Part shown: one piece after another, positions 1-64,000 of the stretch
Position numbering within the stretch: position 1 is the stretch's first letter
Layout: each line of letters starts with the position of its first letter
Source: Geosiphon pyriformis uo1
Lineage: Eukaryota > Fungi > Glomeromycota
Assembly: GCA_016748015.1 (NCBI GenBank)
Contig: JAAOMT010000261.1
Span: forward strand, 260,733-324,732
Length of the DNA stretch: 64,000 nt
Reading direction: 5' to 3'
Notes under the pieces: model-generated
What the model saw: the letters and a program-made list of their open reading frames with translations, nothing else
Database searches by the model: none
Told to the model about the DNA's origin: nothing
Position numbers and translations under genes: made by a program

Positions 1-231
1 AACTAAGGCACTTGGTATTAGCTTTGGTTTCCATAGGCCCTGTTGTTTTTTTTTTGGTATAAGTAGTACAATATCTGTTAAGATAGATTTGTAGTGTTGC
101 TTTGATTAATCCAAGTGGCTGGTCATATATGAAAAATACATGATTTGCGCCTAGTTTAGATCACTTAATCTAATATATTGTGCTAGGTAATATTTGGGTC
201 TTACTTATTAAATATTAATAAAATAAAAAAA
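1..231 (+). mobile_element. 3' end of a LINE (ORF2 C-terminus, 3'UTR, A-rich tail)
   Basis: 2-94 translates TKALGISFGFHRPCCFFFGISSTISVKIDL*, matching the ORF2 ends at 51260 (AEAFGIRFGFCKFCLFFSGISDLVSVHIAA*) and 58292. It is followed by the shared AAGTGGCTGGTC 3'UTR motif and an A-rich tail. Confidence 0.9.
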
Positions 232-281
232 TATTGATTTTTTTTTTAATTTGCTATTTATTTATGGTTATTAAAATTATA

Positions 282-1176
282 TTTCAAGTAGATCTAAATG
301 CTGCTGTATTTAAGACTGATATATCAAGGAAGTATTGTATTTGATGGGAAATTCTTAAAAATTGGCACTGTTTTTGGTGTTAAGATTTGGGTTATCTGGC
401 TTTAAATTGTAAGATGTCTCTATTTCTTTCTCCTAAAATCTTTAAAACTTTTATTCCTTGTATTGTTAATGGCAAGTCTTATGTCAATACTACTGCTTTT
501 GTGCCTTTTGTAATCTCTTGTCCTCTTATTGGTTTGGTTTTACCTGCTAATATATTTGCTGATAATTTTGTGGTTTCTTCTTGGTTGTTTTTTCTGGAGT
601 CTAAGTTAACCAAGCTTTCTGATTTGGTTAATTCTATTGTTAAGTCTGTTGGTTTTATGGATAAATTATTTAAATAATTTGTTAATGGAGATTTAGTTTC
701 AAGTAGTGCTTTTGACTTTAGAGTTAATAAAGTTTTAGTGCATATAAGTATCTTTAGCAAAGCTGTTAATAAGCTGGAATAAAAAGTGATTGCTTTGAAA
801 ACTGAGTGTGGCTATAAGAACATTGATATGTTTGGTCTTCATCTAAGTTTGTCTTCTACTAATAATAATATGTTTTCTAACTTAATGTTACTTTGAGAAC
901 ATAAATCTGCTGTTGTAAAGACTGATGCCTTTAAAATAGTTAAATGGCTGGTTGGATTGGTTAATAATAGTACTATATTGTTTAAAATTGTTCAAAGAAT
1001 GTCTTTTTTGGATAGGTTTTTTTTTAAGGCTTCAGCATAATATGCCCTTAATTGGTCCAAGTGACTAGTTACATGTAGAAAGTGCATGATTAATGCCTAG
1101 TTTAGATCACTTAGTTTGATATATTGTATTAGATGGCTTTTGGACTGCACTCATTAAGCAATTAATAAAAAAAAAA
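282..1176 (+). mobile_element. 5'-truncated, degenerate ORF1-only retroelement carrying the LINE-family 3'UTR and poly(A)
   Basis: Decayed zinc knuckle HCFWC*DLGYLALNC and coiled-coil segment LESKLTKLSDLVNSIVK; stop at 1038-1040 is followed directly by a 3'UTR homologous to 100-231 (catgatt..gcctagtttagatcactta) and poly(A). Confidence 0.7.
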
Positions 1177-1533
1177 TTTATAATATTATAGATAGTTTGA
1201 TAAAAAATACATATTATAAGCTAAAATTAACTCAATTAAAATTGAATAATTAACCAAAAAAATAAAAAACACCAAAATAAATCTGCCAGAAAGTGCAAAA
1301 AAATCAAATTCAGAGTATTGAAAGCCATCAGATTAAAAATCTTTAGATCACTCAAAATCTTTAGATAAAACCAATATGTAATAGCACCAAATTATGGAAT
1401 AAGATTTAGTTGATAAACGTCACTCAATTCAAATTGTTTGCCTTCTCGAGTTTTTAATTGTGTTCCTAGGCCCCTAAGGGCTGAATAACTTGACCACATA
1501 CGTGCTTGACTCAAAAAAAAATCGGCTGATACC

Positions 1534-3620
1534 ATGAGGATTGCAACGTGGAACATCAATGGGATTCGATCCCTTATCAAATATCATCCGTAATTGGAGT
1601 GTCATTTGTAATTTTTTCTTTTAAAAATTTATTCAAATCTTTGAGTTTTCATTCTTTCAAATTTTCAAAATAGTTGGTGCGAGCATAAGAATTACCAGGT
1701 AGACGATATATTTCCAATGCTCTAAACTTTTTGCCATGATGCCCTTTCTCACATATTCATAATTAACAGAAAATATTAGAATCACTGGAAGCTGATATAA
1801 TTTGTTTTCAAGAAACCAAGACCACCATTGAGAGACTTGATTCAGATATTGCTCTAATTCCTGGTTATGATGCTTATTTCTCAATGACAAAAAACAATAC
1901 TGCATATTCTGGCGTAGTAACGTACGTGAAAAATGCTACCTTTACTCCCTCAAAGTCAGAAGAAGGTATATCAGGAATTCTCAATACAAAAAATTTCGAT
2001 AAGGATGATCAAATTGGATATTACCCAACCGGATATTCAACCAATGAGTTATTAGAAATTGATTCGGAAGGGCGCACCGTAATTTTGGACTTTGGAGCAT
2101 TTGTACTATTTAATGTTTACTGTCCTCATGAGTCAAATCCCGAACGACTTCCTTTCAAAATGAAATTCTACAAAATTCTAAAAGAAAGGGTTGAGGCTCT
2201 TATAAAAGCCGGGAGGAGAGTGATTGTTGCTGGTGACATAAATGTCACCCATCAAAAAATTGATCATTGCAACCCAGAAAAGTCCGTCAAAGAACAAAAA
2301 TTGATCAGCTTTGAAGACCATCCTGCTAGAAAGTGGTTTGATAGTTTTGTCGCACCAAACGGCCTTATGGTTGATGTATGCAGAAAGGTATAGTAGACCC
2401 ATTTATATACATTAAGCAAACTTGGACTAATTCAATGAATAAATATGTTGGTTGATACATTATAGTTTCATCCAGGAAGAAAAGATATGTTTACATGTAA
2501 GTTGATTATGTATTCTTTTATATTGGAAACTTACTTAATGATATCCCATTGATTTTTAGGCTGGAATCAAGTCATCAACGCAAGGTGTGGTATAATAATT
2601 TAGTCCAATATATTTTTCAATTATTGCTATCGATCGCATAAAAGAACTGTTAATATGTTGTTCGTCTTTTTTAGACCCGTTAACTACGGTAAGATTGCGA
2701 ATTTTTTTATAGATACTGTTTTATAATATTAAGTCCTTACGAAAGAGATTGGCAATTAGGGACGCGTCTAGATTATATTTTGGCTAGTCAAGATCTCGTG
2801 AAATGTTTGAAGAATTGCGATATTTATCCGAATATTATGGGATCCGATCATTGTCCAGTAATTGCAGAGATAGTTGAGGAAATTCGGGAAATGCAACCGT
2901 TGGGGGGCGACCCGACAAAACCACCCCGATTATGCGCAAAATATTTACCTAAATTTTCGGGCAAGCAGCAAACACTAAAGAACTTCTTCCTTAAAACTGG
3001 AACAAAAGAACCTAAAGTGATTGTTCACAAGGAATCTTTTACCACATCTTTATCGAAAGCTAAGCCCCGAACTTTTTCGAATCCCAAAACCGCACTCCCT
3101 TCGGCACAGGCTTCTCTTGATAAATTTTTTAAGCTGTCAACAATTGAAGAAAGCCTCACTTCACAAGAATTTGACCCTAAAGAGGGAGGGCAGGATATCT
3201 CGATAGAGGATTGTTTCTCAAGTCCAATAAAAAGAGGGGAATTTGAAGAGAGTTCTCAGAGACTCGATGTCAAAGATCAATGGAAAGCTCTTTTTACTCC
3301 CCCCCCTGTGCCAAAATGTAAAGTGCACGGAGAGCCGTGCAAATCAAATCGTGTAAATAAGACTGGGCAAAATAATGGGAGAAAATTTTATGTTTGTTCC
3401 AGGTACTTGATAACATATTGCAATAAATTTGATTTCATTAAGAAGTTATTCAAATTAATCTTTTATGGCGATACTTAGACCTATTGGGTCATCACAAAAT
3501 GATCGCTGCGATTTTTTTGAATGGGCAAGTAAAACCTCAGCTTATTCAAAAAGACCCGATAATGAGGAGCAAACTGAAAAAGGAAATAGAGCAGCTAAAA
3601 AGTATAAAACTAAAAAATAA
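1534..3620 (+). CDS. APN2: Class II AP endonuclease Apn2/APE2 (multi-exon)
   Basis: MRIATWNINGIR start; ICFQETK, YSGV, DSEGR, NVYCP, GDINV, RLDYIL and GSDHCP EEP motifs; PIP boxes; C-terminal GRF zinc finger (CKVHGEPC...GRKFYVCSRP...RCDFFEW). Confidence 0.95.
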
Positions 3621-3651
3621 AGAAATTTGCCTAAAAATAGTCCCTTCATTA

Positions 3652-4664
3652 CTAAGTGTTTTTTATCTTGCATAAGAGATGTTCAATATGATTCTTCATT
3701 ACTGGTTGGCCTTTAGATGTGCGTTTAAAAAGCTTCTTTTTTGTTTGTTTTCTTTTCACATAATATGCTAAACGCTTTTCTTTTCGGGCTTCAGATTCTT
3801 TTATTTTGGCCTAAAAACGCAAATATTAACATCTAAGGGAGGTTGTGCTTCTCAAAATATCATACAATGTAGCGAACCTCTTTTTGATTCTGTGCCTCCT
3901 GACGGAGCTGCTCTGTTGCTTCGAAAATCTTATTGAATGGATTTGGCTTCAAGGATTTTCTCGATCTAAGCGAGATAAGGGATGGTATTATCTATAGTCA
4001 AAATAGAAGTGACTTCAAAGGAACAATATATGTACTTTATCTGTTTGGCCTTAAATTAAATGGTAGGAATGAGTTTTTATTTGTTGTGTCAGATTTTTCC
4101 AATATCCTGTCATGAAATTTTTTATTTGCTTGCCTCAGATAATCTTTTTTCATCCAACATTTTATTTTTAAGATTTTTTTCGGCTTCCGTATCCAAATCT
4201 TCTTTCAAATCTTCGTCGATATGATTTTTTTTATTAGGATTGGATGCATCCCCTTTAGATTTTCCCTTTTCCGGTTTCCTTTCATTGGCAGTTGTTTCCC
4301 CGTTAAGGTCTTGAACTTGTGAAACACCCTGTGTGAATATCTACTTTCGCAAAAAGCATCAAGTAACATAAAAAGAGATGGGAATAAAATTGGTCCAAGG
4401 AAGGAGCAAAACTGACCTCTTTGTAAAATTCCGGCGTATTAACGCTTTGTTTCTTGATTTTGGTGTAGTAATTTTTTTTGATTTTTGATTTTTTTATAAT
4501 TTTTTCCTTTTTTACTTTTCTGGCTGGAATTAAAGGCTATACTAAGTTAGAATAGGGTAAAAGTCAAGATATTTTACAAAACAAAACTTGAGACCTTTTT
4601 CGCGATAAGTGAGAAAACCTTCATTATAGGAAATTTTGAGGTTATTTTGTCTAGTAAAGGTCAT
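3652..4664 (-). CDS. rRNA-processing protein Fyv7/CCDC59(TAP26)-like, Lys-rich (multi-exon; missing from the ORF track)
   Basis: Spliced minus-strand frame ends KPNPFNKIFE...KKLFKRTSKGQPVMKNHIEHLLCKIKNT*. The KGQPVM..I..LL.KI signature is typical of this family. Start codon inferred. Confidence 0.8.
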
Positions 4665-4830
4665 TTTCGGATATTTCCAAGCACCAATTTTTTGGTATTA
4701 TACTCAAGTTGCACAACAAAAAGAACCTGTATTTAACTTGAAGATTGGGAGATTGATCATCAATCATGAAAATCTCATTTCACTTTTCGTCTCGTCTAAC
4801 ATTCCTACAATCCCTTCGCGTGTCTAAATC

Positions 4831-7800
4831 ATGACCGCCTATTTCATCAAACGTTTACTCTTGCCCCAATCTGCTCTATTGAATCAGAGCTTACCAATGA
4901 TTGACAGTTTGGCCATTAATGATACTCTCCCTGAAGTTCCTGGAGATACTCGGAGTGACGCGAGTAAGTAACATTCTGTAACCTATTTCCTTTTCAACGC
5001 TTCCTTGTACCTTTTATATTCTGAATGTATGCCTCTGATTTGAACCTACCATTTAATTATGGCGAAAAATAGAAAAGAATGTTCTTTTAACCACTCAACT
5101 TGCCGTCGCTACCTCGATTGGCATTCTGTCATTTCTCTTATTTTGTTTTTTGCGCCCACGTTGGAATACTTTATTTGCTCCCCGAACTAGGCTCAAGGGG
5201 CAAGTTCATTTAATCCTTTTACGAATATAAAAATTTTATTATATTGAATTGAAATTGAAATTTTAAAGATGCGCCCCAGACTGGCTCCCGGATACATTTT
5301 TCGGATGGGTTATTCCTTTAATAAGAGTTCCCGAATCCGAAGTATTAGATCGAGTTGGATTAGATGCTGCAGTGGTATTTTTAATGAATATTAATAAATT
5401 GCTGAACTTTTAAATTGGTCATAATTTTTGATGAAATTGATGAATAAATCTTTAGCTTCTTGGGTTCTTTAAAATGTCATATAAACTTTTTGGATTTTGC
5501 GCTCTTTTTGCCCTTTTTTTCATCACTCCCATCAACATTTACGACCGCCAAAATCGCAACAAAGCCAAAGATCTTTTTGACGATGATCCAGTTACAATGC
5601 CGAATGAACAGAGTTTGGGCATTATCTTTTCATATGTTGTCTTTACTTGGATCTTCTCTCTCGCCACTTTTTATTTTATGTATTATAATTATCGTACCTT
5701 TGTGGAAGTGCGACGAGTTTATTATTTAAAACTCAAGGACACCTTAGTAGCCCGTACTGTAATGGTCAGTGTTATACCAAAGGAACTACAGACAGATCGT
5801 GCCCTCGCAGAATTCTATGAATCTTTGGGGGTTGGAAACGTTGAAAGTGCTGTCGTCTGTCGTCACGTTCGTAAACTGAGACATGCTATCCAAAGGCGTG
5901 CACATTATTTGAACAAGCTAGAAAAAGCCTATGCGGAATGGCTAGGGAATCCTTGCACACATCCTAATTATGATCAGGAGGCAGTTTTGAACGAGCTTGA
6001 AAATACCACCCCCAATGATTTTGGTGACAATGAAACGGGCCCGCTTCTTGAAAATACTCCTTCGACATCAAAGATTGGTTCAGAGCGACCCACAATGCGG
6101 GACGGATTTCTTCATATTTTTGGAAAGAAAATTGATAAAATCGACTATTACACCAAAAGATTTAATTATTATGATAATTTGGTTGAACAAGGTAGACGTG
6201 GTAAATATACGCCTACCTCTGTTGGATTCGTCACATTCGAGAATTTTGCTAGTGCGGTATGATATTTAAAAAGAGACTAATTCTAATCTATGTGAAGTTA
6301 ACATTTTCTCATCTTTCTTGTACTTTTTTTCTCAAGCAAATCGCAGCTCAAACTCTTAATCATTCCGAGCCCTTCCACTGTCAAACTAAACTTGCCCCTG
6401 AACCACGTGATGTGTAAGTTAAAATCTTGAAACTGAAGTTGATCTTGCATATATTCTAATAGGAAACCGATTTAATGATAATATCTGATCAAATAGGTTT
6501 TGGGACAATATCAATTTTCGTGCGCGAGAACTTGTGGTTCGCGATGTAATCGTTAATGGTCTGCTTATCATTCTCGTATTTTTCTGGTCAGGACCCATCT
6601 CCTTCTTTGCATCCTTATTGAATCTTGATACCTTGGCAAAGGTGTTCCCGTGGTTGGCTGATTTAGCTGAAAAGAGTGAAATATTAAAAGCTTTGATCCA
6701 AGGCTCTTTACCCACACTAGCAGTATCAGTGTTTAATGCGTTGCTTCCTGTAATACTGGATTGTAAGTTACATTTGAAACGAACAGGAATGGGAAGATTA
6801 AGTAAATCTTGATACAATTAATTGAAGATTATGTTTCATGATGCATTAGATTTATCAAAAGTACAAGGCCTTCAAGCTCGCAGCTTGATAGAACTCTCTA
6901 CCCTATCAAAGTAAGTACACTCTAATTTGCTATTTTGAGCCTTATGATTACGAGTAGTACTAACTTTTTGCTGTTTCAAGGTTCTTCTTTTTCTTATTAG
7001 TGAATGTTCTTTTGATATTTACCATCGCTGGAACTCTTTTCAAAGCGTTAGAAGAAATAATTACTGAGCCCACGAAAATTGCCAGAATTTTGGCTTCGAC
7101 TTTACCCACAGTAAATTCCATTCTTTCATTTTATATTTGCTTTATCTTACCTGACTAGTTTTTTATATAATTAACTTTAAACATATAGGTTGCTCCTTTT
7201 TTTGTAAATTTTGTGATCCTTGAAGGAATTGGCCTTTACCCTCTTCAATTGCTCCAATTTGGCGATGTCGTTAGTACATTAGTAAAAAGACTTTTTTTTG
7301 CAAAAACACCTCGGGAATACGCTGAAGCCACGACTCCACCTTTTTTGAATTACGGGGTTGCATATCCGAGAGCCATTTTGATTTTCATAATCATCCTTGT
7401 GTATTCAGCCATCAGCCCAAATATTCTGTTTTTTGGTGCGATTTATTTCTTCCTAGGGTATTTTACTTTTAAATACCTTCTGCTATATGGTTTGTATTTC
7501 AACAAAATTAATCATTCACGTTTGCTTTACTTTTTAACTATAAATTAATGACATGACAATTTATTCCAGTTTACTTCCATCCATATGAATCGGCTGGGGA
7601 ATCATGGCCTTTAATATTCCGTCGCGTAATTGTTGGGATTTATATCTTCCAACTAATGATGTTTGGCTTCCTGATCCTACATCAAAATTACGTTCTCGCA
7701 AGCACTGTTTTCCCTTTGCTAATTCTTACATTTGTGTTTGCGGCATATGTCAGCATGGCTTTTAACCGAAGTTCAGCTTTCCTTCCTTTAAAATTAATTC

Positions 7801-8597
7801 GCGATGAGCAGAACAAGTTACCCACCAATACTACAGATACAGCACCATATTCTCAAGCAACGCTTGAACCCCCTAATACTGGAATCGAAAATAAAACTAA
7901 AAATCCAGACGACAAACAAGATTGGAAACAAACGCCAAGTTCAATATATCAGAGGCATAGAGAAATATTGGATGACGATTTATATCACGCCGAACCAGAT
8001 CTTTATACTGATTATACTCAACCACCAATGACTCTATACCCAGGTGTACTGAACACTGGAATGAGACGTTATGGACCTCCGGCATTGATGGGTATACTTC
8101 CATGGGTATGGTTACCTGTGAAGAGGTCTCAAGCCGACATAGATAGTGTTCCGGGATTTTTCCGTGGCCTTTTAGGCATGCATACAAAAGGACCGGATGC
8201 AAAACCTTATACAATTGAAGGAGACGAAACGCCCTCAAATAATAGATCTGTAAACGGATCAAATCGTCAGGCTCCGGTTAGGCTTCACAGAGATAGTCAA
8301 CATATTGCTGATGAAAGGATTCATTCACAAGATGAAACGGCTCAAGAAGATCCGACTAATCCACACAAAACATATTATCATCATCCGGAAAAGCGTCCTA
8401 CCAAACCTATAGCATTCTCCGCTCCAACGGATGTTCCCAGCACTTCATCTACGAGTAACCAAGGTATTTTTGGGAGCCCAGATAACATTGCTTCCACAAA
8501 TCAGCAAGATAGTCATTCGCATGGAGTTGGCGACATTTTGGAAAATTGGGCAGGACAAAATTTTGGAGATGATCCCAAAAAATCTAAGCAAGTCTAA
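4831..8597 (+). CDS. OSCA/TMEM63/Rsn1-family stress-gated cation channel (multi-exon)
   Basis: Motifs LFAPRTRL, RVGLDAAV, ARTVMV, VGFVTFE, APEPRD, KTPREYAE and PPFLNYGVAYP; multiple TM segments; long disordered C-terminal tail. Confidence 0.95.
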
Positions 8598-8892
8598 TGA
8601 TTTCGATGAATTCCCATGCAAGAATACTGATGAAATTTAATCCACTTATTTCTCTTATTTATAAATATCAAACTAAATTTTTGAAATCGATGAAGTAAAC
8701 TATTTATAAACCAAGATCAAATTTTCACATTTGTAAAGTTTTTTTGCTCGAAGCCCTTTAAAAAAAAGTGAATTAATAAATAAAATTTTTTTAAAAAGGT
8801 GAATTTGGTAAAACAATCAGATCTCAAATAAGACAGAGACAAAGAATAACAATGGATAGGAATCCTGCTGGTGTTGAATTCACATCTGAGTT

Positions 8893-9480
8893 TCATGACT
8901 TGGAAGATTTCCCTTCATTACTGCTAGTAACACTACTTACACCTGTCAGTGAGGGGGATGCAGAGGAGGTGCTAAATGTGGAAGTTGTATTTGATGATGA
9001 GGAAGCACCTTTATTTAAAGTTTCTTCCAGTTTAACCCTTTCCCACCCTAATATCAGGAAGTGGTATAATTGGCATTTTAATCAACATATAAGACATGCC
9101 TTTCTTAGAAAGAAGACAACTTACACTCCAACTTCTCGGTTGGTCTAGTTCTTGCCAACTCTTGGGAGCGCCTACGTGCATTGATATCCTTCTTTGCTAA
9201 ATAATATGCCGTTCCGCCGGCTAATTTCCCGGAAAAAAATTAAAGTTGCAGTTTCTCTGGAGTGGTATTTGATGAATCCTCTCGCCCATCGACTCATGAT
9301 TCTAATTTTTTATTATTTTAAATCAAATATAATTTCTGAAATATACCGGCAAGAAGAGCGATCCTTTGGGAGTAATTGAAATATTCAATATTTTTTTTGG
9401 TTAAAAATAATTGATTATAAAAACAATTTCAAAAGATATCCTTACTACCAGCCAATAGCCATAGAACTTGGGTTATTCAT
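8893..9480 (-). CDS. Small single-TM protein, DUF4748-like (4 exons including a 17-nt microexon)
   Basis: Spliced product MNNPSSMAIGWIALLAAGGTAYYLAKKDINARRRSQELARTRPTEKLEWWERVKLEE...KSSKS* resembles the fungal DUF4748 N-terminus. Confidence 0.75.
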
Positions 9481-10227
9481 TTTTTTGAGGGGTAAAAGCT
9501 TTATGTGATTCAATCCAAGTAAATATCAATCTCTAGGTGTCCTGTGATGAAAAAGTAAAAATTGGATTTATTGTAACAGAAGAATGGTAATTTACAACAG
9601 ACTTTGAGTTTTTATACAGAGTCGTCTCATTTAAATTGAGATAACATGACACATAATATAATTATATATTTTTCTTAGATTTCAAATTCTAGTTTTGAAA
9701 TATTTAATATTACTGACTTAATATTTTTTCCAGGGCAATAAATGAAATTATTTTCATTTAAAAAATCCAGAGTTTAGGAAAAATCCTCATCTTTAAGCAC
9801 AACACACAAAAAATCCTGCAAACTATTGTGAATTAAGTTTGTTAACTAAAATATTTTAATTTATTAAAAATAAGTCCATAATTATTTATTAGCAATTTTT
9901 AAGAAAAACATTAATTAATAAACATTTAAAATTTTAATAATAAATTATATTTTTAATTATTTTAATTTTAATTTTTTATCAATATGATTTAGACATGTTA
10001 ATTTGTCGCAACATGTAATTTTAAATCGAAGATTCTTAAAAAACCGAATTTAGTTATTGATTCATTATGAAGAAAAAGCTTAAATATTAAATTCAAAGCT
10101 CCCAAGATAAGTTGAATGGCTTAAAATATGGTGCCAAGTTTCAACGTCTTCATTTTATAGCGAATTTTACCCTCAATGAGTTAATGATATATCAATTTTC
10201 TTTCTAAATAAGCCAAGTTCTGAGTGT

Positions 10228-13200
10228 TTAAATCAATCGCATAACTTCCCCTATTAAATAAAAGGTTGGTATTGAGGGATGATTCAATAAATTCTTTAAT
10301 CTGCTATTATAGTATCAACGCACCTTTGATGTTTGCAATTCTTGGCTCTTTAACCTTCCCTGCCGCAACCGTTACAGCATTTTTCACGTCAAATACTGCC
10401 GCAGCCTCTTTGGCAGCTCCATTCATCGTTATCTATGTGAATGATGCACAAATAATTGTCAAACAAATGAGGTGATATTTGGTTCAAAGAGGGTTGATCT
10501 AAAAAATAAAGTAATACAGACCAATGTCCCCACGGTTACAATTGCCCTAAACACAACTTCCGGGTCTGTTTCGGATTCAAGCAGCTTTATTATTAATACA
10601 TCAAATCATACAAAAAGAATAAATATTAGTAACTCATAAGAGTATACTTGGGTAACTTTGACTTTCTAAAAAAGTGCTCAAGAAAATTACCTCTACAATA
10701 TTCGCCATTAACAGCAAAATGATTTCTTCATCAGGATTTTCACGGTATAAAACGGAGTAACTATATAGGGGCCAATTTTCAATAATTTGTAAATGTATTG
10801 AATAAATGAAGGAGTAATCAATTAAAATTTTTCCAGTAAATACTTGAGTAACACGGTTATCAGAGCGATACGGGTATTCTTGTTCGTTGATTTGCTCCAA
10901 GTCGAAGATATCAACTCTAATATCTGGAAGAAATATTTACAAAATACCCAATTGTATAATGATTTGAAAAAGTATAAAAATTTTGAACGCTTGCTCACTG
11001 CTGAAGCCGCCTCTCTCAGAAGCCCTGAGCCTTCTCTGGTTTCGAACAAGTTTGCGAATGCCCTCAAAGCCAACATTAAGTTAGTCTCTTGCACTTTGCT
11101 AGGTAAACCATCTGTTGGCCAGTTTGTCAGTTGAGCAGCGTCAACGATAAGATTAATAATTGACCCATTTTTGCCTTTGAAAAGAGAGGCGGTGGGCGAA
11201 TATAGTATTATCAATCGTAATAAATCGAGTCCTATTGAAGTGGAGGTCATGAGATTTCTTGGCGATCTGTAAAGAGAAAATCCTGTTCAAAAAAAAGCAA
11301 GAATACCTGGGAATCGGTAGCCAGCTGGCCATTTGGTGAGAATTTTATGTATCAGGGTAATTTCTTTGTGACTTGCCTCAGACACATCTGAACCAGTAGA
11401 TGGCTTCTGTAATAAATTGATGAATTTTTCTAAAGCGGTTATTTCCATGTTCGTTAATGTTTCATCACTTGATTCAGTTGTTCTTAGCTCTTCGTTTAAT
11501 TGAGAAATTTTTTTGAATATAGCCGGAAGGTTGGCTTGTTGGAATGTAATGTAGGTTTTCTAATAAAATAATTGATGAAAAATAGCTCAGATTATAATGA
11601 ACTTGAGAAGTGAACATAAGATTGAACTCACTTGTGGTAGAATAGAGGTAGTAGGTTTAGAGGAGATAGTTGAAGATGTAGATGTGCCTGGTCGAGTCCA
11701 TGGATCTACTGCCCTTACAAGATCAGACTGATAAGAGGGTTGAAAAAACATAAGCCTCAAATATTGAAAATCGAGTAATTCATGCAATGTTTCTGGATAT
11801 ACTCCTTCACACTCACTTGGACAGCCGAGTTATTAATATTATTGCCAGGATTATATCTTGAAGCACCTTAAGAGCGTAAAATATTCATTAAACTTTATTT
11901 TCCTGATATGGATATAGGCTATAAACCGGGTCTCCTTACCTGTGTATGGATCAGCATATTGTGACGAGCCGGAGTCAAGATTAATGCCTTTGGCATTTTT
12001 GTTGATAAATTCTGCTATTTGATCCAAATAACTTTGAGGCAATTCATTAGTCCATATGAATTCTTGAGCTGCCTGGTAGGGGTTATCTTTAGATTGGTGG
12101 CAAGAAAAAGAGTAGAGCTGTATAAATTTTCTTTTGATATTTTGATATGAAATTGTCTTCAATGTTCGTCATACCGGTTGCATTATACGGTAATTTTAGT
12201 GGAGGAACACCTTCACCGATATCTACATCAAAGACATAATCATACTCTTTTCCATTGAATAATTGCTTCCTGCTTTGACCAACAGCATCCACGACTTCTC
12301 CAACCTTAGTCCAAGCCTGATTAGCAGAACTCCACTAAAAAATCAATAATGAATGTGAATGAATAATGATGAAATTATTCAAAAACATGAGATCGCGTTT
12401 CTCGATATACCTGGTGTGCTTCGACTATATTACCAGATTTTATCATCAAAACCTGGCCTTCTTTATTTCCTATTTCAATATAAAAGAAAAGATTTAAGTT
12501 ATCAAAAAAAAAACTAAAATAAAATTCTATTACGGTAATATATTAAAAACCTGATTGTAAAAGAGCCTCAGGCCCAGGTAATTTATCTTTTTGGACATCC
12601 CCTATTTGATTTCTGGAATTATGTCAAGATGAAACTTGTATGAGTTAAAATGAAAATAAAAATGAAAAAAAAAACGAGGAATCCAATCTATTAAGACTCA
12701 CGCTGGTATTGCGTGATTTGCCAGGTTATCTTCGAATTCCTATACACGCAAAAACGTGTTATGATAAGAAAATCGAGACTGATCCGTACTTGAGCATAAC
12801 GATCAGATGGACAACCTCCTTGAAATAAATAAAATTACAAACCTTTTGAGTACTTTCGTCGGCAATTCTTTCTTGTGCTCGGCTAAATATACGAATCTGG
12901 AAGTCACTGGCGCCACTTACAATATCACCATTTGGCAGCCCGGATACACACCAAACAGATGTAGCCGGATGGAGAATGGTTTGAGTACAGATGCCATCTT
13001 TGATGCAAACGAACGACAAGAATGTGATGAAATTTTTATTTTCAGAAAAAGCAAAAAAAGCAATTAGACGAGCATATAGACCTTTCCAAACTTTAACAGA
13101 TCGATCTTCTCCTGAGGAGACGATTTCTCCAGTTGATAGTACAAAAACTGAATATACAAATGAGGTGTGACCGTTCAATTCTTGAATGCATTGTCCGGAG

Positions 13201-14346
13201 AGGGTCCATATCCGTACAGTACTATCGAATACGAAATGGAGAGTTTATATATTACAAGATGTAAATTTCGTCTTTGTAAAGAGAAAAATAATATCAACCA
13301 ACCTGTCATTACCACAAGACACGAAACCTATATCAGGGAGGATTGACAAACCCCGGACACAATCAGTATGTCCATTCATAGTTTGAACGCATTTTCCACT
13401 CTTCCATTTGATAATAGACTTATCCGCTGATCCTAAAAAGTAAATAAAAAATCAAGTAAATTTTCAATGTTAATATCTTTAATCAAAAGCATTCCTCACA
13501 TGAATACCTGTCAATATCACATCATCATCAATAGCCAAAATTGCCCATACTGCGGCTGAATGACCAACCAGCGAATATGCAACTTGCCAATTTTTCCAAA
13601 TCTTGGCGGTCCTTTGACATAAATTAGTTATAATTATTTAGATTTGTAATTTTCAAATGGGAAATTATGTCTTTAATAATTGTTAAGTAATAACTTCCAC
13701 TTTTAAGAATCTCACTCACTTATCCCATGAACCAGAAACTATATAGCCTGAAGGAGTAACGGCTAATGTACAGACATTATCTTTGTGATCAATGAGGGAA
13801 TAGATTGGATCTTGGGGATTTTCAGGATCCCATACATTTATAGTTTTATCACTACTTCCAGTCGCGATTAGACCTTATCAAGGAGATAGAAACAAAAAAT
13901 GAATTAAATTTATTAAACAAAAATAAGAACTCTTTTTTTTTTTTTGATTTTTTGCAATTATAATATATTATTGGGGAAACTACTTGATAAAAATAATTTC
14001 AATGTTCTTTTCCTTTGAGAAATTTACTAACCACTGGGGTATTCAGTAGTAGCGTCCAGTATTGCAACACTATTTACAAAGTGGGTGTGCCCAAGAAACA
14101 CTTTGGCCTCCGTGAATATATTTGTGGTGTCCAACCTTGACCATAGCCTTACTGTTTTATCCCGAGCTGCCGAAACTATTATGGAATCAGAAAAGGCACG
14201 AACAGCACGGACCTGAAATTTTTGTCAAAATGTGCAAACTTAATGGCATGCTTTTTAGAAGAGGGGTTTTTTTGAAGTTTCAAAAATATTAAACTTACGT
14301 CCTGATCATGGCCGGATAAGGTCGCAGAAAGTTGAAAGTGGGTCAT
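10228..14346 (-). CDS. DOA1: Doa1/Ufd3/PLAA ubiquitin-Cdc48 cofactor (WD40-PFU-PUL; many exons)
   Basis: MTHFQLSATLSGHDQDVRAV start; WD repeats (GHTSFVYSV, SSGEDRSVKVW); PFU (GKEYDYVFDVDIGEGVPPLKLPYN, NPYQAAQEFI); PUL (FPGLDLLRL, MLALRAFANLF). Confidence 0.95.
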
Positions 14347-14721
14347 TATTAATAACTAGGCAAAAGTATTTTGGCAATTTGTTTGACCAAAATAGATAAA
14401 GTCTTAAAAAGTTCTCTGATTCCACCTATTATAGACATTTTAAATAATTGCAATACGTAACTGATTTGGAAACTTATTTCAAAGAACGCGTAATTATTTC
14501 GAAGCGATCAAGTTAAAAATACTCATCTAATATGAATTGTTTGTGATATCCGTTAGCCAAAAGTTTGAATAGCTCTACTAAATCATTTGTTGATTTCCTG
14601 TTTCTATTTAATAAGATTATTTTCTGCTTTCAAGTATTCGATTAGTTTTTTTTTTTTTTTTCTTCGATCTGGAAGCCAATATAGTCACCTCAACCAAGAT
14701 AACAGTATTATTTCAATACTA

Positions 14722-15446
14722 CTAACTAGATGTTGATGAATTTTGTGAGGAAGATTGATCATTTGAATTAAATGAAGGTGGTGTTTTTCCATCGATCTTT
14801 GCTTTTTCTGTTAATTCGAGACGAATTCTGTCTTTTGCATGCTCAATTTTACATTGTAAATAAAATGAACCTCCTTTAGTTTTATCATTCATCTTATATA
14901 AATGTTCATATTGCTTTTTCAAAATTTTTTAAAAGAAAGAGAAAATTTTCGATTAATAGTAAATCAAGAAATTGATCGCAAATCTGTATTAAATTATTAT
15001 TTTTTACCTTTATAACATTTGCAAAATCTTCAATAGTATCTTTCTTTATATTTAATATTTGACATGCTTCCTCAATACTTATTCCTGTCTGTCTTGTTAA
15101 TGACTCAATACCACCCCATGTACTAGTTGAGGAACCTAACCCACCATTTCCGCCATTTGGTCCTCTTACCCTATCTTTTATAACATAAAAAATACTTGGT
15201 AAAGAAAGGAAAGGAAAGGAAAAGAAAGGAAAGGAAAGGAAAGGAAAGGAAAGGAGAATAGTTTTTTTTATAGAAAAATCATCTTACTTGCTTTTGCTTG
15301 TTTCCATGCCTCAACAGTAGCTTTACCAAATATTTGAACACCAGTCACTATTATTTGAGCCAAAATTCGTGCCGACTATAATTTTTCGTTGGTAAGACGA
15401 ATATTTGTCGAAAAATTGAAAATTTAGTTTGTGAAATACCCACCAT
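14722..15446 (-). CDS. PAM16: Mitochondrial import motor subunit Pam16/Tim16
   Basis: ATG-only first exon, then SARILAQIIVTGVQIFGKATVEAWKQAK, GISIEEACQILNI and YEHLYKMNDKTKGGSFYLQCKIEHAKDRI. Confidence 0.93.
15204..15255 (+). repeat. (AAAGG)n microsatellite in a PAM16 intron
   Basis: About 10 tandem aaagg units visible. Confidence 0.9.
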
Positions 15447-16558
15447 AATTTTTTTTCAACAATTTATTAAGAGGTTGAGAGTTGAATATATTATTATTCA
15501 AAAGAGTTATAATTTGGTTTAAAAATTAAAAAAAACTTGAAACTGTTAAATAAAGAACAAAGTTGAGTAGTAAATATGATTCTTTAAAACTAAATTTCAG
15601 GGCTGCGAGATTGTCAAGTTCATGACTCATCTAAAAATGCATAATTACTAATAATTTTTAACCAATATTATTTTATTTATTAATGTTTATTATTAGAATA
15701 ATAAATATTAGTGTGAAAAATATTTTTAAAATTTATAATTTAAAAAATAAAATAAAATTATTAATATCAATAAAACTTAGATATTAATTAATTTTTATAT
15801 ATAAAATAAAAATTTTAATGTTTTATTCTCTAGTTATATAAGTCTAATTATTATTATTAAAAATACATTATTATTAATAAAACTTATTGGTTTTTAATTT
15901 AATGTAATTTTTAAAATAAATTTGAATAACTGATTATATGTAAAAAAAATATATATATATATATATATTTTTCAAATTCATATATTCTTAATAATTAATC
16001 CTTTTATTGTGTTATCATATTATTTAATACTTTTTTTTTAATAATAATTGATTTAAAAATAAATAAGTATATATTCATTATTTAACAAAAAAATTATTAT
16101 ATTATTATTAAATAATATAATAATAATACGATAATAAATATGGTTTAAAATTTTTTTTTATGTTTATAAATATATTTTGAAAAATTGAGTATTATAAAAA
16201 CTATGCAATTGTAATTTCAAAATCTCTTTTATATCATTTGTTAAATTTAACTGCTATCAATAAATTTTTTTATTCTTTGTACTAATTTATCACGTGTATT
16301 AATAACTGTATAAATCACACTCAAACTTCGGATTAACGGTATTCACCATGAAAAAGGTTAATTCGATTGGCTATTTTTACACTATAGCTAACCATTGATA
16401 AAGCTTTCATCTCAGAATTTGAAATGATCTCAATGCCATCACTTTATTATTTCATAAGAATTCAAAGATATTTCTAATGATGTTGTTAATGTTCAACCAT
16501 CAATAAATGGCTTATAAACTTTTTACCATATCAAAAATTTTTACCCCTATTTTTACCT

Positions 16559-18435
16559 CTAATTTTTGGCCTTTCGTCCATTAACTAATTGATAATCAAC
16601 ATCCTCATCATCTGATTCCATAAGCCAATCATCATCAAAAACTCTTAAAATCTCAACGCTATATTGTGGTACATCTACTTCAGATCCCCATTGACCTTTT
16701 TGGGTACCATTCAATTTTTGCTTGCTACGAGGTCGTTTCGGATATTGTTGCCTTTTTTTCCGTTCTTTCGTCTTTTTTTCTTCATAAAAAATTCGAAGAA
16801 AACCGAGCGTAGTTTGAACAGCCTCGGTTATTGACAACTCAGTCGCAATATATTTAAGGAGACGTTGCAATAATGGATGGAGATCATTTGTAAGAATTAG
16901 GGTGGAAAAATGAGCATCGATTAGCAATGTCAGAAAATCAAGAACCTATTCCATAAATATAATTTGGATCAATTAACAGCCGGAGATTCATAATAAATTT
17001 CTACACATAAAATGAATGGTTATTGATTTTCTTACCATATTAAAAGGCGGTGCATAACCTCTTGATTTGGATTCTTGCATATTATCATTATCATTTTTAA
17101 TTTCTTGATCCCTTCTTAGATGTATTATTTCGCCCATCCATTCACATAATATTTCCAATGTTTTTGATAATTCATCAACTGTTAACGTTTGTAACTGTCG
17201 CTGCATTAAAAATTCGTCTCGTCGAGCACGTATAACCATAGAAAGAATATAATCGAAATTGGGAGGCGAGGTGGATCCGACTAAGGCTTCTTTATGAGAG
17301 TGATGAATTGTGACATTATCGAATTCATTGTTTGATAGTGTAATAAAATACTGAAGAAGGAAAACTAAATCTTTTTCTGATATATCAGGATTATATCGCA
17401 AAAGCAATACGAGGGAATCCTTGGGAAAAAAAAAAAAAAAAAAAAAAGGTGAAATGTTGCGATTTTCTATTTCAATTTATTCTTCTTTTATTCAGTAAAA
17501 TTAACGCAACTTACTGACCCATTTTTCCCGTTCGATGATAGCTCTCACGATTCCTTCTTGAAGTATATTATCGACCAGGTATTTATTTCTGATCAAATAT
17601 TCTACAATTTGTGATGGATAAAATTCATGATCTGGTTTACCATTTGCTCTTTGTGCAAAACATCTATTAATTATCTTTCCTATCAAATTAAAAGATAATG
17701 AAGGTTTTGGGGCTTTCTAAAAATATTTCAAAAAAATATTTATAATAATTTACTATTAAATTAACCAAAAAAAATATAGGCAAGTGAATCCATGATTAAA
17801 ATTTTTATTTACCTCTATAAGAAATTTTAGCTCAGGGTTCGTAATTTCTTGAAGCTTTGACTCTTTCCATTTTTCCAAATCATGAGGAATATATGTATCA
17901 GAATGTTTCTTTGAATCCAATGATGCCTCACTTTCGTCAATTTTATCCTTGTTATCGTCATAATTTTCCAAGAGTCCAATAAATTCATTGTCTGTCAAAC
18001 CGTTCGACTTGAACCAAGTTATAAGTGTCTCTTTTTCCTTTTTTTTGACAAAATTGAAGAAAACTTTTGTCAAAGTTTCTACATTTGGAGTGACTAGTTG
18101 ATTATCAATTTTTTGAATTATTTCTTTCTCATCGGATATTTCAAGTGAATCGACAATATTTTGATAAAATTCCTCAGCATTGATAGCTTGCTTCTAAAAA
18201 AAAAAATCAAAAAATCAAAAGAGGATAAGGCTTTTAACCAGTTCTAGAATTGTGAAATAAATTTTAAAGAGTCAATTACTTGAGAAGTACATACCTTAGA
18301 ATTCTCCTCAGTTAAAGCATCATTTTTTTGGTTATCTTTGGTTATACCAACATTACCCAAGTAATTCTTATTTGAGTCGAGTAAAAAGGAGTTGCTTTTT
18401 AAAGAAGCAGCATTCAAAACGCTTAACAATGACAT
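16559..18435 (-). CDS. NOL11/Utp8-like nucleolar protein, C-terminal helical half only (multi-exon)
   Basis: EFYPSQIVEYLI, PDISEKDLV, LDFLTLLIDAHFSTLIL and QYSVEILRVF resemble the NOL11 C-domain motifs as recalled (FYP..., PDIPE, LLDANF, YSIEVL). Confidence 0.75.
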
Positions 18436-18860
18436 ATGATTGAATTATAAGGCTAACAAAAGTAAAAAAATAAAAAAGTTGATCCCCGAGAAGTTGACTT
18501 GAAATTTTTAACAAAATCATGTGATACTATCTGTTATCTTTAATCCAAACCAAAAAGATGATTTTTAATATATATAAGAATTTTAAATGTATTATAAATA
18601 CGGTAATTATAAACAATTATAATATTTTTAATATTTTAATTATAAATTACATATTTATCTATATAAAAATTATTTAATAATTAAAATATATTAAAATATA
18701 TTATATATTTGTTAATGTTTGAATTAAATTTTAAATAATTAAATTATTTATATTTATTAATGAAATTCACAAAATATATATATACATTTATATATGTATA
18801 TATATTGCTTTAATCCTACTTCATATTAATATTCAAGTGAAAAATTGTTTAAACCTTTAA

Positions 18861-19217
18861 TCATTGTGTTTGATACTTTTTCAAAGCTGCAATCTCATCC
18901 AACATTTGACGAATATCTTCATCTTCGTTTTTCCTTGCTAAACTATATATATATATATAGATATATAGATAAATAAATAAATAAAAATAAGTTACAAATT
19001 ATTTTTATAAATTTCCAAATAATAAATAAATTTTTTCCTTTTATTTTTTTACCTAGGAATCAAGGACTTAACTTCATCAACTTCTTCAGGGCATAAGTTT
19101 GCCAATTGTGCAAGTTCATATTTGTGAATTCCATATTTCAATAATGTTCTTTTTAGGAAAAGATTGAAAATAAATTATCGTATAACTTTTTCCCAAATTA
19201 AAAATTAAAAATTAAAA

Positions 19218-19248
<31 letters not shown>

Positions 19249-19657
19249 GTTACATGTTTACTTTCGAAGTTCTGTCACTGCTTCTTGATTATGAAACTTG
19301 CTGAAGGTGCTTACGTATGTTTGCGTTTTTTGAAAAGCACTTTTCAAAATTGGTTAATTATTTAGACCATTTAAAAATAATTAAGTCATATTAATCATAA
19401 ATATAAATACCTTGTTTGAGCCTGGGAAGGAGGAGTTCTATCCAAAAGGAGAGCTGCTTCAGAAATGAACAAGAACTCTGCACTATCAAAATCTATTATA
19501 AAAAAATTCTTTAAACGATTGAAAATCTTGAAAAAAACAACAACAACAACAACAGGAAAAATCACTTTCACACAAACAAACCTTCGCCGAAAGCAAGTTT
19601 TGAAGCGTCTTCCTCTTCTGGTAAAGGTTTACGACCACGAGGGTTAGGATGAGACAT
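18861..19657 (-). CDS. RPB4: RNA polymerase II subunit Rpb4 (multi-exon; missing from the ORF track)
   Basis: Spliced product includes [57 protein letters not shown] and IRQMLDEIAALKKYQTQ*. Confidence 0.93.
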
Positions 19658-20013
19658 TTGAATGATTATAATTATATTATTATTATTATTATTATTAATC
19701 TTTAACGTTGTGGCGATGAATGCTAACTCGGAAATTAAGCTCGCATATTTCTTTGTTTGTTAACCCTAATTAAAATCTGACCTAATCAATCAAATTTATC
19801 TCCTGATGCATGATTTTCATCATAATTAAACAAAAAACATATATAAATTTAATCTTAAAAAATCTCAACAACCACAAAACACAAAAGAAATTACTGAATG
19901 TATTGTTAGGGATTTATAATGGGAAAAAATTTCATGCAATTTTGTGGCGTGATTTAAACAAATTTTTACTTTAGGGTCTTATTTTAGAAAAAAAAAGTCT
20001 CTAACTAGGAATA

Positions 20014-21925
20014 ATGTTTAGTGTTCAAAGTTCGTATAAAGTCGTTCCCTTAGGTCTTTTGGCTTTTTCGAAACGGCCGATAAATTTTCTAAATCCCATA
20101 TCACGTTTTACTTACTCAACAATGTCTTTGTCACAAGGTTGGTTTTTTTTTTATCTAATTTAAATTTTTATAATTTAAATCAATTTTCTTTTGAACCCCA
20201 CTGTTTCAAACAAAACTTGCTTAAAACTTATATTCTACTTATCTTTGTAAAAGGTAAAATTCTCACTTACGAGAAAATTAACCCTCAAATCAAACAAGTT
20301 GAATATGCGGTACGAGGTGAATTAGCCATTCGTGCGGAACAAATTAAGACAGAAATTGAGAAATTTGGGAAAGGACGTTTCCCATTTGAAAATGTTGTCA
20401 ATTGTAATATCGGTAACCCACAGCAACTTTCTCAACCACCAATCACATTCTTTCGTCAGGTGGGCATGATCCTTTGTATATTGCAGATTTCATAACTTGA
20501 GATAAAATTTTATCTCATACAAATTTTACCATCCTAGGTCGCGTCTCTCGTCGAATACCCGGATCTCTTGTTAACGGAAAATAAGGAAAAAGTTAAAGCT
20601 TTATTCCCCGAAGATGCTATAGAACGTGCAAGGACATTATTGAAATATGTGGGTAGTGTTGGTGCTTACTCGCATTCACAAGGAATATCATACATCCGGC
20701 AGGACGTGGCAAAATTCATTGAAGGTTAAATAATTAATTTTATCAATCAACTAAAATGAATTTAAACTTAATTTTAATTGTCAATCTAGAACGGGATGGG
20801 TTTCCCTCGGATCCCGAGGTTATATTTCTCACACAAGGTGCCTCATCTGGGGTTCAAACCATAATTCAAACAATTATTGGCCATCCAAACGTCGGTATTA
20901 TGATTCCTATTCCACAGTATCCTCTATACACCGCAACATTATCATTATACAACGCAAAACCTGTACCTTATTATTTAATTGAAGAAGAGGACTGGGGACT
21001 TGACATAAATGAACTTTCTTCTTCTATAAGAAAGGCACGTGCAGATGGAACTGATGTTCGTGCATTGGTCATTATTAATCCAGGAAACCCGACTGGTCAA
21101 TGTCTTTCTGAAGAAAATATGAAAGAAATTATTGATTTTTGTCACAATGAACGCGTCATTTTACTCGCAGATGAAGTTTATCAAACAAACATTTATGAAC
21201 CTTCTACCAGACCATTTCACTCCTTCAAAAAAGTTCTTTCCTCAATGGGGGAAATTTATAAAAATTTTGAACTTTTTTCTTTCCATTCCGTGTCTAAGGG
21301 TATGATTGGAGAGTGTGGGCGTCGCGGGGGATACTTTGAATGTACAGGAATCGATCTTAAGGTGGTTTCACAGATATATAAGATTGCCTCCGTTAGTTTG
21401 TGTCCTAATGTTCAAGGACAGATTATGGTAGATTTGATGGTTCGACCACCAAGGCTTGGGGATCCCAGTTATGAATTATATAATAAAGAATATACTTCAA
21501 TTTTTGAAAGTCTAAGACGAAGAAGTAGAAAATTGGCCAACTTGTTTAATCAATTAGAAGGCGTCACGTGTAATGATGCTCAGGTATTGTTGACTTTTCT
21601 ACGTCATATTCTACGTTTACACTTTCTCTCAATATTTACAACTTTGGGTCTTTTTTAGGGGTCCTTGTATCTCTTTCCAAAAATTTCTCTACCCCAGAAA
21701 CTAATTGCCGCAGCACGCGAGGGAAATAAACAACCAGACGAATTTTATTGTCTTGCTATGTTAAATGCAACTGGTGTTTGCGTGGTACCCGGAAGTGGAT
21801 TCGGTCAAAAGGATGGCATATGGCATTTTCGAAGTACCTTTTTACCTCCAGAAGAATTGTTTGATGATTTTTGTATGAGAATTCGCAAATTTCATCAAGC
21901 TATACTAGAAAAATATCGAAACTAA
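20014..21925 (+). CDS. ALT1: Alanine aminotransferase (PLP-dependent) with putative mitochondrial presequence
   Basis: VEYAVRGE, NIGNPQQL, GAYSHSQG, INPGNPTGQ, LADEVYQ, FHSVSKG.IGECGRRGGY and GVCVVPGSGFGQ. Confidence 0.96.
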
Positions 21926-22069
21926 CAAACTAACTAACTAACTAACTATTGATCATAAAAATAGCTTAAGAAAATATTATTAGTAAGAATTAAAATTTCT
22001 AGCCTTTACGAAACAGGCATGACCCTTTTTCCTACTCTTTGTAAAATTTAAAAGAACATAAGCATATAT

Positions 22070-22103
22070 GGGGCGTGCTGCAACAAAACCAGACAAAGTG
22101 AAC
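22070..22103 (+). repeat. Left terminal inverted repeat
   Basis: Exact reverse complement of 29230-29263. Confidence 0.95.
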
Positions 22104-22169
22104 ATTTAACGTCACTCAGGCTCGAATGATTCAATGTTGGAATGAATTCTTCAATCTTCAGTAACTTTC

Positions 22170-22814
22170 TTATTTCAATCAAGGTCACTTTCTAACCTCA
22201 ATTTGAGTGCTCTGTTGAGAATTCAATTTTTCTAACCGAGTTTTTAATCAAGCAACTTCTTCCTTATAAGATTCTATTTCGTTAATCAGGTCTTGAGGAG
22301 TTTGTTTTTTTAATCTTTTTACTTCCGCCTCTAACTCTTTTATTCTATGTGACAATTCTTGCTTTTGCCTTTTATTTCACTCCTCAGACTTTTCATGAAA
22401 CTTAGCAATTTCTTCTCTTTCGATTTTTAATGCTTCTTTAGTAGCAAGTAATTCTTTCTCTAATTCTTTGGTTTTATTTTCTAAACGAGAAGTGAAAGAC
22501 TGAGCAATTAAAGTATTTTCAGAAAATGGTTGAGCAGGTTTATCTTTAAGCAACTCACAAAAACAACCTCTCCTATTCCTCATCAATTTACCACACTTTT
22601 CACAATAAGGAAGAATATTGTTTTCCAAACCCTCTTTACAAGTAGCACAGATATAGGCAATATCAACACAGTCACCTTCTTTATTATTAGCCATTATTTC
22701 ATGAGTACTAATATTAAGATCAAAACCAATCTCAGCCTGAAAATTTAACAAACAATAATTACAATCTTGCTTATCTCCTTCTGCTACTTCAAGAACTCTA
22801 TATTCTAATTTCAT
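22170..22814 (-). CDS. Cargo ORF B: intronless Cys-motif/coiled-coil protein, 214 aa in genetic code 4, MRE-like
   Basis: The track ORF stops at TGA 22377, but the frame continues through 4 TGA to TAA 22170: ...SEE(W)NKRQKQELSHRIKELEAEVKRLKKQTPQDLINEIESYKEEVA(W)LKTRLEKLNSQQSTQIEVRK(W)P(W)LK*. N-terminal CNYC, CATC and CEKC motifs. Confidence 0.75.
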
Positions 22815-22817
22815 AAA

Positions 22818-23588
22818 TTACTTATTCTTTTGTAAAATATAAGCATGAAACTTCTCTTGAACCTTTTCCTTAAATTCATGAGCTTTTTCTTTTGTTGTAT
22901 TTACTAACTTTTTAATTTGTTGAAATTTCTTAGGTTTAGGCTCAATTAGTTTAGTTAATTCAACTAACTTCTCATCCTTGGCTATTAAAATCTTTTCTAA
23001 TTCGTGTATTTTCAATCTCAAGTCTGTTATAAAACCATCCTTTAGCATTTTCATTTCAAACACCCTTCGTTTATGCCATTCTTCAGATACATCAACAAAT
23101 TCCAAATGATTTTTTTGTTCTAATTCTAGATCTTTTTGTTTCACTTCTAAATCAACAATATTCTTTTCTAAAATAGCATTCTTTTTATCTAATTACTCAT
23201 TCTTCTCAGTTAATTCATTCTTCTCGATTTGTAAACTCTTAACTTCTTTATTCTCTTTTGCTCATCAAGACATTGAATTGTGATGCATGTAAATAAGACG
23301 AACAAAGCTTTTTCTAAACCCTTTGTCTCCTAAGTGTTGTAATTCACGAGGGCGAAGTCAAAAATAATCTGTAACTGCTCTTATATGTGATTCATTTGGA
23401 TTCCGGTTTAAACTACCAATTACTTCTCTTATTTCCTCTTCGGTTAAAATATTATTTTCATTAACACTAAATCTTTCTTTTAGTTTGCTGATTGCTTGGT
23501 CTTTATCAGCTAGTTGCTTTTTCAATGTTTCTATTTCGTTTAATAATTCTTTGTTTGCTTGCTGTAGTGTTTCTAGAATATTTACCAT
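22818..23588 (-). pseudogene. Cargo ORF A: intronless coiled-coil protein, 256 codons in genetic code 4, one TAA lesion, MRE-like
   Basis: Track ORFs 23358-23588 and 22818-23144 share one frame, joined through TGA at 23358, 23265 and 23262 (DYF-W-LRP, SMS-W-W-AKE) and one TAA at 23193. Its stop lies 3 nt before the ATG of ORF B. Confidence 0.75.
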
Positions 23589-23691
23589 GGTTTATTTTTA
23601 TTAAGTATATAAATAATTTTACTTTGAAAAGCGGGGAAAGACAGCAATATTTGTGAAAAACAACCTAGACTTAACAACATCGAGTGACGAT

Positions 23692-25455
23692 TTATTCATT
23701 GTCATTATAGGTTGGTCTTGGACAAGTAGTATCCTTAAATTCATCTCGGACAAATGGGCGAACGTGGTGATAGAGGTATTCTTGGCGTTTCAGCTCCATA
23801 GGAGGAGGTACCAGCTCCAGAAATGACAGGGCCTTGATTTTTTCTATAACTGTTGAAGCCTCCGATTTGCCTATTTTTAACAGTTTGAATTCCTGGAAAG
23901 GTCCATTAGCAAATTCTTGAGCTTTGACAACACCCAGCTTAGCACTAGTAAAAAGAAAGTGCTGAAACTTTTGCAAGCCAAGCAACTTCTTGAAGTGAAT
24001 TTCCAAACTACTCAGGATATCAAAATATTGAAAGCCCTTGCTACCATTATAACACCAAGCTTTATTTAGTCCAGTAATGCTAGACTTTTTCACTACATCT
24101 ACAATGTGATCAACACAATCTACTGTGGTTTTGCGATAGAGTCTTTTGATCAGACCAAAACTACCATCACATTTGAATTTAGTATGGCCTGGAACCATGA
24201 AGTTCAATTTAATACTTTCATAATAATCAGCAATTACCAGGTACAGGTAAAACCAAAGAGTGGTATTGTTTTTGTTTTGTCCGCCTGCATTATCACAAGT
24301 GATTTTTAAGTGCTTTTCACCCTTATTTAATTGCTTTATTCCATCAAAGACTAGACTAAGGGTGCCATTAGGACCTTTTCCAAGCAGTTCATTCTCATCC
24401 AGCACATAATTAATTTGCTCTCGTACTGCTTCATCCTGGATACCAAATAGGTGCACTTTACGAGCACTAAGATAATACACCTTACCAATTTGTTGGTCTG
24501 AATGAGGCACATGGACGTTTTGGGCTCAGTCGTAACTGTAATGGGCCACCGCGTCAATGCTGCAGTATGGTGCTTTGTCTTTCAGTACAGAATAATTTTG
24601 ATCGACGAGTTTTTTTTGCTCTTCTGCCAACTTGGTATTTTTGTTATAATAATTTCTCTCTAGTTTGGCTTTGGCCAGATGCTCTTTATATTTCTTTAAT
24701 AAATCTTGGGCCTCTTCCTCTTTACGAGCTTTGAACTGTAAGTCATTTCGCAAATGCTGGCAAGTATCGCATAAATCGGTCCTCGGACTCATGATTTGAA
24801 TATACGGGGTTAACTGGTGCCATAATTTGCAGAATGCATCATACTTGAGGTTATGCAATTTATTATTATCCTCCAGGCCGGCTAAAAAATCCCGGTGAAC
24901 AGACCTGTAGCTCATTTCTGCCGGTAGAAAGATAATTGATAGGGTGACTCGATTAACATTTCTTACTGGGCTAGGTAAGCCGTGAACTTCGGCATAATTT
25001 AGCAAAAAATTCTTGACGGCAGTAGCAACATCAATATTGATAACCATCCTGGATTTTCACTGTGGCATTCTTTTTACATTACCATGGACCCGCGGTAGAA
25101 GACCATTCTTTAACAAATGATTTCGAATGTTTTCAAAATAATTGCGGCCAATGCCAAGCATATTGAGGTAAGTTTTTTGGCAAATTGGAGTGCTACGATT
25201 TCAGCAGTAGACAGTTCTCTTATTGACGCGAGCTTTCTTTTTAAGACGACGGCTAGTATTGGTCACTCCTCCATCCATGGTCTTGAGTTGGGCCACTAAA
25301 AAGATGTCTTGTTCGGGTTTTGTTAGCGCTTGAAAATCTTCCCGCAGTTTGGCAAATTCTTCCTTGGGCAACTTGGGTGAGCAACCGCAACCACATCCTA
25401 CTCCCAGGAAATAGAGAGCTTTTTCGTATTCATTCATAATTATGTCGTCTACCAT
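23692..25455 (-). CDS. Sola2-family DDD transposase, intronless, 587 aa when TGA=Trp
   Basis: Three track ORFs are one frame interrupted only by TGA at 25201, 25057 and 24526. Motifs: GCGCGC, PICQKTYL, PRVHGN, SPRTDLCDTC, HYSYD(W)AQ, CDNAGGQNKN and GHTKFKCDGSFG. Confidence 0.88.
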
Positions 25456-25565
25456 ATATATATATTTTATATATATATTACGCACAGTTTGTCCGGTTTT
25501 GTAAAATTTCTTCCACGTGTATTAAAGAATACATAGGACTATCCCTATATAAATGCGTACTTTTA

Positions 25566-25850
25566 CTAATTATATTTTCGTTTTTTCCTTGATCCGTCAG
25601 ATGTTTCTTGTAATTCTCGCTTCTTAGAATTTAATTCCTGACTTCGTCCAGAAATATCTTCTTCGTAAGATGGATTTATGCTTCTATTAGAACTGTCTAA
25701 TTGTTGGTAGATTTCGTAGGTAATTCTCTCTTTATCCAAATATTCTTGAATAGCTTTGATGTCAAGTAGTTTGAAAATGTATGGGGCAATTTTTTCACCC
25801 CGCTCTTTTTTCAAAATGCTTCTAATAGCACTGTAGTTTTTCGGTTCCAT
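25566..25850 (-). CDS. Small intronless hypothetical ORF inside the transposon, basic C-terminus
   Basis: 94-aa ORF MEPKNYSAIRSIL...SRKKRKYN*, upstream of and co-oriented with the transposase. Confidence 0.45.
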   Translation of the reverse strand: MEPKNYSAIRSILKKERGEKIAPYIFKLLDIKAIQEYLDKERITYEIYQQLDSSNRSINPSYEEDISGRSQELNSKKRELQETSDGSRKKRKYN

Positions 25851-26024
25851 AGTGGATCTAATGTAAATTAGTTTCATATAGTAGATAGTCGTATATATCT
25901 AGTTTTTATTACTTCCAACAAAGCTAAATAGGGTTGCAAATATCTTCTGCATTTGTTCAATGATGCTGTTTCCGCCTCGTCAACCCACCCCCCAAGAATA
26001 CATGCGTAATTTTTCCCTTGTCAC

Positions 26025-28898
26025 TTAGAGAAAAGGATTCTTCTCTTCGTCTGCAAATAAGCTCGGCTTCGATGTGGTTTCCGTTGACAACTTGGGAAAG
26101 TGTGCAGAAGGCAATTAAGAACACTTTCGGCACATTGAAAGTTGTGTGAGACACAGAACAAAACTCACCTTCCTTGAAATCCGTTTTTTGCTTGGTGTGG
26201 CAAACTCTGGTGGGCCATTGTCCACCTGTATTCTTGCTGATTCGAATTGTTCCCGCTCAGCCCTCGCTTTTATCGCCTTGAACCACGAAATAGTGTTACG
26301 CATGATGTTCTGTTCAAGGAAAGAATATGGGTGAGTGATATTCCGAACGGATGAAAAAAAGAAAGATACGAAATGTTACCAACTTTAGTTCGCAACATTG
26401 CACGCGCAACGTCGATAAAGCCCTCAAGTTGGTCGTAAGTAGTTGGTATGTTGAATTCAGCCATTTGCCGTGACGCGTAGAAGCCAGCACCAACGTAAAC
26501 GACCAGAATTACGCGGATGAAAAAAAAGGAAGAAACAAATCCAGGCATTATTAGCTTGGTGAATGCTTTAAGCACTGGTTTTGTAACCGCTCCACCGCCC
26601 GCTGTGGAAATGTCCTTTAGAAGTGCTTTGTGCATGTCTCGTAACGTTTTTTGAAGTTTCAAAGTGTCGGAATCAATCTTCGCTTTGTTATCGGGTTTGG
26701 ACCCGGCACGTTCGCACATAGAAAATTCCTGTCCCCATGATTTGTTGGAAAGATCGTGCCGCTGTCAAAAAGTAGCTGTTAGTAATCCGAACATTACCAA
26801 TAATAATAATGGTATATTAAGCGAGCATACCGTAAACATCCAGTCTACATGAAATCCTTCTGCGTTGTCGGGGGAATCCAAAGCACTCGCTTTGCGATTA
26901 CGTGACGCTCGGGATACCATTTCCCCACTAATCCGGTCAATGATATGAACAAGAAGCTAATTACGAAGATCAAGCAAACCCGCAGGAAGAAGATAGTGCT
27001 TACAAGTGTTGATCAGCGACACCCTTTAGACAAGAGAAGATATGAGATTTGACAAACATATCTATATCCCGTTCAGAATTATGGCGTGATGCAACTGATT
27101 CCGAGATCCATTCGCACCTATTGGGTGTATAAAACTTTAAATCAAAATTACGCGTATCCATGAGTGTACAATGTACTGTAAAATGACAAACATACGTATA
27201 ACGGAGAAGTTCAAAAATATATCCGACATCGTCATGTGTACAGTCCTCCTCTTTCATATCAGCTGGAGATGGTGAAGTTGACACCTCATCTTCGAACAAA
27301 ATCTGGTCCTTTTTTTTGGTCCCCACAAGTTTTTGGGCTTCACATAGAGCTCCCCGGATCCCTTCAATCTTCACGAGATTACCAATTGATTTCAGTTGAT
27401 TCGAATCGAGCTAAATTCAAAATGTATTATTAGCGAAGAGTAAGAAAAAATACGGTAGGTTTTAAACATCATCGTTTTACCTTGCCAAGCATTTGCAGAT
27501 AGCTCTCTGGCAAAGTTTCCACCACCATCAAATCCTCCTTCGGGTTCCCATTGTTGAGTGCGGAAGCAAACACGGCATTCAATTCTTCAAATTCCGAAGA
27601 AGAGAATTCGGAAACAATGGCTGAATCTGATACGTCAATAATCCTCCAACACAACGCCCTATTGTAAGAATAGAAAATTACATAAGGGTTCACCAGACAA
27701 GGCACAAAAAGCAAAACAATCGGTATTTACTTTGTCGCTGCTTCTGACTGAGGGGTATTGGATCTGAGTTTGGCAGCTTTGGTCAACCAAGATGGCATCG
27801 GCAAATCAAACTCCCATTTGAGCGAGATGGTATCGTCTACTTGAACAGACTGATTTGTGCGGACATCGGTAAATTCCAAGTGACATTGGTTTGGATTAAA
27901 ATCAACTCTTGAGCCCTTACAGTTTTGGAAGTCTCTAATTCCACTTCGTGAACATGAAAAATATCATTACAAGCCATGCCTTTACCGTCCTCAGATGAAT
28001 GCAAGCCACAGCATTCTTGGCTGTCTTCAATCGTATCCAGGGAACGTTTTGTACCAGATTTCTATAAGTGGATATGATGAGAATTGTGCACAAGATTGAC
28101 CTACACATTAACATCGCCATTAGAATTATTCAGACCAGTTTATTGTTGGCATCTTCCAACACTGTCGTGACCGCTGTAGTGGTCCCCCGAGCTATCGTGC
28201 GAGCTATGTTCATCTGCGACACAAGGAATTATTAGCTACGCAGAAGTAATAATACCAGAGCACTGAATTACTACAGAGACAAGAAAAGCTGTAGACGCGA
28301 TAAACCTTGTCAGATTCCAGTCCGGAACCCATGAGAGTTGATTCAATATCATCCCAAAAGAGCCGGACCTTTAGATATTGACGACGATGGTCCTCCATAG
28401 TTGTTGGTAATAAAGAGAGGTACGTAAGTATGTACACCAGAGAAGTAGTATAGGGGAATAAATTGGCATTGGGCTGGAGGCTGACAACAACGAGCACCAA
28501 CGGACAGCCAGACCATAAGGTGGGCAACCGCCAGATGCCCACCGTAGTTGTGTGCACAAATCGGTTTTGAACCAGACTTGCGATATACGACGTGCAAGAG
28601 GGTCAGAGCGCAATATAACCCTCCTAGCCGGATAACCCGTATGGAGCCCCCAACCAAGTGCAACGTAGACGATAACTCAAAATCTTACCTTGAACTTCTG
28701 TCGGAGCTCAGTAGCAGCCGCCTTTATTTCTTCCGAGTCGTCATTTTGAAGTTCCTCCAGATTTTTTAAAAGTTTGCTAGCTTCCCTTTGAAACGAGGAA
28801 CTGAAGTCGTCTTGTTGTCGGCGGTATGTGTAATACCCGATAAAACTATAATCTTTTGCGGGGATAATACGGAAATACGAGATAGAACTTTTCGACAT
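26025..28898 (-). CDS. Cargo: intron-containing fungal gene with a putative PD-(D/E)XK restriction-endonuclease-like C-terminal domain (exon structure approximate)
   Basis: GT-AG introns; MSKSSISYFRII start; C-terminal GEMVSRAS...GFHVDW...QEFSMCERAG...KIDSDTLKLQKTLRDM pattern, a repeat-associated Mucoromycota family as recalled. All Trp codons read are TGG. Confidence 0.65.
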
Positions 28899-29229
28899 TG
28901 TATATAGTTGTGAATTTTCACGGTTCATAGGCAACGTCACTTAAAAACAAATCGCCAAGCCACAGGAGTAATTCCTGTTGGGCAAAGTTTCTAGTATTAT
29001 ATTGAACTCCTTCAACCAAACCAATATCCCAATGATATCAATGCTATTGATCAAGGTTGATGAAATGCTAAAAACTGAAACTGGAACAAACTAGGCAACA
29101 GTTTGGAGAAAGAGAGAGAAAGCAATTAAGTCGAATATCACCAAATTGATTCCTACTGTGTTAGTAACCATGATAATAACAGCATGACAGTATTTTTTTT
29201 AAATAAAAAAATAATAGATGATATCATAA

Positions 29230-29263
29230 GTTCACTTTGTCTGGTTTTGTTGCAGCACGCCCC
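29230..29263 (-). repeat. Right terminal inverted repeat
   Basis: GTTCACTTTGTCTGGTTTTGTTGCAGCACGCCCC followed by ATAT. Confidence 0.95.
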
Positions 29264-29297
29264 ATATTACAACCGAATTTTGAGGGGGGTTGCTTTA

Positions 29298-29376
29298 CAG
29301 TAAAGTCCTGAACCCCTCAAAATTTGGTACAAAAATTGATGACTTGATGGGGTTACTTATTTTCGGGACTTTACGG
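29298..29376. mobile_element. Short Tc1/mariner-pogo-like MITE remnant
   Basis: TA-CAGTAAAGTCCTGAA...TTCGGGACTTTACGG-TA: 15-bp imperfect TIRs with TA on both flanks. Confidence 0.65.
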
Positions 29377-29470
29377 TACGAGTGATGTGAGAATAAATGA
29401 CGTCATATACAAAAGAAAAAATCTAGATTAAAATTTAAAATGATCAAAGAAATCTTGAGAAAGAGGAGAG

Positions 29471-30664
29471 ATGAGCAATAAGACAGTATCACTTTATTTT
29501 GATTCTATTCCGCAAGAATTTTTTGAGCCAAAATCATGGACTTACAAGGGAGAAGGCAATGCAAACATCATTTTGGCTTATATTGGATCAAATAAGAATT
29601 TTGTAAAAAAAAAAAATTAAACTCCCAATTTAAATAAATATTTGAAATTATGAAAAAAAAAATGAATAAAAAGTAATGAATTTTACAATTTTATCCTAAA
29701 ATATCATCTTACAATTTAAATAAACAAGTCGTCCACAGTCCTTCGATTAAGAAAATCATCAAATTTGTTAAATGATGACAAGGAAATCACGACTTTTCAT
29801 TCCACATCAAAAATTATAAACCCGGATCCACAAACTTTTACAGTATCCTACATTCAAAATATAATGGCACCGTTGATCGGCCGAGAATATATTGGTAGCT
29901 TGGTAGGAAATTTATAATAAAACTTTTTTTTGGTTTTTTTGTTTTTTTTGTTTTTTGTTTTTTGTTTTTTGTTAATCTGTTGAAATTAAAAAAAAAATGG
30001 AAATTAGATGTTAGTAAAAACTATTCCTAATTTCTTAAGAGAGATCTCCCAATCAATCAGGCCATTTCGACCAATAGGACGAATCATCAAAGATATTGAT
30101 ATCACACAACCTTACATGATCATAAGTATGGATCATACAAAGATGACATTATTATATGTACCTGATTCATCATCTATAAACCAGCCAACCACCACGATAT
30201 CAATCGAGATCAAGGTATTTGATTTATTTTATCAAAAAAAAAAAAAAAATTCTCATATATCAAGACAGTATCATTTAAATCTATAAATTATTTTCATTTT
30301 CATTTTTATTTTCATTTTCATTTTTTAAGCCAAAATGGGCATTCCTACCAAGTTCATCTTATATCTCTGAATCAAATTCGATCAAACGAGAAACTTGTCG
30401 TTTTTGCATGCACAAACATTTGAAAAATTCAAAGAAACAAAAAAAATTAAAAAAATTAACAGATTATTGTCCATTAGATTTATTTTCATTGGAGAAAACT
30501 AGATTGATAAAATCATTGAATGAATTGATTATTACACCAGGAAATAATTTTAAGGTGTTCAAGGATGGGAGAGAACTTAATTTAGAAGAGGTATTTTTTC
30601 TTTTGCTTTTGCTTTTTATGATCGAATTTAATAGAGAATTTTCAAAAATTAATTAAAAAACTTC

Positions 30665-30735
<71 letters not shown>

Positions 30736-30751
30736 TTTATTTTTATTTTTA

Positions 30752-30784
<33 letters not shown>

Positions 30785-31793
30785 GAATAATTGGTTGATG
30801 GAATTACATGAATTCTTCTCTTCGAACCCTGAAAATCTTGAATTTTCAGATATAACCAATACTCAATCAAGGTATCCAATTTTTTAAAATCATTATAACC
30901 ATTTCAAAAAAGCTAAACTATCACCAGCTCAGATATTCATAATTTTGAATAGGACACGAGAAGGATTAATTAGATTACTCACTCAAACAATAATTCAAGA
31001 ACAAATCTTATTCTCGAGATTGAAAAATTTGCAAAAGACCTTGGACGAATTGGATATTGAAGGAATTATAAAACTTTTATCTTTTTCAAATTTAGGAACT
31101 ATATCAGAATTTCTTCAAAAAGAACCAGAATTAGATGATTGGAAAAATACCGTTGAAAATTATTTGAAAAGATTCAATTCTCATTTGGATGATGATATAT
31201 CACATAATTCAGGGATCATTGGTAATCTTTTTTTTTATTTTTTTATTTTATTTTATTTTATTTTATTTTATTTTATTTTATTTTTTGATCATTTTAAAAA
31301 TACATTGTAATCATCAAGTTCATTTTCTCTATTCTTTTTAATTTTCGATATGTCCGACATAGCCTTATCTACCCTTCCTTCGTTACAACAAAATAATGCG
31401 ATCAGTGAAATCGATATTCCGCAACGTATCTACGAATTTCTTCTTTCTACAACTATAAAAGATTGTTCAATTATGTTTACTTTTCAGAAATCTCTTGGAA
31501 AAGATTCAAAATTTTTCCCCAAACTCAAAGATGACCACAAATTATTCAAAGAAAATATCAAACACGTTACAATCACCCCTTCTTCCTTAACCACTGACAG
31601 TTCAAAAACGTTTGAAGAAATGACAATCCCAGATTCCTTCCACCAAGATTTTCATTACAAAATCAATGTACTAGATTTGGATCCGAAATCCATTGCTAAA
31701 ATTACTTATTATCATGAACTAGACACCCAAATTGTGCAAACCTATTTAAATTATATCGGACAAGGCATTAATGGAAAAAAATGTTATGAATGA
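29471..31793 (+). CDS. IPK1: Inositol-pentakisphosphate 2-kinase (multi-exon)
   Basis: WTYKGEGNANIILAY, VLRLRK, IEIKPKW, CRFCMHK, YCPLDLFS, NNFKVF, LLSTTIKDCSIM and LDLDPKS. Confidence 0.93.
30668..30784 (+). repeat. (TTA)n microsatellite in an IPK1 intron
   Basis: Long interrupted tta array; it produces the spurious poly-Asn ORF 30649-30879. Confidence 0.95.
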
Positions 31794-32411
31794 AAAAAAG
31801 TTGGGAATCAATATAAATTTTATTTTGTTTAAAAAATGGCAATACGCCCAAAAACAGGAATTCATGTACCACTTTAAAACGAAACCCATAAAGTCATAAT
31901 ATTACTTAAGAACGCGTCTTTAATCAAAAAAAATAATAATAATAAAACAAAAAAAAATCTAACTATTAGATTAAATTAAGTTTGCAGAAATTTTAATATA
32001 TAAATTTTTATTTAGATCATTATCAAAATCTTTAATGTAATTTATTAATTGAAATTGTATATATTTCCGAGGTAAATTTGTAATTCATTGTGTAGTCCTT
32101 CGACGAATACCGAAAAAGAAAACTTTTTTGGAGAGTCTTCCTTCATGATGCAATGATTGTGACGATTGGGAGGAAGTTGATTATAAATGCTAGAATGATC
32201 TAATTTTATTGTGTAAAAATCGAGTAACTTGGTTTCCATTTCCATTTATTATGCTCAAGCAATAAAGAGGTCGAAATTTTGGGGAAGGTTCACCTTTTCT
32301 TTGATTGGAATTTCGAAAAGTCAATGAATTTCTACTTCTTGGAAGAGTGATGGATCCCACTGTTGACAAAATGTTCGAGTTTGTGGGGAAAGTGAGGTCT
32401 CAGCAGTGATT

Positions 32412-33447
32412 CTATTCACTTTGAGCTGGAAATCTTGAGGAATTTGGGAGAAACTAGAAAACTCGAATAAATAAATGACTCACTCAATTAAATTTCATAT
32501 TAATATTAAAAAAAGGAATTCTTATAAGGGGCGGAATGAAAGAGCTACAGGATAGTAAGAAGGATCGGGAACAGGGGGATATTGAACCGTAGCGGGACTT
32601 TGATAATAAGCCAGTACATTTTGATCATAAATTTGTTCGGGTTGCTTAGGTTTCATAAAAAAAAATCAAATTTTTAGTTTTTTCATTATGTTAAAAAAAC
32701 GTTAAATTATAAATGATGGAAAAGACCAATTAATTCAAAAGAAACTTACTCCGACTGCTTCCTCTTTTGGTCTTCTTACCACTTTGGAAACTTCTTCTCG
32801 AGGAACAATATCTATAAGGAAATCAAATTGATCCGATCTGCTGACAGCTGAAGCTACATCACTCCGTTGAAGTGTACGACGTTTATTTTCTTCTGCATGA
32901 ATCCAAGCTCGCATTGTGATCTCTGAAATGAAAATTTCACACGCTTTAGAAAAAAGAATAGGCGCCTCGGCACTAATCATCTAGAGAGTTGGGTACGGAG
33001 TTTGTTAATGACAAATTTTGATGGGTGAGACTCAATTTTCAAAATTATAGTGAGAAACTTTGAAATTGAAATTTTTTACCAATTTTAATTTACCTTTACG
33101 TCTTGATCACTCTTCATAACTTTTTTTATTCTAGCTAGTGGAAGCGGGTGGTTCTTGAAATCACTTTCAAATTGTTGTGCCGTCGATATCTGTTGATTCC
33201 AAAACTATTTTATAAAATAATAGATTAAGTTTCTTCGAGTAAAATGAAAAAGGCAAAGCTTTCAGTATTTTATTTGAGCTAAACGAACCTGACTCATAAA
33301 TTGTTGGTTCTGAACTTGTTGCTGTTGAAGTTGTTGTGTGTGCTGAGCTGGTAATTGTGGTGATGTAGAGCCAGTGGCACTATTTGCGTTCCCAGAAACG
33401 GTTGTAGCACCTTGTTCAAGGACAGAATGTGTAGTTGGGTCTGCCAT
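32412..33447 (-). CDS. HAP5: CCAAT-binding factor subunit Hap5/NF-YC (3' end approximate)
   Basis: [63 protein letters not shown]...[10 protein letters not shown] histone-fold signature. Confidence 0.95.
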
Positions 33448-33648
33448 CGCTTTATATATATATATATAATCTAGAAAAAGGAAAATAGCTTTGAGAGGAG
33501 GTGTGGTGGTGGTTTTTTAACAAAAAAGTTGGTATGAAAGTTTTCAGGCTTAACCTCTGCAACCTTTCTTTATAATTGGTTTAAAAAGTAACACAAAATC
33601 AGCTTACCAAACGATATGCAATACTGAACTATAATTTATTTCAGCCAC

Positions 33649-33657
33649 CCAATCAGC
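33649..33657 (+). promoter_or_regulatory. CCAAT box in the divergent HAP5 / C1orf109-like promoter
   Basis: CCAATCAGC matches the NF-Y core and downstream flank; a second ATTGG lies at 33575-33579. Confidence 0.4.
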
Positions 33658-33745
33658 TTTGTGTAATTGAAATGTATGGTTTTTTAGTAAAATTTAGCAA
33701 TAATGATGTCTCATAATTGAAAAAAAATTCCGACCCTCTTAAATC

Positions 33746-34634
33746 ATGGTACAGCCATCAACTGTAAAGCGTCGCCTCGCGCCGATATTAAATGATTTCA
33801 AAACTGCACATCAAATTTGGAAGGAATTGAATAATGATAGCTTAACTATTGCAAATTCTTTGGTTAACACGAGACTCCAAGAGCGGTAAAAAAAAAAATA
33901 CCTTAAGAAATTATTAAATTACTCCAATTAAGATTGTCTACTTAATTTCTTGATAACTGTATAGTTATGTTGACCATCCTGAACTTTGGCCTCTGGAATT
34001 ATCACAATTTTCGAATTTGAAAAAATGTTTTGAAAAAAAATTAAATACTCAAGTCGCAGAATTATCACAATTACTCGTGAAAATCTTTCAGAAAATGGTA
34101 AAAAAAATTTTACTTTTCTCTGTAAAATTAGTCACACTAAAATTCTTTGTGAAATTAAATTTTTTATGAATGCTAATAATTTTTAGGAAATGCAATCTTT
34201 AAAAATAAATCAACAAAAGAAACAACTAGAAATTCTTCACCAAGAAACCATAAGAACTTTAGGTATCAATTTTTTCAATTATACCCCACTTTTTCTAACC
34301 TGTCCATTGAAAATTTTTGGTAAGAAGATTTTGAATTTTTGAATTTTTTTTTCTAAAAACTTTTTTCTTCTATTTATAAATATTCTCACATTACAAAATT
34401 ACAGTTAACCAAATTGAAGAAATTCAAACTATGTTTAATGAAGAAATGATTTTGAAAAAAAAAATTGTTGATTCATTGGTTCAAATAAATACCAAAGAAG
34501 AAGGAATGGTACTTTTATCTTCTTGGTTAAATTTACCATTTTTAAATGTTGAAAGAATAAAAAAAATTGAAGAGATTTGGGAAGTTGAAATGAAAGGAAA
34601 TCTTTTTGAAGAAAATAAAAATTTGGTTATTTAA
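33746..34634 (+). CDS. C1orf109/AIRIM- or CINP-like small helical protein (4 exons)
   Basis: Spliced ORF MVQPSTVKRRLAPILNDFKTAHQIWKELNND...MFNEEMILKKKIV...VLLSSWLNLPFL; the C-terminal W...P(Y/F)L motif is typical of these families. Confidence 0.55.
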
Positions 34635-35361
34635 TAATAATGTAATTATTTGTTAATATATAGTTTTTAATAAAATATAATTTAAATTATTTAATATATT
34701 TATTTTAATTAAAAATAATAATTAATTATAAATTAATTAATATTAAATAAAATATTATGCAAATATTGTAATTATTATTATTTTTTTTATGTTTTAACAA
34801 ATTATAATTTAACTATTATCTTAAATTATATAATAAATAATCATTATACAAAAAACATAATTTATATTCTTATTATATATAAACCAAATCTTTGTAATTT
34901 GTAATAATATTAAAAAATTTGTATAACAAATATGTTAAAAAGTAAACACAACTTCAAATTACTGCTAATTATTTTAATTTATATGTTGTATAGTTTTGTT
35001 TTGTTGTATTAAAACTTTTATTATTATTTTTTAATAAATTTGGTTTATTTTATTCTTTTTAATTATATGTTTTTAAAAAAAAAAATAACTTCTTTCTCTC
35101 CTTTATCTCAAATTCCTAAAAAGAGTCTTAAGTTTTTTGAAAGAAGTTTTTACAATTCAGTATGATAAATCTAAACTCTCAAAATTTGCTGGGATCATCA
35201 GAGTGACATTCACTTCTGAATTAAGTTTGGCGCAGGCTTTAAAAAAGGCTAAAAAAACAAAGATCTTGATAAACACTGATCTTAAAAGATCATCTGGACA
35301 TTCAAATTGGACTGTGATGTTGAAGGAAATTCCAATTGGGACATTAACAGAGACTGTACGC

Positions 35362-36469
35362 TGTTATCCGAGTAGAAAAACCAATCCAAAGTTATAAAGA
35401 AACGTGACCAAAACATGACATAACACAGAATAATGCGCAATAATGTTGGATAATGCATTATAATGTTGGATAACGTGTTATAACGCAGGATAACACAGAA
35501 TAGCGCGCAATAATGTAGGATAATGTGTTATAATACAGGATAACACAGAATAACATGTAATAATGTCAGATAATGTGTTATAACATAGGATAACTAGCAA
35601 TAACATAGAAAAACGAAGCAATAACAGAAACAACAAAGCAATAGCTAGTGATAGCGAGACAATTAAAAGCAATCCTGTAAAACCAAAAGAATGTATAAAA
35701 GCAAGTAGTTGTAAAAGTGAGAAAAGACAAAGAAGAAAAAATAGATACAAATCTCTAGACCAGAAATTAAAATATCCATACTCCTTTATCTTTTATTATC
35801 TTCCCTATTTCATCTCTTAAAATAAATCAATTATTAAAAAAAATCAGAATCACAAATTCATGTTCTCGAACTTCATGAAATTTACATGAATTAACCCTTG
35901 TCTCGTACCTCCATTTTAGAACAGATGCTCTTAGCATAACCACCTCAAATTTATTAACAATTTGGACCAATTGCTCTTGATCATGGCGATTGACGATACT
36001 AATTTATCTTTTCTCTTTTTTCTTTTCTTTTCTTTTCTTTTCTTTTCTTTTTCTTTTTCTTTTTTTTTCTGTCTTATTTTTTGTGGAGCAGCAACATAGT
36101 AAAATTGACTATCTGGGAATAGACTTCATGATAACCTGGTAAAAGAGGGAAGCTCCCCCTAAGTTTTGGATATTAACATTATCTTGTTAGCTTATCAGAA
36201 GGGCAAAAAGACAATACCAGACTCTAACAACTGCACTCATTAGCTTGGAGAAAAAAGCTCACATTTACAAAAAAATGTTGCAATCGATAAAAGACAAACT
36301 CTGTGCCTTATAACCAAAGAACTCAACAGGTAAAATTCACATCCAAGAATAGATCTTCAGAAACTGATAATCAAGACTAAGCCAACAGAATTACACGGAA
36401 GATGCATCATCAATAATTGAGAGCACCAAACGTTACTATTTCCCATACCTACCAAGTTTACCCATAACA
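35362..36469 (+). repeat. 5' LTR
   Basis: Direct repeat of 44502-45516; TG...CA ends; PBS follows. Confidence 0.93.
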
Positions 36470-36471
36470 TT

Positions 36472-36488
36472 TGGTGCTCTCTGTGAGG
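36472..36488 (+). promoter_or_regulatory. Primer-binding site TGGTGCTCTCTGTGAGG
   Basis: Starts 2 nt after the LTR. Its complement CCUCACAGAGAGCACCA resembles the 3' ends of elongator tRNA-Met or tRNA-Ile(UAU); isotype not resolved. Confidence 0.8.
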
Positions 36489-36531
36489 TTATAAATCCAC
36501 AGAGACAGAGCACCCCCAAAAATATATAAAA

Positions 36532-39500
36532 GTGGCGACTATTGGAACAATAGGAAAGGACCACTCCTTGTACGGAAAAGCACTATTTCAATACTTTCGA
36601 AAAGATCTAGAAATATCAGCAAGAACCACTTATGCAGAAAGTGATTTTTGTAACTATATCAACGCAAAAATTGACTGCTTGTTAGGCTGCACAACTGATA
36701 CAGAAAGACTTGGAGAACAAATCTATCAAAGTTTACTAGGGTACTCAACAGCCACGACTACCCGAGCAATTGCTGAAACTCTGTACATAATTGATACAGA
36801 CATTAAATATTATGTGGCACAACAATTCCCTCAAGTACAACAACCAGTGGAATCCGATCCTAAAGAATACAAAAACGAATCCAACAATCCCGTAACTGTC
36901 CAAGCCAAGTCCACGGTAAACAAGAAACCAAGAGTCCTCTCCCCAACAACTCTATCATACCATCAGACACCCCAAAGTAGAATTGTATTCAACCCACCCC
37001 TGGAAACCCAGTCAGAAACACCATGAACTCCTGGAAATTCACACCCTTGAAATCAACACAGTTGGACCAAATCACTAAGAAAATATGGATCGCTGTTTGG
37101 AAATCTTATCCCAGCAGCCAGTCAAACAGAAAGAAACCCGTCAACTTGAGAACAGCCACCAGCACAAAACCTAGCAGAATCAGCATCTCCCCTGATGGAA
37201 GAAACAGCTATTTTACAACCTATTGGTTCAAACGACAAAAGAAAGCAACCAGCATTAGCACCTGGAGAACACTCGAATACGCAGACACCAATCCCTTTAA
37301 ACATAACCAGTAACACCCCACCCATTAACCAGATCATGACTTACTGGGATATTATTAAATTGGAAAAATTCTCAGTAAAAAAGATAACGCATATTCTTAG
37401 ATCGTAGATGCCAAGAAAGCAATTACTGCTAATGGTTGGAACGATGACCATACAGTTCAGGCACTGCCATTCTTTCTGACCGAAACTGCCGATTTGTGGT
37501 ACCAGAGCTTGGCAGAGAAGCCTATCTCTTTTACTGAGTTTAAACTCGCATTTTTGCAATACTTCTGTGACCCCAATACGTTAATCCGATTGCAGAATCA
37601 ATTCAGCATAATTAAACAAAAAGATCACAAAGCAGTAACTACTTATCTTGGACAATTCAATCAAATCCTGCGTCAAATATTAGCTATCGAAAAGGACTAC
37701 TATACCGTGGTGCAAGTTCTTAATCAATTCATTAAAGGATTGTGAAGTAGTATTCTAAGATCCATAAGACTCTGCCATCCGACCAGTTTACAAGATGCCA
37801 TCACTCTCGTTTGCAATTTTGAATCTGCAGAACAAGAAGCAAACCATACCCAAGCTGTTAATTTAGCCATTAATGGAACCTCTGACATCGATGCAAAGAT
37901 AACCCAATTGAGTGAAAAACTAACTCAAAAAATTGAGGGATTCTTAGCTGGAACTACAGAAACTTACCAACCACCCCAATGGAGAGAAAATAACAACAAC
38001 AGCAAATACCCACAGCAACAGAACTATCAGCAACAGCAACAACCTTGGAGATCTGATCCCTACAACTGTTACTACTGCCAGAAATCTGGACACATTGCCC
38101 GTAACTGCAGAAGGAAGATCATGAACCAAAATCAAGGAAACCCAATACCAGCAACCCAGATATCAGCAAAACATGGTACCCCAATATTTCATACCTCAGA
38201 ATCAACCACCTCTATATGCACAACAAGTCCCGTACACTCAACCACCACCCCAGAATTATTATCAACCACCACCAATGACACAAGCAATCCCTTACTATTA
38301 AACTTCCCCTTACAGCCCATCCAGATCTTGAGCTATAGACTATAATCAGGGATGGAGGAATCTCAACAACAATCAGGTGCAAACCAACAGTGGACCATCT
38401 CGACCAATCCCTTGCAGTCCTGCCTAATCTCGACCAACACCAACTGAATACCTGAATCAAGCTTCCTATCTTGGTCTTATGGAAGACCAGAGTTTTGATA
38501 AATCTACACTTGTGGAAGGGGGAGATATAGAACAAATCTCCCAACCTTCCAAGCAAACAAAAAGCAATATTCCACCAGCCACTATTACCGAAGACACCAC
38601 CCTAGTCATCATATTTCCTTTTGACATTGATAATTTGAACACACATAGCCTTTTTAGTGGAGCAGCCATCAATTAGGATAAACCAATAACAGCCCTATAC
38701 ACCGATGCCAGAGTTGAAGAAATAGACATTAAATTAATCCTGGATAGTGGATTAACTGGTAGCATAATCACGAAGCAGCTTATAGACTAACTAGGTTGCC
38801 AAGTAGACCATGCCGCTACCGCCCGGATCATTACAGTGGATGGGAACACAAAAACCCCGATAGGAGAAATTGACAACTTCCCCTTCGAGATTAATAGAAT
38901 TCAAATTCCTACCAAAGTACTCATTATGGAAGCTATTCAATATCAAGCTCTAATAGGAAATGACTGGTTGTTAAAAGCCAATACTACTCTCAACTGGAAC
39001 ACCTAAAAACTTCAACTCATGTTCAACGGACAGCATGCCCGAGTTCCAGCTATGTGCGGACACTTTAAAAACCAACGTACCAAGGAACCCCTTATTGAAT
39101 TTGAAGACACATTAATGCCACCAACTATTGAGACCTATCAGGTTTTATGGGCGGATGATTATCAAACTGAACTACCCCCACCACCAACCTGGAAAGAAAA
39201 AGGAAAAGGCAGAGCTGAAGAAGAACCCCAATTGTTATCACTAGGATATGTAACTTCGGACCAAAGAAACTTATTTTACCAACCCCCAAGACTAATATGT
39301 GTCGATTGTGGAAAAAAACTATCCACTATGGGCGCATGTATCAGGGACAATGAAAAATAACCCACCGCCACCAAATACTATTGCAGGCCTTGTTTACTGG
39401 AAAGATTTGGACGACCAAAACAACAAGGCAAGTGGAACCACACGCTGTGCCTTGCATATGGTGAAATCCTGCCAGATAAAAGACTCTGGAATGATGTGCT

Positions 39501-42321
39501 TGGCAGAGGAGGAACATACGATGAGACTTGTCAATACATTATATTAATCAATGATTGGGTATGAAAGGGAACTCCCATCGAGAACGCTTGGAAACAAGCA
39601 CTTAACAGGCTAGATGGTTATCCACATGATGACCACAAAATCTGGAGAATGGCAAGCACCAAGGCCAAAGGTGCCATGTCCAAAGAAATACGAGAAATTA
39701 AGGACAACTCTTGGATGCCTGAATATACTGAACCCAACTACCCTGAGAATAATTTCTTTACAGATAACCCAGACGCATTTCAGAACTAATATCAGGAATT
39801 GGCCCCAACTCGCGAGAAACAGGAGCAAAGGTTGGCCGATTTGAATACCAAACTATGTGATTACTATTTGATCCCCTGTCACTTCCAGTACTGCGATGAA
39901 TGTGATCTTATGTTCAATCCACCTCCAAGAATACTGTTTCTAATCACCAAACTACCTGAGCCCAAAGAAGAGGTATTGATCACCAAGGACATGTCATTTT
40001 AAGATCCAACTAAGGATACTGAAACAGAACAGTATCTTACATATCCTGACCTATCTAAAGAACTAAAGCTAAAATGGTACAGTGACAACGAGGAAGGAAT
40101 CTGCCCCAAAAGAGCACATGACACCAATGCCGATTTCGACCTATGATATCCTGGACAATCACTCATCATTATAGCCCCACATTCCCTCGTAAAAATAGAT
40201 CTTAAGATAGCATTAGAAATTCCTGTTAGTACAATGGTACAAGTTGCCTTTTGATCTAGTCTAACCAAGAAAAAAATTGACATAAAAGGAGGAATCATCG
40301 ATGCTGGTTACACAGGAAACATCATTGTGATGCTACAGAACAATTTGAACAGACCCTACAAAATAGAATCACAAGAAAAGATTGCCCAAACTATCTTCCT
40401 ACCTCTAGTTAAAATACCCCAATTAACCCCAGTAACAACCCGAAAAGAGTTAGGCCTCACTGCCTAAGGAATCAATGGATTTGAATCAAGTAGAAGAGGA
40501 AACGTACTGGTTAATTTCATGGAAGAAGACAGTGACCAGGTAGAATTTATCCACACCAACACCATCATCTCCATTCCCCCATACTGACAATACATCCTTA
40601 AAATGAATCGAAAGATCCAAGATCAAGCCCTATTATTCGAAACCAGTTCCGAAATCTGTTCCCTAGCTGATGTTACTAATCTATACCTACTAGCCAAAGC
40701 CCATAAACACTTCAAAATCTCCATCCACAACCCGACAGAAGATGTCATTAAAATCCCCGAAAGAACCCTTATCGGTTCCATATCTGCAGATAGTCAGAAT
40801 CCTGAAAAACCCCAGTCCATTCCAGATTTCACACAATTATTCTTATTCTGTGACATTACCTCACAAGTATGGAATTTGCCAAAAGAAAGTTACTTGTTCA
40901 TATCAGAAAAGATCAATAAATTGAATTTAGGAAATTTAAGTACCCTGCAACAAATGCAACTCAAAGTCCTTCTGAATCAGTATGCCAATGTCTTTGCCAG
41001 CGAAAATGAGTTTGGACGCACCGACATCGTGAAGCATCAGATTGATACAGAAAACGCTTGACCAATTAAGCAATAAGCTTACCGTATACTCCCATCTGGT
41101 GATAACCTAATTAAGCAAGAAGTGCAATGGATGCTTGATAACAGCCTAATCAAAGAATTGTTAAGTCCTTGGTTCTTGTCAGTAGTCTTGATCACCAAAA
41201 AAAATGGAAAAGTGCAATTCTACGTAGATTATCGAAAACTAAATAGTGTCACGCGAGGAGATAGTTATCCCACTCCCCTCATCCAGGAAATTTTGGACAA
41301 TCTAGAAAAAAAGAAATAGTTCTCGTCATTAGATTTAGCAAGTGGTTGCTGGCAAGTTGAAATGGACCCCAAAGACAAAGAAAAAACAGCGTTTACCACT
41401 CGAAATAGAAACTTTGAGTTTAACGTAATGCCTTTTGGACTTTGTAATGCTCCTGCCACATTTCAATGCCTGATGGATGTAGTATACAAAGAAATCCTTT
41501 GGAAATCAGTAGTAGTTTACCTAGATGACACAAATGTGTTCTCCGAAATATTCGAAGACCATCTGCTCTACCTGCAACAAGTCTTCGAACGCCTTCATAG
41601 TGCTGGATTGAAACTCAATTTTGAGAAGTGCTTCTTTGAAAAAACCGAGTTAAAATTCCTAGGACATGTAATCGGCAAGGACAGAGTTAAATCTGATCCA
41701 AATAAAGTACAAAAAGTCAAGGATTTTCCAGCTCCAATCAACCTTAGAGAATTATGAAAATTTCTAGAATTAGCAAGATATTATCATCAATTTGTCAAAG
41801 GTTTCTCGAACATCACAAAACCACTCCATCAATTGTTGTCCAAATATGTACCGTACTTGTAGAAGGAAGATCAACAGAAAGCATTCGACTATCTCAAGCA
41901 GCGATTGATCACATCCCCAATTCTGATTTACCCAGATTTTACTAAACGGTTCATTGTCACTACGGATGCCTCGAAAAATGCTCTAGGAGCAGTTTTATCA
42001 CAGATAGGACCAGACAATAGAGAACATCCAATTGCTTATGCCAGCCACAGCACTAGTTCAGCAGAAAAGAATTACAGCACAACCAATTTGAAATGTCTCG
42101 CCATTTATTGGACAGTACAGACATGGAAACATTACCTTAGTCAACTATTTAACTTATATACCGACCACAAAAGACTTATTTGATTACTCAACAATCTACA
42201 GCTAGAAGAGAAATATGCAAGATGGAGTACTTATCTGTAACAATTTTTACTCAAAGTCTATTACAAGGAAGGATCCAAGAACACCAATGCCGACAGTTTG
42301 TCGAGGATGCCACAAATCTAA
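36532..42321 (+). pseudogene. gag-protease-dUTPase-RT-RNase H polyprotein remnant
   Basis: Collinear domains with premature stops and about 2 frameshifts; ends NTNADSLSRMPQI*. Confidence 0.88.
40096..40492 (+). pseudogene. Trimeric dUTPase domain within the gypsy polyprotein (missing from the ORF track because of stops)
   Basis: PKRAHDTNADFDL, *SSL (RSSL), GGIIDAGYTGNI, KIAQ and *GINGFESS (RG..GFGSS) correspond to dUTPase motifs 1-5. Confidence 0.9.
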
Positions 42322-42331
42322 TCCCAAACTC

Positions 42332-43699
42332 ATGGACACACTCACTTATTAACGACTATATTAGTATCTATCGACACTATGTTTCAAGAAGATATTATCT
42401 CAACAGGAACAGAGTACTATACGAAAACAAGCCTGAAATTATTTTATTTAAGACAACCAACTATATCGACAAGAACACCAAAACCACCCCAACTCACAAC
42501 AACTAATCATGAACAGTAAAAGAGAAACTATACTATATAGTATGCACTTAGATCTGACTGTAGGACACTTTAACAAAAACGCTACCCTCGAAAGAACACT
42601 AAACTTATACTATTGGCCAATGATATACAAAGACATTTTCAAATATGTGCTTAATTGTAATACATGCCAGCAAAAAAAAAGAGCAAGATCAACAGAACCA
42701 CTTCGACTCATTCCAGTTGGAAATCCATTTGATAGAATCGGGATCAATTTGGTTGGACCTCTTTCAATTACATCTCAAGGAAATCGCTATATCGCTATAG
42801 CCATAAACTATCTTACAAAATGGCCAGAAACCAGAGCAATCCAAGTGGCTGATGCCAAAACAGTTACCAAATTTGTGCATCAAGACCTAATTTGCCAACA
42901 TGGATGTCCAAAAGAATTATTATCTGATCAGGGAACACACTTTGTTAATAATACACTGACTAAACTAAGCCAATGGTTTGGAATAAAAAGACTCTTATCG
43001 TCACCATACCATCCACAAACAAACGGACTGGTAGAACAGTTTAACAGAACACTGTGTGAAGCACTAGCAAAAATAAGTCATGAAAACAGACAAGAATAGG
43101 ACTTATTCATACCTTCTGTACTCTTTGCATACCGAACATTGAAACAAAATATGACTCAGTTCACACCATTTGAACTAGTCTATGGAAAAAAAGCTATGTT
43201 ACTGATTGAACGAGTAATACCGTCATACCCAACAGAAACAATCAATGAAGAGAATTTTGAGGCTACCTTACACCAAAGAACGTACCAGCTAATGGAAATG
43301 TTGGAAAACAATCAAAGAACAGCAGCTGACAATATTAGTCACACTCAAGAATGACAAAAAGAAAGACATAATAAACACCTGCCAGAACAACCAATGGAAT
43401 TCAAAATTGTAGACCAAGTACTGTTACATCATACAAAAGCTGAGAAACAGTGAAGTGGAAAGTTCGACCCAAAGTGGGATAATCCATTCCACATACACAA
43501 AGCATTAGGAAATGGAGCTTACAAATTACGATTGGAAGACAGGATTTTAAAGAAAGTAGTGCATAGAAATTGGTTAAAAATTTATCATGTAAAACAGGAA
43601 TCATCGTCATCAGTACCTCAACTAGGAACACAAATTTCATTAATCAGACCAGAAGATATACCACGAGATCTGGAACCAATCATCGTCATTGAAACATAG
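42332..43699 (+). pseudogene. Integrase ORF remnant
   Basis: MDTLTY start; H..GHF..YYWP..CNTCQ zinc finger; rve core (SDQGTHF, YHPQTNGLVE); TPFELVYG. Confidence 0.88.
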
Positions 43700-43779
43700 A
43701 CAATGGACAGCAAATTAAATTGGGAAATTCAAATATATATAGCATCTGAAAAGCAGCAAGAAACAATAGAAATTTCAAC

Positions 43780-44500
43780 ATGGACTTTTCAGATCAAATT
43801 TTAAAATTATCTAAACAATTATTTGAAACAATTCAAAAATTGACATCTCAAATAGAAATAACAATTGATAAAAAAGAGATACAGTACAAAGATAAGAGCA
43901 GAAGAGAGAAGGATGAGAGTTCAATTAGAACTAAACGTTTCCTCCCCTACTCACCACCCAAAAGGCAATATGGGAGGAAAAATTGTTTTTGGGCGGGGAG
44001 TGGAAAAGAAGGAGGCAAAGAATAAGAAAAAGGTTACAAAAGAAAATACTTGGTTCCCAAGCTTGAAGAAATAAAACAAGCTTTAGCTTGTAGGACCGAA
44101 CTCCCCAAAACAGGGGAGTGGACACCTGACAACGCCCAGGAATGGAAAGAAAAACTTCCTTCAGCTTATTGGTTCTACAAAATTGGAGAACAGCTTGACT
44201 TAAAAACACCATATGAAGATTTCAGCCAGAAAACATTCAACAAAGAAGCAATACAACAAGTAGAAAAATTCGTAGGGAAAAACAACCTGACCCTATATTA
44301 CAAAGCAGCATACTGACTATACGCCACCTTTCAACATTGCCCAAACGTACTATTGAATGGATCTATGAAAACCATAATGGTTAACAGTATAGGACAAATA
44401 ATCAATCAACAGTTTGAAGACCTACAAAAGACAATACTTGAGGCAACAATCGAACATTACACAAACGAAGCCATGATAACAGATACATATGGTTTCGCAG
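43780..44500 (+). pseudogene. Additional ORF downstream of integrase (unknown function)
   Basis: Track ORFs 43780-44025 and 44050-44316 share one frame that continues to about 44500 with two stops. Confidence 0.6.
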
Positions 44501-44501
44501 A

Positions 44502-45516
44502 CAATAACATTGGATAATGTGTTATAACATTGGATAACATGTTATAACACAGGATAACACAGAATAGTGTACAATAACGTAGGATAATATGTTATAACAC
44601 AGGATAATACAGAATAACATGTAATAACGTCAGATAACATGTTATAACATAGGATAACTAGTGATAATGTAGAAAAACAAAGCAATAACAGAAACAACAA
44701 AGCAATAGCTAGTGATAGTGAGACAATTGAAAGCAATCCTGTAAAACCCAAAGAATGTAAAAAAGCAAGTAGTTGTAGAAGTGAGAAAAGACAGACAGAT
44801 AGATATGAACCTCTAGACAAGAATTAAATATCCATACCTCTTCATCCTTTATTATCTTCCCTATTTCATCTTCTGAAATAAATCAATTATTAAAAGAAAT
44901 CAGAATCACGAATTCATGTTCTCAAACTTCGTGAAATTTATGTGAATTAACTCTTGTTTCATACCTCCGTTCTAGAACAGATGCTCTTAACATAACCACC
45001 TCAAACTTATTAATGATTTGGACCAATTGCTCTTGATCACGGCAATTGACGATACTAATTTATCTTTTCTCTCTTTTCTTTTCTTTTCTTTTCTTTTTCT
45101 TTTTCTTTTTTTTTCTGTCTTATTTTTTTGTGGAGCAGCAACATAGTAAAATTGACTGTCTGGGAATAGACTTCGTGATAGCCTGGTAAAAGAGGGAAGC
45201 TCCCCCTAAGTTTTGGATATTAACATTATTTTGTTAGCTTACCAGAAGGGCGAAAAGACAATGCCAGACCCTAACAATTGTGCTCGTTAGCTTGGAGAAG
45301 AAAGCTCACATTTACGAAAAAACATTGCAATCGACGAAAGACAAACTCTGTGCCTTATAACCAAAGAACTCAATGAGTAAAATTCACATCCAGGAATAGA
45401 CTTTCAGAGACTGATAATCAAGACTAAGCCAACAGAATTATGCAGAAGACATATTATCAATAATTGAGAGCACCAAATGTTACCATTTCTCATACCCACC
45501 AAGTTTACCCATAACA
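44502..45516 (+). repeat. 3' LTR (first ~76 bp missing)
   Basis: Aligns to the 5' LTR from 35438 onward; the differences read are mostly transitions. Confidence 0.9.
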
Positions 45517-48500
45517 ACGCATTGCACTATTCGAGTTCAGATTAATTAAATCAATTAAGATGCAGCTGGTAAGACTGTGGCAAAAAGTGGTGGTTGAATT
45601 TGACCAGATAGATTATGCTGATTTGGTCGCCGCAAAATAGTCTATCCTGATTGGGAAAAACATGATGCATGTTGCTAGATCCAATATAGACAAAGAGTCA
45701 TGGGATGCACGAGATGTTTACAAAGCCCTTTTGTACACTTTGCCAATAGGAACCAATGCACATAATATTTGGAATTATATTGTTTCAGTGGGTGGGAAAA
45801 CTTGTGTAATTGATTATTACCTGGTTTCTTATGCCTGGACCAAGTGTGCTACTGTTTGTTTTGATTCTGCTGAGTTATTGGATGCTGTCATAAGAACTAC
45901 TTCAGTTTTAAGGAGTGTGAATCTGCATTGGTCTCATTTGGGTTTTTCTAAATGTGCTAAGTATAGGAAGATGAGTCATACATCTTTGGACTGTGCTGTG
46001 AATGGAAATTTTTCCTCTGGAAAACCTTCTAGCAGATCTTTTTTAAACATGGATAAAAGCAGGTTGGCAATCATCTATGTCAAGCATTTGGCTCTGATTG
46101 CTCATCTTATTGCTTTTGATGAAGTTTCTTGGGCAAAAATTGCTAGTGAAACTTTTTTTTTTTCTCCCTGTGCGAAATGTGTTGGTCAATTCTGGCTTCT
46201 CTTTAAAGATGAAGCCTATTCTTTCTGATATAAGTGATATTGAAAAAAGATTTGTTGTTTTGGAAAACAGTCTTGCCAGCCTTATGGGACAAATTGGTAA
46301 GTTGGCTAAGAGGTTGGAATCATTTGTGCTGGCAGTTTCCCAGCCTAGCTCTGGATGTCAGCTGCTGGTGACCCCTCCATCACAGAATTGGGTGGGTGAT
46401 GTAGTGATGGGAGAGAGTTCAGGTAAGGCCACAAGTGGTGAGACTGCTGCAATTTTGGATTCTTCTGCTTCTTCTGAGATAAAAAAATTGGAAAACATAT
46501 TGGAAAGACTTTCTGCTTTGGTTTAAGTCTAACAGCAAGATTTGATGGCTTAATTTTGGGAGTGGTGTATTTCTTAAATCTTTTTCTCAATGATTGGTCT
46601 AGTTTAGAAGATTGCCATGTGCAATGTTAAGGGTATGAACAATCTTGCAAAACAGAATGATATAATTTGTTGGCATAAAGAGATGAACAATTTGATTTCT
46701 GTGGTTATTGAGACTAAGTTGAGAGACAAGATTTGTCCATGGATCATGAATAAATTTAATGGTGTTCAGGTTTTCACTTCTGGTTTGGACTCTGGTTATT
46801 TGGGTTCTGGTGTTGCAATTATTATGGACAATTCTTTGGTGAGACATGTATGTAAAATTTCTAAAGTTTCTAGTCAACTTCTCTCCCTTAAACTACTCTT
46901 CAAGAATAATCTTTCTGTATCAATTTTGGGGCTCTATGCTGGTGCTTTGTTAGTGGTTCAGTTTTCTCAGACTGGTGAAATCAATTCTTTTATTGCAAAA
47001 GCAGTAAATGAGTTCTCCTTTGTTATTTTGGGTGGTGATTTCAATGAAGCCAGTGCCTGAAAGTGTGCTAGCTTTAAGAAGTGCTTTAATTTAGGTTTAA
47101 TTGATTCTCTAAGAGAAAGTTTGTTCATCAAGATGCTTACATGGACCAATTCTCATGGTGTTGCTAAAGTTCTTGATTACATTCTCATTTTTTCAAGTTT
47201 GGTTAATACTGTAATAGATAGTAGTGTAACTAATGTTGTGAACTATTTTGATACTGATCACAAAGCTGTTGCTGTTTTTGTGGGTTTTGGTGATTTGTTA
47301 GATGTGCAGTTGTTTTTGTTTCAAAAGCAAGCTAATAAAAATCATTGGAAGTTTGATGTCAAAAATGCCAATATTGCGAAATGGTGTAAGTTTAAGAACA
47401 CCATGGCAGCTAATGTCATTATGTTCTCAGATGAGTTTGCTAGAGCTGTAACATTTTTGGATCTGGATGCAATATGGGCTGTTGTTCACAAAATAATAGT
47501 TTTTTCAGCTGATGGTACTTTCAAAAAAAAATGGTTCAAGGGTTTTGATGATGTTTTTACCAAAAAGTCTTCTAAGTTTCATAAACTCAAGTTGTTGGTG
47601 TCAAAGTTAGTAAAGGCTTCTTATTCAGCTTCTAGTAAGGATTTTGCTTCATTATTAGAGACTTGAGATAAACTTAATAGTGGTGGTACAGTAGAAGTGA
47701 AATCTCTTTTTATTTCTGGTTTTAGTTTTAACACTGTTTGTTTTGAGCTGGCTAAGGCAAGGAAATCTTATCAATCTTTCAAATTGTTGGAATCAAGATG
47801 TGCTAAAGAGTTTTGCATCAAACAGACAATTTGTAAAAGAATGGAGAATTTTGAGTTGGACAAGAGTTATACCATCAGGAGTGTGCTGGAGTGTTTCTTT
47901 CATAAGATAGTGTTGGATTATTTTGTTGTAGACAAGAAGTTGGTCTTGGAGTCTAAGTTGGTCAAATCTAAGGTAGATACAATTATGGAGGATTGGATTA
48001 GAAGACATTGGGTGGTCAATAATATTGCCAATAATTGGAGCCATTAATATCAACCTTTGGAGTATGTTTTTGATGAAGCTTTTTCTGATGTAATGTATTC
48101 AATTGGATTTGATAAATTATATGGGGTGGTTTTTTATTTGCCTGATGGCAAAGCTGCTGGTCTTTCAGATATCTTAAATAAACTATGAAAGCATTATAAT
48201 GAATTGGTTTTTAATCTGCTTTTGGTGCTTTTGAACTCTTGTTTAGCTTGTGAATCTGTATCCAGTTCTTAAAAGGAGGCTTGGGTCTCAATAATTCCTA
48301 AGCCTTATGAATGAGAGGGTGTTCTAATGAATGCCCATCCTATTGCTTTAATTGAGACAGTTCACAAGGTTCTTTCCAAAATTCTCTCTGATAGGATTTT
48401 TTCAGCATGCAGTACTTTTGATGTTCTTTGTGAGGACAACTTTTCAGTTTTAAAAGGCATGTCAACTCAGTCTCCCATTTTTGCAATTGGTTTAGTTATT

Positions 48501-51500
48501 GAGGATGCTTTGAAAAAGAACAAAGAGCTTTGACTGGTTTTGCAAAACATGCGGAAAGCATACAATTTGGTCAATTGAAAACATCTTGAGAAGAGCTTAG
48601 TCAGGATTAAGATGTGTAGCAAATTCATTCGATTCTTTGGTAGTATTTATAAAAATCATACCAATAGGGTTATGACAGATTTTAGTTTGACAAATAGTTA
48701 TCATGTGTATGATAGTTTGAATCAAGGAGAAGTTTTTTTCCCTCTTCTGTGGCACATATTTTATGATTCTCTGTTATGTGAAGTTAAGTGTTAAGAAAGT
48801 GTGTGCAGATATAGGCTGATTTTTTATTTTGTTTCCAAAAGTGGTCATGCTAAATCTCAGGCTGGGCTTTCTTCCTTTTTTGCTGCCAGTGTATTCATTG
48901 ACAATACAATTTGGATTAATAGCAGTCAAAGTGCTACTCAGCATATTCTTAATATTGCAAGTGATTTCTTTTAAATTAATAACATTTCAATCAATAATGA
49001 CAAAACAGTGGCTATTCCTATTAATAGCAGAGTTAGCACTCCTTTTCTCTCTATCAGTGGCACACCTATTTCTATCACTAAAAAGGATGAATTTCATCAG
49101 TATCTGGGTATTTTTCTTTTGACTAAAAGTCTTTTAAAGCCTAGTTTGGCTAAAGCACATTTGAACATTTGTTTTTTCATCAATTTGGTTTTAAGAAAGG
49201 CAATTTCAGATAAACAGTTTTCATATTTGGTGTTGGCAGTACTTCATCCTATAGTCAGTTATAGGACACAGTTTAATTTTGTTCTGGTTGGTATGTGCAA
49301 TAAGTGGGACACTCTGGTTTGTAAAAGGCTAAAAATTAAGTTTGGTCTGCCTTTGGACTTTCCAAGTGACACTATTCACTACTCCTCTTTTTATGATTTA
49401 AAATCCTTTGCACAAATTCAGTTTGAGAGTAAGATTGCTTCCCTTGTTAGCTTTGCAAACTCTGGTGGGATTTTAAGTTGTTTGTTTTCTCACAGATCTC
49501 ATAATTTGCAAGTTTTTTGTTGGCATTCTGTTTATCCTTTGTGTTCTCCAGTTTGTATTCATGTTGGTGCTTCTAATAATTTTTTAGCAGGCATGATTTG
49601 TATTTTTTTTGATTGTAGTTTGTCTATTGGTGGCTCTTTGGCCAATTTTTTTTGTGGTTGTGATGGAATTCCCATGTCTGTTGCTCTTGACAAGTCGATG
49701 TTTTTCAAGTTTCTCCCTTTTCTTTGACATTATGGTATTGTATTTGTGGATCAACTTCACAATCATCATGGTGCTGTTTTTGATTGGTACACATTTAAGT
49801 AGTGGAAGAGACTAGACTCCCATGAGCCTGTTCCTAAGTGGTTCAGACTCTCTACTGCATTTCTCAATAATGTGGATTTGTCTTTGATTCTTTTCTTAGC
49901 ATCAAGTAGTGTTGGTTCTCTGAACATTCTTGGCTCTGGTGGTTTTATGTTTGTATGTAATCATCTGTTTCAAATTGATACTAATAGTTTTTTTGTATAC
50001 ATGGATGAGTCTCTAAGGAGTTTGGGCACCATTGGCTGTAGGGCTGGTACTGTTGTTTTTTTCGAAGACATTGGTGTATCAAGTTTGATGTCATCTACTT
50101 TGGCTGAGATGCAAGCTATTGTATTGGCTTTGGAGTGTATTTCCTTGGCTAGCTCTGTTTGCTTGTTTTTGGATAGTCAATCTGTTTTAGATGCTTGCAA
50201 GTCAGAATTGGTTTTGGCACATCTCAATTTTTGTAATCAGTGTTAAGTCAAGCATTGTCACATAGTTAATATTATTCACAGCAAAAATTTAAGGATTAGT
50301 TGGCACAAGGTAAAGGGTCACTCTGGCATCCTAGAAAATGACCATGCTAATTCACTTGCTGGTGATGTGTCTATTTTTGAGTGGTTTCTTCTGCCTCATT
50401 TGGATGAACATTTTTTGGTGGCTGATGGTGTTATTGTTTCTGGTAACTCTAGACATTTTGTTCATAATGTTTATTGGTCTGTTTGTCATGCACATTAGGA
50501 GATTGGTTCTGGCTTAAAGTTTTTGCTTCATGATTTGTTTTCTGAAATTGATTGGCACTGGTCTTTGCTGGTGTGGCATCCTGATTTGCACATGGTCACT
50601 GGTTATACCAGCAAGGCCTTGGCTAATGTGCACACTTATTTTATGAAAGCTCTGTATTGTCAATTGCCTGTGGCTGTTTGTAAGTGTCTTTATAATAAAT
50701 GTTATCTCAGTATTCTGTGCTTATATTGTGGTAAGATGAAAATATCAGATCATGTGTTTTCCTGCAAAATTGATGAGCTTACTTGGCATCAAATCCTGGA
50801 ATCTCATGTGAATTCTTGGAAGTCACTTTTGGGTCTCTCCCATTTCTTTTCGGATGTGCTCCAGTTGTTGTTGACCTGTATTTCTGATTATTTTTTGTCA
50901 ATGACTCTTTTTAAGGGTTGTGTTTTTGAAGGTTGGTTTTGTGAGACTGTTTTCATTTTCCATGATCCCAAGGTTGTTTGTTGTGAGGTTGTTGAGTTTG
51001 TACACTTCCTCAGTTTTGATTTTAGAAATAATATCTGGTTGGTTTGTACTAAGCACTAGACATATATGGAAAAAAATGGCTTGATTCTTTTCGATGATTT
51101 AGATTTCATATTGATCTCTGGTTTGGCTTCAGAATTTTCTGCTGGTATGGTTAAGATGCTTGGAATAGCTGAGGCTTTTGGTATACGTTTTGGATTTTGC
51201 AAATTTTGTTTGTTTTTTTCTGGGATAAGTGATTTGGTTTCAGTTCATATAGCTGCATAGTGTTGTTCTGATTGGCTTGAGTGGCTGGTCGTGTATAAAA
51301 AAAGCATGATTCACACCTGGTATAAGTCATTTCTTTGATGTATAAAACTAGGCTGTGTTTGGACCTCACTTATTAAACAATAAAAAAAAAAAAAAATTTA
51401 AATTTAATTTAAATTTAATATGTTTTAATTTTTTAAAAACTTGTTGTAAATATTAAAAATAATCTATAAATATTGACAAAAAAATATTTGTATTATTTAA

Positions 51501-51606
51501 ATAAACAATAATAAATTATTGTAAATTAATTTTTGAAATATTACAAAAATATTAATTAATTTAAATAGTATTATATTAAATTTATAATTTTAATAATTTA
51601 TTAAAC

Positions 51607-54600
51607 TTTTTTCTCTCTTATCTCCAAAAACCCTTAAAAAGTGCACTTTCTGTAAAAAAGAAGTTTTTTGTTTTTTTAGTCTATATCAATATTTTTTTAC
51701 TTAATAATAATCTATTTTTTGTGGATATAGAGGCTACTGCTAGTAGCACTACATCTAAGAAGAAGGCTTCTAAAAGTGCTTTTCATGGTCTTGCTAGTGG
51801 CTTCTTTTCTCAGAAAAAGAAAGTTATTCTTAGCAATGTCAAACACTCTGGTAATGAAAAAGATATATCTTTGAGCAAATTTGGATCTGGTAATCATGTT
51901 TATTCTAATGTGAAAAGTCTATTTGGTGAGAATGAAGATGTTAGCATGTTTGGAGTAAATGGTGAGTCTCTTTTGGGCTCAGCTGTTACTACACTTAAGG
52001 CAAAGCAAGTCAACACTGGTGCTGGTTTTGGTTTTCCACTCAGCTCTTCCAACTTTTATATGGATGATGATAAAGTTGTACTCCTTTTTCACTTGCCTAT
52101 CTTTCTTGAAAAGAAGTGGATTGACCCAAAAATTATCAAGACTTTTGTGGAAGTGTTAGTTAAAAAGTCATTCACTTTGGATATTAATCTCTCAGCTGTG
52201 GAAGGTAAATTGGCAATGGCAAAAACTCAGTTAATTTGGAAAATTTTTTCAACAGTCAATGGTTTTGGAGGGGCCACTACCCCCTTAAAATTTGAAGAGA
52301 TCATCCAATCAACATTTACTTCTGAGGAGAGCTTAATTAAGACTACATTATTGGCCAGAAAGGAGGGGATCATTGTAAACAGTAATCTTAAGAAACAAGA
52401 AATTCATTCAAATTGGGCTGTGGTCATCAAGAAAATTTCTATGAACACACCAAAGAATATAATCATTGCTGCACTAACTGAATTTGGTGAAATTAAGTCG
52501 ATCAAAATTCAACTTATTGAATTATGGCAAAAAGCTGTGATGGAATTTGCTGAATTAGATCAGGTTAAACAATTGGCTACTAAATGGTCTTTCTTGATTG
52601 GTAAAGATTCGGTGTGTGTGGCCATGGCTGTGGATAATTGTAAGACTTGGGCATCAAAAGATAAGTTCAGAGTATTGCTGTTTACTCTGCTAGTGAGAAC
52701 AACTGCTTATGATTTGAATACTCTTTTGGATGGGGCTGGTGAAAAAACCTGTGTCATTAATTGCTCAATGGATTCTGGCAACCAGGTATGCTGTGCTGTA
52801 GTTGGTTTTGAATCTGAGGAAGATTTAGAGTCTGCTTATCACACTGAGCTAATATTTGGTAGTGTTAAATTATCTTGGACTAGATTGGACTTGGTTTGCT
52901 GTGAAAAGTGTGAACATTTTGGCCATTCTACTCTGGAGTGTGATGCACCAATTTCACCTATTTTTAAGTCCTCAAGATCTGTTAAAAGAGTCTCTTCAGA
53001 AGATCATCATCTCCAGCTGGCAAAGTTGTATGCTAAGAAGAGTGTTCTTATTTCTAAACCTGCTGTCTTTGGTGGCAAATCTTGGACACAAGTGGTCTCA
53101 CTTGCTTCTCCTTCTAGTGGCCCTTGTTTTGATTCTGGTTTTGGATTTGGTTCTCCTCCTTCTGGTTCATCAAGTATTAAGAAAAGTGCACTAGTTGTTC
53201 AAATTGATTTCTCAATCAATGATCATCTAGCTTCACTGGAACATTTTTTAGAATTACTAGCTGATTAGGTGTCAAATATTGTGCATAGATTAAATGGTGT
53301 AGAGCTGGTGCCCCTGGTGCTTATTACTCAAGTTGTACTTCTGGCCACCCCTGTTTCTACATTGGTGTCACTAGATACTGATATGGTTTTGGATGTCCCT
53401 TGGCTGTCCCTTCTTTCCTCTTCTCCAGTTTTAGAAAACAAAGTGGTAGATTTGGGTCTGAGCAGTTTAAAAGTTTTTACCTTCAAAGTTGGCAGTTTGG
53501 AATCTAAGATGATAGCTCTCAAAGTTTCTATTGGCTCAATCTTGGGGAATTTAAATCTGTTGTGCATAAATTTGGATTCTTTAGTATATTCTTTGCATTA
53601 ATGAGTGAGCTCATTTGAAGAGTAACTACATGCAATATTAGGAGTATATCAAATTTAGCTAAACAAAAAAACATTGTTTGTTGGCATAAGAATTCAGAAA
53701 ATATAATTTCAATTGTTACTAAAACAAAATTGAGGTCTGACATTAGGCCTTAGATCATGAATAAATTTAATGGACTTCGGGTTTTTACTTCTGGTTTGGA
53801 TATTGGGTTTTATGGTACTGGAGTTGCCATAATTATGAACAATTCTTTGGCTTAGCATGTTTCGAAAATGAATGAAATTTCTGGTCATTTAATTTCTGTG
53901 CATCTTTTGTTCAAGAACAAGCTTTCAGTTACAATCTTAGATCTGTATACTGGTGTGTTCATTAGCACACAATTTAGTCAGGCTGCTGATATCAATTCTA
54001 TGATTTCCAAGGTGGTCAATTCCAGCTTGTTTGTGGTTTTGGATGGTGACTTTAATAAAAATAAGTCTGGCAAAAGTGTGAGTTTCAAGTTCTGTTTGGA
54101 ATTGGGCCTGGTTAATACTTTTGATGGACACTCATTGATTAAGGCTTCCACTTGGAGCAATTCTAGAGATGTTGAAAAAGTAATTGATTTTATTTTTGTG
54201 AGTGGAAATTTGGCATCTGTTATGGCATCGCATTTTGTCGATAGTGTGTCTGAGTTTTTTGATACAGATCATAAGTCAGTTTTCATTTCAATTGGTTTGG
54301 GTGGGCTGCTGAATGCACATCTTATTAGCATTTGCAGACAAGCCAACCAAGACCAGTAGAAGTTCAAATTAAAGGATGCAGATGATGTTCAATGGTTAAG
54401 CTTTAAAGACTGCTCTTCTACCAAGTTGTTGGCTAGATCAGACATGTTTGAGGAAGCAAAAGTCAATGGTAACTTAAATATAATGTGAAAGATGTTAGAA
54501 GAAGCCATAATACAGACTGCTAACACAGTTTTTTCTAGAATCTGGTATAGTGAATATGACTGTATGAAGAATAAATAATCTTCCAAATTCTTTAAATTAG

Positions 54601-57600
54601 AGTTGCTTGTTGTAAAGATTGTGAAATATTGGAACTCTGGTGATCTTCTAAACTTCACCTGTCTCATTAAGGTCTGGTCAGTTATTGATGTAGTCAAAGC
54701 TTCTAAGGTTGATAGCATGGTTTTAAATGGTGTAAGCTTGATGGAGTTGATTAAACATTTGTTGGTGATAAGAAAAGGGTATCATAAGTCTAAGTATTGT
54801 GAATCTAAGATTGCTGAAGATACTGCTATAAGAAAGGCAATTAACCGTCATATGAAAAATTTCTGTTCTGACAAAGAAAAGATAATAAAGAACATTCTGG
54901 AACATCCATTTCACAAGGTGGTTTTGGATCACTTGGTAGTGGATAATGAGCTGGTAATTGAGCCTAATAAGGTAAAGCTCAAGGTTAATAAAATTATGGA
55001 AAAGTAGACAAGAAAGCAATTAGTTCTTTCAAAGATGCCTGATCTTTGGACTTGCCAATATATGCCTTTGAATTATGTGAATGATGATGCTTTCTCTGAT
55101 ACAATGAATAAAATTGGTATGGAAAAATTGTCTCTGGTTATAGATAATCTGCCAAACAATAAAGCAGCTAAGTTATCAGGGATACCTAATGAACTTTAAA
55201 AGCATTGTAATAAGGAGGTTTTGGCCTGTCTTTTGAAATTGTTGAATTTGTGTTTGAGTATGAGTGCAGTTCCTGATCTGTGGAAAAAAGCATGGGTTTC
55301 AATGATTCCAAAACCTTATAAGTGGAATGGTGTTCTAACAAATACTAGACCTATTGCATTAGTCAAAACAGCATGCAAAATACTATCTAAGATTCTATCT
55401 GATCAGATATCTTTGGCTTATAGCAAGTTTAATGTTCTTTGTAATAACAATTTTTCGGTGTTAAAAGATACTTCAACTCAGTCTCCTATTTTTGCTATTG
55501 GCTCAGTTGTTGAAGATGCTCTGGAGAAAAACAGAGAGCTTTGATTAGTGCTATAGGATATACACAAAGCTTATAATTCAGTAAGCTGGCATTATTTGCA
55601 AGCAAGCTTGTGTTGCATCAAAATGTGTGAACATTTCATCCAATTTTTCGGCAACATTCATGGGAACTGGGTCAACAGGGTGATGACCAACTTTGGGCTT
55701 TCAGATGGTTATAGAGTACATAATGGATTGGATCAAGGGGAAGTATTTTCTTCACTGCTTTGGAGAATATTTTATGATTCACTTTTGTGTAAAGTGAAAA
55801 GGCATGAGCATTTATATGGATATAAAATTGATTCTAAGTTTGTAACAAAGTCTGGCAGGATTGAAGCAAGTGGAGGAAAAACTTTCTTTTTGGTTGCAGG
55901 TGCTTTTGTTGATAATACAATTTGGGTCAGAAGTAGTCAGGCATCTATGCAGTATATTTTAAACATTGCTAGTGAATTTTTTGTGATCAATAACATCTCA
56001 ATTAATAATGATAAGACAGTAGCAATTCTTATCAATCAAAGAGTTAAAGATGCTTTGCTATTAATCAATAGTTCACTAATTTTGATTGCTAAAAAGGGTG
56101 AATCACATCAATATCTGGGTATTTTTCTGTCAACTGAGGGTCTCTCTAAGCCCAATTTGGCTCAAGCCCATAAGGATGTCAGATTTTTTTCTAATATAGT
56201 GTTAAGGAAAACTATTATGGACAAACAATTCTGTTATTTGGTTTTGGTGGTTTTGCAACCTATTGTTAGCTATCATATACAGTTCAGTTTTGTTACTTTA
56301 GATATGTGTCATAAGTGAGATATTATGATTAAAAAAAGTCTTAAAGCCAAAGCTGGTTTACCATGTGACTTTCCCAATAAGGTCTTGCACCACCCTTTTT
56401 TATATAGTTTGAAGCTCTTTAAGCAAGTTCAGTCTGAAGAAAAGCTGGCATTACTGATTTCATTTTCTAATGGCCATAGTATTTTTGAATGTTTATTTGA
56501 TTATAGGTTTCTGGATTTGTAAGTTCTGGGATGGTTTCTTCTGAATCCTCTGCAATTTTTTGTTAAGTTGCATGTTAGTCCTGTAAACAATTTTTTGGCA
56601 GGGGTGGTGAAAATTTTTTTGGAGAATGAATTATCTTTAGTAAACAATTTACCTTGTGTCTTTTGTGGGTCTAGTAATTTTCTAATGTCTGGCATTTTGG
56701 GTCAGTTTTTGTATTACAAATCCGTTTTTTTATTGAAGCATTTTGGTGTTGCTTTTGGTGACAGAATTTTTGACAAGAAAAGAAAAGTAATGGACTGGAA
56801 AACATTTCAGCATTGGAAACAATTGGACCCGAGAGGCCCTGTGTCTTACTGGTTTTCTTTGATATCTGATTTTATGAACAATTCTATTTCTTTGGAGGTT
56901 GGAGCTGCTACTGCTACTAAGAAAAATGTGCTAAGTGTTTTGGATTCTGATGAGTTCTCTGAAGTTTGTGATAGTCTACTGGAGGTGTGGTCTGATTGTA
57001 TCAAGATTTATACAGATGAGTTCTTGAGATGTGCTGGTTCTGTTGAAGTGGCAGATGGAGCGGTTACATACCTCCCAGCTGTGAATGTAAGCATTAGAGT
57101 TAAGATTGCTGGATTTTTGTTCTCTACTTTGACTGAACTGCAAGCTGTAGTGTTGGCTTTGGAGTGTGTTTCATTTTCATGCTTAGTGGTTTTGTACTCA
57201 GATAGTCAATCTGTAATTAATGCCTGCATTTCCAAGGCTTTTTCAATTACACTTGACTTCCATAACCAATGTTGAATCAAAAGATTGCAAATTGTCAATC
57301 ATCTTAAAGACAAGAATATTTCAATTAAGTAGGTGAAGATTAAAGGTCATTCAGATGTATTGGACAACATAAAAGCTAATGTACTGGCTAATGAGACTAC
57401 TTTCTCGTCCCTTTCTTTGCCAGTTAAAATCCAAAAGAGATTTCTGGTTACTGAAAAAACTGCCATATCTGGCAATGTTTGTTATTTTGCTCAGAACTTA
57501 CACCAGTCAATATGCTGTGCTTGTTGGGAGGCTGGTTCAGGTTTTGATATAGTTCCGAATTTTATGATTAAAAAAATAGATTGGGATGCTATTGCGACAA

Positions 57601-58427
57601 TTTGGCATCTTGATTCACACATGCTTTCTGGATTTACCAGTAGAAAGTTAGCCAATTCATGTATATATTTAATGAAGTCTGTATATAAGCAGCTGCCAGT
57701 TGTAGTTAGAAAGAGGTTGTATAATAAAGATTATCCTAGTGTTTTGTGTTTGCTGTGTGGCGAGATGGAGTTCTCTGATCATGTTTTTACTTGTTCTGAT
57801 AACTTTGGTCTCCGTAGAGACATTTTGGTTGAAGCTGCTGAAAAATAGATGTCAATATCTGGTCTTTTAAGTTTATTTTCATCTGCTATTCTGCTCTTGT
57901 TCTTATTATGTTCTTCAAATATGAGTCTTTATATGGCAGTATACAAGAGTTTTGTAATGAAAAATTGGTATGTCAAGACTGTTTCAGTTTTTGAGAGAAA
58001 AAAAAAAGCTACTCAAATCCTTGTAGAATACATCAAATTTGTGATAGAGTTGTAGTGCTCTCAAATATAGACTATTAGGACCAAGCATAAAGTAAAGATG
58101 GAAAAGGCTGGCTTGGTTGGGGATAATAATGTGGTTTTTGGCTTGTCCAGTAGTATAGTTTCTACATTGTCAGCTGGTATTGTTTGTATGCTTGGTGTTA
58201 TAGAATCTTTTGCTATTAGGTTTGGTAGGCACAAATTGTGTTGTTTTTTCTCTGGTTTGGGTGGTAATGCTTTTGTTACTATAGGTGTATAGTGTTGTCT
58301 TGTCTGACCTAAGTGGCTGGCCATATGTAGTCTGTACGTGAGCTGTGTTTAGTTGGTTCTACTTAGTTTGGTTCTATGTACTAGATAGCAGTTGAACTTT
58401 ATTCATAAAACTTGTAATAAAAAAAAA
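51607..58427 (+). mobile_element. LINE copy 2 (full length, degenerate)
   Basis: Pyrimidine-rich 5' end; ORF1 51721-53601 (RRM-like region, CEKCEHFGHSTLEC knuckle); ORF2 53601-58292 with APE, RT, RNase H and zinc finger; 3'UTR and poly(A). Confidence 0.94.
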
Positions 58428-59126
58428 TTTTTTTTATATAATAAATACTATTTTGTATTTGTTTTTTAAATTTATTTCAATTTGTCAATATTTACTAATT
58501 AAGTTAAGTATAAAAAACCATTTTGTTTTTTTAAAAACATCAAAAATTTTGTTAATTAATAATATTAAATATGAATTTTTTGTTGTTTTATTATAATTAA
58601 TGTAAAATTTGGTTTTTCTATTTTTTTTCTTATTAAAACAACTAATAAAAACTAAAAACTTATAAATAATTATATTATTCTATTTTTTAGCATTTTTTAA
58701 ACTTTTTTTAATAAAATTATGTTTTATCAATAAAATAAAATAATTATATTGTTTTTTAAACTTTATATTAATACTTTTTACAATATTAACTTTAATACAA
58801 AATAAAATAATCTTTGTAAAAATAAGTATTAATTTGAATAAAATATTATTTTGCTCTTAACAAATAGAACATAATTATTAGTAAATTTTTTTAAAATTTT
58901 TTAATAAGTTAAATATGTTGTAATTAATAATTTTATTAATTATTTTGGCTAATATTTTTTAACAACATATTTTTTCTCTTATTTTTATTTATATTATATT
59001 ATAAAACTTGTTTTTATTGTATAAATAGTACTGTAGTTTTATTAGTATTTTATTAAATATTATTTTAAATAATATTTTTTTTTGTTTAATATGTTAATTT
59101 AATTATATTTTCTAATATAAAGTTAA

Positions 59127-62100
59127 TTCTTTCTCTCGTCAATCCCCTGGCCACTGCAAGAGCGAGAAAATTTTTAGGAGAATTCACTTTACTTTATTCC
59201 TTTACCCTTCATTCTTCAAGTCATTTCTTCTACTATATCTCTATTTGTCACAATGGAACCAGTAGGCTCTTCTGCTGGTGGTTCTGGCTTGGTTTCGGCT
59301 GGTTTGGAGACCTGCCAGAGTGTGAAAAAGAAATGCGTAGATACAGTTTATTCTCAGAGTGCATCCTACAAGAAACCAAAGAAGCCTGCTGCTGGTAATG
59401 TGGTCAACTCGTCTGCTGAATCGCTGAGCCTGGAGGATATTGGTGGTGCTGGTGCTAAGCCTGTGGAGTCCTGGGGCAGTGAGATTGGCAGTGTTGCTAG
59501 TAGTGTCAGTGGTCTCTCAGATGTCAAAAATATGGCAAACATGGTGGCCAAAGAGACCAGTTATGTGGAATCAGATGAGAATGATGGCATGGATGAAAAT
59601 ACACCGAGAAAGACTCGTACTCAAACGTACATGCTGGACAACCCACCAAAGCAACCTTTGTTCGACCGTATGAGTGACAACGACGATGCGCTAAAGCTTC
59701 CTCTCCCTAAATTTGATGGTGCCAATCAGGTGCCGCATATCAGGTCACATGCCCTAGAAAAAAGGAATTTTGAGCCAGTAAAATCTTTTGCATTAGATAT
59801 TGAGGTTTCGGCAGTGCCTAAGAAGACAAATGTTAATAAGTTGATAACAGTTAAGAAAATTTTTTATCGAATTAATGGATTTGAGGAAGCTTCAACTCCC
59901 TCAAAATTTCCAGAAATAATAAGATCATCATTTACATCTGAAAAAAGTTTAATTAAGGCAAGGAAAATGGCAATTGGTGAGAAGATTTTGGTAAATGATA
60001 ATCTAAAGAAAATAAACAGTCATTCAGATCGGGAAGTGATTGTTAAGGAGATTTCAGTGGATCTTCCCAAATCAGCTGTGGATTCGGCATTTTCTAAATT
60101 TGGCAAAATTGTTTCAATCAAAATACAGCTGATTGGTCTTTGGCAAAAGGCTTTGGTTGAGTTTGAGTTATCTGAAGTGGCTAGTCTGATTGCATCCAAA
60201 TGGTCAATCTTCATGGGAAAAGATTTGGTGCGTGTGGCTTTGGCGGTCTGTGATAAACAAACATGGGTATCAAGAGATCAGCATCATGTCTTGCTTTATA
60301 CTCTTTCAGTTGGCACCACTGCCCATAATCTTTTCAGTTTATTGGATTCATATGGTGGGAAGACTTGTTTTATTGGCCGTAATCCTAATTCATATGTTCG
60401 TAATAGATGTGCTGTAATTTGTTTTGGTAATGAGGCGTCCAAGTTGGCTGTTATTGATACCATTCCAGTTTTCAAGGGTGTAAGTTTGTGTTGGGCTGGT
60501 CTTTCTTTGGCCAGTTGTACTCAGTGTAAACAATTTGGTCATGTTACAGTCAACTATCCCTTGGGTGTGAATTCTGGTGTTCATGGGAAGAGAGTGGTTT
60601 CTAATCAAGATCAGATTCATCTGGCCGGGATATATAAGAAAAAGTCGGCTTCTATTGCTCATCTGGTCTCATTTGGTGGTAAAACATGGATCCAAGTTGC
60701 TGGTGGCTCTCCTTCTTGTGTGGTTCCCTCTGGTTTGGTTGGTGCTGGTTTGCATTCTGGTTTGGTTCCTTTTTCGATGATGACTAACTCTTCTACCATT
60801 TCTCATTTAAATGACCGGCTGGCGATTTTGGAGCACTCTTTGGAGCTTTTGACTGACCGCGTTTCTGGCATTTTGGTTCGATTGGATTCCATTGGTTTGG
60901 TTCCTGTGGTGAACTCATCTCTAAGCTCTCTTTCTGCTGTTTCTGAGACTTTGACTTCTGATGTGAATTCTGATATGATTGTGAATACTGCTTTGGTCTT
61001 GTTTGGTACTCCTCTATTCATTGTTTATAATGCTGTTGTTGAGCTCAGCTCTAGTAGTTCCAAAGTCCTCACTGCCAAAGTGGATGGTTTGGAAACAAAA
61101 TTGATTGCTTTGGAGGCCTCAGTTGGTTTAGTTTTGGATAAGTTAAATATTCTGTGCTCTGGTTTGGATTTGTTAGTTCTCCTGTCTTCTCAATAACTCA
61201 CTTAATTTGGAAAATTGCCATGTGTAATGTCAAAGGTATGAACAATTGTGCAAAGCAGGCAGATATTATATATTGGCATAAGAATATGAACAATCTAGTC
61301 TCCATTGTTACTGAGACAAAGTTAAGAGGCATGGTTCATCCGTGGATCACTGATAAGTTTGATGGTGTTCGTGTTTTTACTTCTGGTCTGAATTCTGGTC
61401 ACATGAAATTTGGTGTTGCAATAATTATGGACTCTTTTTTAGTGAAGCATGTGTGCAAAATTTTGGAGGTACCTGGTCGGCTGTTGTCAATAAAGCTGCT
61501 TTTTGGGAATAAACTTTTTGTGTCTATTCTGGGACCGTATGCTGGTGCATCTTCAGTGGTTTGGTTTTTTCAGGCTAGTGATATCAATTCTTTTGTTGCC
61601 AAAGCTGTGAATAAGACTTCTTTTGTCATTCTTGGTAGTGATTTCAATGAAGATGGGTTTCATAAATATGCCAGTATTAGGAAGTGTTTTGATTTAGGTC
61701 TGGTCAACTCTCTAAGTAGAAGCACTTTTGTGAAGTTACCAACATGGTGCAATTTTCATGGTGTTGCCAAGACAATTGATTACGTGTTGGTTTTCTCTAG
61801 TTTAGTTAATACAATCGTGGATCGTAGTGTGGTGGATGTTGAGGATTTTTTTGATACTGATCATAGGACTGTTTCTGTTTCTGTAGATCTGAGTGGTTTG
61901 TTGGATGTGCAGCTGCTGTCACTATGCAAACAGGCCAATAAAGATCATTGGAAGTTTGATGTTAAAAATGCCAGTGAAGAGAAATGGTTGGAATTTAAGA
62001 ATGCTACAGCTGCTAATGCTTCTATGCTTTCAGATGCATTTGTTGCGGCTACAAAGTTTTTGGATAAGGATGCAATGTGGGACATTGTTCACAAAATATT

Positions 62101-64000
62101 GATTCTCTTAGCTGGTAGGACATTCAAGAAAAAATGGTTCAAGGGTTATAGTAGTGTTTTTAATAAGGTTTCTTCTAAGTTTCATAGACTAGAACTGCTT
62201 GTGTCTAAGCTGGTTAAGATCTTATGTCTGGTTTTTGGTGGGAATTTTGCTTCTTTGTTGGATACATGGGACAAGCTTGACTCAGTTGACGCCTTGCCAG
62301 TGAAATCTCTATTTCTTTTGGGTTCTGGTTTTGATGCTATTTGCTCTGAACTGGCTAAGGCAAGAAAAGTTTACTGCTTTTCAAAGATGATGGAGTCTAA
62401 GTGCACTGAGGAATCTCGTATTAGGCAGGCTATTGAGAGGAGAATGGAAAGTTTTGAAGTAGACAAGAGATGCACCATCAGAAGTGTTCTGGAGCATTCT
62501 TTCCATAAGGTGGTACTGGATCACTTGGTCGTGGATAAAGAGTTGGTCCTGGAGCCAAATTTGGTTAAATCTAAGGTCGATAAGATCATAGAAGATTGGA
62601 CTAGAAAGCATGCGGTGATGCCAGATATTTCTAATACTTGGGTGCGCCAATTTCAGCCTTTGGACTATGTCTTTGATAATGCCTTCTCTGAAGTAATGTG
62701 TTCGATTGGTTTTGATGAGTTGCTTATAGTTGTCTTTAATTTGCCTAATGGTAAAACAGCTGGTCTTTCTGGTATCTCCAATGAATTGTGGAAACACTGT
62801 GATAGAAAGGTTTTGAATATGCTTTTGTTATTGCTGAATTTTTGTTTAGAACATGAATCTGTACTTGGACCTTGAAAGGAAGCTTGGGTGTCAATGATTC
62901 CTAAACCATATAAATAGGAGGGCATTCTTACGAATACCTGTCCTATTGCATTAATTGAAACAGCCCACAAGATTCTTTCCAAGATTCTCTCAGACAGAAT
63001 TTCTTTGGCCTGCAGCAGGTTTGATGTTCTGCATGGGGACAATTTCTCTGTATTAAAGGGTATGACAATGCAATCGTCCATTTTTGCCATTGGTTCTGTG
63101 ATGGAAGATGCATTGGAAAAGGGCCAGGAACTGTGGCTGGTTTTGCAGGATATGTGAAAAGCATATGATTCTGTTGGCTGGATACATCTCAGAAAGAGTT
63201 TGGTTAGAATTAAGATGTGTGACAAGTTTATTAGATTTTTTGGCAACATTCACAATGGTCATACCAACAGGGTGATGACAAATTTTGGCTTGACTAATGG
63301 TTATCATGTTCATGATGGTCTGGACCAAAGGGAGGTTTTTTCACCACTTCTTTGGTGCATATTTTACAATTCACTCTTGTGTGAAGTCAAACGACAGGAA
63401 AGCATGTGTGATTACAAGTTGAACTCTCATTTTATTTCCAGAACTGGCCGGGTGGAGCCTCAGGCCAGGCTGACATCATTCTTAACTGCTGGTGCTTTTG
63501 TTGATGACATTATTTGGGTTGGTGGTAGCTGGGCTGCTATGCAGCACATTCTCAATGTTGCTAGTGAATTTTTTAGGATTAATGACATTTCAATTAACAA
63601 TGACAAGACTGTAGCCATTCTTATCAACAGCCGGATTGCAAATCCTTCTTTGACTATCAGTGGCTCACCTATCTCTATCACCAAGAAAGATGAACCTCAT
63701 CGGTATCTGGGTATTTTTTTGTCTTCTGAAGGTCTTTCGACGCCTAGTCTGGCTAAAGCTTGCTCGAATGTTCGGTTTTTTGTTAATTTTGTTCTAAAGA
63801 AGGCGATCTCGGACAAACAATTCACATATTTGGTTTCTGCAGTTCTTCTGCCTATCATCAGCTACAGAACTCAGTTCAGCTTCATTCCTATTAGTGTGTG
63901 TAATAAGTGGGACTCTATAGTTCACAGATGCTTGAAGTCTAAGTCTGGGCTGCTACTCAACTTCCTCAATGACACAGTTTATCATCTTTCTTTGTACAAT
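59127..64000 (+). mobile_element. LINE copy 3 (least decayed; runs off the window)
   Basis: Open 647-aa ORF1 59253-61196; ORF2 APE (ETKL, SDFNE, IDYV, TDH) and RT (DQREV, FVDD at 63497-63508). Confidence 0.94.
59253..61196 (+). CDS. LINE ORF1 nucleic-acid-binding protein
   Basis: Uninterrupted ORF homologous to 51721-53601; RRM-like FSKFGKIVSIKIQL, CTQCKQFGH knuckle and C-terminal coiled coil. Confidence 0.8.
   Translation: MEPVGSSAGGSGLVSAGLETCQSVKKKCVDTVYSQSASYKKPKKPAAGNVVNSSAESLSLEDIGGAGAKPVESWGSEIGSVASSVSGLSDVKNMANMVAKETSYVESDENDGMDENTPRKTRTQTYMLDNPPKQPLFDRMSDNDDALKLPLPKFDGANQVPHIRSHALEKRNFEPVKSFALDIEVSAVPKKTNVNKLITVKKIFYRINGFEEASTPSKFPEIIRSSFTSEKSLIKARKMAIGEKILVNDNLKKINSHSDREVIVKEISVDLPKSAVDSAFSKFGKIVSIKIQLIGLWQKALVEFELSEVASLIASKWSIFMGKDLVRVALAVCDKQTWVSRDQHHVLLYTLSVGTTAHNLFSLLDSYGGKTCFIGRNPNSYVRNRCAVICFGNEASKLAVIDTIPVFKGVSLCWAGLSLASCTQCKQFGHVTVNYPLGVNSGVHGKRVVSNQDQIHLAGIYKKKSASIAHLVSFGGKTWIQVAGGSPSCVVPSGLVGAGLHSGLVPFSMMTNSSTISHLNDRLAILEHSLELLTDRVSGILVRLDSIGLVPVVNSSLSSLSAVSETLTSDVNSDMIVNTALVLFGTPLFIVYNAVVELSSSSSKVLTAKVDGLETKLIALEASVGLVLDKLNILCSGLDLLVLLSSQ

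Follow-up and report, generated by a model that had tools for sequence, protein, structure and literature searches.

A code-4 transposon in the nuclear genome of Geosiphon pyriformis and its probable passage through an endobacterium

Introduction

How do genes that can be read only in a bacterial genetic code come to lie in a fungal chromosome? This question is raised by positions 22070-29263 of a 64,000-nucleotide stretch of Geosiphon pyriformis DNA (hereafter the window), which form a 7.2-kb transposon with terminal inverted repeats (TIRs) and an ATAT target-site duplication (TSD). The initial annotation of this locus proposed that a fungal Sola2 transposon had entered the genome of a Mollicutes-related endobacterium (MRE), drifted to reading TGA as Trp (code 4), captured bacterial genes and inserted back into the nucleus. 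The core of this idea is supported because the family has evolved under code 4 as a whole and has copies with the same TIR and ATAT in MRE chromosomes. Recoding, MRE copies, polarity and nuclear TIR/TSD copies all speak for the proposal, but its captured bacterial genes have to be given up.

A transposon between two host genes

The boundaries and neighbors of the element are as follows.

20139..21925, plus strand: left flanking host gene outside the element, class I/II aminotransferase with introns (Aminotran_1_2, E=1e-27)
22066..22069, no strand: left TSD, ATAT, directly outside the left end
22070..22114, plus strand: left TIR, GGGGCGTGCTGCAACAAAACCAGACAAAGTGAAC..., 45 nt
29219..29263, minus strand: right TIR, 45 nt
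29264..29267, no strand: right TSD, ATAT, directly outside the right end
29765..31793, plus strand: right flanking host gene outside the element, inositol-pentakisphosphate 2-kinase (IPK1) with introns (Ins_P5_2-kin, E=9e-15)

The two TIR arms are imperfect, with their first 34 nt identical, and the host contig extends to at least position 324,732. DNA depth is 76-84 and uniform over the half that holds the code-4 genes and the half that holds an intron-bearing gene (run X1). With intron-bearing eukaryotic genes on both flanks and this even depth, the element is a bona fide nuclear TIR/TSD insertion, as its first description between two ordinary nuclear genes had it.

Genes that are open only if TGA is a sense codon

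Three genes and a short reading frame occupy the left part of the element.

22170..22814, minus strand: ORF3, Cys-rich (zinc-ribbon-like) and coiled-coil protein, 214 codons, conserved family gene, TAA stop; 4 in-frame TGA, 0 TGG
22818..23588, minus strand: ORF2, coiled-coil protein, conserved family gene, TAA stop; 3 in-frame TGA and 1 internal TAA
23692..25455, minus strand: transposase, Pfam DUF7869 (PF25273), Sola2-like, 587 codons, TAA stop; open only if TGA encodes an amino acid
25566..25877, minus strand: ORF0, 103 aa, no Trp, C-terminal RKKRK, directly upstream of the transposase

The transposase contains exactly three in-frame TGA codons (amino acids 85, 133 and 310) and no other internal stop. 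It matches DUF7869 with 64.7 bits (gathering cut-off 26; E=1.1e-17) over profile positions 10-180 of 192, and its database relatives carry this domain too. In alignment A1, the motifs YD(W)AQ, CDN and KCDGSFG contain conserved acidic residues. We call the family Sola2-like, a designation that sets it beside Sola2 by description: TIRs and a 4-bp AT-rich TSD are present, and at the protein level only Pfam DUF7869 is established.

Across the transposase, ORF2 and ORF3 there are 10 in-frame TGA, 1 TAA and 0 TAG codons, which reproduces exactly the counts first reported for three genes readable only with TGA as Trp. The single TAA (23193-23195) breaks ORF2 in the window copy; homologues in other copies are uninterrupted, at 221-372 aa with 4-12 TGA codons. 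ORF3 has homologous ORFs in sister and metagenome elements and gives weak, sub-threshold matches to double-zinc-ribbon families of Pfam. Both here (TAA throughout) and in the MRE genes checked, terminators are TAA or TAG, never TGA. A search for bacterial homologues of ORF2 and ORF3 found none, and their conservation across the family as accessory genes speaks against capture from a bacterium by the window copy.

ORF0 had no Pfam match. It sits within the 3' part of the transcript of the neighboring cargo gene, where RNA contigs span 25484/25534-26090, and its DNA is kept in sister copies (query 3442-3810), with the same ORF in L058 and L061.

The right half holds a gene of a different kind.

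26025..28928, minus strand: cargo gene, standard code, spliceosomal introns; spliced RNA contigs (runs X2 and X3), with evidence up to 27999

Contigs from X2 and X3 skip seven GT..AG introns on the minus strand between 26091 and 27729 (26091-26168, 26310-26383, 26762-26830, 26928-27003, 27116-27193, 27411-27480 and 27658-27729). The joined RNA-supported ORF is open and has seven Trp codons, all TGG, and no TGA, in agreement with the earlier reading of an intron gene that uses TGG only. Its exon ORFs had no Pfam match. The Geosiphon genome holds degenerate paralogues at other places, and the sister element L022 has a distant one.

The code-4 reading holds across the family

Among roughly 100 diverged copies from Geosiphon, Ambispora and soil metagenomes, five conserved Trp sites are written as TGA in some copies and as TGG in others. 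These columns hold 45 TGA and 33 TGG in 19 Geosiphon copies, and 174 TGA and 112 TGG in 80 soil-metagenome copies. Other stops in the metagenome copies number only 25; a TAA that recurs at position 583, five codons ahead of where the window copy itself stops, makes up ten of them. Thirty-six copies are fully open under table 4 (114 TGA and 77 TGG in the Trp columns), and pairs of these ORFs give a median dN/dS of 0.09 at a dS of about 1.3, which is saturated. Because a given Trp site may be TGA in one sister copy and TGG in another, at a dN/dS of about 0.09, the code-4 reading is confirmed as real and family-wide, and not a product of G>A decay. The ORFs 3' of the transposase lean further toward TGA (403 TGA versus 109 TGG across the family, about 4:1), an excess that resembles MRE genes such as N6_Mtase (13:2); a non-autonomous member, L023, has a 436-codon ORF with 15 TGA and 0 TGG.

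These data bear on the proposal that the copies are dead relics in which TGA is nonsense, produced either by RIP-like G>A hypermutation of a standard-code nuclear transposon or by a single ancient bacterial insertion that a standard-code helper amplified. Decay does occur: the G. rosea copy L120 has TAG, TAA and TGA at Trp sites, some Geosiphon copies have an extra TAA or TAG, and ORF2 of the window copy is broken. In the 36 otherwise open copies, however, every such codon is a TGA and stands in a Trp column. Of the 16 Geosiphon copies that cover position 85, 15 have TGA there, so this codon was inherited through diverging functional lineages. A TGA-free copy was sought among more than 100 genomic matches and none was found; apparent long open frames among these matches are masked stretches of N. 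The cargo gene, put forward at the outset as an internal control against element-wide G>A change, keeps its seven TGG codons in the same element. We therefore regard wholesale decay as very unlikely; the metagenome counts, the 36 open copies and their dN/dS already contradict it.

Nuclear copies and target sites

The 34-nt TIR has 64 genomic matches with at most three mismatches, versus none for a reversed control. Of the 4-nt sequences directly outside 42 family ends, 26 read ATAT and ten read ATTT, AAAT or AATT, so that 36 of the 42 are of the AWWT type. Nuclear copies lie on contigs of 0.2-2.7 Mb with TSDs, and miniature derivatives (MITEs) of 420-540 bp are present. An identical 34-nt TIR occurs in a nuclear contig of Ambispora leptoticha, and the Ambispora DNA beyond a perfect TIR holds a Rad4-type gene. 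The TIRs are nearly invariant and the adjoining subterminal DNA is mostly at most 89% identical; the insertions thus stem from many lineages that have diverged from one another and yet are functional.

Relatives in endobacterial chromosomes

Two code-4 relatives, P0249 and P0315, are annotated as 'Candidatus Moeniiplasma glomeromycotorum'. Their contigs have a GC content of 30%, contain genes rich in TGA, and carry S19-L2-L23-L3, ABC, PTS, PemK and type I restriction-modification (R-M) genes. TGA stands at Trp sites 85, 212, 310 and 401 of the MRE copies. The family TIR with ATAT is found on an MRE contig at L131:12728, and in L131-L133 it lies 700 bp from the S19-L2-L23 operon. L129 is placed between R-M genes, with a TIR-like left end before its transposase. 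L134, again with TIR and ATAT, adjoins DNA_pol3_alpha (5 TGA) on a bacterial contig in an Ambispora assembly. The MRE homologues on which the initial annotation depended thus exist, and sub-clade A of the family is resident in MRE chromosomes.

All MRE copies found belong to sub-clade A, at 49-57% amino acid identity to the window element, which is of sub-clade B; among copies with identifiable context, no sub-clade B element was seen in a bacterial setting. The MRE copies seen are frameshifted or 5'-truncated; in their sub-clade the transposase frame breaks at a conserved A10 run, and reading on requires a -1 shift. Bacterial insertion sequences of the IS1 and IS3 families use programmed -1 frameshifting or slippage. 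The split at A10 is similar and possibly programmed; the window sub-clade is without it. No MRE contig or bacterial 16S was found in the Geosiphon assembly, and no relatives were found in GTDB species genomes, a collection that does not include the Ca. Moeniiplasma MAGs described here, so that this result carries little weight.

Could assembly or binning have created this picture, by mis-joining bacterial DNA into a fungal contig or mis-binning fungal contigs into MRE MAGs? The presence of MRE contigs in fungal assemblies is known, and contigs of the host may likewise end up in assemblies of MRE (PMC11423566). Moreover, Logan contigs break in the repeated TIR and leave the junctions at 22066-22070 and 29263-29267 unspanned. 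Yet exact TIR and TSD boundaries recur at dozens of loci on Mb-size contigs, depth is equal over both halves of the window element, and independent assemblies of many metagenomes and of Ambispora show the element with this architecture. On the bacterial side, TGA-filled ribosomal and R-M genes lie next to the element in all three MAG assemblies for P0315 and in at least two for P0249. An artefact thus has very little probability in our estimate.

Polarity, and the alternative of a purely nuclear family

The code-4 clade is monophyletic (SH-aLRT 98), with standard-code sequences from G. margarita, metagenomes and animals outside it, and sites 212 and 310 are TGG in the standard-code relatives from G. 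margarita and R. irregularis. Because the code-4 clade adjoins these standard-code eukaryote-type sequences with TGG, the tree of fungal and MRE copies lends support to a fungus-to-bacterium polarity, in keeping with the direction first suggested.

A competing explanation holds that the family is nuclear only, with the fungus or the element itself decoding UGA as Trp, be it by efficient readthrough, by A-to-I editing (UGA to UGG) or with the help of a suppressor tRNA, and that the bacterial copies are side branches. Every sub-clade B copy with identifiable context is indeed nuclear, RNA-run contigs show fungal transcription of the transposase region, eukaryotic UGA readthrough mostly inserts Trp, and the conserved TIRs and MITEs could also mean activity inside the nucleus. 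Against this, Trp is always TGG in the long host ORFs of the window, which have no in-frame TGA. A search of the window and 10 related elements yielded no tRNA gene, bar a tRNA-Gly outside one TIR, and the sole tRNA-Sec-like match is a tRNA-Ser(CGA). RNA-run contigs over transposase codons 85 and 310 carry unedited TGA, and the three transposase TGA codons are followed by A, A and G, whereas a C in this place would make the leaky context. With 4-15 TGA per ORF, tandem TGATGA and a 4:1 preference for TGA, the demands on translation go beyond leaky readthrough. We consider a purely nuclear family improbable, though somewhat less so than decay or artefact.

A proposed history

Taken together, the best explanation, and in our judgment a probable one, is a nuclear code-4 transposon of the cut-and-paste TIR type and of eukaryotic ancestry that was recoded in MRE and then inserted in the nucleus. 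The ancestor would have used the standard code and belonged to a transposon type of Glomeromycota or other eukaryotes. The family would then have become established in MRE (Ca. Moeniiplasma), bacteria that lie free in the cytoplasm of the fungus. There TGG and TGA would have become interchangeable, with the accessory genes favoring TGA. The transposition module of transposase, ORF2 and ORF3 has long evolved under code 4. From this diverse reservoir, elements would have integrated repeatedly at AWWT sites of fungal nuclear chromosomes, and one such integration, between two housekeeping genes, would be the window element.

Once in the nucleus, the code-4 genes are transcribed, but translation would stop at codon 85, and the window copy would be immobile alone unless a transposase made by the endobacterium gets into the nucleus. 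Under this history the nuclear MITEs and conserved TIRs would be accounted for only by bacterially supplied transposase. On this reading sub-clade B would be maintained in MRE, and DNA, bare or in a complex with transposase, would travel from the bacterium into the nucleus; the place where the spliced cargo was picked up belongs to the inferred part of this history, as does a return trip or two-way shuttling of one element. The other half of the element is a standard-code intron gene that the fungus transcribes and splices. An intact, expressed intron gene in an element that supposedly reproduces in bacteria needs recent nuclear capture or selection in the fungus.

Relation to known systems

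Sola2 transposons, including the Sola2-Fanzor chimeras of dictyostelids, have TIRs, move by cut-and-paste and make 4-bp AT-rich TSDs (ATAT, AAAT or ATTT; Bao & Jurka 2013, PMC3627910). The present family similarly combines one conserved transposase half with one variable half inside TIRs, with a 4-bp AT-rich TSD; in two metagenome members the variable half holds a TnpB/Fanzor-like gene, of which the Cas12f1-like_TNB match is weak. Unlike Sola2, it has its transposase half in code 4, two conserved TGA-rich accessory ORFs, and members in bacterial chromosomes.

Gene transfer from fungus to MRE is documented, for example for MGMT and PknD kinases (PMC10507103), and MRE genomes are rich in mobile elements (PMC4916391). 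In contrast to such host-derived genes, the present case is a eukaryote-type transposon that kept its mobility and was recoded, and that also occurs in nuclear chromosomes. We found no published description of such a case.

NUMTs and the Wolbachia DNA in filarial and insect genomes represent insertions of endosymbiont DNA into the nucleus (e.g. PMC2882956). Like these, the window element places endosymbiont-coded DNA in host chromosomes, where it is transcribed and not translatable as such; unlike them, it reflects transposition, which has defined TIRs, leaves TSDs, prefers a certain target and has taken place many times independently, and not end-joining of random fragments. Agrobacterium T-DNA is a bacterial-resident segment with defined ends that integrates in the nucleus of its host, where eukaryotic machinery expresses the genes on it. 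It offers a functional analogy only, as the ends of the window element are transposon TIRs, its ancestry is eukaryotic, and no apparatus for its transfer is known. A nuclear element in the endobacterial code, with relatives in endobacterial chromosomes, is likely a vehicle that physically carries DNA between endobacterium and fungus.

A TIR-bounded element between two intron-bearing genes

The initial annotation had placed the element at window positions 22070-29263, and these limits proved exact, as judged by the paired terminal inverted repeats (TIRs) and the ATAT that lies immediately outside each of them. Reading from right to left on the minus strand, the element holds an intron-bearing cargo gene, ORF0, the transposase, ORF2 and ORF3.

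Features of the element and its flanks (window positions)
22070-22114: left TIR, 45 nt, imperfect; first 34 nt identical to the right TIR
22814-22170, minus: ORF3; four in-frame TGA; ends in TAA
23588-22818, minus: ORF2; three in-frame TGA and one internal TAA; ends in TAA
25455-23692, minus: transposase, 587 codons; in-frame TGA at codons 85, 133 and 310; ends in TAA
25877-25566, minus: ORF0, small, conserved
about 28928 to 26025, minus: intron-bearing cargo gene; transcript extends to at least 25534
29219-29263: right TIR, 45 nt, imperfect; first 34 nt identical to the left TIR
Flanking genes: class I/II aminotransferase and inositol-pentakisphosphate 2-kinase, both intron-bearing

The transposase matches Pfam DUF7869 far over threshold, and no Pfam family reaches threshold for ORF0, ORF2, ORF3 or the cargo-gene exon ORFs, searched singly. 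Our stop count in the transposase, ORF2 and ORF3 agrees with the earlier tally of ten TGA, one TAA and no TAG, and the long host ORFs of the window use TGG and are free of in-frame TGA. DNA depth in X1, the genome's own DNA run, is 76-84 across both halves of the element, and short contigs break inside the repeated TIR at its junctions. Several further ORFs at about 40000-64000 (reverse-transcriptase/LINE-like and others), with scattered stops, belong to retroelements that are ordinary nuclear repeats.

A diverse family in Geosiphon and soil

The 34-nt TIR has 64 matches in the genome with at most three mismatches, and the reversed control has none. Between paired TIRs lie full elements (5-8.6 kb) and MITEs (420-540 bp), all of them flanked by a duplicated AT-rich site of 4 bp. 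Members of this Sola2-like family are also found among annotated Geosiphon proteins and are abundant in soil metagenomes, where two contigs carry a pair of elements arranged tail to head and spaced 335 bp apart (L058:5503-5838, L061:6744-7079). Nineteen sister transposases from Geosiphon share 49-87% amino-acid identity over aligned segments, and near-identical copies are rare. The Geosiphon copies are nearly invariant in their TIRs while the adjoining subterminal DNA is mostly only 75-89% identical between copies, a combination that supports a source that is diversified and either external or functional in some other way.

TGA is a sense codon of the family

Proteins that read through TGA were analysed in local scripts, either with X at TGA or by translation table 4, in which TGA is read as Trp. 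At five conserved Trp columns, the 19 Geosiphon sister copies have 45 TGA versus 33 TGG codons, and eight of these copies lack any stop outside the five columns in their aligned segments. The same columns in 80 soil-metagenome loci hold 174 TGA versus 112 TGG, with only 25 other stops, ten of these being a TAA that recurs at position 583, five codons ahead of the stop of the window copy. Thirty-six copies are wholly open under table 4, and their median pairwise dN/dS is 0.09, with dS saturated at about 1.3. ORFs downstream of the transposase show the same usage family-wide (403 TGA versus 109 TGG; GC about 30%). In more distant relatives at about 40% identity, from Gigaspora margarita and Rhizophagus irregularis, columns 212 and 310 are TGG and TGA is absent. 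Neither random G>A decay nor RIP-like mutation nor leaky readthrough can produce this pattern of TGA/TGG interchange, and each was rejected. The TGA codons are thus sense codons of the family rather than damage. TGA-free frames of 1000-1250 amino acids among the genomic matches (Geosiphon loci L140-L143, G000) turned out to be false, consisting of masked N stretches.

As a practical matter, standard-code gene calling fragments the genes of this family, of which the annotated Geosiphon and Ambispora proteins are examples, and its DNA can end up in the wrong bin when sorted by code or composition.

A spliced standard-code gene and unedited transposase transcripts

Seven GT..AG introns (minus strand, 26091-27729) are absent from contigs of X2 and X3, two other runs of the same organism; because their contigs skip introns, these runs must contain RNA, however they are labelled. 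When the RNA-supported exons are joined by script, they yield an ORF that stays open for more than 500 codons, stops at TAA 26027-26025 and encodes all seven of its Trp residues with TGG. The gene had been described from the sequence as carrying spliceosomal introns and only TGG, and both attributes are thereby borne out.

X2 and X3 also include contigs that match the window copy exactly over transposase codons 85 and 310 and keep TGA there, which indicates that the transposase is transcribed but unedited and eliminates A-to-I editing as an explanation. The main rival to a bacterial reading of the module is that the fungus itself decodes UGA. Against this stand the standard code of the host and the unedited UGA of the RNA contigs. 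No suppressor tRNA emerged from the sequences searched: ARAGORN reports no tRNA of any kind for the window or the interior of related elements, and the single sub-threshold match to a tRNA-Sec model is a tRNA-Ser(CGA). Moreover, the density of TGA and its preference over TGG exceed what readthrough allows.

At two joints in X3 (24971>25096 and 25165>25244) the GT..AG signals read on the plus strand, which suggests that transcripts antisense to the transposase are spliced; alternatively, the joints may derive from sister copies. Contigs of X2, which comes from a different sample, have one extra base in each of two homopolymer runs, at 25172 in the transposase past codon 94 and at 26519 in a cargo exon, and these reflect either strain polymorphism or homopolymer error.

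Constant and variable halves

A transposase followed by a coiled-coil ORF and a Cys-rich coiled-coil ORF is a recurrent layout in sister and metagenome elements, with alternative downstream modules in some lineages. ORF2 and ORF3 are therefore family genes, not cargo picked up by the window copy, in which ORF2 is broken by its internal TAA. The earlier proposal that they are captured bacterial genes is not supported. ORF0, ORF2 and ORF3 have no match in about 85 kb of fetched loci from Mollicutes-related endobacteria (MRE).

Variable standard-code halves are general across the family. The cargo is an AAA-ATPase-like gene in an Ambispora element (L135), a kinase fragment in L024, and a weakly TnpB/Fanzor-like gene in two soil-metagenome elements (L072, L040), which have long TGG-only ORFs at 37-55% GC. 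In the latter pair, the gene (L072:2-799, L040:3-911) adjoins the code-4 transposase and carries a GTDPG motif and a weak Cas12f1-like_TNB match, by which it may encode a Fanzor/TnpB-like nuclease. The window cargo is unrelated to these genes, so the label 'nuclease-like' is unsupported for it. Sola2-Fanzor chimeras likewise combine a conserved half with a variable half and have ATAT, AAAT or ATTT duplications (PMC3627910), and the family matches them in both build and duplication.

One non-autonomous element on a Geosiphon contig (L023, G000:C669:920973-926193) has perfect family TIRs with an ATAT duplication and an ORF of 436 codons with 15 TGA and no TGG. Zinc-finger-like Cys pairs and a histidine-triad-like segment are present in this ORF, which may be code-4 cargo within a nuclear chromosome.

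Family copies among endobacterial genes

The expectation that endobacterial homologues of the transposase exist was realized by a protein search that returned two proteins at 57% and 53% identity, both labelled 'MAG: Candidatus Moeniiplasma glomeromycotorum'. The contigs with MRE copies, drawn from three MAG assemblies, are clearly bacterial and have 30% GC. On a 124.8-kb contig, one copy sits between the restriction-modification genes ResIII and N6_Mtase; another adjoins PemK, S19, L2, L23 and L3 in a neighbourhood that also contains ABC-transporter and PTS genes. All neighbouring genes are rich in in-frame TGA and stop at TAA or TAG. In the MRE copy that is nearly full-length, Trp columns 85, 212, 310 and 401 hold TGA. 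The copy on the ribosomal-operon contig is truncated at its 5' end, has a methylase gene and an LRR gene inside, and terminates in GGGTCATACTCCAATAAAAGGGTCTAAAGTG followed by ATAT, which is a recognisable variant of the TIR and target of the window element.

Transposases in MRE MAGs directly precede type I restriction-modification methylase and specificity genes (L131:8629-12728; L129:11020-13579), and in L131 an LRR gene also follows the transposase ahead of the TIR. Given these positions between transposase and TIR, the bacterial copies seem to have defence and LRR genes as cargo. In the Ambispora leptoticha assembly, one contig (L134, CAJVPS010005553.1) has a family copy with TIR and ATAT beside a DNA polymerase III alpha gene containing five TGA. 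It is evidently endobacterial DNA, and therefore this fungal assembly includes MRE DNA; the contig is annotated with eukaryotic gene models. MRE genomes are known to contain many mobile elements (PMC4916391) and host-derived genes (PMC10507103), and fungal assemblies to harbour hidden MRE contigs (PMC11423566).

Single and alignment pattern scans with the transposase found no relative in 185,579 bacterial and archaeal species genomes, a negative that is uninformative and is explained by the absence of the family-bearing Moeniiplasma MAGs from that collection. A search of the Geosiphon assembly for bacterial SSU rRNA gave only weak matches (393-536 bits), which we read as putative nuclear and organellar SSU genes of the fungus itself.

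Two sub-clades and a possible traffic between hosts

A tree built on the 337 C-terminal columns unites the code-4 sequences in a single clade (SH-aLRT 98) that excludes standard-code G. margarita, metagenome and animal sequences. Of its two sub-clades, A comprises the MRE MAG copies, the MRE copy associated with Ambispora, a single Ambispora contig and a single soil element; B comprises the window copy together with the other copies from Geosiphon, most soil contigs, and sequences from Ambispora and Diversispora eburnea. Among the copies found, no sub-clade B member was seen in a bacterial genome. A -1 shift at an A10 run is common to the transposases of sub-clade A (soil, L035:1424-1469; Ambispora, L038:1358-1451; MRE MAG, L129:10001-10070), and the run resembles the sites of programmed frameshifting or transcriptional slippage in bacterial insertion sequences.

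An Ambispora element of sub-clade B (L135:7365) has an intron-bearing Rad4-type gene outside its left TIR and is for that reason considered nuclear. This TIR is identical to that of the window over 34 nt, and the Ambispora and Geosiphon transposases are 79-87% identical, values that suggest horizontal spread between these fungal genera. Since the 34-nt identity joins two genera of Archaeosporales, spread between fungi may proceed through host-switching endobacteria.

Most likely, the family began as a standard-code eukaryotic transposon and then gained a foothold in cytoplasmic, wall-less endobacteria, where selection has kept it since. From this reservoir, its elements would enter fungal nuclear DNA by ordinary cut-and-paste chemistry. 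For the passage from bacterium to nucleus, which we infer, a transposase-DNA complex freed on lysis is a possibility, and basic clusters in the transposase, such as one at aa 67-79, could act as nuclear localisation signals; the C-terminus of ORF0 has a basic cluster as well. The nuclear window copy can be transcribed, and translation of its transposase mRNA would end at codon 85. A tentative and, in our estimate, rather doubtful extension is a dual-host shuttle, wherein single elements would pass back and forth between endobacterial chromosome and fungal nucleus and, via host-switching MRE, from one fungal species to another. The code-4 module would be translated only in the bacterium, its transposase also acting on nuclear copies and MITEs; the standard-code intron module would be expressed only by the fungus, and genes would move both ways.

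Phylogenies have revealed gene flow that links Glomeromycota with their Mollicutes-related endobacteria, and to our knowledge no vehicle for it has been identified. Our literature search turned up no account of code-4 transposons residing in fungal nuclei. This family offers such a vehicle, a eukaryote-type transposon with precise ends that is present in both genomes and whose coding sequence records lengthy residence under the bacterial code, and the idea is open to direct test.
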